DNA of 45,450 nt, taken from contig NIVC01004451.1 of assembly GCA_002269645.1 (NCBI GenBank), forward strand, positions 1 to 45,450, in the 5' to 3' direction. Below, in pieces: positions 1 through 45,450 of this stretch. A program made the translations under genes and the position numbers. The stretch's first letter is position 1. Each line of letters opens with the position of its first letter. Below the pieces are notes generated by a model. It did not search any database and had not been told where the DNA came from. It saw only the letters and a list, made by a program, of their open reading frames with translations. The stretch is from Macrostomum lignano (lineage: Eukaryota).

Positions 1-1302
1 GGCATGAATGCCTTCCTCTGTGCCCCTCCTTTGGATATTTATATCAAAGGAGAGGCGGCGAAGAGCACCCGGCTTCTTCTGGATGCTGGGGTGGCCTTCA
101 AGAAAGTGCGGGCCTTTAAGAAGCGGTCGCTTATCCCGCACTCTGACCTCTGCCTCAAGGCTCTCGAGGAGTGTGGCGGGCTCAACATCCTCACGGACTC
201 GATCCCAGCCACCCTTCTCCTGAGCCAAAGGTATAAGGTCACCATTCAGCCCGACACGAGGCGAGTGACAGCTGGAGCGACTCTGAAGTCCACTGTTACA
301 CTGACGGCTCTATGAGGCATGGTCTTTCAGGCTTCGGAGCTTGCGTCTTCTTCAAGGGAGAAGTGGTGTGGAGCTACTCCCAGCACACTGGGCTCAACTC
401 CAGTGTTTTTCAGAGCGAGGTGCTTGCCATCAGCTCCTGCGCGGCAGAGCTGCGCCGAAGGCAGCTTAGCGGCCGGAAATTTATTTTTCACTCTGACAGC
501 CAAGCAGCCCTTCGGGCCCTCTGCCGCAGCACCGCCAGCTCCAGGTCCGTCCTGGACTGCAACACCCAGCTCAACGGGCTTGCGCTAGGCAACCAGGTGG
601 AGCTCAGATGGATCCCGGGCCACGCCGGCTTCCTCGGCAACGAGCGCGCTGACCTGCTGGCCAAGGCTGGCTCCGCCGGCGCGCTATTGGGGCCGGGCCC
701 GGGTGCCCCCATCCCCGCCTCGGTGATCAATTCCCGCGTTAAGCGCTGGACTGACTCCGAGCATCTCCGCAGGTGGCACGACACCCGGAATTGTAGGCAA
801 TCCCGTGCTGCCGTCCCTGTCCCTCTCCTCTCCTGCGTAGAGCCCTCCTCAGGCTCAACCGCAGAGACCTCAGAGCAGTTAGCATGGCCCTCTCCGGGCA
901 TGGCTGCTTCTCTCGCCACCGCTTCCTTCAGGGCCAAGTACCCGAGGAGCGGTGCCCCTTCTGCCGCTCAGGCAGTGAAAACGCCGAGCATTTTATCTGC
1001 CACTGCCCGGTTTTCACCAGGGCCAGGCTTACTCACCTCGGGCCAAACCCGGTTCTCTCCGACGTTTGCAGGCCCGAGAGCATCCCGCTGCTCGCCCGGT
1101 ACCTCAGGGACACCGGACGAGCTGACTTCTTCCCCACCGTCGGTGAGGAGGACCGCGCTGCAGGCGAGACCGACGGGTCCCCCTGAGCGACACCACTTCA
1201 ACGGAAGTCGTTGGTCGCCAGGGGCTAGCGGAATGGGCGGTCCCCTCCGCCTCCTCGCTGCATCCGCCGGACGCCCCCTGCAGCTAAGTCAAGTAAGTCA
1301 AG
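1..1302 (+). mobile_element. Non-LTR retrotransposon (I-group, LOA/Nimb-like) 3' portion: RT connection, RNase H, C-terminal CCHC, 3' UTR and AAGT-type tail
   Basis: Joined frames give PPLDIYIKGEA...HCYTDGS...SVFQSEVLAI...HSDSQAAL...WIPGHAGFLGNERADLLAK (non-LTR RNase H) and ALSGHG...CPFC...ENAEHFICHCP (CCHC). Two 1-bp frameshifts near 250 and 825. Tail taagtcaagtaagtcaag at 1285-1302. The 5' end lies outside the window. Confidence 0.9.
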
Positions 1303-1605
1303 AGAGATGTATTAAGAGTGGATTAGGGTGGAAGTCGTCGTAGTAGCAGAAGGGGTGATGGAAATGACCAGACTGGAAAGAATATGCGGAGTATGGAAGT
1401 GATAACTGCTAAGTGCATGGAACCTCAAATTCTACTGCATATCCTCCGCCCCATTTATAAGTAGTAAACTGCGCTCATAATTTTAAAGAGCAGCTTTTCG
1501 CAGAATCATTCAGCAAATGATCTGAATCTGTTTTTCGAAAAAAGTTATTCGATTGCAAGGGAAATCTTTTCTATTTGAATCGAGCCTTTCTCAAGTGCTC
1601 AACTA

Positions 1606-1848
1606 GGGTTGTAACTATTGGTTAGAGCGTCGTACTCACGACTTGAAGGTCGGGGTTCGATTCTCGATCCACTCGGAAAAATTTGTGTCCTTGAGCAAGA
1701 CCTTAACTCTGCATCGCTTCAGTCCACCCAGCTGTAAAATGGGTGCCAGCATTAGCTGGGGTCATTGGGGTGTGTGGCGACCCCCAATGAACATCTTGCC
1801 TAATTGGGGCAGGTGTAATCAATTATTATTATTTATTATTTATTATTA
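1606..1848 (+). mobile_element. tRNA-derived CORE-SINE (MIR-like core)
   Basis: A box tggttagagcg (~1619-1629), B box ggttcgattc (1654-1663). Segment tgtgtccttgagcaagaccttaac...cagtccacccagctgtaaaatggg (1684-1743) matches the MIR CORE domain as I recall it. (TTA)n tail at 1822-1848. Confidence 0.8.
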
Positions 1849-2005
1849 AAAATCATTCTTTCGAGGCTCTTGACCCGGAGATGTGACCCAGGAGTCCTTG
1901 TTAATCAGAAATTAAACAAGGAGACGCACGATTGGTTAACCTCCGGTTTAGAATATCGAGTACAGGTAGCGTCCTGATTGCATTTGTAGTGAGCCGCTAG
2001 TTTAT

Positions 2006-2780
2006 TGTTAGGCGTCGCCCTTGTCAGCCGCTCCCTTGCCCTCCCTTTGGGTTGCTGTCTGCCGCTGGTCAGCTTCCCGCCCCCCCTTTCGTTGCCTGTT
2101 GCCCCCGTGTCCCTTTCCGCCCTGCTGCGTCTCCGTTCTTAGCCCTCAGTCTCTCGACTGTGGGCTGTCTCTGTTTCGCTTCCGTCCTGTTTTCCTCTGT
2201 CATGTGAGCAAGTCACATGACAGTTCTTGCGTTCTTTGAGTCTTAAAGTGCAGTAAACATGTTTACTGCACTCGTTGGCCCTGTTTACCGGGTGAGTCAC
2301 ATGCTTTCGGACCCCTCCCTTCTCTAAGGAGAGGAGTGACTCATGTTGCTAAAAATAGCAACTGAGTCACAGCCATGTGCACTCTGCCGAGGGACTCTCA
2401 AGTGACGTCAGTTCCAAAAATAGAACAAGTCACGAGGTCTTCCGCGCGCTTGTACCCTCCCGAGACTCTCGAGTGACGTCAGTTCTAAAAATAGAACAAG
2501 TCACGAGGTCTTGTGCGCGGGTGTTTCCCGGCTATAAATAGGACCCCCCTCCCCCTTGTTTCCGTCAAGGAGTTTCTGCTTAGTGTCAGTTCTTGATTCC
2601 CGAGTTCTAAGACCTGTGTGCGTTAGCGTCTGAACTGAGCGCCCGAATGCGTTTATTGAACCTGTTCTTATTGGTCTGACTGAGACCCTACTAAAGCACA
2701 CCCCAAGCCTACGAGAGGCTAACTCAGCCCTCCCTGTACCCTCCAAGCCCGGCAGGTGCTGCTGACGAGACGCCTTATAC
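2006..2780 (+). mobile_element. Possible solo LTR
   Basis: Starts TGTTAGGCGTC and ends GACGCCTTATAC (imperfect terminal inverted repeat). Internal duplicated enhancer-like block, TATA box at ~2532 and ACTAAA at ~2690. No clear TSD, PBS or partner LTR. Confidence 0.35.
2197..2541 (+). promoter_or_regulatory. Dense enhancer/promoter cassette (AP-1, MEF2, CRE, Fox, M-box, TATA)
   Basis: TGAGTCA/TGACTCA x3, TGACGTCA x2, CTAAAAATAG x2 plus one variant, GTAAACATGTTTAC, TCATGTGA x2 (inverted), CTATAAATAG at ~2532. Confidence 0.55.
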
Positions 2781-4590
2781 GTTGAGCTGCAAATCTGCAC
2801 GTCGTGCTGTGTTCGTTGACTTCATTATTTCGTTCCGACGGGAAGCTCACCTCACCGAAGGCCGAGACCTGAAGGAACTGGTGGCAGCACTACCTACGCT
2901 ACTGAGAGAGTTAAGAAGGCTTCCGAGTGAGAAGACGGAGAGCCCAAACCACCGTGCTAGACAGCAGGAGAAGCACAGGTACAACACATTGTAGATTCAC
3001 TCAATCCAGTATGCTGTTCATCGCCTAAAAGTATTGACCATGCCATCTTTGAGTTCTATTAATAGCTTGGTAACTGCTTTATGAATTCGGTGCTATGCCC
3101 ACCGCACGCATATGTATTGTACCTTCCTTCAAGGCCGCAACTTCGAGGGAGACAATATGAGTATAATTAGCTCAGAGGTGTAGCCAATGAGTAATAAGTT
3201 GAGATCATGATCTCCATCAGACGACTGACTCAGATTGTTACACTTGTACTTTTACTATATTCATTGCCCTACAAATAAAATCAATGATCCTCAGATGAAA
3301 ACCCTGTAGTTTGCACCACTGCTTGATGAGCTTACATGTGTAACAAAAGGTCAGGTAACTAACAAAATGCTGCAACCGTTAGCCTGCATGCCAAGCAACA
3401 TTACAGAGGTTTTGCGAGCCGCAGCAAGTCATGGCGAGACTGAGAAGAAACAGAGCGATAGAGGCAGACTGGAGAGAAGGCGGGACGACAGGGAGAGCAG
3501 ATGACAAACGAGAGAAAATAGTTAAATAAGCAAATAAGTGCTCTGAGCTGAGCAGCGTCACCTCTGTCCAAGCAGCCAAAGACATCGGGCGAGTTCAACA
3601 GATGCTTCGGCGTCAAAATCCGTTTTAATGAAATCGGCTCCATGCCTTGCTGGTCCTTGCTGTCTTCTACAGATTTGAAATGTCAGGTGCAAAAAAGCGA
3701 GAGCGAAACAGAGAAATGGTTTCCTGAACCCTTTAAGTGTAACTCCGCTTATCAATTGAATTTTGCTTTGTAGCCTTCAGATAAGGCAGAAGTGCGCCGC
3801 TGCCGCCAGTTGCCATGACGCAAATCTTTGCTGGCAATGATAACGCAAAAATTCGAAAAAGGCTCAACTACTGAAGTTGAGACTTAGACTTACCTGCGGT
3901 CACGTGGCAGTCAATGCAATTAAAAGTGCGTATTGGCAATGGGGTTCGTGACGCTCAGGATTTTTTCTGGAGTGGATGGATACTGACGCATCAAAATGTA
4001 TGCGTTTAGGGCTCTCTTTAGGGCTTTGCTGAAACAGCTGATTCGAGCATGCATTGAGAAACTCTTAAGGTTTAATGCCCTTAATATGTACGCGGTGCTC
4101 TATCGCCTGGTCTGTTCAAGCGACCTGTTGCGACTCCAGCTGGCAGGCCGTACGTATTATCTGTACAGAATCGCACTGCCCACAGCCGGTGCAAGAGGTA
4201 CTGCTGCTGAAGCTGCCGGCACCCTACCGGTGAGGACAGGCACTCGGCATTTCGTTGACGGCTAGCTGGCTAGTGCCTACGTTCGCGCCCTAGCCAGGAG
4301 GCCCGCCCTGTGGGCACTGCTCATGGTTTACTCGTATAAGACCTAACCTGACAGCGTATTTTGTGATTGTCTCACTTTCTCACGCATATTTTGTGATTGT
4401 GATATGTGAGTCACAACCCCCACTTTCCCTAGTTTTTTAGGGTTTCCCACACTGGCTTCGCACTTGAAACTCGCTATGGCGAGAGCTGCAAAAGAAAGAG
4501 CGTTTTTTGGCAAGTTTGTTAAATATGCGCGCACTGGCATATGTACACAAAAACTGCAGTGACCTTAGCGCAGGCTTGGGCACGCCATTC

Positions 4591-4751
4591 CAATTGCGCT
4601 TGTGCCAGCTAGGCGTGCTAACTCTAATTGCACGCTTGTGCCAGCTAGGCGTGCTAACTCTAATTTCACGCTTGTGTCAGCTAGGCGTGCTAACTCGAAT
4701 TGCACGCTTGTGCCAGCTAGCCGTGCTAACTCGAATTTCACGCTTGTGTCT
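4591..4751. repeat. 36-bp minisatellite, ~4 copies
   Basis: Unit gcttgtgccagctaggcgtgctaactctaattgcac; period 36 (4598, 4634). Confidence 0.9.
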
Positions 4752-5256
4752 GTGCTCAAAAGAGTGCACATTGTTCTACGGCAATCACATTTTTACCATT
4801 TAACATTTTAATGAGCCTAATATCTAATATACGCTCGTAATAATAAATAAATAATAATAATATTAATAGTAATAATAAATAATAAATAAATATATGATAT
4901 ACTTCACTTATTTTATGGCGATAAAGAGCTTCAAATGAAGTAGGAATTGTTAGATTTGTTACCCTTTTGCCGAAATTTGGCAGCGTGCTTATACGAGCGC
5001 ATGCCTATGTGCTTGTGACTCAACCACACAGAAGACCGTTCGCAGCGTTGCATGCCGGACGACGACATCGGGGTTGCAGGTTTCCAGCTAATGCTGCATT
5101 TTTCGCGGCTAATGAGTGGTCTGGTGCCCGAAGTTCGCGAGGATTTGGGCCTGCCAGTTAGTCGCTGAGGGTCAGTCGTACGAGCGTAGAAGATGAGGCT
5201 CCCACTAGTCGTCTGAAACATTCGTTTTAAAATGGCATGACTTGCTTTTCTACAGG

Positions 5257-6530
5257 CGACTCCAGATTACAGGCCACATCATCCGCGCCTTCGATGACTC
5301 CAGCAGGCTGACAACATCATCCTCGCCACCGATGACTCCAGATGGCTGAAAACATCATCCGCGCCTTCGATGACTCCAGCAGGCTGACAACATCATCCTC
5401 GCATGCGATGACTCTACTTACTTACTTTCTACTGACGGGGGCGCAGGCGCCGCGAATAGGCCGCGAGGCCCCTATCGCAACTCCAAGGTAAAAGAGCACA
5501 AGGATTAACCTTGGGGTGCGCCCAGTCCCCGCCAGTATAGTCGGCAGGTTCGCAGTGGAGGCATCGGCGACTCTCATCCGGCCGGAGTCCCGGACGAAGG
5601 CGCGAAGGTCACGGATATTGTCCGGGGTGGTCAGCTCGTCCATCCGCTGGGGGTGGCCGAGGTATTTGTGCCGCGCCTTGTTGAAGTAAGGGCAGAAAGT
5701 GACGTGATGCTCCGCGGTCTCCTCTCTTATGCCACAGAAAGGACAGGTGGGAGGGCAACCGGTTTGCAACGAGATATGTCTCTGGAAGAATCCATGGCCG
5801 GTTAGGGCCATGCACATCTCCCTGAGGTCGGTTCTGTTAAGCGAGATCAGATAGTCAGAGACTTTCCTGTTCAGGTTAGGCATGGCAGAGCGGGTTTGCC
5901 TGTACTCGGTGCAGCTGTTCCAGTGGAGCTGGTGCTGCTGATGGAGCCACCTGTTGATATGGCGGGTGACTTGCGACCTGGGAGTGGGTAGCCTCATCAG
6001 ACGGTGGTTGCCGTCTGGGTTGCTGCCCTCCTTGGCGAGAGAGTCCGCGAGCTCGTTGCCCAGGATGTTGCTGTGACCGGGTGTCCAGATAATTCTAATC
6101 CTGTTAAGGACTGAGAGGGATTGCACACTGCGGTGGCATTGATATACTGTAGCAGCGGAGATATTCTCAGTGGTTAAGGCCTTAATAGCGGCTTGGCTAT
6201 CAGTGTAAAAGTTAATATTGAAGTTATTAATATTCGCCTGGAGCAGATGCTGGGCGCATGATTCTAGCAGGCTGACAACATCATCCGCGCCTTCGATGAC
6301 TCCAGCAGGCTGACAACATCATCCGTGTCCCCGATGACTCCAGCTGGCTGAAAACATCATCCGCGCCTTCGATGACTCCAGCAGGCTGACATCATCCTCG
6401 CATGCGATGACTCCAGCAGGCTGACAACATCATCCTCGCATGCGATGACCCCGGCAGGCTGACAACATCATCCTCGCATGCGATGACTCCAGCAGGTTGA
6501 CAATATCATCCTCGCATGCGACTCCAACTG
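5257..6530. repeat. 38-bp minisatellite interrupted by a LINE (5257-5416 and 6258-6530)
   Basis: Unit gatgactccagcaggctgacaacatcatccgcgccttc on both sides of the insertion. Confidence 0.9.
5417..6257 (-). mobile_element. 5'-truncated non-LTR retrotransposon (RNase H + CCHC), same clade as the element at 1-1302
   Basis: [12 protein letters not shown]...[21 protein letters not shown] and MALTGHG...CPFC...[11 protein letters not shown]. (AAGT)n tail near 5417-5427. 9-bp TSD atgactcta (5408-5416) / atgattcta (6258-6266). Confidence 0.92.
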
Positions 6531-7482
6531 GAAGGCTATCATCCCGGATGAGACTCGGAACTCATGAGGGGCTACTGTTCACGCTGACGGCTGACTTGGC
6601 GAGGAGGGATGCGAACTCAGCGCTTCCTCGACAGCCTGATGCGGACGGGCCGGGCGTTCAGGACTCTACCAACCTTGGTGCGTAGTGTAGATTGGAGTGT
6701 GATGGAGATTGGAGATCATGATTCAGTGACGCCAATATTTCAAGAGTTCCTTTCAGTTTCTCCGAAACTGATTGATCATCTCATAACCCCGATGCTTGTT
6801 AAGGGACTCACAATTTGAATCCCATACCGACCCTACTGGCGCAGCGTCATTGCCTTTTTTATACGCTAGTAGTATAATTTTAGCCTGTTCGAATGGTGCC
6901 ATTTTTCATACACACACCCCTTGGTAGTGCCCGGTCTGCATCGCAGACTGCTCTACTATCGCAAATTTCGAATTCGAAACAGCTTTAAATTTACAAGCGA
7001 ACTCGGAAGTGCGGAACGTTGCCATGCCACTTTTCGGTTGCAAACAGCAGAAGCCGCTGCGCAATGGAGGAAGAGTGAGAAAGAGGGGAAACGCGCGGAG
7101 AACTGGCAAATCGCATCGAGAGGCGTCTCCATTTGTGCAAGATAAGGTTTTCCCTCGGCTAGTTCGCAGTCCTCTTTCAGCCCTCGGCCTCATGACTGGC
7201 TGTGTTTGAGGGGGAGGCGGTCCGCTGAGCCCGAGCGGGTACCAAAGCTGCCTCTTTTTTGCAAGCGCAATTCCTATTCTGCTCTTCTCCACAGCCCCAA
7301 TGTTCTGTCCTGTCTTCTCGTTTTTGCGTACTACCCGCGGTCCTTCTGCGCCTCAACCTCCTGCCTGAACCAGACGCCAACCCCGGCCTTCTGTTCACAA
7401 ACCCACCCCCTGAAACCCACCCAGCCAGTGAGCGCCAGGGGGAGGCGGGGTTGCTCCAACCCGTCCCCCAATTCAGCGTATG

Positions 7483-7500
7483 AGTTCTAAAAATAGAACA
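7483..7500. promoter_or_regulatory. MEF2 consensus site upstream of the SAMD1-like gene
   Basis: agttctaaaaatagaaca contains CTA(A/T)4TAG and lies in a CpG-rich region about 450 bp upstream of the ATG. Confidence 0.4.
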
Positions 7501-7951
7501 GCGCCCGCCACCCCAATTTCTCTCTCCTTTCCGCCCTTTTAGGTCCGGCGCGCGAATTCAGCCAACCCCCGCCCCACCCCCCATCTGGGCCTTCACCTTG
7601 TAGCCAAACTCTACACAGCCCAGACCCCAGCTAGCCAAAGCAGTCCAGCCCGGGCCGCGCCTGCCACCTTTTCTCTTTTCTGCTGCGTTTCCCTTTGGAC
7701 CGCCGGGACTTTTGCGAGCGGGCGGGCCCCCAATTTTTGCGCGCAAACGCGTCGCGCGACACCGGAGCGGCTTTTGCCTTTAGAACTGGAAGTAAAATAG
7801 CTTAAATAGCGGCCCTGGTTGCTTGCTAAGTGAAAATCGAGCTTGTTTAAGAGGCAAGAAAGTTTAGAGAAAAGGCCGCAATTTGCTCTTCTTTCGCGCC
7901 TCTCAAAAACAAAGACACGAGAGTCCATCTTCCTTTGCCTTTTATTTGGCC

Positions 7952-10900
7952 ATGCCGGAGCAATCAGAGGCCGCGCAGCAGCAGGCGGACACCCTGTCCG
8001 ATTCGTATGATCGCCATCTGGACGACTGGATGGCAACGGTTTTGAGCGTCATCGACAAGCTGAGAGACCGCAAGGCCCGGCCAGATGTTGAGCGAATCTT
8101 CGTCATGGTAAAATATTGCTATTTATTGTGTATATGAACTCTGTTGCTTTTTATATTGACTCTAGCATTATTGCTTTACGCATGAGAGTAACTATCTAAA
8201 ATTTTCAACTGAAGAAGCCTCGTCATCTGATTAGCATTGATTCGGATCAGATGTAGATTAGCGTGTTACTTTTATCAGCAGAATTTTTCTGATTGCCGGT
8301 CGGCTCAGGCAGGTGCGGGCCAACGATCGGCTTGGTTAGCTTTGTCGCCCAGCACCACCAGGGCATGAGAAACTCAGTTGAGTCATTTTTTCAGTCGGAC
8401 ACTCATGGGAAACTCATTTTCTCAGTGGGACACTCATGGGAAACTCATTTTATCAGTCGGACACTCATGGGAAACTCATTTTCTCAGTCGGACACTCACC
8501 AGAAACTCATTTTCTCAGTCGGACACTCACCAGAAACTCATTTTCTCAGTCGGATACTCATCGGAAACTCATTTTCTCATACACTCATGGGAAACTCATT
8601 TTCTCAGTCGGACACTCATGGGAAACTCATTTTCTCAGTCGGATACTCATCGGAAACTCGTTTTCTCAGTCGGACACTCATGGGAAACTCATTTTCTCAG
8701 TCGGATACTCATCGGAAACTCGTTTTCTCAGTCGGACACTCACCAGAAACTCATTTTCTCAGTCGGACACTCATGGGAAACTCATTTTCTCAATCGGATA
8801 CTCATCGGAAATTCGTTTCTCAATCGGATGGATACTCATCGGAAACTTGTTTTCTCTGTCAATCACTTGAAATTCATTTTCGGCGCCTGATGTTCGCTAG
8901 AACGCTCGCAGGAGCAGAGGTTGGTGCGAGCCTCATAGTCCGAAGGAAACGAGCTGCGTAGGCAGTCAACCAACTGTCTATGGCCAAGAGTCACCCAATC
9001 CGAATTCGCTGCCATAAAGTGGAAGCTGACTCATCATTGCTAGTGGCAACTCTTTCCCTATAGATTATTTCCCAGAATCATTTCAACCCCGAAGCGCTCA
9101 ATTCGCAGTTCGAACCGCCGCCCCGCTTCACCAGGCCAACCGTCAGCGGCAGCAGAATCCCGGAGGCGCCGAGCTCACCCGGGATGCCGTGGCCAGCATC
9201 CTGCAGCGCCTTGTCGAACAGCGCCAGGTGATGCGGGTGGAGTACAAGGGCTCCGTGTCCTACCGAAACGCCTCCAGCTGGCACCGCCGGAAGGAGCTGG
9301 CCAGCGACCGGAACAGCCCGGACACCACCCAGCGGGTGCTCGCCGCGGCCAAGAGCCTCCCGGACGGTGCCACCTTCACCGTCCAGATTCTGCACGCTCG
9401 GATGCTGCTGCTGCAGCAGGTGCGGTGCCGCTGATTGACTTATGGGGCTTAATCCCTGCACATCCCCATTGTCATGCCGGTCTCTGCAGGCTTAATCCCT
9501 GCACATCCACATTGTCATGCCGGTCTCTGCAGGCTTAATCCCTGCACATCCACATTGTCATGCCGGTCTCTGCAGGCTTAATCCCTGCACATCCCCATTG
9601 TCATGCCGGTCTCTGCAGGCTTAATCCCTGCACATCCCCATTGTCATGCCGGTCTCTGCAGACTTAATCCCTGCACATCCCCATTGTCATGCCGGTCTCT
9701 GCAGGCTTAATCCCTGCACATCCCCATTGTCATGCCGGTCTCTGCAGGCTTAATCCCTGCACATCCCCATTGTCATGCCGGTCTCTGCAACAGTCCTTAG
9801 CTGCGATGTTTTCCATTGAACGAAGTAAGGAATTTTCCAGTGTCGCGACTCTGGAAAATTAAGAAAACGCGCGGGCTGAGGTGTTGCATTATGGCTACTA
9901 TGTAACCGTAATAATAACCGTAATCCTCGGTGTTTGCATCGCGCTTTTGGGGCGCCATATTTTGTGGCCTGTGTGGCGCGTCCGCGGCTTTTTCAAATTA
10001 TTCCAATAGGGATTAATAGGGAGAGAGTTTGGCTGATCGACCTCATTAACTCCCTCCCCCTCTCTTCCTCTCATCCCAATCTCCCCGCTGCCCTTCTTCC
10101 TCTCCCCTCTCCCTCTCCTTATCCCCTTCCCTCTTCTCCCTATCTCCCTCTCCCTCTTCTCCCTATCTCCCTCTCCCTCTTCTCCTTATCCCCTTCCCTC
10201 TTCTCCCTATCTCCCTCTCCATCTTCTCCCTATTCCCCTCTCCCTCTTCTCCCCATCTCCCTCTCCCTCTTCTCCCTATCTCCCTCTCCCTCTTCTCTCT
10301 ATTCCCCTCTCCCTCTTCTCCCTATCTCCCTCTCCCTCTTCTCCCTATCTCGCTCTCCCTCTTTTCCCTATCTCCCTCTCCCTCTTCTCCCCATCTCCCT
10401 CTCCCTCTTCTCCCCATCTCCCTCTCCCTCTTCTCCCCATCTCCCTCTCCCTCTTCTCCCCATCTCCCTCTCCCTCTTCTCCCCATCTCCCTCTCCCTCT
10501 TCTCCCCATCTCCCTCTCCCTCTTCTCCCCATCTCCCTCTCCCTCTTCTCCCCATCTCCCTCTCCCTCCATATTGTCCCCGCCCTTTCGCTTTTTCCCGC
10601 ACACCTTGGCCGTCCACTTTTTTCTCTATCTCGCATTTCGTCCCATCTGCATTCCGCCAGCATGCCGAAGTCCCCCCAATGTCGACCACCGCCCTGTCCG
10701 AGGCGCTGGAGCGGGAGGCCGCCGCCGGCCGGCTGTTCCGTCTCGGGCCCAGCCGCTTCCAGCTCGACTTGGACGGCTCGCGGCGCCAGGCGGCCCTGCG
10801 CCGCCGCAAGGAGCGGGTGCAGCTCGCCAAACGGCGCCGAGCCGCCGCCGCTGCCGCCGTGGCCGCCGTGGCCGCTGCAGTCGTTGACGATGCTGACAAC

Positions 10901-13302
10901 GACAACGGCGATGACGGCGACGGCGACGAATTTGTCGGGCCGCCGGCCGTCAAGCGAGCAGCGGGTGCCGGCTCGACGCCGCTGGACCTGCGGCTGTGCG
11001 GCGCTCCGCGTCGACGCCGCCGTCGGAAGAAGTCGCCGGTGGTGGCCTCTCGCGCCCCCTCCGCCTCCTCATCCTCCATGGACGCGGCCGCCTCGGCCAG
11101 CGGTGGCGGCGGCGGCGGCGGCGGCGTCTCGGCGAATTCACCGGACCTGTGCGACTTCTGCCAGTCGCCTCCAAGTGCGAATCGCATGGGCGTCCCCGAG
11201 CGGATGCTGCGCTGCCGGGACTGCGCGCACAAGGTGGGGTTGGGATCGGCACTGAATGGGATTTGGGGGATGGGATTCAGTGTGGGATGGGATGTGGGAT
11301 TTAAATTTTGATGGGTGGGAATATAGTCGGGGATGGAGACTGGGACAAGGAGTGAATAGTAATGGGATCTTTAATGCGGATGTTGAAAAGACGAGTTAGG
11401 ATGTCGAATCGCGGGCCGCTTTGTCGAGTTGGGTTGACTTGTGATAGCCGTGGCGATTGGGATCAGAGCCGTGGCCCCAAGTTGAGATCAGCCGTGGGGA
11501 TTGGGATCAGAGCCGTGGGGATTGGGATCAGAGCCGTGGGGATTGGGATCAGAGCCGTGGGGATCGGGATCAGAGCCGTGGGGATTGGGATCAGAGCCGT
11601 GGGGATTGGAATCAGAGCCATGGTGATTGGAATCAGAGCCATGGTGATTGGGATCAGAGCCGTGGGGATTGGGATCAGAGCCGTGGGGATTGGGATCAGA
11701 GCCGTGGGGATTGGGATCAGAGCCGTGGCGATTGGGATCAGAGCCGTTATGAGTGAGATCAGAGCCGTTATGAGTGGGATCAGAGCCATGGTGATTTGGA
11801 TCAGAGCCGTGGGGATTGGGATCAGAGCCGTGGGGATTGGGATCAGAGCCGCTATGAGTGAGATCAGAGCCGCTATGAGTGGGATCAGAGCCGCTATGAG
11901 TGGGATTAGAGCCGCTATGAGTGGGATCAGAGCCATGGCGATTGGGATCAGCCCTGCCACGCAGCACCCGCCCGCCCCAGGCGCACCCCAGCTGCATGCT
12001 GTATGGGCCGGAGCTGGCCGCCAGGGCCTGCCAGTCGCCGTGGCAGTGCTCCGAGTGCAAGACCTGCTGCGTGTGCTCAGGCAGCGGCGACCCCGAGCTC
12101 ATCCTGATCTGCGACGCCTGCGACAAAGGCTACCACGTCAGCTGCCACCGGCCCCGCGTCACCGAGCGACCAGCCAGCGACGCCAAGTGGGTGTGCAGCC
12201 GCTGCCGGGAGGAGGAGCGAGTGGACGGGTCTGTTGGTTCTATGGGATCCTTTATGTTTTTATTTATGGCTTATGGCTTTTGGAATCCCTGATTTATGGC
12301 TTTTGGAATTACAGATTTATGGCTTTTGGAGTCCCTGATTTATGGCTTTCGGGATCCCGGATTTATGGTTTGAGATTCCTGATTTATGGGCTTCGGAATC
12401 CCTGATTTATGGGCTTCGGAATCCCTGATTTATGGGCTTCGGAATCCCTGATTTATGGCTTTTGGGATCCATGATTTATGGCTTTTGGAATCCCTGATTT
12501 ATGGCTTTCGGGATCCCTGATTTATGGTTTATGAGATTCCTGATTTATGGGCTTCGGAATCCCTGATTTATGGCTTTTGGAATCCTTGATTTATGGGCTT
12601 TTGGAATCCCTGATTTATGGCTTTCGGGATCCCTGATTTATGGCTTTCGGGATCCCTGATTTATGGTTTATGAGATTCCTGATTTATGGGCTTCGGAATC
12701 CCAGATTTATGGCTCTTGGGATCCCTGATTTATGGGCTTTTGGGATCCCTGATTTATGGTTTATGAGATTCCTGATTTATGGGCTTCGGAATCCTAGATT
12801 TATGGCTCTTGGGATCCCTGATTTATGGGCTTTTGGGATCCCTGATTTATGGGCTTTCGGGATCCCTGATTTATGGCTCTTGGGATCCCTGATTTATGGC
12901 TCTTGGGGTCCCTGATTTATGGCTCTTGGGGTCCCTGATTTATGGCTTTGGGATCCGTGATTTATGGGTTTTCAACTTCAGGCTACAATGATCCATAATC
13001 CTCACCAATTATGATTCCTCAGCTCCGGTCAGCAGCCACCGCCGCAGGAGTCGCAGGCGCAGCTGGCGGGCGACGCCAGCCTGTGGAGCATCGCGCAGGT
13101 CCGCAGCTGGCTGGACGGCGAAGGCTTCCCGCTGGCTGCGCAGGCCTGCGTTGAGCAGGAGATCGACGGCGCCTCGCTGATGCTGATGAAGCGGATGGAC
13201 GTCCTGACGGGCTTGGGCCTGAAGCTGGGGCCTGCGGTCAAGGTGTTCGACAAGATCAGCCGGCTGCAGGGCCGGTGCCGCACCCTGCTGCAGGTCAAGT
13301 GA
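7952..13302 (+). CDS. SAMD1: SAMD1-like chromatin protein: winged helix (SAMD1/KAT6 WH1), WH2/H15-like segment, double PHD finger, SAM domain; ~513 aa
   Basis: Exons 7952-8107, 9135-9419, 10661-11233, 11981-12228, 13023-13302; all GT-AG and phase-consistent (0,0,0,2). Motifs LRDRKARPDVERI...VMRVEYKGSVSYRN (SAMD1/KAT6 WH); CDFC...CRDC...HPSC...WQCSECKTC..C...CDACDKGYH..C...W.CSRC (DPF); WSIAQVRSWL...EQEIDGASLMLMKRMDVLTGLGLKLGPAVK (SAM). The last few codons could instead splice to an exon at 13546. The symbol denotes family resemblance, not proven orthology. Confidence 0.9.
8370..8860. repeat. 31-bp intronic minisatellite, ~15 copies
   Basis: Unit ggacactcatgggaaactcattttctcagtc. Confidence 0.92.
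9446..9789. repeat. 43-bp intronic minisatellite, 8 near-identical copies
   Basis: Unit ggcttaatccctgcacatccccattgtcatgccggtctctgca. Confidence 0.95.
10055..10570. repeat. CT-rich ~23-bp intronic minisatellite
   Basis: Unit tctccctctccctcttctcccca. Confidence 0.9.
11452..11950. repeat. 21-bp intronic minisatellite, ~24 copies
   Basis: Unit gggattgggatcagagccgtg. Confidence 0.93.
12240..12970. repeat. ~22-bp intronic minisatellite
   Basis: Unit approximately ggatccctgatttatggctttt, with variants. Confidence 0.92.
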
Positions 13303-13337
13303 GTCACCGCGGTTCCTGGTGTCCGGTGACAGTCAGC

Positions 13338-13525
13338 CAGATCCCATTGATCCCCCAATCGCTTAGATCCCATTGATCCCAATCGCTTAGATCCCAATTA
13401 CTTGGATCCCATTGATCCCAATCGCTTAGATCCCATTGATCCCCCAATCACTTGGATCCCATTGATCCCCCAATCTCTTAAATCCCATTGATCCCCTAAT
13501 CTTTTAGATCCCATTGATCCCATTC
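13338..13525. repeat. ~26-bp minisatellite after the SAM exon
   Basis: Unit approximately gatcccattgatcccccaatcgctta. Confidence 0.85.
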
Positions 13526-16076
13526 TCTAAGGCCTTAGTTGTCAGGTCTGTGCATCCCTTAAGTCCAATTCCCATTCAATAATTTGGAGCCTCCTGAAAA
13601 TATAACTTCAGGCAATGCGTCAGTGAAAGCACCTGAAGTGACTCACCTGCCGCATGCTATCCTAACGGCAACTCCTGGCGCTTGAAGCCAGCCCTCGATG
13701 CAACAAGGCAGGCTGCCCGAGTCTCAGTCGAAAGCAACAGAAATTATTCGAGTCATTTTTTGTAATTCTCTCTACTCAATCAATCAGTTAAAATACTTGG
13801 ATGAATGCTCAATGCTTATTTCTCGAGCCCAGGCCGGCCGCACCAATCAGTCGGTTTGAATTTTCTCTTGCAATCAGACATGATAGTTGGATGAAAACTA
13901 TTAATGCCACTCCTGTGTTTGCTTATAGTTTTTATTCATTTTTGCCAATATATTTGCAAATTTCTTTGCACACTACTGTAAGTAGGTTAGTACGCATTCG
14001 GGATCTTTTTGTTTGTAGATTATCTAAAAATATTATCTTCAGTTACTCAGTGTATTTATTTGTATTAATAATTCTTCATACTTACGAAATGTCTGCTGCT
14101 CTGCTCTGCTTTCCCTTCAGCACTCGGTTGCAGAAAAAAATTGATTCCAGCTTTCGCAATTCGTTTGTTGCTGAAAAATAGCTCAGCTTATTATTCCGTA
14201 ATCAAATGGATAGTGCACCATTCCGTGGCTATTTTGAACTTTGTTGGCCTCGTTAAAATACCGTGACTGTTTAAAAATATTAATAAACATCAGCTGACTA
14301 ACTAATGCTTTGATGTACATGTACATTGTCATGTATGCACTAACAATTACCACTACCAGGCGCGTCTCATGTCCTAGTTACAGCAATACTGCAAATGTCA
14401 CTTTGCCCAATGCGCTTTGATGTTAATTATACAGAATGTTAACTTATTTTCAATAAAATGTGCCCATTTTCATCCATAATCAACTGTTTAGTCTTTGTAA
14501 AACATTTCTCTGGCGCTCGTAAAAGAGCTTTTTATCGTAACAATTGATTGACAATTTGAAATTATTTAAATGAATTGACAATTTGGAATCGTTTTCGGCT
14601 ATACAGTAGCATTTTGCTGTCAAGCTGTCAAAAGTGGCTATCAATGCCCAAGTGTTTCAAACGCTGAAAAATTTATTAGGTAAGAATTTACTTTTAATGC
14701 AATGCAGTGCTAAGTAGAAATGTTTTTCTTTAAATAATCTAGAATTGCGTACATATTTAAATTAAAAATTCGTAAAAAAAACATGACCCGACATACAATT
14801 TTTTATGGGCTTGTTTCCTATCAAAGACACTAGTAGTCAGAAAGACAACTTCCGTGTTTTGATTTTTTTAGAAAGATAAGCTAGTTTTTCAGAAAAGTTA
14901 AAGCAGAAGTAAGTTTCTTAAGCTGATTAATTTCCTTTTCCTTTTTGTACATACTTAATTTTTTAATGTAAAGCGCCGGATTCTTTTTATTTTCTTTTTC
15001 CTCGGTTTTTTATTAGTTTAAACAAATCAATAACTATTACACCAATAATTATGCAAAATAAAAAAGCTTTAGCAAGTGCTTATAATCAATAAGTTTTCAT
15101 TTTTACATAATTTTGATCTAAACTAAAGATAAAATTGTTATCAAGAAAACTTTATTTTTTAGTTTCACTTTCTCAGCTGATTATTCTGAGAGCAACTCCT
15201 ACTCAAGGCTCTAAAGTTATAACTTTCATAACTTAAGTAGTCCTTGTGATTATTATACACAAATCAAATTAGAAATATAATGCCTTGATTGCAACTCTGA
15301 CATTGACTGTGTTTATATCGAATAAAACAAAGCTGTTATAGAAAATATAAAGCTGTAATTTTTCTTGAAACATTTTATTATCATATTCAAACGACATAAA
15401 TAGTGATCTCTTTATCTATGATGGTGACAAGAAATGGGATTTTTATTGGATTTTCTGTCAATGTGTATTTTTTGTGCTGCAAGGCCACCAGAATGTTCAA
15501 AGAAGAATTAAAGTAACTTTTTACGCGCGTATAAGTAAAAAATGATAAAATTTAGTTTACCCTGATGACTAATAGGAAAGCCAGCGCCTTCATAGCTAAG
15601 CAAATATTCAGCTATCAAAAATTATGTTTTGCTTTAAGTCTTATTTATTAAAACACATGCACATTTTAGCTTTTACACTTGTAGAATTCAGCTTTTAGAT
15701 TTAGACTCTGATTCCTCAGAGCTATGCAATTTTGAGATGTTTCAGTTGATGTAGCTGCTACAATTTTTCAGTTTATTTTAGGAATAATTTATCTGGTTAG
15801 GATTTCTACTTTATTTAATCATGTAGCTTTTATAAGCAACTAATTTGTTGTTACTAATTGCTACAATTCTATCTATGTGCAATGGATTAACATATTGTTT
15901 AATCAGTTTTGAAAAAAATATTTTGCTTCTTTAAAATGGGCAGCTTGTTCGGAAAAAGCATGAAACATTTTATCCCATATGGGCATTGTGTTTATTGCAG
16001 CTGAATAATTATTTGCCCACCAATTTAAACTCGCGTGCCACGGCCACAACCTACGACTTGCCCGCAGCCCGCGTCA

Positions 16077-17429
16077 ATGCAGGCCGCCTACTTGAAGCCA
16101 GCCGTCCTGCGCCACCACGAGGTGCCGGGCCACTTCAAGGAGGTCTTCATCCTATCGGGCTACCGGCCAGTCAGCTCGGTGGCGCAGTGCGTCCGCAGCA
16201 TCTTCAGCTGGAATAACGAGACCCTCAATGTCTGGAGCCACCTGCTGGGCTCGCTGGCCTTCCTGTCCATGGCCGTCGGCGCCGTCAGCGAGTTCGGCGT
16301 CTCGGACCCGGCCGTCTGGCCGCTGTACCTCTTCCTGCTCGCCTCGGTGCTGTACCCGCTGGCCTCCGCGCTGGCGCACATGTTCAACGTGCTGTCCAGG
16401 GAGGCCCGGGACGTTTGCTTCTTCATTGATTACGCGGCCATCGCCTTCTACGGGCACTGCGCCACCTGCGCCTATTCGGCCTACTCTCTGCCCGGCCACA
16501 TGATGGCGCCCGCGTCTCAGCTGCTGCTTCTGGCCGCCTCCACCGCCACCGCCATCTGGGGAGTCTGGACCTCCTGTCGGACCAGGTTCATGCCCAGGTG
16601 CGCTCCGAATTTGAGAGCTCCGACATCAAATTCAGCTCTTAGATATCAAACTCCCACCTGTAATCACCAACCTCCAATCCGTAAGAATCAAGATCCCATC
16701 AAAAAGAATCAAGATCCCATCAAAAAGAATCAAGATACCATCAAAAAGAATCAAGATCCCATCAAAAAGAGTTGAGATCCCGTCCGTAAGAATCAATATC
16801 CCATCCGTAACAACCGATATCCCATCCCTAAGAACGGAGATCCCATCCGTAAGAATCGAGATCCCATCCCAAAGAACCGAGATCCCATCCGTAAGAACCG
16901 AGATCCCACCTGTACCGAATAGCCAACACTTTACAAGATATAATCCCAAAAATATCCCCCCAGATCCCTGAGCCGGCAGGTGCTCCGCCTGTCGGGTTTC
17001 GTGCTCGCCTGCCTCATCGCCAACCTGCCGGTGCTCGCCCGCCTGGCCGCTGCGGCCGCCAACTCCGACGAGGCGTCGCTGCCGCACTGGCGCCGCCAGC
17101 TGTGGCTGGTGCTGGCGATGGCCTTCCTCTACCTGACGCACCTGCCGGAGCGCCTCTGGCCCGGCGCATTCGACATCGTCGGGCACTCGCACCAGCTGTT
17201 CCACCTGGCCGGCTGCATGGGCACCGCCGACCAGATCGCCGCGCTGCGCTTCGACCTTCGGGATCGTCGGCCGTTGCTGACCTCGCCGCCTCCCTGGCTG
17301 CCCATGCTGGTCAGCGCCGGCCTGGTGGCCGCCTGCGCCTGCGGCATCGTCCTGCGCTACAGCCTGCGGGTGCGGCGGCTGGCGGCCGCAGGCGGCGGCG
17401 GTGGCTGCGGGAAGAAACGCTCCGATTGA
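16077..17429 (+). CDS. PAQR family 7TM protein, membrane progestin receptor (class II)-like; ~328 aa
   Basis: Exons 16077-16597 and 16964-17429 (phase 2 join gives MPR|SLSRQV). Motifs [53 protein letters not shown] possible upstream acceptor at ~16067 leaves the start uncertain. Confidence 0.92.
16685..16905. repeat. 21-bp intronic minisatellite
   Basis: Units aagaatcaagatcccatcaaa / aagaaccgagatcccatccgt. Confidence 0.85.
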
Positions 17430-17509
17430 TGACCCCCGATGTCCTCTCCTAAGCTCTAAGTTGATCCCCAATGTCATTTCCAACTCGACCCCGAACTTCC
17501 ACTCCCGAT

Positions 17510-17790
17510 TTGACCTCCCAATACCTTCCCAAATTTGACCCCCATGTCCTCCAAATTTGACCCCCCCCAATGTCCTCCCAAATTTGACCCCCCAATGTCC
17601 TCCCAAATTTGACCCCCCCCAACGTCCTCCCAAATTTGACCCCCCAACGTCCTCCCAAATTTGCCCCCCAACGTCCTGACAAGTTTGACCCCCAACGTCC
17701 TCCCAAATTTGACCCCCCAATGTCCTTCCAAATTTGAGCCCCCAACGTCCTCCCAAATTTGACCCCCCCAATGTCCTCCCAAATTCGAGC
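17510..17790. repeat. ~25-bp minisatellite downstream of the PAQR stop
   Basis: Unit cccaaatttgaccccccaatgtcct. Confidence 0.88.
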
Positions 17791-18459
17791 CCCCAATTTC
17801 CTCCCAAGCGTAAATTTTAATCTTTAATTCGCTTGAAGCCCAAACTTCCGAGGCCTGAAGCTTGTTGAAACAATTATTCAAGAAAGGGCATTGATAAAAT
17901 ATTCCCAATATGTTCTGCACCGCACTGACATGCTTCGTATCCAATAGTTAATTCATTTTAGAAATTGCTTCTTCGTGCTCATGTATTGAGATTTCCCTAT
18001 GCGTGGGCCGCTAATATCCTATTGGAAAAATTCCCATATCGGCCTTTTAATCCCCTAGCAGTGGGAGACTCGATCTGAGAATTTCATTAACCTGGCAGGG
18101 TGCCTCTGGGCGCTTCACAAACTGACAAGGTTTGTAATAGTTTTTCTATAGACTCAGCAGCTCTGCATTCGATACTAATAAGTACTTGTGATTTTCAATA
18201 TTTCATTTTTAGACTAACAAAAAAATCAATAACTCAGCCGCCTGAGCATTCCATTTTTGCACTTTGCACTTTGTTTAAGTCGATAGCTTTTTTGTTTAAA
18301 CACTTCTTATTGAGTCACTATTTCTTCAAATAATCTCAAGTGTTTCACCGAGTGTTTTATTCACTGTTTTTAACCATTTTTGTCACTCGACTTGTTTATT
18401 GATCGCTGCGCGCCTGCGCTACAGGAGTCCAGGTTATTGCGGCGCTTTTATTGCCATTT

Positions 18460-18520
18460 GCAGTCACGTGATCTGCAGCTGCACAACTCGCACGGAACTC
18501 GCGCGATCACGTGATCCCCG
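18460..18520. promoter_or_regulatory. CpG-rich promoter-like element with two CACGTG E-boxes
   Basis: gtcacgtgat (18464-18472) and the palindrome gatcacgtgatc (18505-18516), followed by a donor-like cag|gtaacc at 18594. Confidence 0.4.
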
Positions 18521-18588
18521 TTCGCGGATTGCAAGTTTTTGTTTAGCTTAGTTAGACACCGAAATTCCACTGTGTTTCAATGCAATAA

Positions 18589-20140
18589 ATGCAGGTAACC
18601 TTTTTTATTGACTTTTTTAGCTTTTCGGCTTGCAGATTCTTATTCAAAATTTTCTGTTGGCCTTCTGCGAATTTTTGCGACTGCATTTTTTTCTGCAAGA
18701 GAGATGAGAGGAGAAATAAGGGAGGGGATATGAGAGAGGAGAGAGGATAAAGATGATAGAGTAGAGATGATAGAAGAGAGATGAAGGAGGAGAGAGGGGA
18801 GATGAGAGATGAGAGATGAGAGAGGATCGAAGAGGGGAGATGGAAGAGGAGAGATTATAAAAGAGATAAGATTCAAGAGACATAAGACATTGAAGATGAG
18901 AGTTCAGACATGAGCCACGAGAAATGGGAAAGAAAAGATGGGAGAGAAGATGAGAGGAGAAGAAAGGAGAGAAGGTGGAGGCCGGCGTCAGCGAGAAGCA
19001 CGGAGCAGCAGAGGAGGCCGCAGGCAGGGCAAGCAGGAGAGAGACAGAGCGGTGCGCGACCCTAACCCCCTTCCCCAACGCCCCTAAAAGCAGTTTTGAA
19101 TTTGCGATTCCCTGCCAGTCAAGTACAGTCCGGCCCAGCATCCCAGACCGCAAAGCTGAAAGGGCCTGAGTTTGAGCAGCACGCCGGCATTCATGCATAC
19201 GCGGAGGTGGATGAAGGGCAGAAGCTGGGCGTGACTGACACCCAATCCTGCCCCCCCCGTGCCTCTGCGCTTCCCTCTTTCAATTCTTTTCTTTCCTTTT
19301 GACTCAGTTTGCTCTCCCGCCCGCTGAGATTCTCCCGGCAGCCGCTAGGCCACACAGTGCTGCGAGTCCTTTAATTAGCGCTCATAGCGCCCCCCGTAAC
19401 CAATGGCAACGGACTGAAATTGGAAGGGGTAGGTGAGCGGCTCGGGCCTTTGACTGCGCCTGACCGCTCCTTTGATGCGCTTTTGAACGATTTTATGCCG
19501 GCTTTGTGCTGTGACAGATACGAGTGTACTTTACTGTGGACACAAATTACTTTACTGTGGACACAAATTTACTGTGGACATATTACTGTACTTTACTGTG
19601 GATACTGTACTTTACTGTGGACACAGGTACTTTACTGTAGACATAACATTACTGTAATTTATTGTGTACACAGGTTACATGTACTTTACTGCTGACACAA
19701 ATTACTTAACTTTGGACACATCACTCTACTGTACTTTACTGTGGACACATAACTCTACTGTACTTTACTGTGGACACATAACTCTACTGTACTAAACTGT
19801 GGACACACAACTTTACTGCACTTTACTATGGACAGTACTCTACTTTTCTGACACCCCAAAACACAGCTTCCAACTCTATTGACACAAACTCAGAAACGTT
19901 GATCCTTCATACAGATCGACTGCTCCGCCTTTCTTCCATACGATCTATAAGGACATGCGGATTTACACAACCAGCCGTCCCCCCGCAGCTCCGAGTCGTG
20001 CTCAAGTACGAGTTTTTTTCAGTTCCGGCCGAGCGCGCCCAGCAACAGGGGAAAGAGTTGAGTTACTGGATGAGGAAATGTTTTTGAGCAACCAAGAGCT
20101 CATGCAGACGCTGGCTCAAGTGGACCGTGATGAAAGCTGA
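18589..20140 (+). CDS. Candidate orphan spliced gene, ~173 aa, no recognised domain
   Basis: Putative exons 18589-18594, 18975-19051, 19119-19206, 19308-19432, 19915-20140 join in frame with GT-AG ends. The acceptor at 18974 is purine-rich and weak, and I recognise no homology. Confidence 0.3.
18700..18975. repeat. GA-rich low-complexity tract
   Basis: Irregular gagatgagag/gaggaga repeats. Confidence 0.8.
19525..19845. repeat. Degenerate minisatellite with core tactttactgtggacaca
   Basis: Core recurs about 12 times with variable spacers. Confidence 0.85.
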
Positions 20141-20374
20141 GGAACTCTGAGGGTCTGGGGAGGCCGAGCACGGCTTAATGGATGCATTCTGTATTGCGCG
20201 TAAATTGCTGGATCATGACAGGAGAAGTGATGCAGGCGTGTGTGCTGTTTTGAAATGCAAAACTCTGACTAAAACAAAACGGTTTTAAAACTCCTTAAGA
20301 CCTCTGCTGACTATTAGATAGTAGTATACGAAATTTCTCCTATAGATGTCATAGAAAACCTGACGGATGAATGA

Positions 20375-21285
20375 TAAAGGACAATTCCAGCCTCCAACTG
20401 ACACTGATGAAAGACAATTTCAGCCTCTTCCTGACATTGATGAAGCGGAATTCGAGCCTCCTCCTGACATTGATGAAGCGGAATTCGAGCCTCCTCCTGA
20501 CATTGATGAAGGGGAATTCCAGCCTCCTCCCGACATTGATGAAGGGGAATTCCAGCCTCCTCCCGACATTGATGAAGGGGAATTCCAGCCTCCTCCCGAC
20601 ATTGATGAAGGGGAATTCCAGCCTCCTGACATTGATGAAAGGGAATTCGAGCCTCCTACTGACACTGATGAAGGGGAATTCCAGTATCCTCTTGACACTG
20701 ATGAGGGACAATTCCAGACACCTGCTGACACTGATGAAGGACAATTCCAGCCTCCTACTGACATTGATGAAGGAGAATCCCAGCCTCCTCCTGACACTGA
20801 TGAAGGAGAATTCCAGCCTCCTCCTGACATTGATTAAGAGGAGTTCCAGCCTCCTGACATTGATTAAGAGGAGTTCCAGCCTCCTGACATTGATGAAGGA
20901 CAATTCCAGCCTCCTCCTGACATTGATGAAGGAGAATTCCAGCCTCCTCCTGACACTGATGAAGGAGAATTCCAGCCTCCTCCCGACATTGATGAAGGGG
21001 AATTCCAGCCTCCTCCTGACATTGATGAAAGGGAATTGCAGCCTCCTGACATTGATGAAGAGGAATTCGAGCCTCCTCCTGACATTGATGAAGAGGAGTT
21101 CCAGCCTCCTGACATTGATGAAAGAGAATTCCAGCCTCCTGACATTGATTAAGAGGAGTTCCAGCCTCCTGACACTGATGAAGGACAATTCCAGCCTCCT
21201 TCTGACATTGATGAAGGACAATTCCAGCCTCCTCCTGACATCGATGAAGGAGAATTCCAGCCTCCTGACATTGATGAAGGAGAAT
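20375..21285. repeat. 30/33-bp minisatellite, ~28 copies
   Basis: Unit gacattgatgaaggggaattccagcctcct(cct). Confidence 0.95.
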
Positions 21286-21727
21286 AAATAAGGCCGTTAG
21301 GAGCTGATAGGCTGGAATCTTTCAGTTTCTAAAAATCTAATAGTCAATATCTCAGCTACTAGAATAAAAAAATGAAAATGAAGCAAGTAGAGCTCAGTGT
21401 TTTGTTCCAACACAATTTCTTAAGCTTTCAAAACCTGCTTCCGGAGACAAATAGGAATGCAAAGTTTCGGGAAAATGTCAGCTGTTCCTGTTTTTTCAGT
21501 TTATTTTTATGAACGGGATTCTCTTCATGTAAGATAGCAAACACAAGAGATCCGTGTAGGAAACGCCCTGACTTTAGCATCGCCAGTCTGCACACTTCGA
21601 GATCTCCCTGGTAAAATTTTTTGTAAATTTGGTGTAAAAAGCTGAAGCTGCCCCAATCTCGCCAATGCATTTTGCAGCGCAGTTCACAGGAGGATCAGCC
21701 GGTTGGCCGCCGCGTCCCTCTTGCACT

Positions 21728-24838
<3,111 letters not shown>

Positions 24839-24874
24839 GCTCTCTTTTGGTAGAAATACCTCAGGTGTGTTTAA

Positions 24875-24972
24875 GATGAGCTTCAGATGAGCTTCAGGTG
24901 AGCTTCAGGTGAGGTTGCAGATGAGCTACAGGTGAGCTGCAGATGAGCTTTAGATGAGCTTCAGGTGAGCTT
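24875..24972. repeat. 11-bp tandem repeat, ~9 copies
   Basis: Unit gagcttcaggt / gagcttcagat. Confidence 0.8.
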
Positions 24973-25421
24973 ATGGTGAAGAGCTCTGGTGAGCCTCAGT
25001 TTACCTGTCGATCGAGTCTGCGGGAACACAGAAGCGGAGAAATTTATTCCAGAAGGATTTCTGGTTGCCTTGACAACCAGAAGGGGTTCTTGAATGAACG
25101 GAGAGAACTAATCAATGCAAATTCTGTTTTGCGCCCCGAACTTTACAGCTCAGTTAATGGCTGTTGGAGTTTATTCTCTAAACAGTGACTTGATTTGTAA
25201 GCTTGCAAGCTTCTCTGCTTTTCTGCTTTAGTTCTGCTTCTGGTTTTGATTGAAAGACGTGAAGGAATCGTGGGGAGCGACTTTGCGCGGCCAACGGAAA
25301 AACAATGGCTCTTCGGAAATGGAAAGAAAGTAATACATGTATAGTTTTCTACAGAGACTCGTTTAAAGTTCAACTAGTTTGAGTAGTCTCTCAGTTTTCT
25401 ATTGGAATTGGCTGCAAATTA

Positions 25422-26245
25422 CTGTGGCTGTGTCTGTGTCTGTGTCTGTGTCTGTCACTGTGGCTGTGTCTGTGGCTGTCTTTGGCGTGGTCTGTGTCTG
25501 TGTCTGTCACTGTGTCTGTGTCTGTGTCTGTGTCTGTCACTGTGTCTGTGAGTGTGTCTGTCACTGCGTCGGTGGCTTTGTCTGTGGCAGTGTCGGTGGC
25601 TTTGTCTGTGGCAGTGTCGGTGGCTTTGTCTGTGGCAGTGTCGGTGGCTTTGTCTGTGGCTGTGTCTGTGGCTTTGTCTGTGGCAGTGTCGGCGGCTTTG
25701 TCTGTGGCAGTGTCGGTGGCTTTGTCTGTGGCAGTGTCGGTGGCTTTGTCTGTGGCAGTGTCGGTGGCTTTGTCTGTGGCTGTGTCTGTGGCTTTGTCTG
25801 TGGCAGTGTCGGTGGCTTTGTCTGTGGCAGTGTCGGTGGCTTTGTCTGTGGCTGTGTCTGTGGCTTTGTCTGTGGCAGTGTCTGTGGCTTTGTCTGTGGC
25901 TGTGTCTGTGGCTTTGTCTGTGGCTGTGTCGGTGGCTTTGTCTGTGGCTGTGTCTGTGGCTTTGTCTGTGGCAGTGTCGGTGGCTTTGTCTGTGGCAGTG
26001 TCGGTGGCTTTGTCTGTGGCAGTGTCGGTGGCTTTGTCTGTGGCAGTGTCGGTGGCTTTGTCTGTGGCAGTGTCGGTGTCTGTGGCTGTGTCGGTGGCTT
26101 TGTCTGTGGCTGTGTCGGTGGCTTTGTCTGTGGCTGTGTCGGTGGCTTTGTCTGTGGCTGTGTCGGTGGCTTTGTCTGTGGCTGTGTCGGTGGCTTTGTC
26201 TGTGGCTGTGTCTGTGGCTGTCTTTGGCTTGGTCTGTGACTGTGT
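25422..26245. repeat. (TGTGTC)n grading into a 24-bp higher-order repeat
   Basis: Unit gtcggtggctttgtctgtggcagt. Confidence 0.93.
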
Positions 26246-26807
26246 CTATGAATGTCTGACTGTTCGTATAACTGAAGCCATATAAATAAATGAGGAAAGT
26301 CTGTCTACTCATTAAGCTCCTCTGTCTTGCATGATGAAGGCTCCAAAATCAGTGAAATTCATATCTCTCCGAGAGCTCCGCCTGCCTGTGCAAGCTGCAT
26401 CGTACCAAAGCACAGAAATTTCTGATTTATAAATTGCACTTGATTGACAGCAGGTGAGGTTTGTGTCAGCTTATGAGAGCAAACAGAACCCCATCAGCTA
26501 CTCATAGCTGTCAGTAAAGTCCCACAGAATTGAAGTGACTCAGTGCTGCAGGCCGCAGGTTCAGACGCACTCAGAAAGGAAACTCAGCGATATTCGAAAA
26601 ATGAAATCGCAGCTTTGCCTGCTACTGTCAGTAGAAAATAACGAAAATATTTTCATTGATTTGAAGCTGAATTAAATTGAGAAACTCATCGCATCCAATC
26701 AGAATCAGTCACATTTTGTTTTCACATCTGTTGAAAAAGGCTTCCGGAGGAAAGAATAACTCAATTCCTTATCCCAAGGTTCCGAGCTCGCTTCATTGGG
26801 AGCAGTG

Positions 26808-37399
<10,592 letters not shown>

Positions 37400-37577
37400 G
37401 AAAGTCCGGAGCAAGTCAACTACTTCAATAAACGAAACTGCAATTTTCCTACTGTTAGTAGTAGCGTTCTGCTGAAGCCATAGATAAAAAACTCTAATAA
37501 TTTCTGGTATATGTGGCTGAAGCTGAAAATTAGTTCCGTCAAAACTATTTACATGTAAAATCATAGCCTCCAACAGC

Positions 37578-38017
37578 TGACACAGTCCCATCTCCCAACA
37601 GGTGACACAGTCCCATCTACAACAGGTGACACAGTCCCATCTCCCAACAGGTGACACAGTCCCATCTCCCAACAGGTGACACAGTCCCATCTACAACAGG
37701 TGACACAGTCCCATCTCCCAACAGGTGACACGAATCTATCCAACAGGTGACACAAACCTATCCAACAGGTGACACAAACCTATCCAACAGGGGACACAAA
37801 TCTATCCAACAGGTGACACAAACCTATCCAGCAGGTGACACAAACCTATCCAACAGGTGACACAAACCTATCCAACAGGTGACACAAACCTATCCAGCAG
37901 GTGACACAAACCTATCCAACAGGTGACACAAACCTATCCAACAGGTGACACGAATCTATCCAACAGGTGACACAAACTTATCCAACAGGTGACACAAACT
38001 TTTCCAACAGGTGACAC
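37578..38017. repeat. Compound 24-bp then 22-bp minisatellite
   Basis: Units caacaggtgacacagtcccatctc and caacaggtgacacaaacctatc. Confidence 0.92.
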
Positions 38018-38093
38018 GCGTTTAAGAAGTAATGTAAATTGTATCTATTCCAATTATAGTAACTCCCCCAAGATTCCCCCCAAGTTTTTAATT

Positions 38094-41000
38094 GTTTAGA
38101 ATGATACTGTGTAATCTTGATTAAACTGCTCTCGCCCTTTGGCTTCAGCATTCATCATCTCTTACTCAACTGCTGTTGCTTATTGACTAAGAAATATACT
38201 CGATAAGCTGCTGCTGCGTCTGTAAATCCAACAGGTAGGTTATGGGCTCAGCATGATTCCATTGTGCATAAGCGGTAGCTGATTCAGAAGCCTTGCTCCG
38301 ACGGAGAATAAGCTTGTTCTCGACACAAACTGTCCGAGGAAATGGCGGATGGTGTCTGAATGTGTCCTGGTGTCCTTGAATATGTCCTGATGTCCTTGAA
38401 TATGTCCTGATGTCCTTGAATATGTCCTGGTGTCCTTGAATATGTCCTGATGTCCTTGAATATGTCCTGATGTCCTTGAATATGTCCTGGTGTCCTTGAA
38501 TATGTCCTGATGTCCTTGAATGTGTCCTGATGTCCACGAATGTGTCCTGGTGTCTTTGAATGTGTCCTGGTGTCCTTGAATGTGTCCTGGTGTCCTTGAA
38601 TATGTCCTGATGTCCTTGAATGTGTCCTGATGTCCACGAATGTGTCCTGGTGTCTTTGAATGTGTCCTGGTGTCCTTGAATGTGTCCTGATGTCCTTGAA
38701 TGTGTCCTGATGTCTTTGAATATGTCCTGATGTCCTTGAATGTGTCCTGGTGTCCTTGAATGTGTCCTGGTGTCCTTGAATGTGTCCTGGTATCCTTGAA
38801 TATGTCCTGGTGTCCACGAATGTGTCCTGGTGTCTTTGAATGTGTCCTGATGTCCTTGAACATGTCCTGATGTCTTTGAATGTGTCCTGATTTCCTTGAA
38901 TGTGTCCTGGTGTCCTTGAATGTGTCCTGGTGTCCTTGAATGTGTCCTGGTGTCTTTGAATGTGTCCTGGTGTCCTTGACTATGTCCTGATGTCCTTGAA
39001 TGTGTCCTGATGTCCTTGAATGTGTCCTGATGTCCTTGAATATGTCCTGATGTCCTTGAATGTGTCCTGGTGTCCTTGAATGTGTCCTGGTGTCCTTGAA
39101 TGTGCCCTGGTGTCCTTGAATATGTCCTGGTGTCTTTGAATGTGTCCTGGTGTCCTTGAATGTGTGCTGATGTCCTTGAATGTGTCCTGATGTCCTTGAA
39201 TATGTCCTGATGTCCTTGAATGTGTCCTGGTGTCCTTGAATGTGTCCTGGTGTCCTTGAATGTGTCCTGATGTCCTTGAATGTGTCCTGGTGTCCTTGAA
39301 TATGTCCTGATGTCCTTGAATATGTCCTGATGTCCTTGAATATGTCCTGGTGTCCTTGAATATGTCCTGATGTCCTTGAATGTGTCCTGATGTCCACGAA
39401 TGTGTCCTGGTGTCTTTGAATGTGTCCTGGTGTCCTTGAATGTGTCCTGGTGTCCTTGAATATGTCCTGGTGTCGACGAATGTGTCCTGGTGTCTTTGAA
39501 TGTGTCCTGGTGTCTTTGAATGTGTCCTGGTGTCTTTGAATGTGTCCTGGTGTCCTTGAATGTGTCCTGGTGTCCTTGAATGTGTCCTGGTGTCCTTGAA
39601 TATGTCCTGGTGTCGACGAATGTGTCCTGGTGTCTTTGAATGTGTCCTGATGTCCTTGAATATGTCCTGATGTCCTTGAATGTGTCCTGATGTCCTTGAA
39701 TGTGTCCTGGTGTCCTTGAATATGTCCTGATGTCCTTGAATGTGTCCTGATGTCCTTGAATGTGTCCTGATTTCCTTGAATATGTCCTGATGTCCTTGAA
39801 TATGTCCTGATGTCCTTGAATATGTCCTGGTGTCCTTGAATATGTCCTGGTGTCCTTGAACATGTCCTGATGTCCTTGAATATGTCCTGATGTCCTTGAA
39901 TATGTCCTGGTGTCCTTGAATATGTCCTGATGTCCTTGAATGTGTCCTGGTGTCCTTTGGTGGGAAGCGGAAGTGGAGTGACTATACCTGGAAGATTCAG
40001 GGTTTTGGGGGAGTCATCGACGGTTGATCATAGCTCGTATCCGCTATATGAAGGAGCTGACCGACAAACTGGTCTCTATCAACGGACCTGACAGTGAAGA
40101 GGACCAAGTGGTCATGCTGCTCAGCAGTCTGCCCGAGAACTACTCTACCTTGGTTACTAGGCTACAGGTGATTCACCAAGCACGCATCAACGAGGAGCAA
40201 AAGCGGAGTCAATTAGATGAGCGAGGGTTTGGAGGTGGAGAATCTGCACTGAAGGTCCAAAAAGGCCAAGGGCTGCCACGTCGTGCAGTCAAATGTTTTG
40301 CTTGAGGAAAAATTGGTCACGTGGCCCATCGAGCTGTCAAGACAAGTCATTCAGGAGGATTTAAAAAGACCTTCAAGGACCAGCTGCCAAAACAGCCGAA
40401 ACCTCACTTGATGATGACGCATCTAAAAGCTGCAACGAGACATTCTTTGTGTCTCCCATCAAGACCAGATCTGACATATCCAACTGGATAATTTGACTCG
40501 GATCGTCCTGCCACACTACATACTCTAGAGAGCTACTAGTCAACTACAACCTGTTTGCGCGACCTGAACGGGTCAGCCTAGGTGATGGTTGAACAGTCGC
40601 AGCGGCCTGCGGCAGCGGTCAAGTAAAACTCAGTATGCTCCTGCCACATGACAAACAAGCGTTTCAAGACTGCTGCGACGGATGTACTTCTAGTGCCTCG
40701 GCTGTCGTGCACGTGTTTAGTGTACGAGCTAGCAAAGGATAAAGGCGACATATTGCTGTCGATTCACCACAAGGTGCCACAAGTGCAACTTTATGGCACC
40801 AGCGTCTTGGTCCTGTCAGCGAGCACCAACAAAATAAAATGAGCAAAAGCCAACTAGTGAGTAGCATCTGCAAGTTGCAGACTGCATAAGTAGACAGCTT
40901 GGAACTTGAGCTCAAGATAACAGAACCGACACCACGTCAACAAGAACAGGAACAGTTAGTGTCGACAGAAACTGATCAGAAGCGATATCCTCAATGTGGG

Positions 41001-41325
41001 AGATCTCCCGACCGTCCCAGATATGAAGGCGCAAAAGTGGCACCTGAGACCGAACACTGCGTTCAGAATGACCGAAATTATCGAACCAACAGAGATCGAC
41101 GAAGCCCTGAAAGCTGACTACGCGAAGCAATGGAAAACTGCCGCTGAATCAGAATTCAGTTAATTCCCTGATGGAGAATGAAACCGGGATCAAATGGATC
41201 TCAAAGGTCAAGCATCACGGCGATGACAAGGTGGATCGCTTTAAGGGACGACTTGTAGCCGAGGGCTACTTACAGAAGTTCAGCGTAGATTATGAGAAGA
41301 CCTTCGCACCAGTTGTAAGAGCATT
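38094..41325 (+). mobile_element. Decayed Ty1/Copia LTR retrotransposon (5' LTR remnant, PBS, gag, protease, partial RT; integrase core and 3' end missing), split by a minisatellite
   Basis: ...ccaaca (38233) followed by PBS ggttatgggctcagc (38238-38252). gag VMLLSSLPENYSTLVT and a broken zinc knuckle (VKCFA*GKIGHV). Frameshifted protease WII-DSGSSCH...VSLGDG. RT start EPTEIDEALK...WKTAAESEF...RFKGRLVAEGYLQKFSVDYEKTFAPVVR. Multiple stops and frameshifts; the LTR left boundary is a guess (TGTT..AACA). Confidence 0.85.
38356..39955. repeat. 20-bp minisatellite, ~80 copies, inside Copia gag
   Basis: Unit gtgtcctggtgtccttgaat, with variants atgtcctgatgtccttgaat. Confidence 0.97.
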
Positions 41326-42475
41326 GCTATCTTCGAGTTCCATCTTTTAATCAAAGTTCTGACAGGTCTTTTTGAAAAAATCTACTCGAAAAATTGCAGG
41401 CCAAAAAAACTTTGAAATTAGAATGGCACAAATTTAAAATTGCTCTTCTTAGAATTAACAAGCTTTATTTATAATCAATTGAACTCGTTTTTAACGAATC
41501 AACAGTGAAAGCGGACAAGTACAAGAAGCACTTTTTTGACACTCCCAGACCCGATAAAGTTCTGATAAAAGAGCTCGCGCGCTAGTATAGATTTGCAACA
41601 TGCACAAAATACTTTTGCTCAATTGAGAACATCTACAACGAAAGGCTGGATACAGGTTGTTGCTAAAAAAACAGTTCTTTGGTAGCTCGATGAGGTTCGC
41701 AAAAATGAATGCGCAAAATATTCTGCTCTGAGAGACCGCCCGGGAGCGATGAGAAAGATTTGCTTGCGGCAGCGCTGGCGAGGCCGGGCATGAGAAAGAC
41801 TGGAGAAGAGCTGGAGATGAGCCGCGAAATTGATTATGAGTGAGAAAGATCAGGTTGAGAGCGTGAGAAAGATGAGATTACGGAGGTGAGAAAGATGAGA
41901 TCAAGGACGTGAGAAAGAGACAGGTGCGGGAAGACGAGCACGAGAATAATTACTTAAGAGATTACAAAGCGAAGCGGCTACCAGCCAGATAAAATAACAA
42001 GAAAGATTCAGGTACACAGCAGGACAAAAATATAACACAGACTTCGGCAATTAAAAAATAATTTACCAATAATAAATAGATGAACCGCAGGAGCGCAATT
42101 ATTAACACAGAACACTTTTTGGCGCGCAGGTCACACAAAATAATATTAAAATGATTTTTAATCTTTAAACAACCAACTCCAAAATTACCCAGCAAGCAGC
42201 TTTAATTTATCTCGCAATTGGAGAGGCCAATAGAGATTGCGACGAAGCACTGAGAGACACAAGCGAGACAGAGAGGCGTCTGCCATAATCATAGTGTGTT
42301 GCCACAATCGCAATTTATTATTGGCCTGCATGAACGCCATCTTAGCTGAATAAATAGAGGTAGCCATCAGAAAGACAATCATACTCATGATGGAATCCGA
42401 CGGTTCATGATTGAGCACTCGAAAAACCCACATTGGTCAGCTCATTTTTTGTACACTGGGCACTATATACATCCT

Positions 42476-43135
42476 ACATTGAGCACTCCATGTATCGCAG
42501 ATTGAGCACTCCATGTATCCCAGATTGAGCACTCCATATATCCCAAATTGAGCACTCAATATATTCCAGATTGAGCACTCCATATATCCCAGATTGAGCA
42601 CTCCATATATCCCAGATTGAGCACTCCATATATCCCAGATTGAGCACTCCATATGTCCCAGATTGAGCACTCAATATATTCCAGATTGAGCACTCAATAT
42701 ATCCCAGATTGTGGCACTCAATATATTCCAGATTGAGCACTCCATATGTCCCAGATTGGGCACTCCATATATCCCAGATTGAGCACTCAATATATCCCAG
42801 ATTGAGCAGTCAATATATCCCAGATTGTGGCACTCAATATATCCCAGATTGAGCACTCCATATATCCCAGATTGAGCACTCCATATATCCCAGATTGAGC
42901 ACTCCATATATCCCAGATTGAGCACTCCATATATCCCAAATTGAGCACTCCATATATCCCAGATTGAGCACTCCATATATCCCAGATTGAGCACTCCATA
43001 TATCCCAAATTGAGCACTCCATATATCCCAGATTGAGCACTCCATATATCCCAGATTGAGCACTCCATATATCCCAGAGTAATCACTCCATATATCCCAT
43101 ATTGGGCACTCCATACATCCCATATTGGGCACTGC
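42476..43135. repeat. 23-bp minisatellite, ~28 copies
   Basis: Unit ctccatatatcccagattgagca. Confidence 0.95.
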
Positions 43136-43716
43136 AAACCTGGGCACTCACTCTGGCTCCTGTTCAAGCTGAATAAACTTACAAAAACAGTCCAATGTGT
43201 CAGCAATTTACAACAATATACAATACAAACTGTAGCAATAAAATTAAACACAAAAAAGCAATAAACACAATTTATAAACAGGCGCATGGGGTTACAATGA
43301 GCAGAATTTTGCACACTGTGATTTCCCAAACAGAAGCCGCTTCAACAAAAGATACCTGGTACAATTAAATATATGAAAAACAGACTATGGAAGGCTTGCA
43401 GCCAATATCCATTCTTTCATGATTTTCTGCACAGCACGAAAAGCAAGCGCTTTAATAAACAACGAAAACTACAAAAAATACCAGAAATCGCTTGAGTAAA
43501 GATAACAAATGGTTGAATTTTATTGGCTAATAATACTTGGGATTTGCTAAAATACAGATCGACAATGACAGAACTGATTTCCCTGAATGACAAAGCGACT
43601 AAGCAGAGAATTTGCCGCTTAACAAAAATATGCGTCCTCAATACACGGTGCTTACGAACTTTAAATGATACGAGTACTTTACAGCTGGGGAATTTGTCTC
43701 TGTATAAACATCGTTC

Positions 43717-44195
43717 CTCAGCCAATCAGCGACTGTCTTCTATCCCACCCACTCCTTGAACCTGTCCTCAGCCAATCAGCAACCGTCTCCTATTCCACAC
43801 ACTCCTTGAACCTGTCCTCAGCCAATCAGCGACCGTCTCCTATTCCACACACTCCTTGAACCTGTCCTCAGCCAATCAGCGACCGTCTTCTGTCCCACAC
43901 ACTCCTTGAACCTATCCTCAGCCAATCAGCAACCGTCTCCTATTCCACACACTCCTTGAACCTGTCCTCAGCCAATCAGCGACCGTCTTCTATCCCACCC
44001 ACTCCTTGAACCTGTCCTCAGCCAATCATCTAATCGTCTCCTATCCCACACACTCCTTGAACCTGTCCTCAGCCAATCAGCGACCGTCTCCTATTCCACC
44101 CACTCCTTGAACCTGTCCTCAGCCAATCAGCGACCGTCTTCTGTCCCACACACTCTTTGAACCCGTCCTCAGCCAATCATCCAATCGTCTTCTAC
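43717..44195. repeat. 50-bp minisatellite, ~9 copies, each with AGCCAATCA
   Basis: Unit cctgtcctcagccaatcagcgaccgtctcctattccacacactccttgaa; period 50 (43761, 43811, 43861...). Confidence 0.95.
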
Positions 44196-44515
44196 CCCGA
44201 ACGTGTTGCTAACCACACGAAATTATCGAATTTTAAAACTCGTTAAAGAGATAAGAACTCTGATAAAATACTGCAGCTAACAGCAAGCAAAATTGAGACT
44301 TACAAGGCGAAAACGAAACAATGTATAAAATAAACTCAGTGAATTTGTAACACACTAAACCAGCATCTTCACCAGAGGATCCAAAAGTTGCTCAGGGAGT
44401 CGACTTGCCGGGGTCCGCAACCTGCAGAAGTTTAATAATATTCAAAATTTTTGCTGCTTTAAAAAGCGCACTGGCTTGTATGCAGGCTGGCTCAGTATAC
44501 GGGGTATATGGGTAG

Positions 44516-45450
44516 GGTCAGCTACCCTCATAAACCCAGTCACAATCTCACTAGCTACCCTCATAAACCCAGTCACAATCTCACTAGCTACCCTCATAAA
44601 CCCAGTCACAATCTCACTAGCTACCCTCATAAACCCAGTCACAATCTCACTAGCTACCCCCTTAAACCCAGTCACAATCTCACTAGCTACCCTCATAAAC
44701 CCAGTCACAATCTCACTAGCTACCCCCATAAACCCAGTCACAATCTCACTAGCTACCCATAAACCCAGTCACAATCTCACTAGCTACCCTCATAAACCCA
44801 GTCACAATCTCACTAGCTACCCGCATAAACCCAGTCACAATCTCACTAGCTAACCCCATAAACCCAGTCACAATCTCACTAGCTACCCGCAATACCCAGT
44901 CACAATCTCACTAGCTACCCCCATAACCCAGTCACAATCTCACTAGCTACCCGCATAAACCCAGTCACAATCTCACTAGCTACCCCATAAACCCAGTCAC
45001 AATCTCACTAGCTACCCCCATAAACCCAGTCACAATCTCACTAGCTACCCGCATAAACCCAGTCACAATCTCACTAGCTACCCCATAAACCCAGTCACAA
45101 TCTCACTAGCTACCCCATAAACCCAGTCACAATCTCACTAGCTACCCGCATAAACCCAGTCACAATCTCACTAGCTAACCCCATAAACCCAGTCACAATC
45201 TCACTAGCTAACCCCATAAACCCAGTCACAATCTCACTAGCTACCCGCATAAACCCAGTCACAATCTCACTAGCTAACCCCATAAACCCAGTCACAATCT
45301 CACTAGCTTACCCGCATAAACCCAGTCACAATCTCACTAGCTACCCATAAACCCAGTCACAATCTCACTAGCTACCCGCATAAACCCAGTCACAATCTCA
45401 CTAGCTAACCCCATAAACCCAGTCACAATCTCACTAGCTAACCCCATAAA
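44516..45450. repeat. ~33-bp minisatellite running off the window end
   Basis: Unit gctaccctcataaacccagtcacaatctcacta. Confidence 0.97.

What the first reader, a model, noticed from the sequence alone, without database searches (positions are those of the whole stretch)
7952..13302. KAT6-type reader module (WH1-WH2-double PHD) fused to a SAM domain instead of a MYST acetyltransferase
Seen: a phase-consistent ~513 aa ORF with RKARP...YKGSVSYRN winged helix, a second helix-wing segment (LSEALEREAAAGRLFRLGPSRFQL), a complete double PHD finger and a C-terminal SAM domain. Established: KAT6A/B have WH1-WH2-DPF followed by MYST; vertebrate SAMD1 has WH1 plus SAM but no DPF; WH1 binds unmethylated CpG, DPFs read acylated H3 and SAM domains can polymerise. 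Inference: this is a catalysis-free, possibly polymerising CpG/H3 reader that may be an intermediate or ancestral link between the KAT6 and SAMD1 architectures. I cannot tell how well such invertebrate proteins are already described.
Basis: partly seen in the sequence, partly recalled or inferred. Interest (0 to 1): 0.75.

Follow-up and report, generated by a model that had tools for sequence, protein, structure and literature searches.

The report
Flatworm SAMD1 relative keeping double PHD
This Macrostomum lignano gene encodes a non-enzymatic chromatin-binding protein that looks like the invertebrate form of vertebrate SAMD1, still carrying a second winged helix and a histone-reading double PHD finger; it belongs to a widespread, mis-named and apparently undescribed animal gene family, so SAMD1 probably began with a KAT6-like reader module and later lost part of it.

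Summary
A GT-AG spliced gene on the + strand, starting at ATG 7952, encodes WH1, WH2, a double PHD finger (DPF) and a SAM domain. One correction: the annotated models splice at 13298 (CAA|GTGAGT) to a sixth exon at 13612-13636, which gives 520 aa rather than 513.

The window is Macrostomum lignano DNA. GenBank already holds the protein as a "hypothetical protein".

The domain order resembles KAT6 and there is no MYST domain. But WH1 (119 vs 56 bits) and SAM (55.6 vs 31.6 bits or less) are clearly SAMD1-type. The DPF is a canonical DPF, only marginally closest to KAT6A.

The architecture is not a flatworm peculiarity. At least 88 cluster representatives carry all four domains, from corals, molluscs, annelids, arthropods, echinoderms and hemichordates. 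Automatic annotation calls them "KAT6-like", "atherin" or "SAMD13".

No separate DPF-less SAMD1 turned up in invertebrates. The "small helical domain" of vertebrate SAMD1 aligns with WH2 (hhalign probability 96%).

Best reading: this is the ancestral-type SAMD1, a polymerising reader of CpG DNA and the H3 tail with no catalytic domain. Vertebrates later lost the DPF.

I found no paper describing this. Interest is moderate.

The parts
7952..8107 (+). Exon 1 (aa 1-52). It encodes a long N-terminal helix and the first WH1 helix with the RKARPD motif (R38, R40, K41, R43).
   Evidence: ATG at 7952 and donor ATG|GTAAAA. Identical to P0001 residues 1-52 except Y19S. WH1 coding starts near 8027.
8108..9134 (+). 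Intron 1, carrying a 31-bp minisatellite at 8383-8860 (15.5 copies).
   Evidence: GT...AG ends. Tandem Repeats Finder. GenBank contig NIVC01001733.1 lacks window 8015-8362.
9135..9419 (+). Exon 2 (aa 53-147). It encodes the rest of WH1 (helices 2-3 and the beta-hairpin VEYKGSVSYRN, to about 9275) and the first half of WH2 (from about 9312).
   Evidence: Acceptor ...caccag|GCCAAC, in phase with exon 1. P0001 has the same junction, FVM|ANRQ. Pfam SAMD1_WH covers residues 29-97.
9420..10660 (+). Intron 2, carrying two minisatellites: a 43-bp unit at 9446-9789 and a 23-bp unit at 10062-10568.
10661..11233 (+). Exon 3 (aa 148-338). It encodes WH2 helix 3 and wing (to about 10768), a basic, Ala-rich helix (aa 187-224), a disordered linker (aa 226-303) and the first half of PHD1 (from about 11144).
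   Evidence: Splice sites. AlphaFold models. WH2 block conserved in the family.
11234..11980 (+). Intron 3, carrying a 21-bp minisatellite at 11446-11951.
11981..12228 (+). Exon 4 (aa 339-421, ending in phase 2). It encodes the rest of PHD1 and all of PHD2; the DPF ends near 12211.
   Evidence: Matches the KAT6A DPF at E 6e-24. All 16 Zn ligands are present. Foldseek TM-score 0.67-0.83 to DPF3b, DPF2, MOZ and MORF.
12229..13022 (+). Intron 4, carrying a 23-bp minisatellite at 12271-12972 (30.5 copies).
13023..13298 (+). Exon 5 (aa 421-513). It encodes the SAM domain, at about 13072-13275. If intron 5 is retained, TGA at 13300-13302 ends a 513-aa product.
   Evidence: Matches the SAMD1 SAM domain (6luk) at E 4.7e-14. 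Foldseek TM-score 0.91, rmsd 0.9 Å, 48% identity. Donor CAA|GTGAGT.
13612..13636 (+). Coding part of exon 6: completes codon K513, then QCVSEST and a TGA stop.
   Evidence: Acceptor ...aacttcag|GCAATG. Same C-terminus as GenBank models P0001 and P0002.

Best explanation
**What it is.** The gene encodes the Macrostomum lignano member of an old animal family whose vertebrate representative is SAMD1 (atherin). The family is present in at least Cnidaria and Bilateria. The flatworm protein keeps what looks like the ancestral architecture: WH1, WH2, a basic linker, a double PHD finger and a SAM domain. It has no catalytic domain.

**How it most likely works.** It is probably a multivalent chromatin reader and scaffold.
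- WH1 inserts the end of its first helix (R40-K41) into a CpG-containing major groove and its Y89-K90 hairpin into the adjacent minor groove, as SAMD1 does.
- WH2, a winged helix of the linker-histone type, adds non-specific binding to DNA or nucleosomes, as in MOZ/MORF.
- The DPF docks the histone H3 N-terminal tail. A1 and R2 are anchored by D383/D386 and W408. There is a K14-acyl pocket with F313, M344 and W359.
- The SAM domain self-associates head-to-tail and can bind other SAM proteins. This multiplies the weak contacts and recruits partners.

By analogy with SAMD1, which works with L3MBTL3 and KDM1A, the outcome is probably repressive.

**Shown versus inferred.**
- Shown here: gene structure, domain identities, conservation of the contact residues, purifying selection and taxonomic spread.
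- Inferred: the binding specificities, polymerisation, repression, and the scenario in which vertebrate SAMD1 lost the DPF and let WH2 decay.
For: **Gene model and identity**
- The gene model and its 99% match to GenBank protein P0001.
- Pfam and PDB domain assignments.

**SAMD1-type WH1 and SAM**
- Family WH1 profile: SAMD1 6lui at E 2.5e-33 (119 bits) against KAT6A 7y43 at E 3.8e-14 (56 bits).
- SAM domain: SAMD1 at 55.6 bits against 31.6 bits or less for Ph, Scm, PHC3 and L3MBTL3.
- AlphaFold models: mean pLDDT 87.7 for the N-terminal 192 residues and 78.7 for full-length P0001, with four folded modules.
- Foldseek: SAMD1 WH TM-score 0.81 at 46% identity; SAMD1 SAM 0.91 at 48% identity; DPF3b, DPF2, MOZ and MORF 0.67-0.83.

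**Functional residues**
- 8 of 9 SAMD1 DNA-contact residues are kept. Residue list from PMC8115922.
- 13 of 14 SAM interface residues are identical and the fourteenth is L to V.
- The DPF keeps its Zn ligands, the H3R2 aspartate pair and W, F and M of the acyl-lysine pocket. Residue list from PMC3902925.

**Selection and spread**
- dN/dS is 0.11 against the paralogous locus.
- 88 of 208 collected proteins carry WH1-WH2-DPF-SAM. All 46 WH1-SAM proteins are most similar to vertebrate SAMD1 sequences or are themselves named vertebrate SAMD1.
- Taxa include a coral, molluscs, an annelid, a nemertean, a bryozoan, flatworms, chelicerates, crustaceans, insects, a tardigrade, echinoderms and a hemichordate.

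**Link to vertebrate SAMD1**
- The vertebrate SAMD1 'small helical domain' aligns with the family's WH2 at hhalign probability 96.3%, E 2e-9.

**Single transcript and plausibility**
- A Logan contig of 2346 nt holds one uninterrupted 564-codon ORF with all four domains.
- M. lignano retains DNMT1 and DNMT3 and has low-level 5mC (PMC11292947), so reading unmethylated CpG is meaningful there.
Against: - No binding, polymerisation or expression data exist for this protein or for any invertebrate member.
- One pocket residue differs: MOZ I260 is S362 here, where the family has I or M. MOZ S210 is D312, as in DPF2/3. Acyl-lysine preference may therefore differ.
- SAMD1 R56 is V51 here, and H in most of the family.
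- The AT-hook-like KRGRPP motif that the family conserves is degenerate in M. lignano.
- No domain phylogenies with KAT6, Enok, DPF1-3 or PHF10 could be built, because the searches returned no KAT6 sequences. 'DPF lost in vertebrates' rests on parsimony and on finding no DPF-less invertebrate paralogue among the best 150 representatives.
- RNA evidence for the M. lignano transcript is indirect. It comes only from the GenBank models.
Confidence: 0.78

Rival explanations
1. It is a genuine KAT6 (MOZ/MORF/Enok) orthologue whose MYST exons were missed, lie further downstream, or belong to another isoform.
For: The WH1-WH2-DPF order is the N-terminal order of KAT6. The DPF's best PDB match is KAT6A. 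Automatic annotation names many family members 'KAT6A/B-like'.
Against: - Pfam finds no MOZ_SAS hit in the protein.
- The reading frame ends just after the SAM domain in the GenBank models. Dozens of full-length family members from many phyla end the same way.
- The next gene downstream is a PAQR/HlyIII gene, both here and at the paralogous locus.
- WH1 scores twice as high against SAMD1 as against KAT6A.
- I did not scan the whole window for MYST-like coding sequence.
Confidence: 0.02
2. The architecture is an artefact: two neighbouring genes, one WH-DPF and one SAM-only, were joined by the reader's phase-consistent splicing.
For: The SAM domain sits on its own exon after a 794-bp repeat-filled intron. 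The in-window evidence for the join is only phase and GT-AG ends.
Against: - GenBank models P0001 and P0002 make the same join.
- 88 cluster representatives have all four domains in one protein.
- A 2346-nt contig from a sequencing-run assembly holds one uninterrupted ORF with all four domains.
- The phase-2 junction GG|C is exact.
Confidence: 0.02
3. The window copy is a decaying duplicate. M. lignano carries several near-identical copies after genome duplication, and this one may have no function of its own.
For: At least two loci exist, L001 (this window) and L002, both followed by a PAQR gene. A third, frameshifted UniRef sequence, P0003, also exists. The GenBank assembly of this very locus lacks 348 bp, including part of exon 1.
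Against: - In the window all six exons are intact with canonical splice sites.
- There are 15 synonymous and 5 non-synonymous differences from L002, giving dN/dS 0.11.
- None of the five replacements touches a contact residue.
Confidence: 0.06
4. The family arose by domain capture rather than by descent from a shared cassette. On this view a WH1-SAM proto-SAMD1 acquired WH2-DPF exons from a KAT6 gene, or KAT6 acquired them from this family. The four-domain form would then be derived, and the vertebrate WH1-SAM form closer to the original.
For: WH1 and SAM are SAMD1-type while the DPF is nominally closest to KAT6A. Mixed affinities of this kind are what shuffling would produce.
Against: - The four-domain form is present in a coral and across all three bilaterian super-clades, while DPF-less forms are confined to vertebrates or are fragments or isoforms.
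- Vertebrate SAMD1 still carries a vestige of WH2.
- A shark paralogue has an intact WH2 but no DPF. This points to stepwise loss, not gain.
Confidence: 0.12

Closest known systems
Vertebrate SAMD1 (atherin): an unmethylated-CpG-island binder with an N-terminal atypical winged helix and a C-terminal polymerising SAM domain (Stielow et al. 2021, PMC8115922)
   Same: - WH1 is the best sequence and structure match: 119 bits, TM-score 0.81, 46% identity.
- 8 of 9 DNA-contact residues are kept.
- The SAM domain is the best match: 55.6 bits, TM-score 0.91, 48% identity.
- 13 of 14 ML/EH interface residues are identical.
- The overall order is WH at the N-terminus and SAM at the C-terminus.
- The SAMD1 'small helical domain' aligns with this protein's WH2.

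   Different: - This protein has an intact second winged helix and a complete double PHD finger between WH1 and SAM.
- It lacks the Pro/Ala-rich disordered region of mammalian SAMD1.
- R56 of SAMD1 is V51 here.
KAT6A/KAT6B (MOZ/MORF) and Drosophila Enok: MYST acetyltransferases with an N-terminal WH1-WH2-DPF module (Weber et al. 2022, PMC9881136; Becht et al. 2023, PMC9908889)
   Same: - Same order of three reader domains: a CpG-type WH1, a linker-histone-like WH2 and a DPF.
- The DPF's top PDB match is KAT6A (127 bits for the family profile).
- The H3R2 and H3A1 anchoring residues are conserved.

   Different: - There is no MYST domain, and a SAM domain sits in its place.
- WH1 is only 26-27% identical to KAT6A WH1, against 46% to SAMD1.
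- The K14ac-pocket residue S210 is Asp, as in DPF2/3.
DPF1-3 (BAF45b/c/d) and PHF10: the non-catalytic double-PHD-finger readers of the BAF and PBAF complexes
   Same: - A DPF used as a pure reader with no enzyme attached.
- DPF3 (119 bits) and DPF2 (115 bits) score nearly as well as KAT6A.
- The Asp at the pocket rim matches DPF3b D263.

   Different: Pfam finds none of their other domains (Requiem and C2H2 in DPF1-3, SAY in PHF10) in this protein (the domain make-up of those proteins is from general knowledge). Conversely, they lack the SAMD1-type WH1 and a SAM domain.
Shark 'SAMD13 isoform X2' (Stegostoma tigrinum XP_059504145.1, P0141)
   Same: It has a SAMD1-type WH1, an intact WH2 (44 bits on the family's WH2 model) and a SAMD1-type SAM domain.
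   Different: It has no DPF. It looks like an intermediate stage between the four-domain form and SAMD1.

Membership tests
SAMD1 (atherin) family | N-terminal atypical winged helix (Pfam SAMD1_WH, PF21524) above the curated cut-off | tested here: met
   63.6 bits against a cut-off of 24.5, residues 29-97. The family profile scores 119 bits against 6lui. Foldseek TM-score 0.81.
SAMD1 (atherin) family | CpG-contacting residues R43, R45, K46, R48, R56, Y87, K88, S92 and R94 of human SAMD1 | tested here: met
   8 of 9 are identical (R38, R40, K41, R43, Y89, K90, S94, R96). R56 is V51 here, and H in most family members.
SAMD1 (atherin) family | C-terminal SAM domain of the SAMD1 type with a conserved ML/EH polymerisation interface | tested here: met
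   SAMD1 SAM scores 55.6 bits against 31.6 bits or less for other SAM families. 13 of 14 interface residues are identical. TM-score 0.91, rmsd 0.9 Å. The generic Pfam SAM_1 model alone is below its cut-off, 16.9 against 23 bits.
SAMD1 (atherin) family | Central 'small helical domain' (Pfam SAMD1_SHD, PF24971) | tested here: met
   It is present here as a complete WH2. hhalign of the vertebrate SHD region against the family's WH2 block gives probability 96.3%, E 2e-9. The Saccoglossus member hits both SAMD1_SHD and Linker_histone, each below its cut-off.
SAMD1 (atherin) family | Binding to unmethylated CpG DNA; interaction with L3MBTL3 and KDM1A; repressor activity | not testable with these tools
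   Needs EMSA or ITC, pull-downs and in vivo assays.
KAT6 / MYST acetyltransferases | MYST catalytic domain (Pfam MOZ_SAS) C-terminal to the DPF | tested here: not met
   No such hit even at E up to 1. The protein ends after the SAM domain.
KAT6 / MYST acetyltransferases | N-terminal WH1-WH2-DPF module in that order | tested here: met
KAT6 / MYST acetyltransferases | WH1 closer to KAT6 WH1 than to other winged helices of this subgroup | tested here: not met
   KAT6A scores 56 bits with 26-27% identity; SAMD1 scores 119 bits with 46% identity.
Double PHD finger (DPF) readers: KAT6A/B, DPF1-3, PHF10 | Two PHD fingers packed as one unit with all 16 Zn ligands | tested here: met
   The ligands are C311, C314, C332, C335, H340, C343, C361, C364, C367, C370, C382, C385, H390, C393, C410 and C413; 13 of the 16 are invariant in the 29-sequence alignment A3 and the other three (H340, C410, C413) nearly invariant. 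TM-score 0.67-0.83 to DPF3b, DPF2, MOZ and MORF.
Double PHD finger (DPF) readers: KAT6A/B, DPF1-3, PHF10 | H3 N-terminus anchoring: the Asp pair for H3R2 and the Pro/Trp pocket for H3A1 | tested here: met
   D383, D386, P402 and W408 correspond to MOZ D282, D285, P301 and W305.
Double PHD finger (DPF) readers: KAT6A/B, DPF1-3, PHF10 | Hydrophobic acyl-lysine (H3K14ac/cr) pocket: MOZ S210, F211, N235, L242, W257, C259, I260 | tested here: inconclusive
   F313, M344, W359 and C361 are kept. S210 is D312, as in DPF3b. N235 is H337. I260 is S362, where the family has I or M. Whether the pocket still takes acyl-lysine needs peptide binding assays.
Linker-histone (H15) type winged helix, for WH2 | Three-helix bundle plus beta-hairpin with sequence similarity to the H1/H5 globular domain | tested here: inconclusive
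   The fold is predicted with confidence. Foldseek gives H1x TM-score 0.65 and H1 0.66, though the aligned query region was not reported. Sequence similarity is weak: H1.0 at E 0.037 and HP1BP3 at E 0.11. Pfam Linker_histone reaches E 8.5e-4, below its cut-off, in the Saccoglossus member only.

The most novel reading that the evidence does not exclude
WH1-WH2-DPF would be an ancient reader cassette that combines CpG, nucleosome and H3-tail recognition. Before cnidarians and bilaterians split, it was already coupled to two different outputs: a MYST acetyltransferase (KAT6) and a polymerising SAM domain (proto-SAMD1).

On this reading vertebrate SAMD1 is a reduced descendant. It lost the DPF and let WH2 decay into the 'small helical domain'; a shark paralogue shows the intermediate state.

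In most invertebrates the two paralogues would then read the same chromatin signature, with opposite consequences: one writes acetylation, the other scaffolds repression.
Probability: 0.45. Interest if true: 0.6.

Novelty: new variant of a known kind. Interest (0 to 1): 0.5.

Why it matters
**For SAMD1 and KAT6 biology.**
- SAMD1 and KAT6A/B are studied as separate CpG-island binders that happen to share a winged helix.
- This family suggests they share a whole three-domain reader cassette.
- It also suggests SAMD1 once read the histone H3 tail directly, an ability vertebrates gave up.
- That gives an evolutionary explanation for the unexplained 'small helical domain' of SAMD1.
- It predicts that invertebrate SAMD1 integrates DNA and histone signals on one polypeptide.

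**As an experimental system.** M. lignano is tractable, with RNAi, transgenesis and regeneration assays. It could be used to ask what a DPF adds to a polymerising CpG reader.

**For annotation.** Members of the family currently carry names such as 'histone acetyltransferase KAT6B-like', 'polyhomeotic-like' and 'SAMD13'. These wrongly imply enzymatic activity or Polycomb membership.

**Limits.** The gene itself is already deposited. No experiment supports the proposed functions.

Tried and rejected
**Searches and jobs that did not deliver**
1. **Domain trees against KAT6, Enok, DPF1-3 and PHF10.** None of the three capped homologue searches returned a KAT6, DPF or PHF10 sequence.
   - single sequence.
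   - family profile.
   - DPF-only profile, which scored just 199 short candidates.
   - The representative search's best 150 hits also stopped at SAMD1-type proteins.
   - I used profile-versus-PDB bit scores as a substitute and did not type human sequences from memory.
2. **The spliced 520-aa window protein.** The 99%-identical GenBank protein P0001 was used instead.

**Readings considered and rejected**
3. **Other exon-2 acceptors.** AGs end at 9063, 9075 and 9108. All three are out of phase with the exon-1 donor. Only 9134|9135 fits, and it matches P0001.
It is kept only as a possible intron-retention end, because the annotated models use exon 6.
5. **The odd N-terminus of P0002 (MPEQSEPRSSRR...).** I checked whether it marks an alternative isoform. 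It coincides with a 348-bp gap in that assembly relative to the window, so I treat it as an assembly or annotation artefact.

**Literature**
6. Seven full-text searches and six papers were read for any description of an invertebrate WH-DPF-SAM protein or a SAMD1-KAT6 common origin beyond WH1. Nothing was found.

Full report
**1. What is in the sequence**

The region lies in eukaryotic DNA whose exons are G+C-rich (59-74%) and whose introns are filled with minisatellites. Joined at canonical GT-AG sites, they are in phase: 7952-8107, 9135-9419, 10661-11233, 11981-12228 and 13023-13302, together 513 codons plus TGA.

Three other acceptor AGs upstream of exon 2 are out of phase. Only 9134|9135 fits.

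A search of about 5.8 billion proteins returned two GenBank proteins of the free-living flatworm Macrostomum lignano at 99% identity. They are BOX15_Mlig008857g1 (P0001, 518 aa) and BOX15_Mlig000786g1 (P0002, 489 aa).

- Both use exactly these junctions.
They splice at CAA|GTGAGT (13298/13299) to a short sixth exon (13612-13636) that adds QCVSEST.
- The window protein is therefore most likely 520 aa.

P0002 is identical to the window from exon 2 onward. Its contig (NIVC01001733.1, locus L001) is 98-99.6% identical to the window but lacks window 8015-8362. That explains P0002's aberrant N-terminus.

**2. Domains**

*Sequence searches*

- Pfam finds SAMD1_WH (E 1.9e-17), two PHD fingers and a sub-threshold SAM_1. 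It finds no MOZ_SAS.
- Against PDB sequences, the DPF is closest to KAT6A (E 6e-24). DPF2, KAT6B, DPF3 and PHF10 follow.
- The N-terminal winged helix and the SAM domain are both closest to SAMD1/atherin.

*Family alignment*

An alignment with 31 homologues shows five conserved blocks:

- WH1, with RKARPD ... YKGSxSYRN.
- A second block, G.S..eIe..L ... L..AL.REV.AGRL.KL.NGNY.L.
- A basic, AT-hook-like KRGRPPxKRK stretch.
- The DPF.
- The SAM domain.

*Structure prediction*

| Model | Result |
|---|---|
| Residues 1-192 | mean pLDDT 87.7 |
| WH1 | helices 3-39, 46-58, 68-80; strands 84-89, 92-97 |
| WH2 | helices 114-125, 137-147, 156-168; strands 172-176, 179-182 |
| Full-length paralogue P0001 | mean pLDDT 78.7 |

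The full-length model adds a long basic helix (187-224), a disordered stretch (226-303), a confident DPF and a confident SAM domain.

*Foldseek matches*

- WH1 matches the SAMD1 winged helix (TM-score 0.81, 46% identity) better than KAT6A WH1 (0.74-0.76, 26-27% identity).
- The DPF matches DPF3b, DPF2, MOZ and MORF at 0.67-0.83.
- The SAM domain matches SAMD1 SAM at 0.91, with rmsd 0.9 Å.
- Linker-histone globular domains match at about 0.65, presumably on WH2. The tool does not report which part of the query aligned.

**3. Which family?**

Profiles built from the family give a clear answer for two of the domains.

| Domain | Best match | Next best |
|---|---|---|
| WH1 | SAMD1, 119 bits | KAT6A, 56 bits; ZMYND11, 16 bits |
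| SAM (window sequence) | SAMD1, 55.6 bits | polyhomeotic, 31.6 bits; Scm, PHC3, L3MBTL3 lower |
| DPF | KAT6A, 127 bits | KAT6B 120, DPF3 119, DPF2 115, PHF10 101, MLL3/4 71 |

The DPF is a canonical DPF, but its affinity to KAT6 is marginal.

WH2 has only weak sequence similarity to linker-histone domains (H1.0 at E 0.037, HP1BP3 at E 0.11). This fits the H15-like nature reported for KAT6 WH2 (PMC9881136; PMC9908889).

**4. Distribution**

An exhaustive HMMER scan of 1.84 billion cluster representatives found 589 proteins at E 1e-30 or better.

I built HMMs for the four blocks and classified the 208 proteins collected:

| Architecture | Number of proteins |
|---|---|
| WH1-WH2-DPF-SAM | 88 |
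| WH1-DPF-SAM | 11 |
| WH1-WH2-SAM | 21 |
| WH1-SAM | 46 |

Named four-domain members come from many phyla:

- a coral (Montipora)
- molluscs
- an annelid (Owenia)
- a nemertean
- a bryozoan
- free-living and parasitic flatworms
- horseshoe crabs, ticks, mites and a sea spider
- krill, an amphipod and a springtail
- a locust, beetles and a mayfly
- a tardigrade
- sea urchins, starfish and an acorn worm

Their automatic names are inconsistent: 'KAT6A/B-like', 'atherin', 'SAMD13', 'polyhomeotic-like' and 'Scm-like'.

All 46 WH1-SAM proteins are either named vertebrate SAMD1 sequences or most similar to them. The DPF-less invertebrate entries are fragments, or proteins most similar to four-domain members. 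One beetle isoform stops inside PHD1.

So no separate DPF-less SAMD1 turned up in invertebrates among the proteins I could see. The four-domain gene is the counterpart of vertebrate SAMD1.

**5. Further links to vertebrate SAMD1**

- **The small helical domain.** Vertebrate SAMD1 carries a Pfam 'small helical domain' (PF24971). I picked that region by BLAST to a snake SAMD1, independently of my WH2 model. It aligns with the family's WH2 block at hhalign probability 96.3%, E 2e-9, over 52 columns. The acorn-worm WH2 cross-hits both Linker_histone and SAMD1_SHD.
- **A shark intermediate.** A zebra-shark protein annotated 'SAMD13 isoform X2' has WH1, an intact WH2 and a SAMD1-type SAM domain but no DPF.

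Together these favour stepwise reduction in vertebrates: the DPF was lost and WH2 decayed. They argue against a gain of WH2-DPF in invertebrates.

**6. Is the window copy functional?**

- All exons are intact.
- A paralogous locus (L002) encodes P0001 and, like this one, is followed by a PAQR/HlyIII gene.
- Against L002 the coding sequence differs at 15 synonymous and 5 non-synonymous sites, plus one in-frame 6-nt indel in a poly-Gly run.
- That gives dN/dS 0.11.
- None of the replacements hits a contact residue.
- In another species, all four domains lie in one uninterrupted 564-codon ORF on a 2346-nt contig from a sequencing-run assembly.
- Direct RNA evidence for the M. lignano junctions was not available to me.

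**7. Likely mechanism**

This section is inference from solved homologues.

*WH1*

- Of the SAMD1 residues that contact CpG DNA (PMC8115922), R43, R45, K46, R48, Y87, K88, S92 and R94 are all conserved here.
- Only R56 differs (V51).
- The same eight are nearly invariant in the family.

*SAM*

- Thirteen of the 14 residues at the SAMD1 SAM-SAM interface are identical.
- The fourteenth is a conservative change, L to V.

*DPF*

- All Zn ligands are kept.
- The H3R2-binding Asp pair and the H3A1 pocket are kept.
- F, M/L and W of the K14-acyl pocket are kept.
- MOZ S210 is Asp, as in DPF3b. MOZ I260 is Ser in M. lignano only.

*Context in the organism*

M. lignano retains DNMT1 and DNMT3 and has low-level 5mC (PMC11292947).

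*Proposed model*

The most likely function is a SAM-polymerised, non-catalytic reader that combines four contacts:

- CpG DNA through WH1.
- Nucleosomal or linker DNA through WH2.
- The H3 tail through the DPF.
- Recruitment of partners through SAM.

By analogy with SAMD1 the outcome is probably repressive. Specificities and outcome are untested.

**8. Novelty**

- The gene and its relatives are already in public databases.
- I found no paper describing the WH1-WH2-DPF-SAM family, SAMD1's loss of a DPF, or the identity of the small helical domain with WH2.
- A 2021 review still counts only six DPF proteins, and its evolutionary scheme covers only the PHF10, DPF1-3 and MOZ/MORF lineages (PMC8538644).
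- I rate it a new, undescribed variant of a known kind, of moderate interest to chromatin specialists.
- The missing domain phylogenies are the main gap.

Noticed in passing
window 8383-8860, 9446-9789, 10062-10568, 11446-11951, 12271-12972: Each of the first four introns of the gene is largely filled by its own unrelated minisatellite, with units of 31, 43, 23, 21 and 23 bp and 8-30 copies. Tandem Repeats Finder returned 40 rows at score 200 or more across the window, some describing the same array at different periods. Examples are 16-mer x 86 at 26916-28299, 20-mer x 95 at 28698-30607 and 20-mer x 80 at 38357-39957. Copy numbers differ between the window and the GenBank contig.
   Followed up: partly
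window 8015-8362 versus L001 (NIVC01001733.1): The GenBank assembly of this locus lacks 348 bp that the window has. The missing piece includes the 3' end of exon 1, which encodes the RKARPD DNA-contact motif. This coincides with the truncated, frame-shifted N-terminus of the deposited protein P0002, so it looks like an assembly or annotation artefact, or possibly a deletion allele.
   Followed up: partly
window 13298-13636: There are two possible 3' ends. Read-through reaches TGA at 13300-13302 (513 aa). Splicing at CAA|GTGAGT to exon 6 at 13612 gives 520 aa, as in the GenBank models. A third sequence, P0003, ends in ...QLKYLDECSMLISRAQAGRTNQSV, which matches an ORF at 13698-13859, so a further alternative 3' exon may exist.
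   Followed up: partly
L002 (NIVC01003246.1) compared with window 7952-17429: A second, 99%-identical copy of the gene lies on another contig. It is also followed by a PAQR/HlyIII gene, but it spans 9.6 kb instead of 5.7 kb. Its exons are separated by larger distances than in the window. This fits the known recent genome duplication of M. lignano.
   Followed up: partly
window 16035-16775 and 16980-17429 (+): The downstream neighbour is a two-exon PAQR / haemolysin-III family gene (Pfam HlyIII, E 3.6e-22 and 5.8e-13). According to the GenBank contig, the upstream neighbour on the minus strand is a pantothenate kinase (Fumble) gene.
   Followed up: partly
window 312-1343 (+) and 5422-6126 (-): Two ORFs have RNase H similarity (E 1.7e-7 and 1.8e-4). 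They are probably retroelement remnants within or beside the upstream gene.
   Followed up: no
P0063 residues 156-240 and other vertebrate SAMD1 proteins (not in the window): The Pfam 'SAMD1 small helical domain' of vertebrate SAMD1 aligns with helices 2-3 and the wing of the invertebrate WH2 (hhalign probability 96.3%, E 2e-9). It therefore looks like a vestigial second winged helix.
   Followed up: yes
P0141 (Stegostoma tigrinum XP_059504145.1): A shark protein annotated 'SAMD13 isoform X2' has a SAMD1-type WH1, an intact WH2 and a SAMD1-type SAM domain but no DPF. This hints that SAMD13 may be a reduced paralogue of SAMD1.
   Followed up: partly
window about 10920-11050 (protein residues about 235-275): The family conserves an AT-hook-like KRGRPPxKRK motif between WH2 and the DPF. 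M. lignano has lost the GRP core (KRAAGAG...) and instead has a poly-Arg run (PRRRRRRKKSP) after a lineage-specific Ala-rich helix.
   Followed up: no
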